DNA of 64,000 bases from NCBI GenBank assembly GCA_964035545.1, contig OZ037765.1, positions 23,311,504 to 23,375,503 of the forward strand, read 5' to 3'. The stretch is from Bugula neritina (taxonomy: Eukaryota > Animalia > Bryozoa). Every line of letters begins with the position of its first letter. Positions within the stretch are counted from its first letter, which is position 1. Positions 1 through 64,000 of this stretch are shown piece by piece. Under the pieces are notes generated by a model that was not told the DNA's origin, made no database searches, and was given only the letters and a program-made list of their open reading frames with translations. Both the position numbers and the translations under genes were made by a program.

Positions 1-628
1 GATGACAATACAGTAAGAAATCAGTGGCCTTTAGCACGTGTCGTAGAATGCAACCTGTCTCATGACAGCGTTGTTAGATCAGTTAAGGTGCTTGTTGGTA
101 GTAAAACATACCCCAAAGACTCCAATAAAAGAGTCTATTTAATTCGACCAATATCAAAATTAGTTGTACTAGTCCGATCGAGCTAAACATACATTCAAAA
201 TTACAAGTCACTTTTAGAAATTTCAGGTGGGAGTGTAATTAATTGGAATGCCAGTGAAATTTCTTGCTCTCATCAAAACAAACAAAGTTAACCAACGTGC
301 CCATAATTAGAAAACCATTACATTAGTCATGTATATGTAGCTGTTTTGCTTTTATAGCTATGACAAATTGCACACGAAAGTCAACAAGATTTCCTCATGT
401 GTATGATTTCACTATGACTAAGTTATATAAATAGTTTTTTACACCATCAGCTTCCTGAAATGATTCATCCATTGAAGTATATTTTACTCTCAGCTCTCAT
501 TCTATGCTACACTTTCAGTCAGCTAACATGTAGCATAAACTGCTGAGTAACTTTTCACTTATGTTATATTAAATATTTTGTTGCATTTAAATCAATATTG
601 TCAAAGTAGAGAATAAATACCTACTACA
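1..628 (+). mobile_element. 3' end of a BEL/Pao LTR retrotransposon (integrase C-terminus, PPT, 3' LTR)
   Basis: Frame +1, 1-186 reads DDNTVRNQWPLARVVE...VVRSVKV...LIRPISKLVVL*, the typical BEL/Pao Pol C-terminus. Polypurine tract GGTGGGAG at 226-233. LTR-like TGTAA...CTACA at 234-628 with AATAAA at 612. Confidence 0.85.
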
Positions 629-959
629 TTAACATCAAAGTTATAAGCTCCATTCCTGGATGGTCTAACAAGGTAATTATTGCTATTGTAGTATTTTTGA
701 CAATCATTTATGGCATTTGTATTATCCTTTTTTTAATATCAATTTTAATAATTTAGATGGTGTATACTGATTTTTATAGCAAGACTTGTTCTTTATTTGA
801 AGCTTATTAGTTAGTGTCAAATTATCACTGATAAAAGTTTTATCACATATTATCATTCATTATAGCATATTCACAATTTCATTAATTGTAGTTTTCACGA
901 CAGTTTTACCAATAAAACATCAGTAGAGACTGAAGACCACATTGTGCCTGTTTACAAAC

Positions 960-1610
960 CAGGGATGATAGTTTACACTTTTTGCAAAATTTTCAGCTTA
1001 TATAAGTTTTCTATTTGAAGAATGTTAGCTTTTTTAAAGAGAGGGGCTGTGTGATGCATAAAATCTTTTTTAAAAATATACCGTAAAATTCTATTTTGTA
1101 ATAGTAAAATTTTGTTGAGCGCAGTTTCTGAGGCATTACCCCATGAGTCCAGACAGTAACTTAATTTTGAATTAATTAGTGAGTTATATAAAATTATTAA
1201 AATCTCAGCAGATAAAAATTTCGAACATCGATATAGTAGACCAGATAACGGTCGTATTTGTAGTATTAAGTTATTTATATGATCATTCCAGTTCAAATGT
1301 GGGTCAATGTAGGCTATATCCCAAGGAATTTGATGGTATCTGCTTGAGTAATGAAAATGTTATTTAGTAAGATTTTATTAGTTTGTAAGGAAATTTTATT
1401 CTGAGGGTTTTTTAGCACAATGTATTTTGTTTTTGATATATTTATGGTTAATTTATTAGCTACACACCATTTATAAAACGATAGAAGATCTTTATTTATC
1501 CGGGGTATTATATTATTTAAGTCATTTGATTCGATAAAGAGATTAGTATCATCAGCATAGAGATAGGAGGTTAGATATTTTAAACTTTTGCTCATGTCAT
1601 TTACATAAAT
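960..1610 (-). mobile_element. Truncated non-LTR retrotransposon (CR1/L2-group LINE) RT fragment, frameshifted
   Basis: ORF 1314-1595 has YADDTNL, KWC..NKLTINISKTK and IKFLG. ORF 973-1296 has W..HI, LYNSLINSKLSYC..SWG, LQNRILR and HTAPLFK. These are RT core and thumb motifs of LINE ORF2. Confidence 0.88.
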
Positions 1611-2387
1611 GTGGTGGACGTATTAGTTAACAACCATGATAGCAATCTTATTAAGCATGATATGCTATTTAGTGTTTGCTATTTTGACAATTTTATTTGG
1701 AGTGCTTCTACTGTTATAATATACCAGTACATTATATGTTATTTATTACTTGTCACTTGTCATACATTACCAATTATAGGCATTGCACTTAAAACAATAT
1801 AATTTTTAGGGCAAATTATAGATGATAGACATGGTGGTACACAATCTAAATGCATGGACACAATTTATATAACTTTTTGGAATGTGGTGAACAACTGAAA
1901 TACATTTTATAAATCAACATATTCACTAGCTCATTTGGTTTGTGATTAAGTCAGTTAAACATAATACTTTTGCATAAAGTCAGTAAAACACAGGGCTTAT
2001 AGAGCAATATAAAAAGGGTCTTGCTAAAACTTTGTTTTACTGTAAATAAAAATTTCTCCCAATAGTGTATAAATATGCAAAGATTTCTATCGAAAATCTT
2101 TGTTTTTAAACATACTTTAAATTCAGGTATCTGCAAAAGATTAAATAAAAAATTTGACAAATAACTATCTAGCTTCAAGTTAATCCTTAACTAGTTTTAT
2201 ATTATTTATTTAACTTTTAGCTTCATAAACAATTGCAAATTTTCAATTTATAAAATGACAAATGTGAAAAAATATTTACCAGCTAAGTTTAAAAAAACTT
2301 CGAGTTTTTTATTAGTTATGCTAATATTATTGTTGTAGTTTTCCGTATGTACTACTAGTTTGGGTGTTATTGCATGCTGGTAACTAC

Positions 2388-3720
2388 TGTAAGGTTATGC
2401 GAAGAACCAAACTAGTTGATTGTCTAATTGTCTTTAAAGATAACTGTATTGTGAATCAATTACACACGATTAAAAATAAGCATTAAGTATAAAAGAGAGA
2501 AAGCGAGTACAATAGCTAAACAATTACCTAAAGTCAACCTAGTTTTTTACTACTACTGTCCAAGACTGACTGTGGGCGCCAGAAGGCGTTACTTATATAC
2601 ATAGAGTCGATCTTGATTAGATGACACAAGATTCCGGCGGTGCAGTCCGCAGTTGCTGGCGGTGTTGCCCGTGATTACTAGTATGGCACCGCCTGGAGAT
2701 ACGGCATGACTTAGGGTTGCCATTCCTGACCATAATCTATTGAGTTATGTTTAGCAGGGGGTACTGGGAGGTATACTTTCACTAACCATTACACCACCCT
2801 CTCCAGCAGGAAGCCCACTTTCTGATAATTCCAAAAACAGTGGGGCAGTATCAGAAAGATGAATAAAACATCAAAAAAACAGATTATACAAACAAATTTC
2901 AAAAGTACATACAATAAAACTATATTATTAAAATGAATATTCCGAAAGATTTGATTCACATTCTCGTGGCACAGCTACAACCCACATTCTAGCCAACTAC
3001 GTGGAGTCTGAAAAGAGCAGTAAGCAACTGCTATCAAAAAGTCAGAAAAGAACAAGATGAGTACAATATGTATATAGTAAAAATAATGTTCATACCCAGG
3101 AGGTGACATGACCTACGAACGTTTGGACCTCTTCTTCAGTTTATGCAGAGATTCCTTGAGTAGGTGCAACTCATTTGTAGCCGCCAGGACCTGGAGAGTC
3201 ATACAATAGAGCTGGTTTTTCAGGGTGGATATCCTGTCCTCTATCTCCCAGATGGATTTAGCAGTGGCAAATGTGGGTGCCGGAACCGGGGATGGGGAGT
3301 CTCTTCTCCTTCTCTTCTGAAATATAGATAACATAGAGTCTCGAGAGTGGGACCGCTGGACATGATGCTTAGCCGGGGTAGCATTTGTGTCAATCTTGTG
3401 TAACATCACCATTGGAGACTGACGAGGAAGGGAAAGGCAACTGACCTCTACCTCTGCTTTCTTGTGGTGTGGGGGCCTTGGTGTTGGTCCTTGCGTGATG
3501 GGGAGAGGGGTCGGGAACTTGTGAGACAGTCTCTAGTTTACCGGATCCCGTACTAGGGGTTTGGTGACGAAGAACTGTGTGAACGTCGACTGGTCTACGT
3601 CAAAATCATAACCTTGATACCTTAACTTTTCATTTGGCTTCCAGATTGGTTTGTGGTGTACTTGCTTTTCTTATAGAGCTCAGTATCAGTGTTTGCTGTA
3701 ACACATGACAATGTAAATGG
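2388..3720 (-). mobile_element. Decayed 3' end of an LTR retrotransposon: accessory ORF remnant, PPT and 3' LTR (2388-2793)
   Basis: On the minus strand, PPT GGAGAGGGTGG is immediately followed by TGTAATGG...CCTTACA (LTR with TATATAA). The upstream translation YQGYDFDVDQSTFTQF..P.VRDP and coiled-coil ORF 3113-3412 resemble the 28691 ORF. The LTR's far end is approximate. Confidence 0.7.
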
Positions 3721-5396
3721 CTCAATTTGGGGGGCTTGTGATAGTATATAATGGCATCATAAACTTATGGCTTAGAGAATCTATTAAACTAAACAAAAAA
3801 TGTAATAAGCTGAAGCGGAATAAGTGAGTTTAATATTTTTAACTAACGCATAATAATTTCTGGACGAAGGTGGAGCATGTGAGTTTTAAGGCGAGCTCCA
3901 CTACCTTCAAACTTTTTCAAAAAATCCTCCAACTTGATTGGCTCTGTAACTGAAGAATTGAAAAAAGGAGCTGCTTTTCTTGGCTGACTTCTATTACACT
4001 TTAGCATCAGCTGGTCTGTGGCTAATGAGAGAGGAGAAGCTGTCATGTAGGAAGCAGACTTTCCGTGCCAGCAGGCACCGGCACAACCACACTTATTTCA
4101 TGTTCAGGTTTTAGTTTTGGCATTTTTGTCACATATTTGTGTATTGGCTCGAGTGGTCTTACAGGAACCCAATTCTCTGTACACCTGATCTTCACTCTGT
4201 TTTAGCTGATAAATTGTTTAGTATGATATCACATAAATGTAAAGGGACATAAGTTAAAAGAATCTCTACCTCCTTTAAACCTTTCTCCTTCTCATTCTTG
4301 CTGATACAAAACATTCTATAAACACATGCTAGCATTTAAAAATAATTGCTGTTGCATTAAGCTGCATATGGTGTACTATAATATTAAAACACTCATATAT
4401 ATCTATAGATTAAAGTCTTAAACATCACATTTAGTACTTGAACTACCAACATATCAATGTTATTGGATTCACAGGAAACATGTCTGTATAAAACTTCTTC
4501 TTACCTCTGAATCCTGCCCTGACTGCTCACAGCTCTATTTTGCAACCAAGGACACTCTTTGAAGATGAGACTAAGTACAACACAATCATAAAAAATTACC
4601 TCCCACTTGCTGTAACGAATGATTATCCTACTCACAGTAAATCTTTACCTAATTGTATTGCTGCAAAAGCTTAGCAAATTAAAACAAAAACATCATATGC
4701 ATAAAAGTGTCAAATGAATTATTACTTACTGATACAACTTTTCGGCAACAAGAATGGATGCCAGCAAGAGAATTAGGGAAACCAGTATAAACGAGAACAT
4801 ATTAAAATTTATGTAATTAACAGTTGCAAAGGAGATTTACATTTCGTAACACCAATAATTAAACTGCTATTCTGTGAACTCTGTAAACTCTGTAAACTCG
4901 AAATTAAGGCATCGTTGTGTTATTCATTATGTCATCCTTTATTATTGAACATTTTTTGAATATTTTGTTCTGCTTATTTAATAATCTATTCAGGTAACAA
5001 TAATACAAGCATACATTGTTTAGATGTGAATGCAGTTAGAACCTCCTCATGCATTTTGAAGGCAAAACTCTTGTAGCTAAATTATTATCGTGCATTTTTA
5101 TATAATAAAAATAAATTTGCGAAACAATATTTCCTCAACACTTCACCAATGCACATTATTAAGCTCATTGCCTTCTTTTGGGTGACACCCCATGATCTTT
5201 TCAATGTGACTAGTTTATTTGATGTTCCGGAATGCTACAGGAAGTTTCACTGTAGCTGAATAGTTTGAACGACAGGCATGCTCTGTATACATGCACTAGT
5301 GCTCGTTTACTTCCTATACAGATAATGTTTGAATGTAAGTCAGCATACTCTAATTAACTTGTATTATAATATTAGTTGTCTTTGAAATAATGGTAG

Positions 5397-5515
5397 GTGT
5401 TTCAAATAGGAACGGATGACTTAGTTAGTTTCTACAAAAGTGGGACAACTACAAACAAGGATTTGTTAATCTAAGTGAAGAGTTCTGGCTAGGAAATGAC
5501 AAGTGGGTAAACAAC
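5397..5515 (+). pseudogene. Isolated degenerate exon-3 remnant of a fibrinogen-related gene
   Basis: tggtag|GTGTTTCAAA...TTCTACAAAAGTGGGACAACTAC...GAGTTCTGGCTAGGAAATGAC matches exon 3 of the cluster genes, with indels and a stop. Confidence 0.75.
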
Positions 5516-6046
5516 TTCAACTTGATGTAGGTTATACACATCTGAACTTTGTCAATGAAAAATAAAAGGCTCAAATAAAAGTTTTGGTAATTAAATTAGT
5601 TTGACTAATAGAAGTTAAAAAAGCTATTAATTTATAAAATGTAAATTATATAAAACCCTGCAAAAATGCCAAAAGATAGCAGAAAGTTGTATATTGATAA
5701 TCATGTTATTTATTATTTATTATTTTAAACATGAAAATACATTTAAATATAATAATATTTAAGGAAAAAAATATTACTTTATTATACCTCAATGTGAAAT
5801 TATGCAAAAAAATTTTATAGGCTTGCTATCTATTCTGAAAAACAGCCTGCAGTGACACTAGCAAAATTACTTGCTTAAACATTTGAGTTAATTTTTTCAA
5901 AATTCAGCTTGCAGTAATAGCTTATTATATAACTAAGTATTTTAGCAGTAATTTTTGCTAATGTAATTTTTATAAATACTCAAAATTAACTAATATGATA
6001 GTGACAGTAGCTGAAAATTGTGTATGCTGAAAATGCTATATCATAT

Positions 6047-6560
6047 CCCAACTAACAAGAGATATTTATACAACGTTTGGATGTGTTGTCAGAAGGTTCA
6101 GTTCACAACATTAATATCAAACATTTCCGTTTAACGTTATGGTAATGTTTGATAACTGTTTAAAGTCAACATTTTAGTCAAACATTTAACAAATGTTAAG
6201 AAAAGTTGTTGTATAAAAGTATATCACAACGTTCAATAAATGTTTGACCCAAACGTTGTAACAAAACAGCCATTAAACGTTGGTAGAATGTTTCAAAGCA
6301 ACGTTTGTTCCAAGCATAAAATTAACGTTATAACCCAACATTTAATAAATGTATTTTTCAAAGGTTTATAAAATGTTTAAAAAAAAGGTTGTATTAATGT
6401 TTTTTTCAAAATATTCTATCAATGTTTTGCCGAAAGTGTTTCAATAAAACATTAATACAACGTTCATACAACATTTCAATACAATGTTTATTTCAAACGT
6501 AACACAATGTTTTAATCCAACGTTCAATAAATGATTTTTACCAAGGTTAATAGAATATTA
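6047..6560 (+). repeat. Non-autonomous DNA-transposon-like fragment with many AACGTT/AATGTT/AACATT motifs
   Basis: Starts CCCAACTAACAA and is densely packed with palindromic AACGTT-type hexamers. No matching right end was found nearby. Confidence 0.45.
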
Positions 6561-7820
6561 GAGCTCATCATATATAACCAATTTGGGGTATTGGTCTTTT
6601 TTCCACACTAGCTGACAAAATTGGAAAGAAATAATAGGCAGTGCTGTTTGAAAATCGAAAACATGACTTAAATTATTATTTGAATGTTTTTAGAAAAAGT
6701 AACTAGTTTTTTATCAAAACAGTAACTATATGCCGAAGTTAGTATATAAACCTACTTTTACTTGCGTCACTGTTCTCTATCGTGTACGAAAGTTAAGTAT
6801 TTTATGTTAATATAGGACCAACATGGAACTGACTATATTAGTAGGTATATTTTTAGAACATTAAAACACTGCTTATATACTGTTATGTTTTGTTTTTCGC
6901 TGTGAAAATATGAATTTGAAGTAGCTTGTGTATGTATATGTCTGTATTAATAGAGCACTAGCAGGCAACTGACTAACATGTAAAACAGGGATGAGTAAAT
7001 ACAATGACAACTGGTCATGTGGTAATAATAGGCGAGTAACAGTTAATTGCATAAGAAGGAATGACAAACCACTAATAAGAATATGTGTATATATAATGGC
7101 AAACAAATATATGACAGAACTAAGCTGCTAGTCAGGTTATGTAATTGCAAGAGTATTTATACGTATGCATCATATACAACCTAAGCTTTTATATGTAAGT
7201 TTTTAACAACTATAAAAAGACTGAAGTACTACATAAGGTGTTTTTGATGCAATACTTATGCATATATTCTTTGGCATTAGGTCATAAATTTGCACCTCCC
7301 AAATGCTTGAAGTCGTATGTGTGTGCAAAAGTGTTATCATATAAATTAGAAGAATTACAATAGTTGGTGTGATTGCGCAGCAACTTCTTTACCATTTCTA
7401 TAAACACTTAATAGCTTCTTTTGCAGGAAAAAGTTGTAGAGAATGTTATTTTCTGATCCGCGCTATGGACGATTAGGTCTCAGATGGACAATTCATATAG
7501 CAGTTTGTGGAATTTTAGCATTATTGTCAAAATTTGCATGTTTTGAAATCTTAAGCAGGTGATCTTATAAAGGCTTAGTTCTTAGACATTTTTATATTAT
7601 GCATGATAACCATATTATTTTATAGATTGTTTAATTATAGTCTGCAGGTTTGTTAAGTTTTATGCCTTTTTTATAGAATTGCTTCACTCAAAAGTGTAAC
7701 ATCAACAAATCTTTGGTGTTTGAATTTTTGCAAAACACGGTATTTATTGCTAAAGAAAACATAACAGTAATAGTTTTATTTACCAAGTTGAATGGTTTCT
7801 ATTTATTTAAACATCCAGTT

Positions 7821-9610
7821 TTACAAACTTGCTCGAAATTTCATTTCAGTTTTCTCCAAAGGACTTAAATATCCAAAACCTTTCCAAACAACTCCATCAG
7901 AATGATCATTTTGACCATTATAGTAGTACTTGCCATTCAAATTAGAAGCCATGCAAGTGTTGTACCACCAGGCACCGTGATGGTTAATTGCACAGTGACC
8001 TTTGTTAGCATCATAATCACGATCCTTTGTTGAAAATCTTTTTCCATTGTGGTTGGTTAAACTGTCTCCTTAAAAATTCAATTTTTTCTCATAATTAAAT
8101 CTTATCATAAAAGTGTTTTGAAAGGACCTATTATATAGACAAGAAAAATTGATCTAATTGTTAACTTGTGATTTTAGCCATGCAATGGAAAAAACTGTGA
8201 TAAAACTTTCAGTCCTCAACCATATTCATATAACAACATATCAGCAGGAAATTAGATGTATATCACCATGAGTTATATGAAACAATTGGTTTTATAGTAA
8301 AAGTTTAGGCAGTATTGATATCCTGAACTTAACTAATTGACACATAGTATCCTTTCAAATCATTGGCTCTTAGGTTATTAGGTCATTAACTTGTATAGTT
8401 TTTACTTTTAATAGAAACTTACCTGCTGTCCCAGTATAGCCTGACACTGAGAGCAAATATTTAGTGGATTCATCACCAACATTGAAGCTGCTGAACTTAG
8501 CATAGGCCAACTCATTATCAAAATTTTCTATGTCAACCCTCAACTCATGATTGTCATTGGCTTGCAGAGCGGCTGCCAGATTGTCATTTCCAAGCCAGAA
8601 CTCTCCACTCAGATTACCAAATCCTATTTTGTAGTCATTCCACACTTTGTAGAAATCTACTGAACCATCCATTCTTCTTTGGAACACCTATTTTACATTG
8701 GAAGTAGGTTTGACATTCAACAACCATACAAACTAAATAAGCAGTTTAAAGTAAACGATTTATTCATTTTGTTTTATTTACAAAAATACTGTTTTGCATG
8801 TTTGAAAGAAAATTGTATTTAGCAAAATGGCCCCAGTATATCAAGAATAGAAATATAATATCGCTAAATCAAATGTACTAGAAAATTGTTTATGCATGCT
8901 AAAATCCTGCATATATCATTGTTTTTAACTACTATATAATATAATACATGGAGGTAATCATTTACAATCAGTAAAATAATACTTACAGTCCATCCACCTC
9001 CATCAGTTTCCTGGTCACAGAAGACATCAATTGAAGAGTCAGCATGTCCTGTAGGGTAGATTGTGTAAACACCAGTCTCATTATGACCAAGACACAGCAA
9101 ATCTAAGCATGATGTAGGTTTACATACAGTTTTCGTCTTCAGTCTCTCATAGCAATACTCTTCCACATCACATTCCAACTGTAAACACAATGTGCAACAG
9201 TATAGTACAGTTACCAGCAGAAAGAATTATTCATGAACTGTGTTTATAATAAATTGTTTTTACAATTAAAATGTTGTGTTTTAATTACCCTTCTAACAAT
9301 ATATTAATATATGGTGTTTCTAGGCAACAAAATAATTATGATCAGGGTATGTTCGAATGCTTGCTCTAATATTCCTAGTCTGATTGTCAGATTTAAACAT
9401 TTTTATATCTGTTTTCATGTCAAAATTATAGTTATCAAATCATTTATGTATTTACTAAAATAATCTTATCTAGGAGACTATCTATATAAAATAGTAATTT
9501 AAAAAATTCCTTATATACTGTAGATCACTTTTTAGAATAGCTAGTTCTGTAATACTTACTGCATGAAGAGAAGCTACTAACAAAAGTGTAAATAAAATAT
9601 ACACTTGCAT
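7821..9610 (-). CDS. Gene A: secreted fibrinogen-related (FReD) lectin-like protein, 251 aa, 4 exons, apparently intact
   Basis: Exons 9610-9560 ([17 protein letters not shown], signal peptide), 9178-8987, 8687-8423 and 8068-7821. GT-AG introns with phases 0/0/1 are consistent. Motifs: [53 protein letters not shown]. Confidence 0.92.
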
Positions 9611-9696
9611 GTTTCCAGTGATTTCTATGCAGTAAACTACAAGAATATATAGTTCTACAACACAGACTCAAGTGTAGAATACGGCAAACTCTTTAG

Positions 9697-9720
9697 TTTA
9701 TATACTTTCTGCTAGCCAAT
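9697..9720 (-). promoter_or_regulatory. Core promoter of gene A: inverted CCAAT box plus TATA box
   Basis: Minus strand ATTGG-ctagcagaaag-TATATAAA, about 90 nt upstream of the ATG; conserved in the paralogues. Confidence 0.65.
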
Positions 9721-10261
9721 CAAATTCAACCATGTTTGCTATCGGTATTTTGGAATGAAGATATTCTCTTGAAAAAAAACCAGCATATTATTTACTTCTT
9801 GTTTTAAATTCTGTGTTTTTATTTTCAGTAAATAATAAATCTTTTATAATAGCTGCTGAATGACAGAAAGTTGATGAATCAGTAATGTACATTTCTATAG
9901 TTAATTCTATAAATTGGAGGTTTTTTCGATTCGTAATAAACTCTAACATAATGGTCATATTATATGAGAAATGCTTCCTAAAAATATAATTTTCTACAAC
10001 CATACTCAATAATGTAATATTGCTTAAAAATTCTGAAAAATAGATTCAGACAGCATCCACCTGCTGGAAAAGATCCATTGCTTTTAGTGTCCCTCTTACT
10101 ACATTAGGTAAGAAATAGTTTATCGGAAAAACCCAATTACATGACATTGTGACATTTTATACAACATTCAGGTTTTTATTATCTATAATTTATCCTCAGC
10201 AGTAAAAATCATATTTCATACAACATGAAAACATTGTAAAGTTTTAGTACTAAATCAATTA

Positions 10262-10990
10262 GGGGAGAGGAGGGTAGTTGAACCACAGGGTTATAGTTGA
10301 ACCACACATGCTCTAAATTTTCTCTTTTAAATCATTACACTATTTTACCTCCTTTATTTAGGAGCGTTTTAGGTGAACTATCAGTCATGCAGAATTGTAT
10401 AACATCAAAGCAGAAGTTTTCAGGTGAGGGAGTCTTTTTTACATCTTTTGCATAAAAACTGAGCAAACTAATAATTTATTTTTTTGTAAAAAGTTGCATA
10501 GCTTCTCAAATTTTAAGAGCCCATTCAAATAACTCCAGGCATGTTTTATCACCATGCTTTTAAAGCCGAGCAATTTGGCCTAAAGTTACAGAGATATATC
10601 TCATTCACAGCAGATAGTGACAATGATCTGTAGTGTGACAGTGTGGGCCTAGTTGAACCACATAGAAAGTGGGGCAAGTTGAACCAGGTACAACTTACCT
10701 CACTATATATTTTTGCTATATGTTGAATATCATTGGGCACACCAGCTTTTACATTTAAGCTTATAGTTTTCTTAATTAAAGTCATTTTTCCATCAATATA
10801 TAAATCTAAACATATATTTATAGTCCTATTGTAGATGAAATGAAAAGTTAGGTCAATTAACAATGCAGTTTAACTATAATGCAGATGTTTTTAGAATGCT
10901 GCCAAATTTTACAGTAAAAACAAACCCAGGGGAACAGATGAGAAAAGTTCAACTGCAGCAACAAGCTTGGTAAGTCATCTGGTTCTAAGT
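10262..10990 (+). mobile_element. Left part of a pogo/Tc1-mariner-like DNA transposon (right end lost)
   Basis: Starts TA|GGGGAGAGGAGGG. The motif GTTGAACCA is repeated at 10277, 10296, 10652 and 10678 (paired terminal and subterminal sites). The 3' boundary is approximate. Confidence 0.45.
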
Positions 10991-11100
10991 TGAGAGCCTT
11001 CAAACAGCCCTCTAAAAAATTTGTGTATAGTTGTGTAATTTTTGATGTCATCTGAGAGAACCCCACTTTTTGACCACTTTTTGGGAGGTTACTTCTAGAC

Positions 11101-14100
11101 TAGTCTAGAAGTAACCTCCAATTATCTTCCACTCATTACACTTCGAGGGGTGGCCACACAATTTTTTTAGGAATGGAGAGTTTGAAGGGTTTTAATTAAT
11201 CTGTGAAAACTCTAGACTGTTCTGTGCACCCAGTTAGCCAAAAAAGCGCTTCAAACTTTTAAATTGAATCAGGAGTTGTCTTCTCTTAACATTTTGTGAA
11301 TCGGCTAAATATCTTGGAGTTATTCAAGCTAATTTATTTTATATAGGCAAAATAATTTTGCTGATAATTATAGATACTTTTCTCAATCTTTTGTTATAAA
11401 AACTCTAAATTTTTCTGTCCACCCAGTTAGTCACAAAAGCTCTTTAAAATGTTACAGGAGTTGTTTCCCCACAACTTTGTCCAAATCTTGGAATTATTGA
11501 AGCTAGTTTGTTATATATACAAGCAAAAACTTTTGCAGATAATCATAGATGTATTTTTCACTTCTCTGAGTTGAATTCTAGTGATTTCCTTGTGAAAACA
11601 TCTGAAAAAAGTGGACTATATGGACGAAAACAAGCAAAGGAATGGGTTTTCTAGTTATAAGGCAAACATTATTATTGATCGATATCAGCAATAAAAAAGC
11701 CGAATTATAAGTAAGTCTGTGTCTGATAATGATTTTCTTCACGATTTTTATTATAATAACTATTTTTACAAAAAAAGTAATGAGAAGCATGGGTAGGTTG
11801 GTCTGGACTCCGGAAAACAATATTTTAAATGTGTATGATTGAGCTTTGCCAATAAATTTAAGCTGAACTATATATATAAATAAGCAATTTGGTTTTTAAA
11901 ACAATGCTATTGGTTAAAATGCATATTTTTATACTATCTTGATATAATGACTCTAGAGTCAATTTAGCTCACTTATAGTTACAGAAGAAATACCCTAAAG
12001 CTAATTCCATATAATTTAAAATATATGTGATTATATTTAGGCCACCCATTAGAAAAATGACCTTGAGCTGCCTTATTCAAAAATCATAGGCATATGTACT
12101 TTTTTCATGTGTGCCATTTGTCACAAAAATAATAATTTCTTATCAGCAAATAAAACAAGCTGAGTTTGAGACTGGTGCATTTTTGTGTGAAACATGGAGT
12201 AAACATATTTTAGAGAACAATATTATTATTATTATAGTTGTTGCATACCAAAAAAAATTTGCATTTAGCTAGAATTTTTTGAATATATGGTGGCATTTTT
12301 AAAAAAGCAGAACTCAAATGCTTACAATTAGATCATGAGGAAGCAGATATGCACAAACTTTATTACATGCAAAATATCTCAAGACACTGATGTTTTCATC
12401 ATAAGTCTCGCTATATTTGCAAAACATTACCTTCTTACCAACTATATTTTTTCACGGGTGTGGTAATCATGGTGTAATGCCAGATAGAGGCTAGGCTAAC
12501 TTTCCTACTTAGATGATAGTTATTTATTTTGGTAAAATGTATTCTCATGTGCAACTTATTTTAATATCATTGAAATATATGTATATTTAAATAAACTTGG
12601 ATCAATTGCTTGTTATTTAGCACATAAATAAATTCCTTTGATCCGCATTAACTTATTAATTTTGTATATCTTATACATCTTGCCTGTTGTTTAAAAAGAT
12701 ATTTTGTTAAAAAGTATCACTTAAAGATAGTGTCTATTATTAATGTATTACTACTTTTTGTCCCACACAAATTCATAAAAATAATAGAATATTATTTTAG
12801 ATAATTCATGTTAGCTACTATAGCTATTAGCATATTAGCTATTTAGCAATCAATACAACAGTTATATAATATAGGTAATATTAATATATATGGTAACAAA
12901 ATAAAAATAGCGTCTATCTGGGAGGAAACCATAATCATATTAGGTATTTGAATATCAATTAACATTGCAGCAAATAAATCCGGACTGCAGTTGTGTGCAG
13001 CACTTACTAGATTTCATGCTTTAACAAGTTGTGATTCGACTATAGTGCTTTTTATGGAAATGGATAGCGCACAGCCTACTCTCTTTTGGGAAAATATCCC
13101 GAATGTATGGGAAACTTTGAACATCTCGGGAAGTATTTCAAGCTGTCAGCCATTACAGTGGCTGAAGTAGAACAATTTGTCTATAAACTTTATGGAGCAG
13201 GAAATTCAAATATAGATGATGTCCAATACGCTGTATTTTGTTCACCGTCTAAAATTACTCAATACAGTTTGCCTCCAACAAAAGATGAATTAAATTTTCG
13301 TGTAAAAAGAGCAGATTATCAGGCAACAATTTGGAGAAAGGTGACAACAGCCTATATTGATGCACCACCCCCAGAACATTATGAAAGCGCTGTTGAGAAT
13401 CATGGCAGCATAAATATAAAGTGGATGATTCAAGCTTCCGCACCTGAACATGTATATTGCAAAGTTTAAACTGCTCCTGTAAGACTAGCTGCAACATATT
13501 AAGATGTGGATGTCAGAAGTCTCAAATGCAGTGCATGCACTGATGTTCGTCAATGTAAGGATTGTCTGAAAAGAAGCTCTATATTGGGGAAAAAGAAGCT
13601 GATGAAACTGACGGCATGCGTGACAATGATGGCGAGAATACTTTTTCATAATGAAGCACTATTTTTAGACATTTGTTATATATTTTTTTGCAACCAATTT
13701 GATTTTGATCATCTCTCATGCTTCTGATTCTCTAAATAGTTTTACAGAATCTTTTTGACTTTTGCAGATGTCTAACGGCTACTGACAGACTAGCAAATGA
13801 TTCACTTGGGCTGTGCTTAAAAGATTTCAATATTTATTCATTTCAAGATTTATTTTGTGCTATAATTTTATAAATATAGTTTTTTCACACATCTGCATGA
13901 CTTTGTTTTATTTTTGTATAAATAGCTTGGTCATACAATTATTCTGCATGCAATATGGCGATTCATAACAAACATATACGTTTATATAAACAACTTGGTT
14001 TTAATTTGAGTTTTGGTATTTCAGCAAATATTTTTTCTTCAAGATAGCTTGTTAAAATTGGATACTATTTTGCACAATCCACATTTCTTTTTATCACCCA

Positions 14101-14281
14101 TTCAAAATGTCAATTTGTTTTTTGCAATAACTTGAGTTTGGGTAGAGATAGAATTCTAGAGTTTGTAGATTCAGAATCAGCACAAAATTCTGATCTAAAA
14201 ACAAATTTCTTTGAGTGGCCACCTAGTAAAGTGTAATGAGCCAGTTTTTTGACCACGTTTTGGGAGGTTACTTCTAGACTA
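11101..14281 (+). mobile_element. Academ (AcademX-type) DNA transposon, internally deleted and degenerate
   Basis: TIRs TAGTCTAGAAGTAACCTCC / GGAGGTTACTTCTAGACTA with 5'-TAG...CTA-3' termini. XPG/FEN1-like nuclease remnants: DHEEAD (12331), DTDVF (12383), FHALTSCDST (13013) and LPPT...RADYQATIW (ORF 13086-13469). A Cys-rich finger (CSC..SC...RCGC...CTD..QC..C) follows at about 13470-13570. Confidence 0.8.
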
Positions 14282-15610
14282 TATACCAGTATACTATATT
14301 TCACTTGTCACTTGTCACTTGTCATAAAATATACCAGAAATAGACATTGCACTCAAAACAGCAATATTTGGAGGTAGGTTTCTAATAACTATAAATTATA
14401 TAAAATTATAAACATGGTGGTACACGCATAATCTAATTATGCATGCATGATATTTAATGAATTTATAACTTTTTAGAATATGTGGTAAACAACTGCAAAA
14501 TATATATTATACAAATCAGTCTTATAATCACTAGCTAATTTTATATATACTATATATAGTGCTCTTTGTGTTTTAAGATAAAAATATTAGATGAACAACT
14601 ATATGCTTGTCATGGCTATCATTTATATATACTAGTGCTGCATTTCTTGATTCAAAATTTTTAAAACCAAGAATTTAACAAGTTCAGAATCCTGAATGTA
14701 GTTCAGTGACATCTTTAGACACTCCAGAATTATCAATCAATTCAAAAAAGTGTTTGTTTGAAATGTCTTTAAATTCAGTTTTGATGCAAAATTTGCATTC
14801 AATATGTTCAGGACTTTGCTTTTCATAGCTTTTATAACTATAGCATCAAAATATGTAAAAATATAACTTGGCCATAGTATACAATTGCTTGGCTGGCATA
14901 TAGACCTGGCTCTCAGTGAGATATAGAAGGAGAAGGAGGGGGGAAGTATCCACGTCCTATATATGGCCATATTACAATATTTAATTTGAAATACAAATAT
15001 AGTAAATCAATAACTCAAATAATCAATTTAGCACACAGCATGTACCTATATAATGTAATTTACTTGTGAAATGTTATAACAGCTCATGTGGCATTATATA
15101 TGACATCATTGTGATTCATATTACATTGAGTAAAAAATAAATAATAAATATTATATATTATTTTATACCATCAATTGGCAGTTATTTCTTAAAATAAATA
15201 ATTTATTACTGTAATATAAGTGATATCATAATGAAACGCAGAGATTTTGTTTCAACTGCAGCTAGATATAATAGATGGTGTCTGAATATGTGCCTTTCAG
15301 CTTCTCTATAATATATACTTGCTAGGCAGTATTATATTCTTAAAATGCTGTAAATAATAACATGTTCAGTATCAAGTATTTCTTTTATATTCATTCATTC
15401 TATACAAGGAATTGCAGCAAACCTCAATTATGGAGAATAACGTATATTACTTAATCAAAAAGTTTACAGCACTCAGTTTATACCCTACCATGTTTATTAG
15501 TTACTGAAAATAACAGAACAGAAAATGCAGGGAACAGTAATACACTAGTTTATTTTGAAAAGAATATTTTCATCTGAACTTGATGTCAATCACAATTGCA
15601 ATTGAATTTG

Positions 15611-15633
15611 ATTGGCTGGCAGAAAGTATAAAA
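15611..15633 (+). promoter_or_regulatory. Core promoter of gene B: inverted CCAAT box plus TATA box
   Basis: ATTGG (15611) and TATAAAA (15627); ATG at 15721. The same arrangement precedes genes A, D and E. Confidence 0.65.
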
Positions 15634-15720
15634 ACCAAAGAGTTCCCTATATTCTACACTTGAGTCTGTGTTGTAGAACTTTATATTCTTGTAGTTTACT
15701 GCATAGAAATCACTGGAAAC

Positions 15721-17755
15721 ATGCAAGTGTATATTTTATTTACACTCTTGTTAGCAGCTTCCCTTCATGCAGTAAGTATTATAGAGTTATTCTAAAGAAG
15801 TTATCTATAGCACATTTGACAATTTGTATATCACCATGTTATATAGATAATCTTCTATAAGGTTCCTGCGTAAATTATTGATAAATATAGCTTTGACTGC
15901 AAAGAGCAAATAAAAATAATTTTTAATTTGAGTCATTGATATTATATACTTATTTAGCATATGGTAACATTGGTAAGAGTTAGCAACAAAATCAAACCAG
16001 GAATATTAATTATAGTAATAATACAGACATACTCTCAGATCACAAAGTGTGGCTGTCTGCCTGCTACCATATATTCCTGGTCTTAATTTAATTGACATGC
16101 TTTTATATATTATTAGAAAATTAATTAAAATGTAAAGTTTCAATCCTTAAAAATACAGTTGAATATGAAGATACTTGGAAAATAATTCTTTTGCTACTAT
16201 ATACTAGCTGTTGTATACTGTGGCCCATTGTGTTTACAGCTGGAATGTGATGTAGAGAAGTATTGTGAAAAGAGACTGAAGACAAAAACTATCTGTAAAC
16301 CTACATCATGCTTAGATTTGCTGTGCCTTGGTCATAATGAGACTGGTGTTTACACCATCTACCCTACAGGACATGCTGACTCTTCAATTGATGTCTTCTG
16401 TGACCAGGAAACTGATGGAGGTGGATGGACTGTGAGTATTATTCTACTAATGCATTGTAAATAAAGCCTATAATATATTATTATAATAGTTAATAAAAAT
16501 GACATATGCTGGATTGCAGCATGCACAAGTTTCCATTAAATGAGCTCGTGTATACATCACATATATAATAATACAATAAAGTTAAATCATATATGATTTT
16601 CTCTTTACAAATCTTTTGTTTAAATATGCCAAACAATATTTTTTGTAAACAAAACAAAATAAAAAAATGACTTACTTTAAAATGCCTAATTGGTTAGTGT
16701 ATAGTTGCTATATATTTCAAAGCTATTTTCAATGTTTACATGGTAGGTGTTTCAAAGAAGAATGGATGGTTCAGTAGATTTCTACAGAGTGTGGGATGAC
16801 TACAAACTAGGATTTGGTAATCTGAGTGGAGAGTTCTGGCTTGGAAATGACAACTTGGTAGCTGCTCTGCAAGCCGCTGACAACAATGAGTTGAGGGTTG
16901 ACCTTGAAAGTTTTGATGATGAAACAGCTTATGCTAAGTTCAGCAGCTTCAATGTTGGTGATGAATTGACTAAATATTTACTCTCAGTTTCTGGCTATTC
17001 TGGGACAGCAGGTAAGTCTTCACTAAAAATAAATTCTTTCAGTATATGTCCCCAACTTACCTATTGCCCGCCATTTTTAAAAGCTGCTGATTACTTTCAA
17101 TATGTCACCTTGTTCTTGTAAAACCCAATGAGTCCTAATATAATTATAGGAGTTGTAAACTTTTGTCGATGAATTAACAAAATTCAATTATAATATATTT
17201 TATATAGCCAATTATTTGAACGCTGTATAGCCATTATTTAATTTCAAGATATCAGTACTGAATCAACTCTTACTCTAAAAGCCATTATCTTACAGAATTG
17301 TTGGTAAAATCTGCTTAATAAGTTGTTGTATAAAACATGTTGATTTTGAAATGGACAATTGATCAATCTGTATTACAGTGTTTTTATTGTATAGCTAAAT
17401 ACACTTTCACGTTTAGACTGATAATAATTTATGTCTATTGTAGGCCTTTAAATATAGCTTTTCGACGGTGGTGTATAGTACTAATATTATTTCATTAATT
17501 TTTTTAGGAAACAGTTTTACTAATCACAGCGGGAAAAGATTTTCAACAAGAGATCGTGATAATGATGCTTACTCAGGTAGCTGTGCAGTTAGACATTATG
17601 GTGCCTGGTGGTATAACACCTGCATAGCTTCTAATTTGAATGGCAAGTACTACTACAGTGCTCAGAACACCCATATTGATGGTGTTGTTTGGGTCGAGTT
17701 CAAAGGTACATATCCTTTGAAGACAACAGAAATGAAGATTCGACCAAGTTTGTAA
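15721..17755 (+). CDS. Gene B: secreted fibrinogen-related (FReD) lectin-like protein, 251 aa, 4 exons, apparently intact
   Basis: Exons 15721-15771, 16240-16431, 16747-17011 and 17508-17755. Canonical splice sites, open frame, all FBG motifs present. Confidence 0.92.
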
Positions 17756-19149
17756 AGTTGGATGTTGCTTTAATCAATATACACCACTCATTGTAGTACA
17801 TATAACTCTTACTGTTTTGTTTTCCCAGCAATAAATTACCAATTTTGCAAAATTCAAACACTAAAGATTTGTTCATGTTCTATTTTTGAGTGGAGCAATT
17901 CCATATAACATAAGGCATGAAACATTAACAACTTTGCAGTCTATTAAATAATCTATTAGGCCTACGCAATATAAAAATGACTAAGAATTAGGTCTCTATA
18001 GACTGGACCACCTGCATGCAAGCCTCCAAAGTCTGCGAATTTTGACAATTGAGATATAAATTTTATACACTTTTCTGATTTGTCTGTGTAGGTCCTAAGT
18101 GTTCATATAATGTAGATCGGAAAGTAATATTATAAGCAATTGTCAGTGTGAAAGAAGTGGAAAAATATTGAATGTTTATACAATTAATACTGCATGAGTT
18201 GATGGGTTAGTTATTGCTGCAAAACTCTGTTTACTGTTGTAGTTTTTCAAATATATGATTACACGTATTAGACTCACATATGGCTAAGCATGTGAGATGG
18301 GCAAATTCATAGCCTGCATATGCTGAAGAACATAATTATACATAAGTTATAATACATCAAATAAAACCCTTGTGTGGTATTTCAATTGAGTTTTGCAGAA
18401 TTGGTAACTTTTCAATAACAGCTTTAGATGTATCAACAGTGATTTACAGCTATAAAAATATACATACATACATATAACATAGTAGGCTCCATGTTGATTC
18501 TATCATCAAAAAATACTCTAGTTGCATAGAACATGCAGTGTTGAGTAAGAGCAAGTTTATACTCTGCATTGCATCCTATTTTAGGTTAGATCTATATTTC
18601 ATAAAGTTCTATAAGATGCCCTCAAGAGATTATGATAATGGCTGAAACTAAAATCTTCCATGTTGTTTCTTATTCTTACTATTAGGCTAATTATTAGAAT
18701 AGCAAGTGCTTGAGTTGTGTTTATACCTGTAATACTGGTGGTGTTGGTAGAAAAACTTGAAAATCAATTTATATATTAACTCCAATGTGATAAAAAAGCT
18801 GTTTCATGAAAATTTCATGTTTTATTCTAATATCAATTATTTATCATATTGGACAAACCGTTTGAGAGTCTATAGAGTGTAACATGCTGCCTATCCTAAC
18901 TTTTAAGACGAACATCCAAAACTGTATTTGAGTTGTGTATCACATATTATAATAGCTATATAACTGTCATCCATGCATTTAGAGTGGGTTATAATGGGTA
19001 GTCTAGCTACAAATAACACACATAGTGGTGACAATTTATGCAACAAAACAACCGATAGTAAACAAAACTGTAACTCATTCACCCAAGAAAACTAAAACAT
19101 CGAAATCTTTCAAGTGCCAAATCGAAACATCAAAACAAATAAACAAAAT

Positions 19150-19660
19150 AAAAAATTTTTCGGCTCAAGATTTTAAAGAATGTGTAACAGATAAAGAAAA
19201 GGCTTCTGTAGAAGATAAAGCATTTTTGTTTTTCATGACACAAAAAAAACAAAAATCATTGATCGTCATTTCACCATGCCTCTACCTTTCAAACGCAAAC
19301 CACCACGAAAACAACAGCTTTAAAACTGCAAAAACCCGGTTCAACTCGCTGCTGAAAAAGTTCTCTAAGAACCAAAACTTAGAAAACCGGTACAAAAAGT
19401 TCATGGAAGACCTCATTAGCAAGGGTGAAGCTGAAATAGTCTCACAAGACGCAGCAAGCTATGGGGGCAGCACATGATACATATTAAATTTTGAGGTATG
19501 GCATTCGAAGAAGCCAGGCAAGATTAGAGTGGTTTTTGAGAGTGCTGCAAATACAGATGAAAAGTGCATAAACGACTATCTCATGACAGGTCCAGATTAC
19601 CTAAACAGTCTCATTGGTATCCTCCGCCGCTTCCACCAAAAACAAATTGCTGTTACAACT
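19150..19660 (+). mobile_element. BEL/Pao pol fragment (RT N-terminal region), degenerate
   Basis: YKKFMEDLISKGEAE...KKPGKIRVVFESAA...CINDYLMTGPDYLNSLIGILRRF...IAV is a diagnostic BEL/Pao RT start; internal stop at 19475. Confidence 0.85.
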
Positions 19661-19865
19661 GCGGATGGTGTTGACAGATGAGGCCAAACCCTATAGGTTA
19701 GGACCCGACGTCAACAGCATATTTGTTGCACTACGGGCTCTATTTGGCATCTCGGCTGTAGAAGCCCGAGTTCGCTTACAAGGGTTGCGGCGCGACCCAC
19801 GCACTTCCCTACAGGAACACGCCACCACGGTTAGACGGTTAGCACAAATTGCGTATACTGATACT
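19660..19865 (+). mobile_element. Ty3/Gypsy-type gag fragment fused to the BEL fragment
   Basis: GC-richer block: LRALFGISAVEARVRLQGLRRDPRTSLQEHATTVRRLAQIAY resembles the capsid C-terminal/MHR-like region of a retrotransposon Gag. Confidence 0.6.
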
Positions 19866-20059
19866 TATGAATGAAGAATGGCTAACTAAACCTGGGCACC
19901 CACCCAGCATTTATTGTTACTCTTGGTGTCATTGCAGTTCTCCAATCAGATTTGATAAATGGGGTGGAGCTTAGTAGTGTGACCCGAATAGACTGGCATA
20001 TACTCAACTATTGTGACGTGTACACAAGTGCTAGTGAGTCAGAATCAGGCGCAAAAGCA

Positions 20060-20365
20060 AGACAGTAATAAGGGTATGAGAGAGAATAATAAGCATAAGA
20101 GAATGAATAATGTCTATAACAGAGCAAATAATAGGGGTATGAGAGTGCATAATGTAGGTATGGCACTGAATAATGAGCATAAAAGGAAGAGAAATAAGGG
20201 TATGGGAATGAATAATGACAGTATGAGACCAAATAATAGACCTAAGAGCACAAAAAATAAGGGTATGAGAGCAAATTATAGACCAATGAGAGCATTTTGT
20301 GAGCATATGAGAGAGAATAATGGTTAGATACTTTATTATAAGCATATGAGATGCAATAATAGGGA
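20060..20365 (+). repeat. Degenerate ~21-bp minisatellite (AATAATAAGGGTATGAGAG-like)
   Basis: Recurrent AATAATAA...TATGAGA units; they generate low-complexity ORFs on both strands. Confidence 0.7.
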
Positions 20366-20589
20366 ATTTTTGACCATTTGGCACTCCATAGTCTGCCTGC
20401 TGTCATTTATTCCTGGTTTTATTTTAATTGCTGCTTGAAATTGACATGTTTTTATATATTATTAGAAAATTAATTAAAATGTAAAGTTTCAATCCTTAAA
20501 AATACAGTTGAATATGAAGATATTTAGAAGATAATTTTTTTTGCTACTATATACTAGCTGTAGTATACTGTGGCCCATTGTGTTTACAG

Positions 20590-22463
20590 CTGGAATGTGA
20601 TGTAGAGAAGTATTGTGAAGAAAGACTGAAAACGAAAACTCTCTGTAAGCCTACATCATGCCTAGATTTGCTGTGTCTTGGTCATAATGAGACTGGTGTT
20701 TACACAATCTACCCTACAGGACATGCTGACTCTTCTGTGACCAGGAAACTGATGGAGGTGGATGGATTGTAAGTATTATCCTACTATATAATCACTGTAA
20801 ATAACTCATCTAATGTATTATTATAGTGGTTTAAATAACAATGATATACGCTGGATTTAAGGAAGCACCATTTTCGATTGCATTGTAATAGTTTATTCAC
20901 AATTATAGCTTTGATATGCTGGACCTAATTTTTTACATACACAAATTAACATACTAAACATTAACATAATATGCTGTAAATACATGGGAAAACTTCACCT
21001 TGAGTTGCCTATTAACTTGTAATAATTATAGCTGTTTGCTGCCAAAACATATTTCTCACCTTCAATAAATGGTAGGTGTTCCAAAGAAGAATGGATGGCT
21101 CAGTAGATTTCTACAGAGACTGGAACAACTACAAACTAGGATTTGGTAATCTGAGTGGAGAGTTCTGGCTTGGAAATGACAAGCTGGTAGCTGCTCTGCA
21201 AGCCGCTGACAACAACGTGTTGAGGGTTGACCTTGAAAGTTTTGCTGATGAAACAGCCTATGCTAAATATAGCAGCTTCAATGTTGGTGATGAATCTACT
21301 AAATACATACTTTCAATTTCTGGCTATACTGGGACAGCAGGTAAGCCTAGGGCCACACGGTGCGTATTTTCGCATGCGAAAATTGAAATCACAAGTAGCA
21401 AAGGTGTCCACTGTGCGCGTTGAGAAAACCTTCGCACTTGTCGCTCTGCATTTTCAACGCAAGTGCGAATCGTCTCTGTCGTCGTCACCTAATTGGCTGG
21501 TAGCTATTCAGCGAGCCCAATTTCTTTATTTAGTGCTATATTCCAGTAAATTGCGTTTTATTGAAAGCGAGTGCGATTTAAAAATGAAAGTTTTATTTAT
21601 CACGCATCACTGACGCTACAGTGGACACCTTTGCTACTCGTGATTTTAATTTTCGCATGCGAAAATACGCACAGTGTGGCCCTAGGCTAAGTCTCTGTTG
21701 AGAGTATAAAAACTACCAATAAATATCATCAACTCGCCCAATACATGCTATTCTCCAAACTTTCTGGATATCTTCAATAAATTGGCTATTTCACATTGTA
21801 CCTTTCAATGCTGATAACATTTAATTTAAATAAGCGTTGTCAACTTATGGTTTCAATTGATAAACTTCAATTTACACATATTTTGTAGTTCATAAAGTTA
21901 AAATTTAATCACTATAAATTAAAGAAAAGATATTGGCACTTTGGTAACACTATAAGTATAGTATCTTTTACTATAAAGACTGTTGCATGCTTCCCAAACA
22001 TTCTATAAGTGAAATTTGGTAATAACCCGTAACAGTGTAACTGATAGAAGTTAATAGCATATATAAGATTAGGTTGAATGTATCTTAAAATTAGTAACAA
22101 TTACATTTTATATTGCATAACATGTTACAAGTTAACAAATTTTTTCAACCCATAAACCTCCAAACTATCCTACTATAATAATTATATTATTATATAACAT
22201 TGGATTTTTCAGGGGACAGTCTTATCACCAAACACAATGGATTCAGATTTTCAACGACCGATCGAGATTATGATGCATACAAAACAAAATGCACAGATAA
22301 TCATCATGGCTCTTGGTGGTATAATACATGCAGAGATTCTAACTTGAATGGCAGGTACTACTATGATGCCCAGAACAACAATATAGACTCTGTGAATTGG
22401 AGATCCTGGAAAGAGAATTATGCTCTGAAGGCAACAGAAATGAAATTCCGAGCAAGTTTTTAA
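20590..22463 (+). pseudogene. Gene C: fibrinogen-related pseudogene (exon 1 lost, 13-nt deletion in exon 2)
   Basis: Exon 2 is 20590-20768 (179 nt instead of 192; deletion between TCTTC direct repeats causes a frameshift). Exons 21076-21340 and 22213-22463 are open. Upstream of about 20390, the intron-1 homology is replaced by TE debris. Confidence 0.88.
21345..21687. mobile_element. PIF/Harbinger-like MITE, 343 bp
   Basis: TIRs of about 65 bp (GCCTAGGGCCACAC..TGCGTATTTTCGCATGCGAAAATT..AGCAAAGGTGTCCACTGT). TAA target-site duplication at 21342-21344 and 21688-21690. Confidence 0.9.
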
Positions 22464-23799
22464 AATGGAGTGAATTTTCATAAACAAATTTCATACATAA
22501 TAAATTTTATTATTATGTTTTCTCAGCAATAAATTACATTTTGCAAAAGTTAAACACTAAAGTTTTTTGATGTTTTCTTTTTAGGTAAATTTCTATGAAA
22601 TTCAACAAGCATGCAATCTAATAGATAATCTAGCTATGATAAAAGCTGATTATATACATATGTGCATTTGCCCTTTGCATGTAAGTCCTATTTAATTAGT
22701 AAAGTCACCAGATGGCATGCAATTTTCATTAACAAAGTCACCATGCAGATTGCATGCAATATTTCAGACTGCATGTTGAAAAAACTTAATAAAACTTACT
22801 GCATAAAGATGCACTGCTTGGAATATTCAGTTAATGCTTCTGGCAAATATTGCTTTTTAGGCGATATAATTATTAACATATGAGTATGTCATATAATCGC
22901 CAAAGTCATATCTAAATAACGATGTTTACAAGGAGCTATTACTCCTTTTGAGTATTATTCTGAAATCGGCCGATCAAGTTATCATAGCACAAAAATTTTT
23001 ACTAGTGGCTTTTGCAATGCAATGCAACTCGGAGAAATTTCAACCCGGCCAAATTGAATTTCTGACTGAAAATCAAGAAGGTATAAAGGCAACTTTACTG
23101 CAAAGGCTATTGCCGACATTTTATTAGATCTTGTTTAATTCTAACTATATAATAGTAGTTTGATTAAATGTATATATATATATATATAGTCAATTTGAAG
23201 AATGATATAGTTATCTGCATCTCACAGTGTGAGAACAGAGGTATGTGTATTTTACTGCTAATGTAAATCGTATCTTTTTTATGTTATTACTGTGAAATGT
23301 TGCAATATTTAGATTTTTTATATATTTGTTAAATTTACTTTAGTGCTGGTTCTGTTGTATACATCTTATGTTTTGTTTTTACAGTTTTCACAAGTTTTCA
23401 AAGGGTAAACAAAGGATTAAGAAAGGATAAATAAATGGGTAATAAAGTTATATCAAATCAAACATATAAACCCTGTCGAGACTCGGTTTGGCTTTGAGGG
23501 GCAGATACAATATAATATTATATATGCAACGTATGCAACCTTTGGTTTTATATTTGATTTGAATATAAATTATCATGTAAATTTACAGCCATTCATTCAT
23601 ATATACCTAAATTTGTATTTAATCACTATATTTTCTAATGAAAAACTTCCTCATCAGTTATTTTACGACATTTCTGCATCAAACTGAAGTTGTTCACCCA
23701 TTTTCTAGTTCAACTATTGTATAAATTACTCTAAACTGCCAATTCTCTTTAACATAAATATTTTAACATGCAAATTAATTGTGATGTATATATAATATA

Positions 23800-26439
23800 T
23801 GTAGTGTTAACCTACCAGGCTAAGCTCCAGCTCCAGAGTGTTCCTTGTTGGCTTTCCTTCGGCTATCACTTGTCAGTAGCTTTAGTACTTGTTAGCTTGT
23901 AGCTTGTCAACATCAGATCATCTTACATGCCCCCTCCTTACAAAAGAGAAGCAGGGCACAAGAGCACATTTTCAGAATACCAGAACACATATCTATATTA
24001 TCATCATCATGATGCTAATAATTCCACATGCCCTTTTCTTTTAAAAGAGAAGTGCAATCAATTCAAACAAAACTAGCTTTCAACTAATGCCCTTGAATAC
24101 TTAAACTTATTATGAAGTGGTTCAAAGTGGCTCAGTCCTAGATGTCGAATCCCACCTCCTCTCATTGCTAGCACTGTTGGGAAGAACAACGCCAAATTTG
24201 ACATTTATCATATTATCTGAAAGTGAAGTAGCAGCAAGGGTCAAGGCTGACTTCTCTTGCTAGCTTGCAGAGTCTTCTATGAGTTAAACTAAGGAACTCA
24301 CAGGAGCAGACAACATTATTAGCAATGTTGATGATGTCATGTCAGTCCGGAGGTCAAACCTCACATTTATCATATTATCTGAAAGTGAGATGTCGAGGGT
24401 CTGCATATAGACTACACTCGGCTCACACCCCGTGAAGCAACAGCGAGGGTCACAACTGACTTCTCTCGTCGGCTTACAGAGTCTTCCATGAGTTAAACTC
24501 ACGGGAGCAGACAACATTGTTGGTAACTGCTTCTGCCTGTCATTCCATAGTATTCCACTGCAATAATATGTTTATATCATTACAGTGAACATCAATACAC
24601 TTTTCCATATCTACAACACACATGTATCATTTTATATCAACATTGCAGATCCAGCAATTTTAACCTAGTAATATCAGCTATACCAAGCAAATTTTCAGTA
24701 GAGTTTGCCAATACATAAATCTTGGTATCCACAAATCTGTTGAAGTCGCCAATGCAAACCTTAGCTCTGCCTAGCACATTCACCAAAGACTTATCAACAC
24801 CTGTAATATGCTTATCTGGTTCCTTTAATTTAATGTTCAACTTTTCTGCAGTCGCCTCAGTAAGTGTAGAAACCTCAGACCCAGTATCTAGCAAGAATTC
24901 TACACGCCTACCACTAACTAGTAAAGTCCTTGTTATTTTAGGACTGACATTGTGATTATAAGTCACATCACTCTTTTTAGAAAACTTCACTGATTTGAAG
25001 GAGTCCATAACTCCGATCCTGTTTTCTCTTTGTTCCACATATCTCTTTTTGTGATGGTATCTTTCGTTATCAGAACAATCTTGAGCAATGTGGCCGAATT
25101 CCTTGCACATGTAGCAACGGGTTTTAGGGCAGTTTCTCACATAATGTCCTGTACGGTCACATCTAAAGCATCTACCATGACTTTTGTAAGCATTTTGCGA
25201 TTTATAAATACAATGTTGATATGAATTACATGCCTCCTTTTTCTTTGAAAAAGAGTTGTCTCTATTGATAGAAGTTATCTTATCATAATTAGATCTATGT
25301 AGGACTTTATCTCTTTTCTTACAATGTTCTGAGTTACCATTAGCTTGGTAAGAATATGTGAGTCTACCAATTGACTGTTCATCTATGCATTCATTGTTTA
25401 TTGCATTTAAAGCATCCTCAGAAAGTTTACTTAAATGTGCAGCACGACTTTTTCTTTTCAGCTGTTCCCAGCTTAGGTTAGCATGCTGCAACAAATGTCT
25501 ACGTAATCCTGCATTTCTTAAACCATTAACTGCTAGTGCAACTGCAAATCCCATTCTAACATCATCATTATTGCCAAAGTTTATTGCTCTACTTAGCTTC
25601 TCAACTCTTAGCAAATAATCAATTTCGTTTTCTCCACAAGCTTGGGTCACAGTGACAAACTTCATGGTTTTCACATAAAATGTATCATCTCTATCATAGT
25701 GAGATTGCAGTAAGTCTAAGGCTAACTCATATCCATCATCAGAGTTATTATTCAAATCAAAACCTAATGACTGTAAAGTATCAAGACCTTCTGACCCTAC
25801 AGCTCCTAACAGAGCTAAAAGCTTTCTCCTACCTCTAAATCTGCTAACCTGTTCATCCCCTACTACTTCAAACCCTGCATTAAGGGAAGTAACTTCTATA
25901 CTCAATTTAAATTGAATGAGCCATGAGTTCCAAGATTTGGTTATGTTGCTTTCATCCAACTTTAATTTAGGAAAAGTATTAAGGTCTAATTTGATGTCTT
26001 CATGAGCCATACTACACTTGAGCAGTTTTAATAGAGTAAATAAAACAATTTAATTTTAAGCAGCTATCTCGTGATTATGCACTGTACTCTCAGTTCCAAT
26101 CTCTGGGCGCATCCGTGTCTCTCAAAGTTTAATTCTCAGTTCCTTTCGCAGTCACTCTTATTCTGAATCTATCAGTATTCTTTATAAATTGCTCAAAAGT
26201 CAACACTCACCACCTTTCTCAACAAGCCTCTCAACTCTTTTTTTCCAAATATAAACCTCTGAAGTCTAGTGAACTCCAAACAGCACACTTCTCTCTTTTG
26301 TAACTCTTGTCTCCTCAATACCCTGCTGACTGCGCCATGTAGTGTTAACCTACCAGGCTAAGCTCCAGCTCCAGAGTGTTCCTTGTTGGCTTTCCTTCGG
26401 CTATCACTTGTCAGTAGCTTTAGTACTTGTTAGCTTGTA
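23800..26439 (-). mobile_element. Non-autonomous Gag-protease LTR retroelement, copy 1
   Basis: 3' LTR 23800-23927 (128 bp). 5' LTR 26338-26439 (outer 26 bp lost). PBS TGGCGCAGTCAGCAGG and PPT AGGAGGGGG present. Single ORF with no RT, RH or IN. Confidence 0.92.
24637..26010 (-). CDS. Gag-aspartic protease polyprotein (457 aa) of LTR element copy 1
   Basis: Gypsy-type Gag N-terminus, two CCHC knuckles (CFRCDRTGHYVRNC, CYMCKEFGHIAQDC), retropepsin LLDTGS...NLLG, then a stop. Confidence 0.9.
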   Translation of the reverse strand: MAHEDIKLDLNTFPKLKLDESNITKSWNSWLIQFKLSIEVTSLNAGFEVVGDEQVSRFRGRRKLLALLGAVGSEGLDTLQSLGFDLNNNSDDGYELALDLLQSHYDRDDTFYVKTMKFVTVTQACGENEIDYLLRVEKLSRAINFGNNDDVRMGFAVALAVNGLRNAGLRRHLLQHANLSWEQLKRKSRAAHLSKLSEDALNAINNECIDEQSIGRLTYSYQANGNSEHCKKRDKVLHRSNYDKITSINRDNSFSKKKEACNSYQHCIYKSQNAYKSHGRCFRCDRTGHYVRNCPKTRCYMCKEFGHIAQDCSDNERYHHKKRYVEQRENRIGVMDSFKSVKFSKKSDVTYNHNVSPKITRTLLVSGRRVEFLLDTGSEVSTLTEATAEKLNIKLKEPDKHITGVDKSLVNVLGRAKVCIGDFNRFVDTKIYVLANSTENLLGIADITRLKLLDLQC

Positions 26440-27534
26440 TATATATTTAAGGCATGCCTTTTTATAAAATTATGCATGTAGCACCTATAATACATCATTA
26501 ACACTAAAAGTATAATTGAATACATAGTAAAATGTAAAAACAGTTGTTACATGATGATATTTTTTTCCTTTCAAAACAATTAGATTTTTAGTCAATGAAC
26601 TGCAATGTGTGTGTTTGTATAATCATTTATTTGCACTTTCACTAATCTGTTTCTTATACAAGCCATCACTACGCCTTAACCGTGAAAAGACACCCAAAGT
26701 CTGAAGCTTGAAAACAAAATTTTGAGTGAACGAATGTATAATCTAAAGATGGCTTGGAAAGATTTGAAAATAATGTTTGTGTTTAAACAACGTGCAAATA
26801 GAAATATATACTGATGCTAAAAGTAAATAGTTAATTTATAGCCAATACTTGTCAATATTCCAAGTTTTATATTATATTACATCTTTATTAATATGATGTA
26901 TATTTTTGTTTATATCCAAACCGTTTTAATTGGGTGAATTATTCACAATTATTTATTGAACTTATTTTAGATAATTTAAATTGAAAAATTATTCTTTTCT
27001 ATAGGTTACACATGCAGGTTTTTCTTTTTTATTTTTTGAGTAAATTAGCAAGATTTGTTGCTCGTTTAATAATTTGCATATAGGCCTATATAATAAAAGT
27101 TTCAAGATATGATTTAAACAAATATTTCAAAAATATTTATATTATATGTAAACATTTGAGTAAGTTTTCATAAATCAAGGTGTAATTATGTTTTTATAAT
27201 TAATTTTTTATAATTATCACTTAAAATTTCTCAGTAATACAATCAACATATGTAACTCACAATATCAAAATACTATTTATTTATTATTACAGTGTTTGTA
27301 AAATGTTCTTATGATTGTATATTTGCTAACATTGCTAGAGTTTGAAAAGTTACGTTGTGGTACCATGTTATTTCACAAAGTTTGAAATTAACACTGGACA
27401 CAGCTCATGGCTTCATGCAAGACATTAAAGCAACAGTCATATATATAGTTGTTTAAAAAATGTTTCCACAGCCGTTGTCAGAAAATTAAAACATGTGTAT
27501 CTATACACTCACTCACTCAGGCAAGTTTATAGTC

Positions 27535-27722
27535 ACCATCTCTGTGAGAAAACCCCTGATGGAAGGGTTTTTGTTATATTGGGCTAAAAAGTTATTCAGA
27601 TGAAGCACAGTAGCAATTATCACTGAATGCTATTCCTCACATCACCAATGGCTTTTGTCGGGTTCGAACCCATGACTTCAAGCTTGCTAGGCAAACGCTC
27701 TAACCCCTAGACCACGGCTGCT
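27535..27722 (-). mobile_element. tRNA-derived SINE
   Basis: Minus-strand head AGCAGCCGTGGTCTAGGGGTTAGAGCG...GGTTCGAACCC (Pol III A and B boxes) followed by a non-tRNA body. Related copies lie at 45625 and 62075. Confidence 0.75.
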
Positions 27723-27752
27723 TCTTAAATGAAGATTCTCTACATTTTTAAT

Positions 27753-28167
27753 TGTAATGGTTTTTAGAGTTGCCCTCTCATCATATCTTATTTTTATCTT
27801 TATTCTTATTCTTATAATTTACGACTGCTCGACTTTTCAGGTTTTTGTGTTGTTTGTGTAAATTAGTTGCGACCAAAGTTCGGATTGTCGGTGCCCGAAT
27901 TACCGACTGTCGGTTATTCGGAACTCCGACATTCCGAACTTTGGCCGACCATCGGTCAAAGCTTCTAAAATAGGCCTTTGTGTTAGTATATAAGGAAGCC
28001 AATTTCCAGCAGTAAATCGGTTGATAACTGGAGCTCTTATAATAAGGATCTAATAGCAGTACAATAAATACCACTTTACTAGCACTACACAATATTCTCT
28101 TATCAATCTCATTACACACAGAGTTATGTTCTCTGCCTGATTTATTCCATACCCACAGGTTACTACA
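27753..28167 (+). mobile_element. Probable solo LTR
   Basis: TGTAATGG...TACTACA with a U3-like block of TCGG/CCGA repeats, TATATAA (27987) and AATAAA (28063). No clean TSD was seen. Confidence 0.55.
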
Positions 28168-28639
28168 ATGTTACTGTTGACTCACAAAATTTTGCCAATG
28201 CTGTCCAACATCTATGTAACATTCATTTAACTATATTAAATATACAAATATTAAATATATATTTTATTCATGAAATGCTGGCAAAATGTTTTTATAGCAT
28301 TATTACAAAATGGTAAATCCCTGACAACAAAGGTGTCTACATTTTGACATCTAAATCATGTTGACTACAACAATTCTCTAAAAGATTTGCCAGCAAATAT
28401 ATAAGAATAAATATAGTAACTTTTTTTTGTTAGTTGGGTATATATTGCTCTAAATATTGTCAACAGTTTTTGGTTTTTTATGACGTCTTGCCTTTTAGTT
28501 GTCTACGCATATCAGCTTAACTAGCAAAACTCAAAGGCAAAGAAGTAACTGTTCAGTTGTACATGTACATACATAACATTCAGAGCTATCATTCAACTTT
28601 TTCATATTAACTTGGCTTCTGATATCTTGGCTCATGTTT

Positions 28640-31008
28640 TGTCAACAGAGCCACCACCCACGTGCTGGGTGAAGGCGGGGACCCCCTACTATGGCAGCCG
28701 AGGAACCACTGGCACCCTCAAGCCCTGCTCCAATTGAGACGAGCCAACGGTTCCGAAGACCCCCTAGATACCTGGCAGATTATGCTGTAGGGCATCTGGA
28801 GTTACCCCCTCATGATGATAGCCCACCCAGTACTGATGACCACCCCATCTTGGTCGGATATTCCCTCCATTTCCCCGGAGAATTCCACCAAGAAGAAAAA
28901 GTTCCGAGCCGAATTTCGGAAGACATGCGATCGCACAAGTTGTCTCTTCGAAATCCGGTGGAAATTCCCATGGGTCACGCGACTCGGGCTTTGGCAGGTA
29001 ACAATTCTGAAGCACGAGGTTTGGCCATTTCTACTTCTGACATCACTCAGTTAACACGCGATTTAAAAGTTGAACTGAATTCTAACTTTGTTACTTTAAA
29101 AGTTAATTTGAATTCTATCATTCAGACGCTATCAGCAGTTATGGGGATTACATTGCCAGATACTCAAACAGGTACTTTTTTAAGGCTAGATCCTCCAAAT
29201 ACGGAGTCTAGCCGAACTAATATAGATTGGTCAGTATTAGACTCACTGGGACCTGATTTCTTAGAACCAGAGGCCAAGATGGATTTCGGAGACGACTCTG
29301 CCCTCGATTTCTTGTTATATCAAGACGTGGGCTCGGTCACTCTCTGCGACTCTTCTCGGCCCTCAGTTTATAACTTGGCTCCATATAAACACATGCCGAA
29401 TTTCGGCGACAGTGAGAACGGCTTATTACAGTCTCTACTATCTGTTTCAGAAGAGCGTATCGATACCGAGGAGGTTAGTCGACCCGACTCCCCTTCCCCA
29501 CCGGCTCCTGTTCCGGCTTTCCACAGCCAGCAGGACGTCACTCCCTCTTCCGAAGTGTGTTCCGCCAGCGTTAGTGGCCCTGACCCCAAACCGCTTGAGC
29601 TCCAGCTCGCAGCCGGGAAGGTGCAGGGCATCCTACACGGCGACCACCCCGCAGGAGAAGAAGATTCCCCAATACTAGCCCTGCCTCGGGCCCTGGTCGC
29701 CCGCCAGTATTGGATATCTGGAGCCACCAATCTTAAGATTGGTCAAGCATGCGGTGAGCCAGGCAACCGCATCTGCCACCAGTGCCAGAGGAGATTCTCC
29801 TCTGCACGGCGTTTGCGAGTGCACACCCTTCAGCACTACATCAACGTGTTCTGCCCGTGTGGTGAGTTTTCTTACCAGCGGGACTATGTGCTAAGACACC
29901 AGCGCATATCTCGCTGTCACACGGGTTACACATTTGCTGTAGACCAGGCTACCTTTCCCGAGTTTCAGGACCTGGTGTTGCCACACGTGGCTGATCCCCG
30001 TAAACGGGCTGCTCTCGCCCTGGGATTTTCCGCGTGTCGGCCTGTGCAAGAAGAAGAGGGGGAGCCGGTCGCGACACCCCAACCGGCAGCCACCCAAACC
30101 ACTTCGGGTCGTGCTGGCACAAGTCGGATCAGGCGCCAGGGCTGATTCCTCAGACCTGGGCCCCCGACCCTCGGCGACGGGCAAGAAGCAGAGGCGACGG
30201 ACTAGCCATAGTGCCACTGACCGCCCCAGACATCAGACGTCGGCCCAGCTAGAGGAAGAGGTGCGACACCTACGCAGACGGCTACGCAGATACAAAGAAG
30301 AACTAGGGCAGCTGAGGAGGTGCGTGAGTCACCTGGAGCGGAGCCAAGCTGGTGACCGACCATGAGCGTCACAACCACCTGACAATGGGGGCGGGTGCAT
30401 GTAGTAGTGTGTATATGTATTGTTTTTGTTTTTTTATTCAGGTGTGTACCAAAGTTTTTTTTGCTTTTGTTTTCTCGCTGCATGCTACCATATATTTGTT
30501 TTTTTCTTTTTTTCTTGTCACTTGTTAAATGTGTGTCGTCGCGTCGTGTGTGTTTATATTGTGTGTGTTGTTTTTTTCTTTTTGTTATATATATTTGTGT
30601 ACGCCTCTTTATTGGAAAGCATGCTTTCCGATGGGGGGTGTGTGTGGTAGATTTATGTTGTGTGTGTGTGTGTCCTTAGTTGCCGAGATCGGCATTTCGG
30701 TACCCTGAAACACCGATATGCCGAGAATCGGCATATCGGACTACCGAAGTGCCGAGATGCCATTTCGGCATTTCGGATTCTCGAAGTGCCGATATTCGGC
30801 ATTTCGGGTCTCCGATCTTGGCAACAAAGGAATTATGTCTTTGTCCAGTGTGTATATAAAAGCCAGCGAGTTCCAGTATAGTTCAGTCTACTACTGGAGC
30901 TGGCTAGATGAAGACCTACCATACTTATCTACCTAATAAAGTTATCATCTCTTACACCTGATTTCTCGACTTATTCTGCACAACAAGTATGCAAGGCAAC
31001 TAGCTACA
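28640..31008 (+). mobile_element. 5'-truncated LTR (Gypsy-like) retrotransposon 3' portion with accessory ORF; 3' LTR 30643-31008
   Basis: GC-rich island starting with the Pol-end motif QRFRRPPRYLADY. Palindrome GGAAAGCATGCTTTCC and PPT GATGGGGGG precede TGTGGTAG...GCTACA, which contains TATATAAA and AATAAA. Confidence 0.75.
28691..30365 (+). CDS. Retroelement-borne ORF: Pol tail, zinc-finger-like region and C-terminal coiled coil (484 aa plus a frameshifted 84-aa tail)
   Basis: CHQCQRRFSSARRLRVHTLQH (C2H2-like) and CPCGEFSYQRDYVLRHQRISRCH. ORF 30111-30365 (LEEEVRHLRRRLRRYKEELGQLRRCVSHLE) continues after a frameshift near 30097. Confidence 0.6.
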
Positions 31009-31733
31009 TTCAAACCCACAGTTTTATCGCAATACACGTATATACAAGCATGATTAGTGTTATCTTTGGAAATTATTATCAGCCAGTGAGCACAGTGACT
31101 TTGAATATACACCTTTACTTTCCATTTCAGTAAATAATTTTTAACCATATGCGATTACAAGGTTGAGAGACATTATATGGCGCAAGTAAGGCCGTGGGTT
31201 TTATATTCCCACAGACTCCGTAGTAGAATCCTGTACATTAAAAGTGACATCAACTTTGCTTAAACCTAAAAAGATATCGCAAAGTTTATGATGAAACTTT
31301 AAAAGTTTAACGTTACTAGAGTAAACACTTTGCACACATATGTTTACTATATTGTACATTTCGAAACCCAGAAAAACACATGCATTATATGCTAATTTGC
31401 CCAATAAACCAACATTATACGATATTCTTATATTCTATGACGTAGTTTTTCTCAGTACTGACTTGACCACCACTGCTGAACTTTGCACTAATTATATCTG
31501 TAAATACCGGTAGTGGTGTGGCACTATAATATATTCAAAGCTTTTTCTGCAGGTTTTAGCATGTTAATTTCACTTAAAGGCTAGAAGCGTAGCCTATAAG
31601 CATTTTATATCTTACTGTAACTAATTGTGCGCTTGTTCAAATTGAGATATATAACCTATTTTGTCCATTAGTAAATGAAATGCATATGCATGCTATAAGT
31701 TTCCCATAGTGTTATGTCCTTTCAAATTTATTT

Positions 31734-31785
31734 CTTAAGATTATAGTATTGTATAGTATATACTATACAATACCATAATCTTAAG
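31734..31785. repeat. 52-bp near-perfect palindrome
   Basis: CTTAAGATTATAGTATTGTATAGTATATACTATACAATACCATAATCTTAAG; one mismatched pair, no loop. Confidence 0.9.
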
Positions 31786-34700
31786 TTTTTTTAGCAACTT
31801 ATCTGAACTGTATTGATTGGTGTTAGCCGTTAGATTTGCTACAGCTTTCATTTTTACAGAAAGTTAAGTGTCATCTACTCCAGCCACTACTTTTCCCTTA
31901 ATAACTTTTTTCAAAGAGCACCAATATATAATCATTTAACACTCCGCTATTAAACTATTTTTAAATATGTGTTAACATTTTCTTTCTTAACAACAATACT
32001 ATACTTCTAGCATATGGAAGTATTCATCAAATGCTCTCAACAACTGCTGTTGTGATTTTTCTTACACAGTTAGTTTAAGGTCATTACTTTCCAGATTCAT
32101 GCACTGCTTTATGTTATATATAAACGGTTTCCAGGGGATAGCTCGAACAGTTTTTGTCTCACATTAACAAATTTTACATGAAAAGATAGCTCTTGCATTC
32201 CTCTTTCATATACTTTTTTAATTTTTCAATAAAAAATTTTCTGAGAAAGTTGTTGCATAATAAGTAAAATTTTACACCCTCCATGTTCCACTGCTGTAGC
32301 ACAGGGGATTCATTTTATAAAGTCTAAAAGTTAAACTTGACATTCCTTGATATGTTTTCTCTAATATACTTTCTTTGTTTTTTGAAATTCTGTTTATGCT
32401 CTTCACAATTTGGTAAAAACATACACCATTTTGCAAGTTTCACTGCAATTTTCTAAATTCTTCATATGGTGGTTCTAGCTACGCTCCTGTGACTAATTAT
32501 AACATTCCTAGTACGTTTGCCGCTCTGCGCTATCACAATAACATATAGTACCCTCTCGCACAAATTGGCAATCTATTGGATTTCTGCCAATATAATGTTC
32601 CCTGTTTTACATTAGCACTTAGCTGAATCATCTCACTATGTTACAATAATATATTGAAAATGCCTCAGCACAACATAATTCTTTGTTTGTTTGGCAGAGT
32701 TAATTTCAGCTAAATCACTTCACTTTGCAGTCTTGTCAGTAAAGGTCTGTCTATAGCGCAGCAGGTGTATACTTTCAGTTTCTCTAATTCACATATGATT
32801 ATTTTAAGTACATTGTATTTTATAAGATCAATTTAAGGTTTAGTCTAGTGTTCAGTATCTAATTATTATGCATGTATGTTGTCTTACTGTTGAACAAAAG
32901 TTAAAAAAAAACTTTACAATTATAGCCATATTTATTATACATGCGTAGGATTTGCATAAGTTGACAAAAAAAATTGCGACAAAACAGGGTTGAACCATAA
33001 CCAACTAAGTCCTCGGCTGACGCCTCTAACCTCTGGACCACGCAGTCATGCTTCTAAAACGTGCAATATTTGAGTCACTATTATTACATAAATATTTCGC
33101 GCGCAAATGGGTTATAATTATTAGGCTGTCAATTCATGTTGATAGCAGTCAAAGCAAATGGTTTTGAACAAATAACCCAAAAGTTTAAAAATAAGTAGCT
33201 TGCGTATTACTAGCTACAAAAACAGGTCTGAAATAGACTGGTAAAGCAAGCTCTTATTGTAGAGTTTGCAGATGTGCTCTAAAATAAAACTTAAACTGTA
33301 TGCTGTTACATAAGTATTTGTATGCGAGAGATAAATGGACATTACTGAGTTTCTGGAAAACAACATACTTGAAGTTAACTTTGACAATGGTGTGTTATTT
33401 TCATCATAGCTAGCCTATAGCATAAATCTCTAATCATATGAATCTTTATGAAGCCCACAGCTCATGTAAGGGTGGCAATGTAATTTGAAATGAACAATTA
33501 TGTTGCTGCATTGTGTCTAAGGTATATTAGAGAGCAGAATTTGGTTTTACTAGCCTACCCCAACGGCATTCTACAATGCAGCTTATATGCTGGCAGTTGT
33601 AATAAGTACTGCCAATAGCAAGGTTACTATCACTGCTAGCTCTGTGCAGCATGTAACCTCTTGAATAATTGCGCCAATTTTAAACTCTTGGAAGTTGGCC
33701 AAGTTATCATATCGCAGCCAGCCACCGGAGACAAAGCATCAGAGCTATTCATATAATATTATACTGATGCACTTGGTAGCAGAGTGGCTAATCTAATATA
33801 GTTCATAGTTCAACACCCTTTACTTTGGGAATACAGCCTCTTTTTTTAGGTTTACCTAACAAAGCATGAAAATATCTAAACTAATATTCTGATAATTTAG
33901 AGGTACATTTTGAAAACTAGGTTAATTGCACTTGTTTGCGCAACAACAATAATAAAATAGATATTATGCAGTATAATAAAAACACACATAATACTATATA
34001 ATATATTATAATGATAATAATATAATATTATAAGTACCATTACTGCATTTTATAAATCACATGGTTGCCAAAAAAATGTATCACAAATTTTGTAATTATA
34101 CATCAAAAAGAGAACTAGCTAGGCAGCAGGTTAGAATAGAGTAAATTTTTAAAACATGAAATCATGATTTGACTATTGTTTTATTTAGGCCAACCAACCT
34201 AGGAATACAAGATTGGGTTTTAGCTGACAGTTTATAACATTTAGCTTTTGAGCCAGCAGCACTGGCACTTGTGAAGTATAGGCAAAGTTAGTGAAGCGAG
34301 ACTAACAAGCACTCAAATACAAGGCATATTATTGAGACACAATAACAAGTCAGGAGCGTATAAATTGAAAAGAATGTGGAAGGGGGACTATGTTTTTCAA
34401 CAAGCTATAACTTAAACATGAATTGGCTTTTGAAAAAAATAAAAAAGTATATTGGAGAACATGAGTTTCTTTATCTTTTCATATTTTTTTTGTTCCTGTG
34501 ACATTCAACCTGTTCGAGCTATCAGTGGAACATTGTTCATATAGAACATAAAGCACCTGGCAAAGAGCCAGAAAATGAAAAGTATGACCTTAAACCAACT
34601 GTGTAGTTTTACTTACCAGGAAAAGGTTCAAAAGAGCTGATATGTGTAAGTGTTGCTATAATTTAGACGACTTTTTGTTTTTGTTGATTTTGCATATTTA

Positions 34701-36165
34701 AAAGTTACTTATGTACACGTATATGTTTTTGTACAGCATGTAACTATTTTCTTATATAGAGTACAAGTCAAAGACAGAGCTTAATAAATCCAGAAGTTAG
34801 GAATATTGTTTTATGCTTGTTTCTATAATCAATCCACTAAACCATTCCTGCATATGGCACACTGACGGGCAAAATATGTTGGCACAAAACTTAAATTGTG
34901 GTTTGTGACACTTCCTGGAAATCACAAAATACATCATTGCATACAAAAATAAATAAATGTTTGGCACAGCTACAACTTTTTTTGAATTCAGAACAAAAGC
35001 AGTGGATTCAGAGATTAACTCTTGGCTTGATTCCTAAATATGTTTTCGAATATCCCCTGCAAACGGAATGCATTTTGACTTACACCACTGAAGTGTTATG
35101 TAACTATAAAAGAGGAAGCGATTACTAACGTCATAGTATTACAATGTAGTTGAATGCAGTGAACTAGTGAGTGCAGTATAGTAGAGAATGTTAAAGCAGC
35201 TAAAATAGTTAGATTGTTTTAACAGGTCAGCTGACCTGTTGCAGTTCAAGTAAGTTACCTAATTAGAGATATTACTGAAAATGGAATTTATTTTAAAATG
35301 TCTTATATATATGGGTTTTTGGGAAAAGATATTGATTTTGAGAAACTATTGCAATGCTTTATGTGAGTGCAACTAAAGCTAGTTATTAATGATCATAAAG
35401 TTAATTTTGAAACCTTATTTCATGATTTGTATTATAATTGGAGCTGAAACAAGATGTGGTTACGCCAACACAAATATTTTAAGTGTTTTGGGTGTGCACA
35501 GGGCTCGTTTTTTGCAACTTTGGGAGCCATATTATAGTTGAGCCTAAAATAAAGTGTGTTTTGACTGCATATTTGAATCAAAATGATAATCGGCTTATTT
35601 TATAATTGGCAGTTTAAATGTTGGAAGCTCTATGAGTTAGTAATAAGTGTTGCACCATTCATGCATAATGAAAATAGAAGTAAACAGTCTTTAAACTATT
35701 ATATCTGTAGTTGTTATAAAAGCCATGTCAGCCAAAGTAAATGCATATCAAAAAAATTTCATATTATTTTGAAAAAAAAAACAAGATATAACCAATAAAG
35801 GTTTTGGTGCTGATGTTATAAAATGTTACTTTCTGCAAAAGCCAATGGCAAGCTGCCCACAAGTAAATTAAAGATACTCATGCATGCAATATGTTTCCTG
35901 CGTGTCAAAATTTTCAGAAGCAAAATTAAAATCCTATAACACATGATTCAGGGACTTTGCTGAGCCATCTTTCAATTACGTAATGAATTGCATGTTTGTT
36001 GAGTTTCAATCTTAATTATTTTAGAAGCTTGCTCAAAAGTATAGCATCAGAATAAACTTGATTTTTGAATTTCGCAAAGAGTTGAATATATTCCTGGGAA
36101 AATATAACAATAAGAGTTATGTATACTTTAAGTTGAACAGTTTCTGCTTATAAAAACATATAACT

Positions 36166-38061
<1,896 letters not shown>

Positions 38062-40600
38062 ATTTTCAGTGATTTCTATTCGGTGAACTACCAGTGTATA
38101 TTATAGTTTAACAACACAGACTCAAGTGTAGAATACGGGGGGGGGAACTCTTTGGTTTTTATACTTTCTGCCAGCCAATCAAATTCAAATGTATCTGCCG
38201 TTGACGAATACAAATGAAGACATTATTTTCTTGAATATAAACTATTATATAAGGTTTCTACATGATATATTATGTTATAGTTGTCAGTAAACCACAAATG
38301 TGGCAACATATAAAGTACGTAATTTAGAATCAGTGTTTTATAAATAGTGTACAGCTGCACCAAGCATGCAAGTTTAAATATATGAGAAAAAAGGCAAAGA
38401 CTGCTTGAATGTAAAGTGAAGGAATAGATAAACATTACTTTCCTAATGCTTTGAAAAGTGCTTTTAAAATGAGCAACAAAACAATGAAAATATTGATAGG
38501 CTAAATATTCATTTTACTAATCATTTCATAAACTTTTTCTGTTTAAAGTATAAGGAGTGCAAAACAAGGGTATTATATATTGTGAGCATTATTTTTGTTA
38601 TTATATATACAATGTCCGTGGTTCAATTATAATCAACACAAGACTCGGCAGTACTGCTATATATAATAACTGTTTTATTCTACAAAAACTGAACCATTTA
38701 TATTATAGGTAAGGTACAATCATAAATTATTATGAAGTAACATGAAGGTATTCTACTTGCAGCTGCAATTTCCTGCTGTTACAAACACATAGTAAAATAA
38801 CAAGTGTTGTGTATATACAGTGGGTGATTGTAACATTAGCACTACAAAGGGTGGCCACGGTAGTCTGAGAAACAGAATTAGATATACATATATATACCTA
38901 AACTAAATTCAAGACTTCCATACAAGGCAATAGTCTACAAGCATTCTAACTTTTTAGTTGTTGTTCACAGTTGACCTATAGTCCCACATATAACATTTAT
39001 AAGTTGTATTCAGGTTATTTATTACAACATTCTAAGAAGTTATATAAAAGTGAGTCATGCATATAGATTATATGTGTATATACCACCATGTTTTTATAAT
39101 AATATAATACATCGTTGCTAAGTTACTTATAGACCATCAAATATTGCTGCTTAAACATCGATATTTGAGGGTATATAAACCATAAATAGATAATACTTCA
39201 AAATTGGACACTCACTAGATAATGTTGAGGTTAAAGATATACAACTACTTTAAGTAGAATTATAGCAGTAATAGCTGTTAGTTCTGCAAGACACTTGGCC
39301 CAGAAGTTTTTTGCCTTCCACTTTGCAGAAATAGAGTCCGGTTATATACAGTTCATAGATCTATATTATAATATATTTTACAGTGGCAACTTGCTTGTTC
39401 CTATTAAAGGGAAACTAGCTATAAGCAACACAAAACATGATTAATATCTACGGTGAATTACACTAAATATGCAATATTTACCATGAACCCGGTTGACTAA
39501 AAATGGTTTTATCTTAGCAACAATACCATTAGTTGGAAAGACGCTATTATAATATAGTCATTTAGCAGCAGCAGTTTTTTTAAGTTTGTGCGAGAACATG
39601 GCTTCTTTTGTTACACTTTTATTCGAGAACACAGGCGCTTTTCAATTTTCCCTTTACTGCACCTATACTTCATTATAGTAGTGTAAAGCAACAGTGTTTA
39701 TGCATGGTACACCCATGTTGACCACTGTACATCAGCTGCATGGGGAAACGAGCTTTATTTGGGTCACCTTGTTTAGGCCCTTCAGTTAATTGTTTCGTTT
39801 TCCTAATTTTATAGTTTTTAATGATTGACCTCAAAAATTAGTCTATAATTAAATAGCCCATGAAATATAATGTGTGATAATTTTTTACTTTCTTCCCTAC
39901 TAACTAATATCATTATACTTATATGAGTGCTAATATTAAATTAATAATATAACTGTTGCAATTATGTAAGCTTTTATCTCCTTATCATTGTATGCATTGT
40001 TTCTTGAAGCAGCTTTTTACTATTTGAAAGAAAATCATATTTATAGAACTGAGAGCTTTATAAAAAAATACGGCTCCTTCGGCAAGAATTAATCAGTAAT
40101 TTTGAGTAATTTATTGAAAAAATTTCTTCTCTCTCTATAGACTATATAAATATAAATGCTATATTTGTCATTAACAAAAACTATAGTAGAGTAAAACCTG
40201 AGTGAAAGAAACTTTAGTCATATCAATAGATTTTATTCCAACTGTAATAACTTGAATATGATATATGATGAATGTTTAAGATTGGCTACACATGTGTTGT
40301 AATAACTTTGATCCACAAAACCCTTTAAAATGTTATATGTATTACTTATTGAAACAGCCTTTCCAACTCTATTTATTTGATTCTTTCATAAGCTCTTTTT
40401 AGACATTTTCAGATTACGTAAGCAATTGCATGTTTGTTGGGTTTCATGTCAAATATTGTATACCCAAAAGCATAATATGAACAAAGTTTTGGTGTTTTAA
40501 CTTTGCAAATTATGTAATTTATTGTTGAGAAAATACAACAATTAGAGTTATGTGAGCTAAATTAAACAACTTTCACTTATAAGATAAAAACCATCTGACT

Positions 40601-42313
40601 TTAAAATATTTCTCGGAACTTCATTTCTGTTGTTTTCAGGGAATAATAAAATCCTTTCCAGGCTTCCCATTCCACACCATCAGCAAAGGAACTGTGAGTA
40701 CCATTTAAGTACTTGCCATTCAAATTAGACCTGTGACATTTGTTATACCACCAAGCACCGTGAAAGGCTACTGCACAGTGATCACTTCTAGCGTCGTTGT
40801 CATTATCAATCGTTGAAAATCTATATCCATTGTGGTAGGCCAAACTGTCTCCTAAAAATAGGTAATGCTGTAGTTTAATATCATAACTAGTATATGAATG
40901 TGTAATTTTGAAGGTCTATAGTGTAAAATTTTGGCCAAACATGTAGTAAGCCATGCAATGTAAACACTGTAAAACAAACTATTATAATCATACATTAGTT
41001 TGAAGATGTATTTAACCTGGCTAATTTATATTAAATTATCAGCAACTCATTAAGCAAGTTTCATCAAAAAGTCCACAAAATGATTACCTTATTTCAGAGC
41101 AAAATTGATATACTATAGGTGTTATTACAGTGCTTATGTGCTGGATTTAACTACAAATTGCTATGAAGTTTTTTAAATTATTGGCTACAAACAAATTTTT
41201 AATTAAATTATGTCAAAGATTAATCAGCATTCGAGATAAAACATTATATTAAAGATAATCTACAACTATTAAAAATAGCATGCACAAGCATTAAGTGAGT
41301 AGGTAGCAATTGGTAGCAGTATTTACTTTCAATAAAGACCCACCTGCTGTCCCAGAATAGCCAGACACTGCAAGTTTATATTCAGTGGATGAGTCACCAA
41401 CATTGAAACTGCTATACCTCGCGTAGGCTGTTTCATCATCAAGACTTTCAAGGTCAACTCTCAACTCATGATTGCCATTGACTTGCAGAGCAGCTACCAG
41501 GTTGTCATTTCCTAGCCAGAACTCTCAGGTTAAACTACCAAATCCTAGTTTGTAGTCGGCCCACTTTTTGTAGAAATCAACTGAACCATCCATTCTCCGT
41601 TGGAATACCTATCATATGCATTGAAACCGGTATTTATTCATATTTAGGCAGCTGCAAGTTATTAAGAAAGTTAATGTGAACAGTTTTTTGTGTCAAGTAG
41701 CATTAATTATAAAGTAAGTTACTGTTTAATATGCTATGTATATTGAAACATGTATAAGAACCTGGTTCTGGTATATCAAATATAAGAATATAAATAAACT
41801 ATTAAAAATGTTCAATAGAAAGTTCCGCATTCTGGAATCGAGTACTATAGCTCATTGTTATATGAACCACTCTAATACATAGAAGTTATTTACAATTAGT
41901 ACAATGATACTCACAATCCATCCACCTCCATCAGTTTTCTGGTCACAGACGACATCGATTGAAGAGTCAGCATGTCCTGTAGGGTAGATTGTGTAAACAC
42001 CAGTCTCATTATGACCAAGACACAGCAAATCTAAGCATGATGTAGGTTTACAGAGAGTTTTCGTCTTCAGTCTCTCATAGCAATACTCTTCCACCTCACA
42101 TTCCAGCTGTAAACACAATGGGCCACAGTATTATACTAAAGTTAGTAGCAGAAGATTATTCTCAAAACGTACTTTTATTTATTTAAAGAATTGCAACTTT
42201 GTGTTTTAATTAACTTCCTATATAAGTAAGTAATAACTAGTATAACTCTGTAATATACTTACCGCTTGAAGAGAAGTTGCTAACAAAAGTGTAAATAAAA
42301 TATACACTTGCAT
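40601..42313 (-). pseudogene. Gene E: fibrinogen-related gene with a single nonsense mutation (near-identical twin of F)
   Basis: Exons 42313-42263, 42106-41915, 41608-41344 and 40851-40601. In-frame TGA at 41525-41527 where F has GGA. The exon-3 donor is GTGGGT versus GTGAGT in F. Confidence 0.88.
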
Positions 42314-42437
42314 ATTTCCAGTGATTTCTATGCAGTAAACTACAAGAACATAAAGTTCTACAGCACAGACTCAAGTGTAGAATACAGGGAACTCTTTGGT
42401 TTATATACTTTTTGCCAGCCAATCAAATTCAATTGTA

Positions 42438-43534
42438 AGGGTAAGGGGGGCACAGCAATCATAAGGGGACAAAAAGCCGGTCAAATTGTGAGAGAATTTA
42501 TTTACTTAGAGCTGTGATCTTTTCTCTAATAAAAAGGCAAAGACATAATTATTCAGCCATTATATTTTCAACACTTGCAGAGCATACATGTTGAAGAAGC
42601 AAGTCAAAAACTGTTTTTACCTACATTTTGTAAATTTTTTAAGATGTCATTAAAGCTTTATAAATTTTTACACTCAAAGGTGACAAGCCTTGTTTTTACT
42701 GATATTGTTGCCATTTCTTGTCTCTACATTGCTTAACTAGTATAATAGCAAAGTCTATAATAAATTTTCCTTGAGCCACATTTATTTTCAATTTGGCCAC
42801 GTACGGGGCACAAAGGGCCATGCTGATCGGGGCACAATGGGCCACTTGACCATTGCACCCTGATCTATATCATTGAGGGAATATACGTGTATTTGACTAA
42901 AATAAATTGTGATTTGCTCATTTCCTCTCCCCCCCCCCCTCATTCCGCACTCCAGCCATAAACCTCAGCCACCTTACCAACAGTTCATATAGAAAAAAGT
43001 CCACTCGGAACTTTGTAGCACATGTTACTAAAGTTTTTTCTGATAAAAGCTCCTGTGAAGTGGAAATAGAAAAAACATTTTTAGTTCCAAACAGTAAGAA
43101 TAATGACACCGTAGAGATGAGTGGTGCGCGTTTGATTTTGCCTCCCCATGTTATCTGTGGTGGCACAAACTGTGCAGCTAAAACATGATTCTTGCTGTAG
43201 ATCTGAAAGAATATTTTTATTTACTTGTGTATATTAAACAAATAAAAATCTGATGCAACCAAATCAGCAAAGTTTTAATATATTTGTTGTGTCCCACCCA
43301 GCATGGCCCATTGTACCCCGGTGCTAGGGCACAATTGGCCAATTTTTTGTTATAAAAATTTCGTTATTCTGAAGGTTGGGAAAGAGATAAAACAACAAAC
43401 TCATACCTATAATAGACAACTGGTGCAGCATTTTGACTAAAGATTATTGAACTTGTAACTTGAAAACAGACAAATGAGAGCAAAGAATTCAAATTTCAAC
43501 TTATATAATGCTCCCCCCCCCCCCCCCTTACTCC
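42438..43534. mobile_element. pogo/Tc1-mariner-like non-autonomous DNA transposon inserted in the gene E promoter
   Basis: TA duplication at 42436-37 and 43535-36. Termini AGGGTAAGGGGGG / CCCCCCTTACTCC. Internal GGGCACAAWKGGCCA repeats occur in both orientations. Absent upstream of F. Confidence 0.8.
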
Positions 43535-45220
43535 TATTTGCTATTGAACAATCCAGAGTAAAGAAATTCTTTTGAAAACAAGCATTATATATTTTTGATT
43601 ATCCATTTTATACTCTAAAATTAAAATCATATACATCAAACATGTAGAATGAATTATTTTTACATTTCAGTTATCAGTTCGGCACTTTTTACTAAATGAT
43701 CTATTAAAATCACATATGGGTGTATTTTGCTTGTGTTTCAAATTAAATCTTTTATTGTCGAAGATATATTCATGCAGTCAATTATTATATTAGTGAAATA
43801 GTAACTCTATTTTAGGACCAGATATGCACTTTCTATGTTGTTTTATATAGCTAAAAATAAAATAAGTAACATAATATACTAACTATTTAATACTTGAAAT
43901 TGAATAATTTTTTCTGTAGCTTTAAATTTAATTTCTTGAAGATATCTGAGTTCAAAGGTTTTTAAAAAAAAATACTCCAGTTAAAAATCTTTGCATATTT
44001 ATAATCTATTAGGAGAACTTTTTATTCTAAAGTAAAACAAGTCTTTCAATTCAGTCACTATAGATACGTTTTATTTTACTCCAAGTCTTATGTGTTACTG
44101 GATTCACAACTTTATGTACAAATATGTTAAGTAGCTATCTTAATCACAAAAAATGTTAGCTAGTGAACTTATTCATATATTAAACATATATTTTATTCTT
44201 GATCAAATTTTCAAAAGTTATATAAAAATCACGCATGAGTTTAACTAATTGTACATGTACCAGTATTTCAATCTTATATGGTCTAATAAATAACATTAAG
44301 TTTCAAGTGCAATATCTATTCTTGGTAGTTTATGACAAGTGACAAGTAATAAATAACATACAATGTGCTGGTATATAACAGTAGACGCATTCCAAATAAA
44401 ACTGTCAAAATAGCAAAGAATTATATAGAATATAATTCATGATTGCTATATCAGGGTTGGTCACCATGCCCACCCCATGGCCATCTTATATAATATAGTG
44501 ATTATTATCCTAGCTACCCCAGACATTGCTGTTTTGAACATGAGGCCTATTTATGGTATTGAGAAAAACAGAATTATTTATATTGACATATGATGGTACA
44601 GGTATATTCTAAGTGCTTGAATGACATTCATATTATTATAACTTTTTATAATGATATGAATGGTAAACAACTATATATTTAATAAATCAGCTTATTATAT
44701 TTGAGACACAACAGCATGTTTATGAGTTCATGTTATGTACGTGATTATGTCAGCTATGAAGAACAATGAAAAGATGTAACACAACAGTAGAAGCCTGGTT
44801 TTAGTATTTCAAGCAAAATTCGTTTATAGTAAAACAAATACTTTTGCATATAGTTATACCTCTACAAAACTTATGCGGCACCTACATATATAATAGCACA
44901 GTTTAAAACATTTAGAAAATAATTTTAATTATTTACTCGATTTTACATAAAATGTTCAAATAGTCCTGGCTTTCCTATATTGTTAAAGCTATATAGACCT
45001 ATAGGTTTGATTCAAATGCAATATTTTTATATAAAGTTATAAAATCAGTAAAACATGATGCTTAAAGCAATCAAAATGCGCCTGATGATTGAATTGAATG
45101 ATTTGCTGTACTAGAAAAAACTTCCACTAATAAATAATATAAATTATTATATATGCAAGGATTTTTACTGAATTGTTTTACCAAAGTTATAATATTTCAA
45201 GTTCATTATGTAAAGACTTT

Positions 45221-45461
45221 ATGTGGAATTATTAGCAGCATCATGATGATGATAATATAGGTATGTGTTCTGGCATTCTGAAGTTCTGAAAACTTGCTCT
45301 TGTGCCCTGCTTCTCTTTTGTAAGGAGGGAGCATGTAAGATGATCCGATGTTGACAAGCTACAAGCTAGCAGGTACTAAAGCTACTGACCAGTGATGGCC
45401 AAAGGAAAGCCAACACAAAACACTCAGGAGCTGGAGCTTAGCCTGGTAGGTTAATATTACA
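45221..45461 (+). mobile_element. 3' fragment (UTR, PPT, LTR 45334-45461) of the Gag-protease LTR family
   Basis: Reverse-complement match to 47061-47290; absent from the paralogous site at about 61900. Confidence 0.88.
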
Positions 45462-45624
45462 CTTTTTTTTAAATTTTAACTTAAAAATAAATTTTCTCCA
45501 TTGCATTTGTGATAATATATTATTTATATTTTCATCTTCGATATACTGAAACAATTTTCTTATGAAAAGTAATTTTTCATCAAACAAAATAAACAGTAAC
45601 TTACTTTGTGAAAGAACTCATATA

Positions 45625-45819
45625 CCGGCCATCCTAGTGAGAACCCCTGATGGAAAGGGTCTTTTCAATTAGGCTAAGGACTTTTTTCAATTATTTTGGC
45701 ATTAAGGAGCAATTATGGTTGAAAGCCTTTCTTAACATCATCAATAGCCTTCATTAGGGATTGCACCACTGACCTCATGTTACTTAGCCAGTTCTCTAAC
45801 CTCTAAACCACAGCTGCTC
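45625..45819 (-). mobile_element. tRNA-derived SINE, degenerate
   Basis: Homologous to 27535-27722 (GTGAGAA.CCCCTGATGGAA...CTCTAACC..TA.ACCAC.GCTGCT). Confidence 0.7.
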
Positions 45820-47060
45820 CCTACTTTGTATATATAAATATTTTTTGCCTTAAATTCCTTAATTAATTTGTATATAGATGACATGTTAGCTGCCAAAAGG
45901 CAATTCTCACTTTCAATGTGTTGTAGGTGCGCCAAAGAAGATTGGATGGTTCAGTTGATTTCTACAGAAACTGGTACAACTACAGACTAGGCTTTGGTAA
46001 TCTGAATGGAGAGTTCTGCCTTGAAAATGACAATCTGGTGGCTGCTCTGCAAGCCAATACCAACAATGAGTTGAGGTTTGAACTTGAAAGCACTACTAAT
46101 GAACAAGCCTATGCTAAGTATAGCAGCTTCAATGTTGGTGATGAATCTACTAAATACACACTCTCAGTGTCTGGCTATGCTGGGACAGCAGTTGGACTCC
46201 ATTGGAAGTAAAATGTATCAATAATTAATAAATATCACCAAATCACCTAATGCTAATGCATGTTATGTCCAATAGTTGCTGATTATATTCAAACCACTGC
46301 AGTATATCATAATTTCTGGTAATGCTTGTATCGGGTTTGTGACAGTGTCTGGGTGACTTAGATCGTGATGCACTTTATCTATATTAACCAACTTGGCGAC
46401 AGGTTAAGTTTATTGGCTCTCAAATCGTACCAATATTGATGTACAGATAAGAATCTTTTTCATCATAATGTCAAAACCGATGGTCTATTCAGAGTGTAAA
46501 TGTTGGAGTATAAGACTGTGTGCTCATATAATGTTATAGCAAATATAGTGAGCTGTCTATTGGAAGAGGGCAGTTAATAAATGTTTCTCTGTGGCTGCTT
46601 GATTAGAGCACACTGACCTGTGCAGTGCAGTGAATTATAGCACCAGCACTGCCGGTTATGAATAGCTTTTGATGAATGTATTAAAGCAAGAAAGCTTCAA
46701 CTATTGGTGGCATACCAATACAATGCTCATTAACGATTAGAATTAATTTTGTAAATTTTTGGTTATGAATTCACAGAATTCAATTAAAATTTTGTTTTTT
46801 TCTATAGCCAATGATTTGAAAACTTTATAACAATTTGTTCGGTAACATACAATATCACAACTGGAGTACCACCAATATATCTTACTATAAATCCAGCTCT
46901 TTTACAAAATAATCTTTTAAAATTTGCCTAATATTAGTGCATATTATAGAGCAGGTTAAGTTTATTTTCAGCCTATAGTGACTAGTCTGTATTAAAAGCT
47001 TTACATAGTATGGCTAATTAAATATTTGGCCAACATTTTAGGTTTATAAACCCTCAAAAT

Positions 47061-49707
47061 TGTAGTGTTAACCTACCAGGCTAAGCTCCAGCTCCAGAGT
47101 GTTCCTTGTTGGCTTTTCTTCGGCTATCACTTGTCAGTAGCTTTAGTACTTGCTAGCTTGTAGCTTGTCAACATCGGATCATCTTACATGCTCCCTCCTT
47201 ACAAAAGAGAAGCAGGGCACAAGAGCACTTTTTCAGAATGCCAGAACACATATCTATATTATCATCATCATGATGCTAATAATTCCACATGCCCTTTTCT
47301 TTTAAAACAAAACAAAACTAGCTTTCAACTAATGCCCTTGAATACTTAAACTTATTATGAAGTGGTTCAAAGTGGCTCAGTCCTAGATGTCGAATCCCAC
47401 CTCCTCGCATTGCTAGCACTGTTGGGAAGAACAATGCCAAATTCGACATTTATCATATTATCTGCAAGTGAAGTAGCAGCAAGGGTCAAGGCTGACTTTT
47501 CTTGCTAGCTTGCAGAGTCTTCTATGAGTTAAACTAAGGAGCTCACAGGAGCAGACAACATTAGTGGCAATGTTGATGATGTCATGTCTGTACTGAGGTC
47601 AAACCTCACATTTATCATATTATCTGAAAGTGAGATGTCGAGGGTCTGCATATAGACTACACTCGGCTCACACCCCGTGAAGCAACAGCGAGGGTCACAA
47701 CTGACTTCTCTCGTCGGCTTACAGAGTCTTCCATGAGTTAAACTCACGGGAGCAGACAACATTATTGGTAACTGCTTCTGCCTGTCATTCCATAGTATTC
47801 CACTGCAATAATGTGTTTATATCATTACAGTGAACATCAACACACTTTTCCATATCTACAACACACATGTATCATTTTATATCAACATTGTAGATCCAGC
47901 AATTTTAACCTAGTAATATCAGCTATACCAAGCAAATTTTCAGTAGAGTTTGCCAATACATAAATCTTGGTATCCACAAATCTGTTGAAGTCGCCGATGC
48001 AAACCTTAGCCCTGCCTAGCACATTCACCAAAGACTTATCAACACCTGTAATATGCTTATCTGGTTCTTTTAATTTAATGTTCAACTTTTCTGCAGTAGC
48101 CTCAGTAAGTGTAGAAACTTCAGACCCAGTATCTAGCAAGAATTCTACACGTCTACCACTAACTAGTAAAGTCCTTGTTATTTTAGGACTGACATTGTGA
48201 TTATAAGTCACATCACTCTTTTTAAAAAACTTCACTGATTTTAGGGAGTCCATAACTCCAATCCTGTTTTCTCTTTGTTCCACATATCTCTTTTTGTGAT
48301 GGTATCTTTCGTTATCAGAACAATCTTGAGCAATGTGGCCGAATTCCTTGCACATGTAGCAACGGGTTTTAGGGCAGTTTCTCACATAATGTCCTGTACG
48401 GTCACATCTAAAGCATCTGCCATGACTTTTGTAAGCATTTTGCGATTTATAGCTACAATGTTGATATGAATTACATGCCTCTTTTTTCTTTGAAAAAGAG
48501 TTGTCTCTATTGATAGAAGTTATCTTATCATAATTAGATCTATGTAGGACTTTATCTCTTTTCTTACAATGTTCTGAGTTACCATTAGCTTGGTAAGAAT
48601 ATGTGAGTCTACCAATTGACTGTTCATCTATGCATTCATTGTTTATTGCATTTAAAGCATCCTCAGAAAGTTTACTTAAATGTGCAGCACGACTTTTTCT
48701 TTTCAGCTGTTCCCAGCTGAGGTTAGCATGCTGCAACAAATGTCTACGTAATCCTGTATTTCTTAGACCATTAACTGCTAGTGCAACTGCAAATCCCATT
48801 CTAACATCATCATTATTGCCAAAGTGTATTGCTCTACTTAGCTTCTCAACTCTTAGCAAATAATCAATTTCGTTTTCTCCACAAGCTTGGGTCACAGTGA
48901 CAAATCTCATGGTTTTCACATAAAATGTATCATCTCTATCATAGTGAGATTGCAGTAAGTCTAAGGCTAACTCATATCCATCATCAGAGTTATTATTTAA
49001 ATCAAAACCTAATGACTGTAAAGTATCAAGACCTTCTGGCCCTACAGCTCCTAACAGAGCTAAAAGCTTTCTCCTACCTCTAAATCTGCTAACCTGTTCA
49101 TCCCCTACTACTTCAAACCCTGCATTAAGGGAAGTAACTTCTATACTCAATTTAAATTGAATGAGCCATGAGTTCCAAGATTTGGTTATGTTGCTTTCAT
49201 CCAACTTTAATTTAGGAAAAGCATTAAGGTCTAATTTGATGTCTTCATGAGCCATACTACACTTAAGCAGGTTTAATAGAGTAAATAAAACAATTTAATT
49301 TTAAGCAGCTATCTTGTGATTATGCACTGTACTCTCAGTTTCAACCCCTGGGCATCCGTGTCTCTTTAAATTTAATTCTCAGTTCCTTTCGCCGGCACTC
49401 TTATTCTGAATCTATTAGTATTATTTATAAATTGCTCAAAAGTCAACACTCACCACCTTTCTCAACAAGCCTCTCAACTCTTTTTCCCAAATATAAACCT
49501 CTGAAGTCTAGTGAACTCTACACAACACACTTCTCTTTTTTGTAACTCTTGTCTCCTCAATATCCTGCCGACTGCGCCATGTAGTGTTAACCTACCAGGC
49601 TAAGCTCCAGCTCCAGAGTGTTCCTTGTTGGCTTTTCTTCGGCTATCACTTGTCAGTAGCTTTAGTACTTGCTAGCTTGTAGCTTGTCAACATCAGATCA
49701 TCTTACA
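47061..49707 (-). mobile_element. Non-autonomous Gag-protease LTR retroelement, copy 2 (complete, 2647 bp)
   Basis: 128-bp LTRs at 47061-47188 and 49580-49707 (one mismatch seen), TG...CA ends, 5-bp TSD AAAAT. 18-nt PBS TGGCGCAGTCGGCAGGAT (tRNA-Ser-like) and PPT AAGGAGGGAG. Confidence 0.95.
47882..49255 (-). CDS. Gag-aspartic protease polyprotein (457 aa) of LTR element copy 2
   Basis: Same domains as 24637-26010; 8 amino-acid differences and no indels. Confidence 0.9.
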   Translation of the reverse strand: MAHEDIKLDLNAFPKLKLDESNITKSWNSWLIQFKLSIEVTSLNAGFEVVGDEQVSRFRGRRKLLALLGAVGPEGLDTLQSLGFDLNNNSDDGYELALDLLQSHYDRDDTFYVKTMRFVTVTQACGENEIDYLLRVEKLSRAIHFGNNDDVRMGFAVALAVNGLRNTGLRRHLLQHANLSWEQLKRKSRAAHLSKLSEDALNAINNECIDEQSIGRLTYSYQANGNSEHCKKRDKVLHRSNYDKITSINRDNSFSKKKEACNSYQHCSYKSQNAYKSHGRCFRCDRTGHYVRNCPKTRCYMCKEFGHIAQDCSDNERYHHKKRYVEQRENRIGVMDSLKSVKFFKKSDVTYNHNVSPKITRTLLVSGRRVEFLLDTGSEVSTLTEATAEKLNIKLKEPDKHITGVDKSLVNVLGRAKVCIGDFNRFVDTKIYVLANSTENLLGIADITRLKLLDLQC

Positions 49708-49881
49708 AAAATAACTTTTGTGGCTCGAGTTGATATAAATACAAAATATTGATTTTTTCCGGAGACATCCTACTATATCACAATGAATATAAATTTTCAA
49801 CAAATGATTGTGACAACGTAAATAAATTTTCTTGGCTAATTATTGTTTTTTTCACACAACTATGAGAAACCCATTTAGGAT

Positions 49882-50240
49882 ATGCATCGAATTTTGATCA
49901 ACTCAAAATCGTATGAACACCTCATGGACCAGCCCACTACATCAGTTACCACCAGGTCTCAGTCAAACGGCATGCCCACCACTTTCAGGACTAACACCTC
50001 ACTATTTCATAACAGCTTCCTACCCAGAACGACACTTGATATGAAAATAACATCAAATGCTGCTCACGGACAGGTCTCACAAGGCCCTGTACTGACACCA
50101 AAGTCCTAAAACAGAACTGCACTTATGTGATAAAAGTATTAACTACATTTAATAATTCTGTTCACCAAACGAGGCTTACACTAATTTAGTGGTCTAACAT
50201 GATTGCATCTTCAAGTAAGTCAAGTAAGCAAGTAAGCAAA
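49882..50240 (+). mobile_element. 5'-truncated LINE 3' end with microsatellite tail
   Basis: FRTNTSLFHNSFLPRT resembles a LINE ORF2 C-terminus; the element ends in a (CAAGTAAG)3-like tail at 50212-50239. Confidence 0.65.
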
Positions 50241-50665
50241 TTCATATAATTTAAGAATTTTCTAGCTCAATTCATGATGAAGTACATTGGTGATTAATAA
50301 AATACAGTTTGCACTCACTACTCAGTATAGCATAACCACTTTTGTATACGACTAATGAAATTCACATTTCATCGAGTTATATTTTCAAGTTTCTCAACTG
50401 ATAGTAAGATGAAAGCTAACACAGGCACTGGTATAATTTTAACAGTGAATTGAATGCAGTTATATTAATTATTGATAATTTTATTTATAATGAAGTTACA
50501 AAGAAAAACTAGGATTTTACATCATTATTGGGAACTTAAAATCTGACGAACTGAATATGTAGAAACAATCTAAAAGCATTAAGCTGTTGTTGACAGCAAT
50601 AACACAATGCGGAGCATCTTTTAGTTTATGAAGCATATTCGATTTTAAAAATGTCAGAGAAAGAG

Positions 50666-50851
50666 TTAATGACTTTCACCAGCTTTTCCAGCTACTCTCT
50701 TAAAGTCATTCATGTTGGTAGTGCTAACAGGTGTTCCTATGAAAGCTAAATGATCAATTTGGGTGGTCTCTTCTCCCCCTTGGTTATCCTTCACAAACAT
50801 GGTTACAGACTGAACGCTCTGAAACTTTACATACTTCAGATTGATCACAGT
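50666..50851 (-). pseudogene. TXNL1: 3'-terminal fragment of thioredoxin-like protein 1 (PITH-domain C-terminus)
   Basis: [60 protein letters not shown] closely matches the conserved TXNL1 C-terminus. It is cut off at the duplication junction; AATAAA lies downstream at about 50480. Confidence 0.88.
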
Positions 50852-51034
50852 GATTAAGTAGTGTACAGCTGCACCAAGCATGCAAGTTTAAATATATGAG
50901 AAAAAAGGCAAAGACTACTTCATTGTAAAGTGAAGGAATAAAAAACTATACTTTCCTAATGCTTTGAAAAATTCTTTTAAATTGAGCAACAAAACAATGA
51001 AAATATTGATAGGCTAAATATTCATTTTATTAAT

Positions 51035-54000
51035 TGCTATGTATTGAACTAGCCTTGTCAATACACCACATAGATGCATATTATGACATACCACATTTTA
51101 TGTGCTGGGTTACTTTTTATTCTAATGTCTATTTGTTTAAACTCATTATATACAGTTTTTGCCATATCAATATACAAGCCAGTTGTTATTCTGTCACTGT
51201 TTATCTACATGTATTTTTATGTCAGTTACTTGTTAGCTTCAATACAATACAGTCATACATTCTACTCTACAGCCAATCTTACTTATACGTGCTTAATCTT
51301 ACTGTTTACTCTTGTTTAACATAAATAACAAGAACACAACAACTGGTGTCAGAACTGGGATAAATACAACCATATCATTTTGAAATGGAGGAAGTTATAA
51401 AACAACTTGTAACAACAATGCAGCAACAACAGCAGCAGCAGATGGAGCAATTCGCTCAAATACTGGGACAGTTTACTACAGCTGTAAAGCCTGGTGAACC
51501 TGCACAAAATAAATCTGTAACTGTGCCTAGATTCGACTCTTATGACAGAGACAAGGAATCATGGACTCAGTATTTACAGCGGCTCAATCAACACTTTACC
51601 GTTTACAACGTAAGTGACAGTGAACAAAAACGAGCTTGCTTACTTTCATGGATTGGCTCAGAATGTTATGAATTGCTAACAAAACTGTATGGCTCGGAGG
51701 ACATAACTACCATGTCGTTCGATAATCTAGCAGGTAAGCTTAGCACACATTTTATTGAAACAAAACATGTGCAAGCAGCTAGATATCAGTTTTATAACTG
51801 TAAAATGAAACCTAACCAGTCATACTCAGATTGGGCAGCTGATTTACGGGGTTTAGCTCGTAACTGCAATTTTACCTGTAAAAAGGAAGACTGTGGTGAA
51901 AGTTATGTTGATGATCAAATTCGTGACATAATTATTAAAGAAACTCCACATGCTGATGTACGTAGACAATGCTTATTGGATCCAGATCCTACACTGGAAA
52001 ATGTGTTAAAGAAGGCAGCTACATACATTCAAACAGCAGAAACTGATAAAGTTTTGAAGGGTGAGACCTCTACACCTGTTACCACAAATCAAATGTCCTC
52101 AACATACAAACGTCAAAACAAAGGTAGTCAGGGCAAGAGACCACAATTTCACAAGTCTGAAAACCAGACTGCTATGCCAACACAGCCTTCCAAGTTGAAA
52201 TCGTGTCCACAATGCTACATTAGCCACGATCGTAAACAATGTCCTCACCGTAACAAACAATGTAAGCTGTGCAACAAAACAGGACATATTTCTAGCGTCT
52301 GCAAAACTTCATCAAAATCAAGTGGGAACAACTCTCACTTCGTAGAAGAATCTTCAAGTAGTGTTTACAATATATATGAACGCAAGGGGAAACAAATATG
52401 GATTAACACTACTGTGAACAACAAACAAACACAATTTCAGTGGGACACAGGCGCTACTTGCTCTATGGTAGGGAACAAAGGCTACGAAGCCCTAGGCTCT
52501 CCACCATATCAACAGACAGACACGACCCTTCATTCATATGGAAATACCGCTATGCAGGTACGTGGTGAATGCTATGTAACAGTAACCATTGGTCAGACTA
52601 CAAAAAACAATCTTCGATTATTAATAGTAGACTCAGATGAAGGTGTCAACTTACTAGGTGTAGACTGGAGTGACAGTTTTGGACTATCACAACAGGGTCT
52701 ATCTGCTGTAGACAGTGACACCGAGGTTACTAACGCAGTACACAATGTTGATACCAAAGTCAAAGTTCTCACAACAAAATATCCCGATGTTTTCAAACCT
52801 GGAATAGGACATTGTAAAACATTCAAAGTACCAATTTACCTCAAATCAGAACAGAAACCTTGTTTTTCTAAACCTAGAGAAATCCCCTATTCTCAACATG
52901 AGGCCACTAGGGCTGAATTAAACAGGCTTGAAGCTGAAGGGGTCATACAACGTATTAACTTCAGTAACTGGGCCGCTCCTATAGTAGTGGTTACCAAACC
53001 GTCTGGCAAAGTTCGCATCTGTGGAGATTTCAAGCGACTCAATCAGTGCATCTCCATAGATCAGCATCCACTACCAAAACTGGATGATTTAATGAACAGG
53101 CTTAGAGGAGGTCAATTTTTCACCAAACTTGACTTGGCTGATGCTTACCTACAACTTGAGCTAGAAGATGATGCCAAACAGCTGTGTGTGATAAACACTC
53201 CATTCGGATTATACCAATATAATAGAATGTGCTTTGGAATTGCCCCTGGTCCAGCTCAGTTTCAACGGTGTATGGATACCTTGACTCAAAAATTACCAGG
53301 AGTTGCTGCATACCTTGATGATTTAATCATTACTGGTAAAACGGAGGAAGAACACTGGACTAATCTGACAAACCTGCTTTCAACACTTCAAGAGCATGGT
53401 TTTCGAATACGATTAGACAAGTGTGAATTCTTCAAGCACTCTGTTGAGTATCTGGGTCACACCATCGACAAGGATGGCAAACGACCAACAGCTGCTTCCA
53501 TGGCAGCTCTCTCTCAATTACCTCGACCACAGGACTTGCACCAACTGCAAGCATTTCTAGGAAAGGTTAACTACTATGGGCGCTTCATCTCTAATCTTGC
53601 GGATAAAGCAGCTCCACTGTACAAGCTCCTCAAGAATGATACCACATTCACATGGTCAAATGAATGTGAACAAGCCTTTACCCAGCTGAAGAATAGCATT
53701 ATCAATGCTACTAGCCTGACACACTATGATGAGACAAAACCCCTAATTCTTGCAGCCGATGCGTCATCCTATGGATTAGGAGTTGTTCTCTCTCAGGATA
53801 CTGATCAGGGAGAAGTTCCAGTGGCTTACGCTTCAAAAACATTGACTGACACTCAAAAGAACTACTCTCAGATTGAACGTGAAGCTCTCTCTATTATATA
53901 TGGTGTGACCAAGTTCAGACAATTCCTATATGGACGACATTTTACGCTAGTCACAGACCATGAGCCTCTCACTACTATTTTTGCACCAGGCAAAAATATT

Positions 54001-55764
54001 CCAACTTTAACAGCACAGCGTTTACAACGCTGGGCTCTCACTCTGATGGGTTTCCAGTTTACTATCAGGTACAGGAAAACCTCCCAACATGGGAATGCTG
54101 ATTGTCTTTCGAGGTTACCATTTGGTCCTGATAGCAATTTTGACCGAATCGAGCAGCAGGACAACAAGGAGATATCCCATGCAATACAAGAGCAAATATT
54201 TACATCACCTGTTGCTGGATACAATGAGGTCAGACAGGAAACTGTCAAAGATCAACACCTTCAACGTGTCATATCATGGATTCAGCAAGGTTGGCCAGTC
54301 ACAAAACCAGATGACAAAGAACTGGGCACTTTCTGGATTCACCGTGACTCCCTGCAACTTGAACAAGGTGTCTTGTTGTTGATACGCGAACAAACAAGTC
54401 GTGTAGTTATACCTCGTTCACTTCAATGCAGGATACTAGACACACTTCATTCTTCACACTGGGGTGTAGTCAAGGTAAAGCAACTAGCTCGCCGCTATGT
54501 GTGGTGGAGCACCATCAACACGGATATTGAGCTAGCCATAAAATCTTGCGAAGTATGCCAGGAGTCAGCAGCTGCTCCAGACCAGAAGTTTCAAAGCTGG
54601 CCCAAGACAGACAAGCCATGGGAACGCATACATCTAGATTTTGCTGGACCTTTTAGAGGAAAAATGTGGCTTATCTGCATTGATGCTTGTTCAAAATTTC
54701 CATATATTGGACGCATGGAAATAGGGCAGACAACTTCTCGCCAAACGGTACAAGTATTAAAGGATATTTTTGCTATAGAAGGTGTACCTGCTACTATAGT
54801 TACAGATAATGGCCCACAGTTTTCCAGTCAAGAATTTACTAATTTCTGCAACAGTTTCCACATCAACCATGTCTTGTCACCTCCATACCATCCACCTTCA
54901 AATGGTGAAGCTGAACGATTTGTCAGAACGTTTAAAAGCTCTGTGGACAAGAATTGTGAGGGAGGAGCATCTCTAGACGAGAGTATCAGACTTACATTAG
55001 CATCATATAGAACCATTCCACATCCTGCTTTGGAATGGAAAACACCTGCAGAAGTCCTGCATGGCCGCCAGCCCAGGGGCTTACTATCTCTTCTCCAACC
55101 TACTAATCACAAATACCCTAAACATGACAAGCCACAGACAACACAGTTCACTATTGACTCATTAGTGTACGCTCGTAACTACAGTACTGGTCCAAAGTGG
55201 ATCCCAGGAACTATTATCTCAAAACAAGGAAATGCTATCTACATAGTACAAACAGACAGTGGCAACTGGAAGAGGCATGCTAATCAGCTTCAAATTCGCC
55301 TTCCATCTACAAATATGAACAAATCAGTGGTACCCAACACACCACAAGCTGATAATAATATTGTCCATCCTCATGAGAGGCGCTATCCAACCAGAGAGCG
55401 CAGACAGCCAGATTGGTACAAGCCATAACTCTTAAGTCTAAATTTGTGAGGGAGGAGTGCTATGTATTGAACTAGCCTTGTCAATACACCACATAGATGC
55501 ATATTATGACATACCACATTTTATGTGCTGGGTTACTTTTTATTCTAATGTCTATTTGTTTAAACTCATTATATACAGTTTTTGCCATATCAATATACAA
55601 GCCAGTTGTTATTCTGTCACTGTTTATCTACATGTATTTTTATGTCAGTTACTTGTTAGCTTCAATACAATACAGTCATACATTCTACTCTACAGCCAAT
55701 CTTACTTATACGTGCTTAATCTTACTGTTTACTCTTGTTTAACATAAATAACAAGAACACAACA
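51035..55764 (+). mobile_element. Full-length intact Ty3/Gypsy (Mag-like) LTR retrotransposon
   Basis: 307-bp LTRs at 51035-51341 and 55458-55764 with no differences seen. TSD TTAAT, PBS TGGTGTCAGAACTGGGAT (tRNA-Leu-like), PPT GAGGGAGGAG. The paralogous site at 38517-38521 is empty. Confidence 0.97.
51385..55428 (+). CDS. Gag-Pol polyprotein, 1347 aa (Gag-PR-RT-RH-IN)
   Basis: Two Zn knuckles, DTGA protease, YLDD RT, ADAS/TDH RNase H, HHCC plus D,D(35)E integrase, in Gypsy order. Confidence 0.97.
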   Translation: MEEVIKQLVTTMQQQQQQQMEQFAQILGQFTTAVKPGEPAQNKSVTVPRFDSYDRDKESWTQYLQRLNQHFTVYNVSDSEQKRACLLSWIGSECYELLTKLYGSEDITTMSFDNLAGKLSTHFIETKHVQAARYQFYNCKMKPNQSYSDWAADLRGLARNCNFTCKKEDCGESYVDDQIRDIIIKETPHADVRRQCLLDPDPTLENVLKKAATYIQTAETDKVLKGETSTPVTTNQMSSTYKRQNKGSQGKRPQFHKSENQTAMPTQPSKLKSCPQCYISHDRKQCPHRNKQCKLCNKTGHISSVCKTSSKSSGNNSHFVEESSSSVYNIYERKGKQIWINTTVNNKQTQFQWDTGATCSMVGNKGYEALGSPPYQQTDTTLHSYGNTAMQVRGECYVTVTIGQTTKNNLRLLIVDSDEGVNLLGVDWSDSFGLSQQGLSAVDSDTEVTNAVHNVDTKVKVLTTKYPDVFKPGIGHCKTFKVPIYLKSEQKPCFSKPREIPYSQHEATRAELNRLEAEGVIQRINFSNWAAPIVVVTKPSGKVRICGDFKRLNQCISIDQHPLPKLDDLMNRLRGGQFFTKLDLADAYLQLELEDDAKQLCVINTPFGLYQYNRMCFGIAPGPAQFQRCMDTLTQKLPGVAAYLDDLIITGKTEEEHWTNLTNLLSTLQEHGFRIRLDKCEFFKHSVEYLGHTIDKDGKRPTAASMAALSQLPRPQDLHQLQAFLGKVNYYGRFISNLADKAAPLYKLLKNDTTFTWSNECEQAFTQLKNSIINATSLTHYDETKPLILAADASSYGLGVVLSQDTDQGEVPVAYASKTLTDTQKNYSQIEREALSIIYGVTKFRQFLYGRHFTLVTDHEPLTTIFAPGKNIPTLTAQRLQRWALTLMGFQFTIRYRKTSQHGNADCLSRLPFGPDSNFDRIEQQDNKEISHAIQEQIFTSPVAGYNEVRQETVKDQHLQRVISWIQQGWPVTKPDDKELGTFWIHRDSLQLEQGVLLLIREQTSRVVIPRSLQCRILDTLHSSHWGVVKVKQLARRYVWWSTINTDIELAIKSCEVCQESAAAPDQKFQSWPKTDKPWERIHLDFAGPFRGKMWLICIDACSKFPYIGRMEIGQTTSRQTVQVLKDIFAIEGVPATIVTDNGPQFSSQEFTNFCNSFHINHVLSPPYHPPSNGEAERFVRTFKSSVDKNCEGGASLDESIRLTLASYRTIPHPALEWKTPAEVLHGRQPRGLLSLLQPTNHKYPKHDKPQTTQFTIDSLVYARNYSTGPKWIPGTIISKQGNAIYIVQTDSGNWKRHANQLQIRLPSTNMNKSVVPNTPQADNNIVHPHERRYPTRERRQPDWYKP

Positions 55765-57851
55765 TTAATCATTTCATAAACTTTTTCTGTTTAAAGTATA
55801 TATAAGGAGTGCAAAACAAGGGTATTATATATTGTGCGCATTATTTTTGTTATATATATAACAATGTCCGTGGTTCAATTATAATCAACTCAAGACTCGG
55901 CAGTACTGCTATATATAATAACTGTTTTATTCTACAGAAAGTGAACCATTTATATTATAGGTAAGGTACAGTCATAAACTATTATGAAGTAACATGAAGG
56001 TATTCTACTTGCAGCTGCAATTTCCTGCTGTTACAAACACATAGTAAAATAACAAGTGTTGTGTATATACAGTGGGTGATTGTAACATTAGCACTACAAA
56101 GGGTGGCCACGGTAGTCTGAGAAACAGAATTAGATATACATATATATACCTAAACTAAATTCAAGACTTCCATACAAGGCAATAGTCTACAAGCATTCTA
56201 ACTTTTTAGTTGTTGTTCACAGTTGACCTATAGTCCCACATATAACATTTATAAGTTGTATTCAGGTTATTTATTACAACATTCTAAGAAGTTATATAAA
56301 AGTGAGTCATGCATATAGATTATATGTGTATATACCACCATGTTTTTATAATAATATAATACATCGTTGCTAAGTTACTTATAGACCATCAAATATTGCT
56401 GCTTAAACATCGATATTTGAGGGTATATAAACCATAAATAGATAATACTTCAAAATTGGACACTCACTAGATAATGTTGAGGTTAAAGATATACAACTAC
56501 TTTAAGTAGAATTATAGCAGTAATAGCTGTTAGTTCTGCAAGACACTTGGCCCAGAAGTTTTTTGCCTTCCACTTTGCAGAAATAGAGTCCGGTTATATA
56601 CAGTTCATAGATCTATATTATAATATATTTTACAGTGGCAACTTGCTTGTTCCTATTAAAGGGAAACTAGCTATAAGCAACACAAAACTTGATTAATAAC
56701 TACGGTGAATTACACTAAATATGCAATATTTACCATGAACCCGGTTGACTAAAAATGGTTTTATCTTAGCAACAATACCATTAGTTGGAAAGACGCTATT
56801 ATAATATAGTCATTTAGCAGCAGCAGTTTTTTTAAGTTTGTGCGAGAACATGGCTTCTTTTGTTACACTTTTATTCGAGAACACAGGCGCTTTTCAATTT
56901 TCCCTTTACTGCACCTATACTTCATTATAGTAGTGTAAAGCAACAGTGTTTATGCATGGTACACCCATGTTGACCACTGTACATCAGCTGCATGGGGAAA
57001 CGAGCTTTATTTGGGTCACCTTGTTTAGGCCCTTCAGTTAATTGTTTCGTTTTCCTAATTTTATAGTTTTTAATGATTGACCTCAAAAATTAGTCTATAA
57101 TTAAATAGCCCATGAAATATAATGTGTGATAATTCTTACTTTCTTCCCTACTAACTAATATCATTATACTTATATGAGTGCTAATATTAAATTAATAATA
57201 TAACTGTTGCAATTATGTAAGCTTTTATCTCCTTATCATTGTATGCATTGTTTCTTGAAGCAGCTTTTTACTATTTGAAAGAAAATCATATTTATAGAAC
57301 TGAGAGCTTTATAAAAAAATACGGCTCCTTCGGCAAGAATTAATCAGTAATTTTGAGTAATTTATTGAAAAAATTTCTTCTCTCTCTATAGACTATATAA
57401 ATATAAATGCTATATTTGTCATTAACAGAAACTATAGTAGAGTAAAACCTGAGTGAAAGAAACTTTAGTCATATCAATAGATTTTATTCCAACTGTAATA
57501 ACTTGAATATGATATATGATGAATGTTTAAGATTGGCTACACATGTGTTGTAATAACTTTGATCCACAAAACCCTTTAAAATGTTATATGTATTACTTAT
57601 TGAAACAGCCTTTCCAACTCTATTTATTTGATTCTTTCATAAGCTCTTTTTAGACATTTTCAGATTACGTAAGCAATTGCATGTTTGTTGGGTTTCATGT
57701 CAAATATTGTATACCCAAAAGCATAATATGAACAAAGTTTTGGTGTTTTAACTTTGCAAATTATGTAATTTATTGTTGAGAAAATACAACAATTAGAGTT
57801 ATGTGAGCTAAATTAAACAACTTTCACTTATAAGATAAAAACCATCTGACT

Positions 57852-59564
57852 TTAAAATATTTCTCGGAACTTCATTTCTGTTGTTTTCAGGGAATAATAA
57901 AATCCTTTCCAGGCTTCCCATTCCACACCATCAGCAAAGGAACTGTGAGTACCATTTAAGTACTTGCCATTCAAATTAGACCTGTGACATTTGTTATACC
58001 ACCAAGCACCGTGAAAGGCTACTGCACAGTGATCACTTCTAGCGTCGTTGTCATTATCAATCGTTGAAAATCTATATCCATTGTGGTAGGCCAAACTGTC
58101 TCCTAAAAATAGGTAATGCTGTAGTTTAATATCATAACTAGTATATGAATGTGTAATTTTGAAGGTCTATAGTGTAAAATTTTGGCCAAACATGTAATAA
58201 GCCATGCAATGTAAACACTGTAAAACAAACTATTATAATCATACATTAGTTTGAAGATGTATTTAACCTGGCTAATTTATATTAAATTATCAGCAACTCA
58301 TTAAGCAAGTTTCATCAAAAAGTCCACAAAATGATTACCTTATTTCAGAGCAAAATTGATATACTATAGGTGTTATTACAGTGCTTATGTGCTGGATTTA
58401 ACTACAAATTGCTATGAAGTTTTTTAAATTATTGGCTACAAACAAATTTTTAATTAAATTATGTCAAAGATTAATCAGCATTCGAGATAAAACATTATAT
58501 TAAAGATAATCTACAACTATTAAAAATAGCATGCACAAGCATTAAGTGAGTAGGTAGCAATTGGTAGCAGTATTTACTTTCAATAAAGACTCACCTGCTG
58601 TCCCAGAAAAGCCAGACACTGCAAGTTTATATTCAGTGGATGAGTCACCAACATTGAAACTGCTATACCTCGCATAGGCTGTTTCATCATCAAGACTTTC
58701 AAGGTCAACTCTCAACTCATGATTGCCATTAACTTGCAGAGCAGCTACCAGGTTGTCATTTCCTAGCCAGAACTCTCCGGTTAAACTACCAAATCCTAGT
58801 TTGTAGTCGGCCCACTTTTTGTAGAAATCAACTGAACCATCCATTCTCCGTTGGAATACCTATCATATGCATTGAAACCGGTATTTATTCATATTTAGGC
58901 AGCTGCAAGTTATTAAGAAAGTTAATGTGAACAGTTTTTTGTGTCAAGTAGCATTAATTATAAAGTAAGTTACTGTTTAATATGCTATGTATATTGAAAC
59001 ATGTATAAGAACCTGGTTCTGGTATATCAAATATAAGAATATAAATAAACTATTAAAAATGTTCAATAGAAAGTTCCGCATTCTGGAATCGAGTACTATA
59101 GCTCATTGTTATATGAACCACTCTAATACATAGAAGTTATTTACAATTAGTACAATGATACTCACAATCCATCCACCTCCATCAGTTTTCTGGTCACAGA
59201 CGACATCGATTGAAGAGTCAGCATGTCCTGTAGGGTAGATTGTGTAAACACCAGTCTCATTATGACCAAGACACAGCAAATCTAAGCATGATGTAGGTTT
59301 ACAGAGAGTTTTCGTCTTCAGTCTCTCATAGCAATACTCTTCCACCTCACATTCCAGCTGTAAACACAATGGGCCACAGTATTATACTAAAGTTAGTAGC
59401 AGAAGATTATTCTCAAAACGTACTTTTATTTATTTAAAGAATTGCAACTTTGTGTTTTAATTAACTTCCTATATAAGTAAGTAATAACTAGTATAACTCT
59501 GTAATATACTTACTGCTTGAAGCGAAGTTGCTAACAAAAGTGTCAATAAAATATACACTTGCAT
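57852..59564 (-). CDS. Gene F: secreted fibrinogen-related lectin (ficolin/tachylectin-5-like), 252 aa, apparently intact
   Basis: Exons 59564-59514, 59357-59166, 58859-58595 and 58102-57852; open frame. Ficolin-like GAWWYNKCHRSNLNGKYLNGTHSSFADG. Confidence 0.92.
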
Positions 59565-59781
59565 ATTTCCAGGGATTTCTATGCAGTAGACTACAAGTAT
59601 ATATAGTTTTACAGCACAACTCAAGTGCAGAACACAGAAAACTTTTCAGCTTTTTACTTTCTGCTAGCCAATCAAATTCAAATGTATCTGCCATTGACCA
59701 ATACAGATGAAAATGATGCCATGAAAACAAACATTTTATATAGTTTTTATTATCTTATTTTATACTCTAGGTAGAGCTGAA

Positions 59782-59784
<3 letters not shown>

Positions 59785-59840
<56 letters not shown>
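59785..59840. repeat. (TA)n microsatellite
   Basis: About 56 bp of TA. Confidence 0.97.
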
Positions 59841-59843
<3 letters not shown>

Positions 59844-59883
59844 AAAATGAATTATTTTCACATTTCAGTTATCAGTTAGACAT

Positions 59884-60462
59884 TGTAAAGATATAATAGT
59901 CATATCTTAGTTCACTCGGGCTACCCCAGGCTTTATGGTTGGAAAAGCTCGGGTTTATGGATTGCCTGCTGCTCCACTTGCTGCTACACCTCATCCATGC
60001 TTGCTTGTGTGGCTTTTAAATGGCTTGTGATTCAATGGCAATGGAGTTCTGTTATGTAGCCAACTGACAGATGTACTGAATTTAGTTACAGCGTTTTAAA
60101 CAGTCAGTCTCAGATTTTTGTTGGAAATAGTCGTTAATTTAGCATAACATATAGTGTGTGTCAGCAGGAGGCCAAAGGTCAGTAGAGTAACTCATTTATT
60201 TAATTTTATATTTTGTTCATAAAGTTCTGTATTTCATTTTTTATATTCCGCCATAGTCGTTTTATTAAGTTTTGTTTGTATTTTGTTTCTGTATTTGTTT
60301 CTGTATTGGTATAATTTGTGTTAATGTAGGTTTCACGGTATATATAAGATAAATAAAGAACCAGTAAACCACTCCATGCAACTTAGTAACACACATACTC
60401 AATAGTGAAACCTTACATCCCTCTATAGTGAAACCTTAACAGTGAAACCTACAGCCTTAACA
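59884..60462 (+). mobile_element. Solo LTR, 579 bp
   Basis: TGTAAAG...CCTTAACA with near-TSD GACAT/GGCAT, AATAAA at about 60352 and AGTGAAACCT x3 near the 3' end. Absent at the paralogous site 43681. Confidence 0.8.
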
Positions 60463-62074
60463 GGCATTTCTTGCTAAATGATTTATTTAAATCATATATG
60501 GTTTTATTTTGTTTGTGTTTCAACTAAATTTTTGTTGTCAAACAGTAAAGCGGTCAATTATTATAGTGAAGCAGTAGCACAATTTTAGGCTCTTATTACA
60601 TTGTTTCATGACTTGCGCTTGAAGGAATTTATGAGTTTATGTAATAATATTAGATTAGCACAAATATGTTTTAGGTTCAGCAATATACATTTATGTTGCT
60701 ATCAAGTGTTAATGGATTTTAACTTGTTGTAACACTTGGTATTGCCCAAGTTGGTAATAGGCTTAAGGGCTCGTCACATTTATATTTTTATTGCTTTGCT
60801 GTTTGAATTACCCAGACTTTAATCAAAGATATTTTCTAAAATACACACCAAGATTTACACATTATGGAACTGTACATGTACTTTTCATCAGAGGTATAAG
60901 CGCAACTTTAGCCTGATTGTAATTAATTTCCATACAGACAACACTAGTTATAGTTATTATCATCTGTAGCTATCACGAATAGATTTGGCATGCCTGGGCT
61001 ACCTCTGCCTTGATGAATGGGGAGGGAGCTACTTCAGGTGCTATTATGCACTACTAGCCAGAATTCCTAAATCATCAGTCCACACCTAGCAGCTGAACTG
61101 ACCAGTTACAGATTAAATGAGATTATGATAGTAATAGAACACATTGTGGTATCTAACAGTAGAAGTACTCCAAATAAAACTGTAAAAATTGCAAACAAAG
61201 AGCACATGCTTTAGGGTTGCTATTATGGTTGTTCACCATGCCCACCCCATGTCCACCTTATATAATATTATAGTAATTATTAACCTAGCTGCCCCAGGCA
61301 TATGATGGTACAGGTATATTCTAAGTGCATGAATGACATTCATATTATAACTTTTTATAAGATGGTAAACAATTATATTTAATAAATCAGCATGTTTGCT
61401 AGATTATTATGCTTGGGACGCAACAGCATGTTCATGAGTTCATGTTATGTGTGATTATGTCAGCTATGAAGAACAATGAAAAAGTGTAACACAACAAGAA
61501 GCCTGATTTTAGTATTTCAAGCAATATTCATTTCTAGTAAAACAGAAACTTATGCCCTACATATATAATAGCACAGTTTAAAACATTTAGAAAGTAATTT
61601 TAATTTTTTACTCAATTTTACATAAAATGTTCAAATAGCCCTGGCTTTCCTATATAATATTGTTAAAGCTATATAGACCTATAGGTTTGATTTAAATGCA
61701 ATATTTTTATATAAAGTTATAAAATCAGTAAAACATAATGGTTAAAGCAATCAAAGTGCGCCTGATGATTGAATTGAATGATTTGCTTTACTAGAAAAAA
61801 CTTCCACTAATAAATAATATACATTATATATGCAAGGATTTTCACTGAATTGTTTTACCAAAGTTATAATAATTCAAGTTCATTAGGCTATGTAAAAACT
61901 TTATATTACTTTTTTTTAAATTTCAACTTTAAAATAAATTTTTTCTATTGCATATTTTGTGATAATATATTATTTATATTTTCATCTTTGATATACCGGA
62001 ATCATTTTCTTATGAAAAGTAATTTTTCATCAAACAAAATAAACAGTAACTTACTTTGTGAAAAGACTCATATA

Positions 62075-62224
62075 CAGGCCATCCCAGTGAGAACCCAAGG
62101 ACTTTTTTCAACTATTTTGGCATTAAGGAGCCTTTCCTAACATCACTCCTAGCCTTCACTGGGAGTTGCACCACTGGACTAATGTTACTTAGCCAGTCCT
62201 CTAACCTCTAAACCACAGCTGCTC
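62075..62224 (-). mobile_element. tRNA-derived SINE, degenerate (duplicate of 45625-45819)
   Basis: Colinear duplicate with internal deletions. Confidence 0.65.
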
Positions 62225-62335
62225 TCTACAATTTGTATATATATTTAAATATTTTTTGCTTTAAATTTTTTAATTAATTTGTATAAATGACATGTTAGCT
62301 GCCAAAAGGCATTTCTCACTTTCAATGTGTTGTAG

Positions 62336-63309
62336 GTGTTTCAAAGAAGATTGAATGGTTCAGTTGATTTCTACAAAAGGTGGGACCACTACGAACAAGG
62401 ATTTGGTATTCTGAGTTGAGAGTTTTGGCAACAATGTGTTGAGGGTTGACCTTGAAAGTTTTAGTGCATGGTGAAACAAGCTATGCTAAGTTCAGCAGCT
62501 TCAATGTTGGTGATGAATCAACAAAATATTATTTTCTTGGTGTCTGGCTATACTGGGTTAGCAGGTTGGCATCTATTAAAAGTATAAATCTTGCCAATAA
62601 CTGCTACCAACTCAACAAATGTGTCCAATAGTTGCTGATTATATTCAAACTAATGCAATATCTCATAATTTTCTAGTAATGCCCATTAATGCTTCAAATT
62701 AACTTTGCAAGTTTTTGGTTATGAATTTCCAAAATTCAGTTAAAAAAAATTTTCTTGTTCTATAGCCAATGATTTGAAAAATTTATAACAATCCATTAAG
62801 TGACATACACTATCAGATCAGGGGTGCCACCAATCTATCTTCCTATATTAATCCAATTCTTTTACAAAATTCTTTTGAAATCTGCCTAATATTAGTGTAT
62901 ATTATAGAGCAGGTGAAGTTTATTTTCAGTCTATTGACTATAAGATTTTTGTTGTATGGCTAACTAAATATTTGGCCAACATTTTGGGTCTATAAGCCCT
63001 CAAGATATATTTTGTGGTTCCAGTTGATAATATAAAACATCGATTTTTTCTGGAGACAGCCTTCTATGTAACAATGGATGTAAATTTTCCACAAGAGATC
63101 ATGACAACGATGTTGACAATGAACACTGTGCAATTGAATTTGATGGTGCTTGGTGGTATAGAGCTTGCCATAGTTCTAACTTGAATGGCAAGTACTTGAA
63201 TGGTACTCGCAGCTTCTTTGCTGATGGTGTGGAATGGGAGGCCTGGAAGGGATACTATGATTCTCTGAAGACAACAGAAATGAAGTTCCAAGAAAGTTTT
63301 CAAAGTTGA
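62336..63309 (+). pseudogene. Gene H: fibrinogen-related pseudogene (exon 3 62336-62564, exon 4 63053-63309)
   Basis: Exon 3 has a TGA, a deletion and frameshifts. The exon-4 acceptor AG is mutated although its frame is open. No exon 1 or 2 was found. Confidence 0.87.
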
Positions 63310-64000
63310 GGCTTTTACAAGTGCAAATTGTGAAATTCAGTACACATACTTTAATTGGGTAATTTTTTGAAAAAGTCAAACACCAAAGTTTTGTTCATGT
63401 TTTACGTTTGAGTGAGCTGCTACAATATTAGACAAGAAACTTGACAGACATGCAATCTATTACGTAATGTAACAATGTCTGAGAAATAAATCAAAAGAGA
63501 GTGTTACTAATTAAGCAACTCTTGGTGTGAAAGAAGTGAAGCTATTAAATTTGCTTGCTAATAATTTTGCATTCTTGATTTTTGTAGCATAGTTATCTTA
63601 TAAATCTTGTACATGTTCTTTTGTATACATTATGGTTACACTTTTTACAAGCACATCTGGTTAAGCACTTGAGGTTTTACAGCCATGTTGTAACATATAT
63701 ATACGAATCTAAGCGTTACATCAATTCAAACATTTTGTGTGGTGTTTTAGAGAGTCCCTTACATATTTCATAATTGACATTTTCAAAAGTTAACTTTTCA
63801 GTGGAAGTTCAAAGTTTTGCTATAGTGACTTGATATTCCTAAAACACAAATAATGATTTTAGATGGCTGATGTCTTATCAAATTCTTTTTTTGGTTTCTA
63901 AAATTTAACTTTTTGTAAATACCATTGACTTAAATCAATTTTCCTGGCTTATTATTGCTTTTTTCACAATTTTATGAGAAACCTATTTAGGATATGCATC

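What the first reader, a model, noticed from the sequence alone, without database searches (positions are those of the whole stretch)
47061..49707. RT-less Gag+protease LTR element with 128-bp LTRs that is mobile and appears to be under purifying selection
Seen: a complete 2.65-kb element with TSD, near-identical tiny LTRs, tRNA-Ser-type PBS, PPT and one 457-aa ORF (Gag, 2 CCHC, retropepsin) that stops cleanly, with no RT/RH/IN remnant. An independent insertion at 23800-26439 has the same structure and an intact ORF, and a third fragment lies at 45221. By-eye comparison of the two ORFs gave about 12 synonymous-only and 8 amino-acid-changing codons, with no indels or stops. Neutral decay would give roughly 3 nonsynonymous per synonymous change. 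Known: Gag/protease-only non-autonomous elements (TR-GAG) are described in plants. Inference: this is an animal family that builds and matures its own capsid while borrowing RT and integrase in trans, like a satellite retroelement.
Basis: partly seen in the sequence, partly recalled or inferred. Interest (0 to 1): 0.85.

Follow-up and report, generated by a model that had tools for sequence, protein, structure and literature searches.

The report
Gag-protease-only LTR retrotransposon in a bryozoan
This is a real, recently mobile 2.65-kb LTR retrotransposon that keeps only a capsid-plus-protease gene under purifying selection. It carries the same priming and end signals as a complete Ty3/gypsy element of the same bryozoan host, so it is an animal example of the "semi-autonomous" parasite-of-a-parasite already described in wheat.

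Summary
The element at 47061-49707 has 128-nt LTRs (1 mismatch), TG..CA ends, a 5-bp TSD (AAAAT), an 18-nt PBS, a polypurine tract, and one 457-aa ORF on the minus strand. The ORF encodes a CA-like Gag, two CCHC knuckles and a complete DTG retropepsin, and it stops 5 codons after protease homology ends. No RT, RNase H or integrase remnant is present.

A second insertion (23800-26439) has the same layout and an intact ORF. An LTR-plus-113-nt fragment (45221-45461) is absent from a paralogous duplicated segment.

dN/dS between the two ORFs is 0.13-0.18 (16 synonymous and 8 nonsynonymous changes, p about 1e-6). All indels are non-coding.

New findings:
- Bugula neritina-labelled metagenome contigs hold a decayed 90% copy with the same ORF-to-3'UTR junction.
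- The same samples hold an intact autonomous Ty3/gypsy element (gag-stop-pol-ORF3). It has the identical PBS, a 93% identical PPT block, a homologous 159-nt LTR and the sister Gag (about 70% identical in the capsid domain).
- Two other Gag-PR-only families exist elsewhere. They do not group with this one (AU p 4e-5), which suggests recurrent origin.

The kind is known (wheat Sabrina_SA/WHAM; zebrafish Gag-only BHIKHARI), so this is a new member in a new phylum. Capsid formation and use of RT/IN in trans remain inferred.

The parts
47056..47060 (.). Target-site duplication AAAAT, left copy (copy 1)
   Evidence: Same 5 nt at 49708-49712, directly outside the LTR ends
47061..47188 (-). 3' LTR of copy 1 (128 nt, TG..CA)
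   Evidence: 127/128 identical to 49580-49707. Alignable over its full length with the 159-nt LTR of autonomous element L002; the first 29 nt are 26/29 identical
47189..47200 (-). Polypurine tract AAGGAGGGAGCA abutting the 3' LTR. It lies within a 43-nt block that is 40/43 identical to the same position in L002
47189..47881 (-). 693-nt non-coding 3' region between the ORF stop and the 3' LTR. It holds two ~100-nt direct repeats (47468-47570 and 47677-47771), and one stretch is 74% identical to the 3' part of ORF3 of L002
   Evidence: No ORF of 80 aa or more, no RT/RH/IN similarity, no Rfam match
47882..49255 (-). 457-aa Gag-NC-protease ORF (52 kDa), intact
   Evidence: dN/dS against copy 2 is 0.13-0.18
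48632..49228 (-). Capsid (CA)-like two-lobed helical domain, residues ~10-208
   Evidence: AF2 model has pLDDT 91. The best Foldseek hits are all retroelement capsids: PNMA2 capsid (TM 0.50/0.56), MOAP1 and Arc C-lobes (TMt 0.74-0.75), dArc1 and HIV CA. About 70% identical to L002 Gag over residues 8-200
48320..48415 (-). Two CCHC zinc knuckles (residues 281-294 and 299-312), the nucleocapsid part
   Evidence: Pfam zf-CCHC, 2 stretches; motif positions; PDB profile hits to retroviral NC
47897..48190 (-). Retropepsin domain, residues 356-453, with catalytic DTG at 375-377 (48125-48133). The ORF stops 5 codons after the domain
   Evidence: Pfam. AF2 pLDDT above 90; Foldseek to EIAV protease has TMt 0.79 over 100 of 104 residues. 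47% identical to L002 pol residues 2-94, and homology ends there. omega is 0.06 in this part
49256..49561 (-). 5' leader between PBS and ATG (presumed packaging region), the most diverged segment between copies (6.2%)
   Evidence: in-frame stops lie upstream of the ATG
49562..49579 (-). Primer-binding site TGGCGCAGTCGGCAGGAT
   Evidence: Abuts the 5' LTR; 0 expected by chance. Identical 18 nt at the same position in L002. Related PBS in L011 (16/18) and L010 (first 12 nt)
49580..49707 (-). 5' LTR of copy 1
49708..49712 (.). Target-site duplication AAAAT, right copy
23800..26439 (-). Copy 2, an independent insertion: 3' LTR 23800-23927, ORF 24637-26010 (intact, 457 aa), PBS 26320-26337 (2 mismatches), 5' LTR 26338-26439 cut to 102 nt
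   Evidence: Its two LTRs are 102/102 identical over the shared part
45221..45461 (+). Older fragment: 113 nt of the 3' internal region (with PPT) plus a full 128-nt LTR (45334-45461), ~90% identical. It is absent from the paralogous segment near 61.9 kb

Best explanation
This is a non-autonomous ('semi-autonomous') Ty3/gypsy-type LTR retrotransposon family of a bugulid bryozoan, Bugula neritina or a very close relative.

Origin. It derives from an ancestor with gag, an in-frame stop, pol (PR-RT-RH-IN) and a third ORF. A deletion running from just after the protease into the 3' part of ORF3 removed RT, RNase H and integrase. The stop between gag and protease is not present, so every translation product is a Gag-NC-PR fusion.

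Proposed cycle.
1. The 5' LTR drives a ~2.5-kb RNA.
2. The RNA is translated into the 52-kDa Gag-NC-PR protein.
3. That protein assembles around, and preferentially packages, the RNA that encoded it, and its protease matures the particle.
4. RT/RNase H and integrase come from co-expressed Gag-Pol of the related autonomous family (L002/L012). That Gag-Pol can join the particle because the capsid domains are still ~70% identical.
5. The borrowed enzymes can act on the RNA because the tRNA primer site, polypurine tract and LTR termini are the same.

Shown: the anatomy, the lack of RT/IN, independent recent insertions, purifying selection on the ORF (protease included), the fold assignments, and the existence and co-occurrence of a matching autonomous element.

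Inferred: particle assembly, self-cleavage, cis-preference, and which element supplies RT/IN.
For: Anatomy:
- LTRs, TSD, PBS, PPT and the ORF are all in place.
- Pol homology stops at pol residue 94, 5 codons before the stop, and the 693-nt 3' region has no RT/RH/IN similarity.
- Part of that 3' region matches the 3' end of ORF3 of L002.

Mobility and youth:
- LTR pairs differ at 1/128 and 0/102 positions, while the two copies differ by ~3%.
- Flanks differ between copies.
- The fragment is missing from the paralogous segment.

Selection:
- Sd 16 and Nd 8; omega 0.126 (NG86), 0.155 (YN00), 0.177 (ML); Fisher p 1e-6.
- With the observed substitution spectrum placed at random, 17.1 +/- 2.1 changes are nonsynonymous against 7 observed. 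0 of 20,000 trials were as low, and 57% of trials created a stop.
- All 4 indels between the copies lie outside the ORF.
- omega is 0.06 in the protease part.

A lineage, not one-off deletions:
- The decayed copy L001/L014 is 90% identical in one alignment that runs across the ORF end and 216 nt into the 3' region. It also has the same 3' repeats and LTR.
- omega to it is 0.36-0.50 although it is itself decaying.
- A further 89% fragment is P0205.

Partner:
- L002 and L012 are 99.1% identical to each other. They carry intact gag 424 aa, pol 1031 aa and ORF3 401 aa.
- Shared signals: PBS 18/18, PPT block 40/43, first 29 nt of the LTR 26/29, and an LTR alignable end to end. Gag DNA, by contrast, is only 69% identical.
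- In the Gag tree the window copies are sister to L002/L012, with support 100/98.

Host link:
- L001, L012 and L014 come from JGI samples whose contigs are prefixed AY690838, the B. neritina mitogenome accession.
- The Gypsy element next to copy 1 is 98.1% identical to a contig from run SRR4020082. L002 comes from SRR4020086, an adjacent accession number.

Folds: protease and capsid assignments.
Against: - Only two intact copies, one decayed copy and two fragments were available. No genome-wide census was possible: both metagenome scans returned nothing, and the host's proteins are not in the protein collection.
- The partner's Gag is only 49% identical overall and its protease 47%. A closer autonomous relative, or a pol-bearing form with the very same LTR, could exist unseen.
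- No expression data were examined.
- No TATA box or AATAAA signal is visible by eye in the 128-nt LTR.
- The PBS was not compared with a host tRNA gene, because none is in the window or the loci. The tRNA-Ser assignment therefore rests on general knowledge of eukaryotic tRNA-Ser 3' ends.
- That the window is from the same species as the AY690838 samples is circumstantial.
Confidence: 0.72

Rival explanations
1. The copies are dead-on-arrival deletion products, thrown off repeatedly by a pol-carrying master element with the same LTRs. There is then no self-propagating RT-less lineage, and the synonymous excess is inherited from the autonomous parents.
For: Internal deletions are common among LTR element copies. 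Only a 64-kb window and a few short contigs were seen, so a pol-bearing form with these LTRs cannot be excluded.
Against: - All copies share one junction and the same 3' region with its internal duplication, including a copy 10% diverged.
- The closest pol-bearing relative found is only 69% identical in gag DNA.
- No pol-bearing copy with these LTRs is in the window.
- The stop between gag and PR, present in the autonomous relatives, is absent from every copy in which that site is readable.
Confidence: 0.08
2. The element moves purely as a passenger, and its ORF is kept for another reason. Either the host benefits from it or has become dependent on it, as proposed for zebrafish BHIKHARI Gag. 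Or it acts as a dominant-negative Gag-PR that interferes with the autonomous element.
For: - Purifying selection alone does not say who benefits.
- Gag-only active ERVs with host roles exist (PMC12067270).
- The constitutive Gag-PR fusion, without the stop that normally keeps PR scarce, is an unusual stoichiometry.
Against: - Selection is visible between young, differently located, non-orthologous copies. That fits selection among replicating lineages better than selection on a host locus.
- Cis signals are conserved with a partner.
- Three separate families kept exactly Gag+PR.
Confidence: 0.12
3. The low dN/dS is a small-sample or gene-conversion artefact, and the ORFs are simply too young to have decayed.
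For: - There are only 24 substitutions between two copies.
- The two copies lie 23 kb apart in a region full of segmental duplications.
Against: - The p value is ~1e-6 and the randomisation gave 0/20,000.
- Divergence in the non-coding leader (6.2%) is close to dS (4.4-5.9%), so the copies are diverged enough to show decay.
- Flanks and TSDs differ, so the copies are insertions and not a segmental duplicate.
- The third, decayed copy still gives omega 0.36-0.50.
Confidence: 0.06
4. It is a domesticated Gag-protease host gene family of the PEG10/RTL/PNMA type, not a transposon.
For: There is a weak Pfam PNMA hit, and the best capsid fold match is PNMA2. PEG10 also encodes Gag plus protease (general knowledge).
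Against: Intact LTRs, TSD, PBS and PPT are present. There are several non-syntenic copies, and the fragment is present at one paralogous segment but absent from the other.
Confidence: 0.02

Closest known systems
Wheat/barley RLG_Sabrina_SA and RLG_WHAM, 'semi-autonomous' Gypsy elements (PMC9744471)
   Same: Both are LTR-bounded Gypsy-type elements whose only gene encodes GAG with a protease domain directly downstream. RT and integrase are absent, and they are thought to replicate with an autonomous relative (RLG_Wilma).
   Different: The wheat elements are plant elements of 6.6-8.3 kb with long LTRs and thousands of copies. This one is an animal (bryozoan) element of 2.65 kb with 128-nt LTRs. 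Here the partner was identified by an identical PBS and a matching PPT and LTR end, and selection on the ORF was measured. There is no sequence relationship beyond the superfamily.
TR-GAG elements of plants
   Same: Short LTR elements that keep a gag ORF and lack pol.
   Different: As I recall the definition, TR-GAG keep GAG only. This element also keeps a complete, selected protease.
Zebrafish BHIKHARI-1/2 (PMC12067270)
   Same: An animal LTR element family whose consensus carries a single Gag ORF and no pol, yet shows recent insertions.
   Different: BHIKHARI is a vertebrate endogenous retrovirus of the lokiretrovirus group. Its Gag has a foamy-like coiled coil, no CCHC knuckles and no protease. 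It has a demonstrated developmental role. No such role is known or tested here.
Autonomous element L002/L012 from the B. neritina-labelled samples
   Same: Identical PBS, near-identical PPT block, homologous short LTR, and sister Gag (49% overall, ~70% in the capsid domain), with protease 47% identical.
   Different: L002/L012 has an in-frame stop between gag and pol, a full PR-RT-RH-IN pol, a third ORF with a CCHC knuckle, a ~130-aa longer disordered Gag linker, and a 159-nt LTR.
Classic autonomous/non-autonomous LTR pairs: BARE1/BARE2 (PMC9744471, PMC3735527) and, from general knowledge, MusD/ETn
   Same: A defective family is propagated by the proteins of a related complete family, with which it shares cis signals.
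   Different: BARE2 lacks functional Gag but keeps pol, and ETn encodes nothing. Here the structural protein and its protease are kept and the enzymes for DNA synthesis and integration are lost.

Membership tests
LTR retrotransposon, Ty3/gypsy (Metaviridae) lineage | Direct long terminal repeats with TG..CA ends, flanked by a short target-site duplication | tested here: met
   128-nt LTRs, 127/128 identical, TG..CA, 5-bp TSD AAAAT
LTR retrotransposon, Ty3/gypsy (Metaviridae) lineage | tRNA primer-binding site next to the 5' LTR and polypurine tract next to the 3' LTR | tested here: met
   The PBS starts with TGG directly after the LTR, and 0 are expected by chance. The PPT AAGGAGGGAGCA lies directly before the 3' LTR. 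Which tRNA primes was not tested, because no host tRNA gene was at hand
LTR retrotransposon, Ty3/gypsy (Metaviridae) lineage | Gag with retroelement capsid fold and CCHC nucleocapsid | tested here: met
   AF2 pLDDT 91. All top Foldseek hits are retroelement capsids, though E-values are modest (best 3.5e-3). Two CCHC knuckles
LTR retrotransposon, Ty3/gypsy (Metaviridae) lineage | Pol with RT, RNase H and integrase in the order PR-RT-RH-IN | tested here: not met
   Only PR is present. The sister element L002/L012 has PR-RT-RH-IN, so the lineage assignment is by descent and the element itself is not autonomous
Semi-autonomous Gag-protease-only LTR elements (as RLG_Sabrina_SA / RLG_WHAM) | The only ORF encodes GAG plus protease; RT and IN are absent in the whole family | tested here: met
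   Met for all copies available: two intact, one decayed, two fragments. A genome-wide census was not possible
Semi-autonomous Gag-protease-only LTR elements (as RLG_Sabrina_SA / RLG_WHAM) | Multiple copies at different sites with signs of recent transposition | tested here: met
   Different flanks, near-identical LTR pairs, and an empty paralogous site
Semi-autonomous Gag-protease-only LTR elements (as RLG_Sabrina_SA / RLG_WHAM) | A co-resident autonomous family that shares cis signals and could supply RT/IN | tested here: met
   L002/L012 shares the PBS 18/18, the PPT block 40/43 and the LTR start 26/29. L012 and the RT-less copy L014 come from the same JGI sample. Actual mobilisation in trans is not testable with these tools
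TRIM / LARD (non-coding non-autonomous LTR elements) | No protein-coding capacity between the LTRs | tested here: not met
   An intact 457-aa ORF under purifying selection is present
Domesticated Gag(-PR) host genes (PEG10/RTL/PNMA/Arc type) | Single orthologous host locus without LTRs, TSD, PBS or PPT | tested here: not met
   All four transposon hallmarks are present, and several non-syntenic copies exist
Functional retropepsin | Complete retropepsin monomer fold with the catalytic D-T/S-G triad | tested here: met
   DTG at residues 375-377. The model aligns to 100 of 104 residues of EIAV protease, TMt 0.79. Catalysis itself is not testable here

The most novel reading that the evidence does not exclude
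Keeping exactly Gag+protease while discarding RT, RNase H and integrase may be a recurrent, selected strategy in this Ser-PBS clade of marine-invertebrate Ty3/gypsy elements.

At least three families have lost everything between the end of the protease and the 3' part of the element: the window family, L010/L013 and L011. Their breakpoints differ, and their Gags do not form a clade.

Under this reading they are true 'satellite' retroelements. They build and mature their own particles, capture Gag-Pol from a helper, and persist long enough to diverge to about half amino-acid identity from that helper while conserving the shared cis signals.
Probability: 0.4. Interest if true: 0.65.

Novelty: new member of a known kind. 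Interest (0 to 1): 0.5.

Why it matters
Non-autonomous LTR elements are usually treated as passive passengers. A family that loses the DNA-synthesis and integration enzymes, yet keeps its capsid and protease under purifying selection, implies that making its own particle pays off. That points to cis-preferential packaging and competition with the helper.

This has been argued for very large plant genomes. Here is a compact animal case of 2.65 kb, with a candidate helper identified by shared PBS, PPT and LTR ends. Two further families appear to have reached the same layout independently.

That makes the hypothesis directly testable. It also gives bryozoan genome annotators a defined family that a pol-based search would miss.

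Tried and rejected
- The intact Gypsy element next to copy 1 (51035-55764) as the partner: rejected. It is only 19% identical in the NC-PR stretch and has a different PBS, LTR and TSD type.
Even L001's own sample was not hit, so that collection evidently does not hold those samples.
- Protein word search with the full ORF: no relative above 49% identity in the 251-800 aa range. The window's proteins are not in the collection.
- tRNA scans of the window and of 14 loci, to test the PBS against a host tRNA-Ser: no tRNA genes found.
- Rfam scan of the element region: no match.
- Sequence-profile search of the PDB: only nucleocapsid-type hits, and the capsid was not detectable by sequence. A separate fold search was needed.
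- Search for the SRA run numbers in papers: nothing, so the organism of SRR402008x is inferred from its 99.1% match to the AY690838-labelled contig.
- A single origin of all RT-less Gag-PR families: rejected by the AU test, p 3.8e-5. The caveat is that I had already seen a quick tree when I named the group.
Full report
OBSERVATION

The element is real and lies where stated. Two 128-nt direct repeats, 47061-47188 and 49580-49707, differ at one position and have TG...CA ends. They are flanked by the 5-bp duplication AAAAT.

The only long ORF, 47882-49255, is on the minus strand, so the element reads right to left in the window. It encodes 457 aa (52 kDa) with these features:
- a helical N-terminal domain;
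- two CCHC knuckles, at residues 281-294 and 299-312;
- a C-terminal aspartic protease with DTG at residues 375-377.

On the element strand the 5' LTR is followed at once by TGGCGCAGTCGGCAGGAT. That sequence occurs only in the two copies, and none is expected by chance. The 3' LTR is preceded by AAGGAGGGAGCA.

Between the stop codon and the 3' LTR lie 693 nt with no ORF of 80 aa or more. This stretch holds a pair of ~100-nt direct repeats.

OTHER COPIES IN THE WINDOW

Copy 2 (23800-26439) is 96.7% identical, has different flanks, and carries an intact 457-aa ORF. Its right-hand LTR ends after 102 nt. Its TSD (possibly ATATA) is therefore ambiguous.

The third piece (45221-45461) is a full LTR plus 113 nt of the adjoining internal region, about 90% identical and in the opposite orientation. 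It sits inside a segmental duplication (about 38.6-45.8 kb against 55.9-62.2 kb), and the other duplicate lacks it. It therefore arrived after the duplication.

The LTR pairs within copies differ at 1/128 and 0/102 positions, whereas the two copies differ by about 3%. Both insertions are thus young, and most of the difference between them arose while their lineages were replicating.

NO RT, RNASE H OR INTEGRASE

tblastn with the pol proteins of two related autonomous elements matches the element only over the protease. The match ends at pol residue 94 of L002, which is 5 codons before the stop.

The AlphaFold model of the whole ORF is confident for three parts: residues ~10-208, the knuckles, and residues 356-453.
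- The C-terminal domain superposes on 100 of the 104 residues of EIAV protease (TMt 0.79) and on many other retropepsins and DDI1. The protease monomer is therefore complete rather than clipped.
- A separate model of residues 1-209 (pLDDT 91) finds only retroelement capsids as its best matches: PNMA2 capsid, the MOAP1 and Arc C-lobes, dArc1 and HIV CA. Their E-values are modest.

SELECTION

The two ORFs differ at 24 nucleotides in 21 codons: 13 synonymous-only and 8 amino-acid-changing, with no indel or stop.

| Measure | Result |
|---|---|
| omega, Nei-Gojobori | 0.126 (Sd 16, Nd 8; Fisher p 1e-6) |
| omega, LWL85 | 0.170 |
| omega, YN00 | 0.155 |
| omega, ML | 0.177 |
| Same substitution spectrum placed at random on the ORF | 17.1 +/- 2.1 nonsynonymous against 7 observed; never as few in 20,000 trials; 57% of trials made a stop |
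| omega, protease part alone | 0.06 (Sd 9, Nd 2) |

All four indels between the copies are non-coding. The leader is 6.2% diverged, which is close to dS.

RELATED SEQUENCES AND THE HOST

The exhaustive HMMER search found three protein fragments at 81-96% identity. All three come from one 4.3-kb JGI contig, L001. The same locus is present in a second sample as L014.

The contig names carry the prefix AY690838, which is the GenBank accession of the Bugula neritina mitochondrial genome (PMC2678162). I take these to be B. neritina holobiont metagenomes.

L001 is a 5'-truncated, decayed copy with frameshifting indels and in-frame stops. It is 90% identical to the window copies in a single alignment that runs across the ORF end and 216 nt into the 3' region. 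The 3' repeats and the LTR follow. The RT-less layout therefore predates at least 10% of divergence. omega to this copy is still 0.36-0.50.

A further 149-aa fragment at 89% identity (P0205) lies on another JGI contig that I could not fetch.

The intact Gypsy element beside copy 1 is 98.1% identical to a Logan contig from SRR4020082. That ties the window's species to that set of runs.

THE AUTONOMOUS RELATIVE

The closest Gag outside the family is P0001 (49% identity). It lies on L002 (Logan SRR4020086, 6.2 kb) and is followed by pol and a third ORF:

| ORF | Length | Content |
|---|---|---|
| gag | 424 aa | ends at an in-frame stop before pol |
| pol | 1031 aa | protease, RT, RNase H, integrase |
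| ORF3 | 401 aa | one CCHC knuckle |

L012, from the same AY690838-labelled JGI sample as L014, is 99.1% identical to L002.

In L002, gag and pol are in the same frame, separated by one stop codon. The window ORF reads through that region without a stop.

L002 shares these cis signals with the RT-less element:
- the 18-nt PBS, exactly;
- 40 of 43 nt upstream of the 3' LTR, including the PPT;
- 26 of the first 29 nt of the LTR;
- an LTR (159 nt) that is alignable end to end.

By contrast, gag DNA is only 69% identical. The capsid domain remains about 70% identical in protein, while the disordered linker has diverged and shortened. A stretch of the RT-less 3' region matches the 3' part of L002 ORF3. 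This places the deletion between the end of the protease and ORF3.

In a careful ML tree the window copies are sister to L002/L012, with support 100/98.

OTHER RT-LESS FAMILIES

L011 (JGI BBAY70, 2.7 kb) runs in this order:
1. an LTR end;
2. a related PBS;
3. a 528-aa Gag-PR ORF;
4. about 590 non-coding nt;
5. a purine tract and the start of an LTR.

It has no RT.

L010 and L013 are 93% identical to each other. In them the protease is followed within ~130 nt by sequence related to the C-terminal part of ORF3, again with no room for RT or IN.

The breakpoints of these families differ from the window family's. Their Gags sit elsewhere in the tree, and forcing all RT-less Gags into one clade is rejected (AU p 3.8e-5; I had seen a quick tree first). 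This points to a recurrent origin of the same layout.

INTERPRETATION

The best reading is a semi-autonomous Ty3/gypsy derivative. It makes its own Gag-NC-PR and relies on the L002/L012 family, or a closer unseen relative, for RT, RNase H and integrase. Purifying selection on an ORF carried by non-orthologous young insertions is most simply explained if the protein favours the RNA that encodes it. Particle formation, self-cleavage, cis-preference and trans-complementation are all inferred.

Rivals are given lower weight, for the reasons listed in the Rival explanations section:
- sporadic deletion products of a master element;
- a host-beneficial or interfering Gag;
- a small-sample artefact;
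- a domesticated host gene.

COMPARISON WITH WHAT IS KNOWN

In the paper library, Gag-plus-protease-only Gypsy families are described in wheat. These are RLG_Sabrina_SA and RLG_WHAM, called 'semi-autonomous' and said to co-evolve with RLG_Wilma (PMC9744471). A Gag-only, recently active ERV family is described in zebrafish (PMC12067270).

My searches found no invertebrate case. The library is not exhaustive, however, and repeat databases could not be searched.

I therefore rate this a new member of a known kind. It offers a compact animal example with a concrete candidate helper.

HOUSEKEEPING

- No protein read through a stop was sent to a search; the gag and protease pieces of L002, L006 and L013 were used separately.
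- Broken copies are described only as broken.

Noticed in passing
window 51035-55764 (+): An intact autonomous Ty3/gypsy element lies 1.3 kb from copy 1. It has 307-nt LTRs that are 100% identical (51035-51341 and 55458-55764), TSD TTAAT, and a single 1347-aa Gag-PR-RT-RH-IN ORF (51385-55428). A 98.1% identical copy is in Logan run SRR4020082 (L015). It belongs to a different clade from the RT-less element and is not its partner.
   Followed up: yes
window 28691-30145 (+): A 484-aa ORF, Pro/Ser-rich with one C2H2-like motif near the C-terminus. It has no Pfam family and no meaningful PDB sequence match. It is unusually long for this AT-rich sequence and may be a TE or single-exon host gene.
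   Followed up: partly
window 16.7 kb, 21.0 kb, 45.9 kb, 62.3 kb; segments 38.6-45.8 kb and 55.9-62.2 kb: Fibrinogen C-terminal-domain exons lie in tandem and segmental duplicates. One large duplication has copies 94-99% identical. RT-less copy 1 and the young Gypsy element lie between its two copies.
   Followed up: partly
L002:378-6005, L006:278-5956, L004:1018-6694: The autonomous relatives have gag and pol in the same frame, separated by a single stop codon (readthrough-type expression). They also have a third ORF of 400-420 aa with a CCHC knuckle and a coiled-coil-like part, of unknown function. Remnants of this ORF3 form part of the 3' regions of the RT-less families.
   Followed up: partly
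L010:423-1988 versus L013:44-2332: These two copies of one RT-less family are 93% identical. In L010, Gag and protease are one continuous 521-aa ORF with a stop after the protease. L013 keeps the in-frame stop between gag and protease and reads on from the protease into the ORF3-like tail.
   Followed up: no
window 47468-47570 and 47677-47771; L001:2531-2616 and 2678-2771: The ~100-nt direct repeat pair in the 3' non-coding region is kept in all copies, including the 10%-diverged one. The 3' region and LTRs are less diverged between copies (2.0-2.6%) than synonymous sites and the leader (4.4-6.2%). This hints at cis constraint. There is no Rfam match.
   Followed up: partly
window 26320-26337 and 26338-26439: Copy 2 has two mismatches in its PBS relative to copy 1 and L002. 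It also lacks the outer 26 nt of its 5' LTR, although its two LTRs are otherwise identical.
   Followed up: no
L001:228-461 and window 22858-23101; L003:3528-3768 and window 30793-31034: Other repeats are shared at 78-83% identity between the Bugula-labelled contigs and the window, outside the element studied.
   Followed up: no
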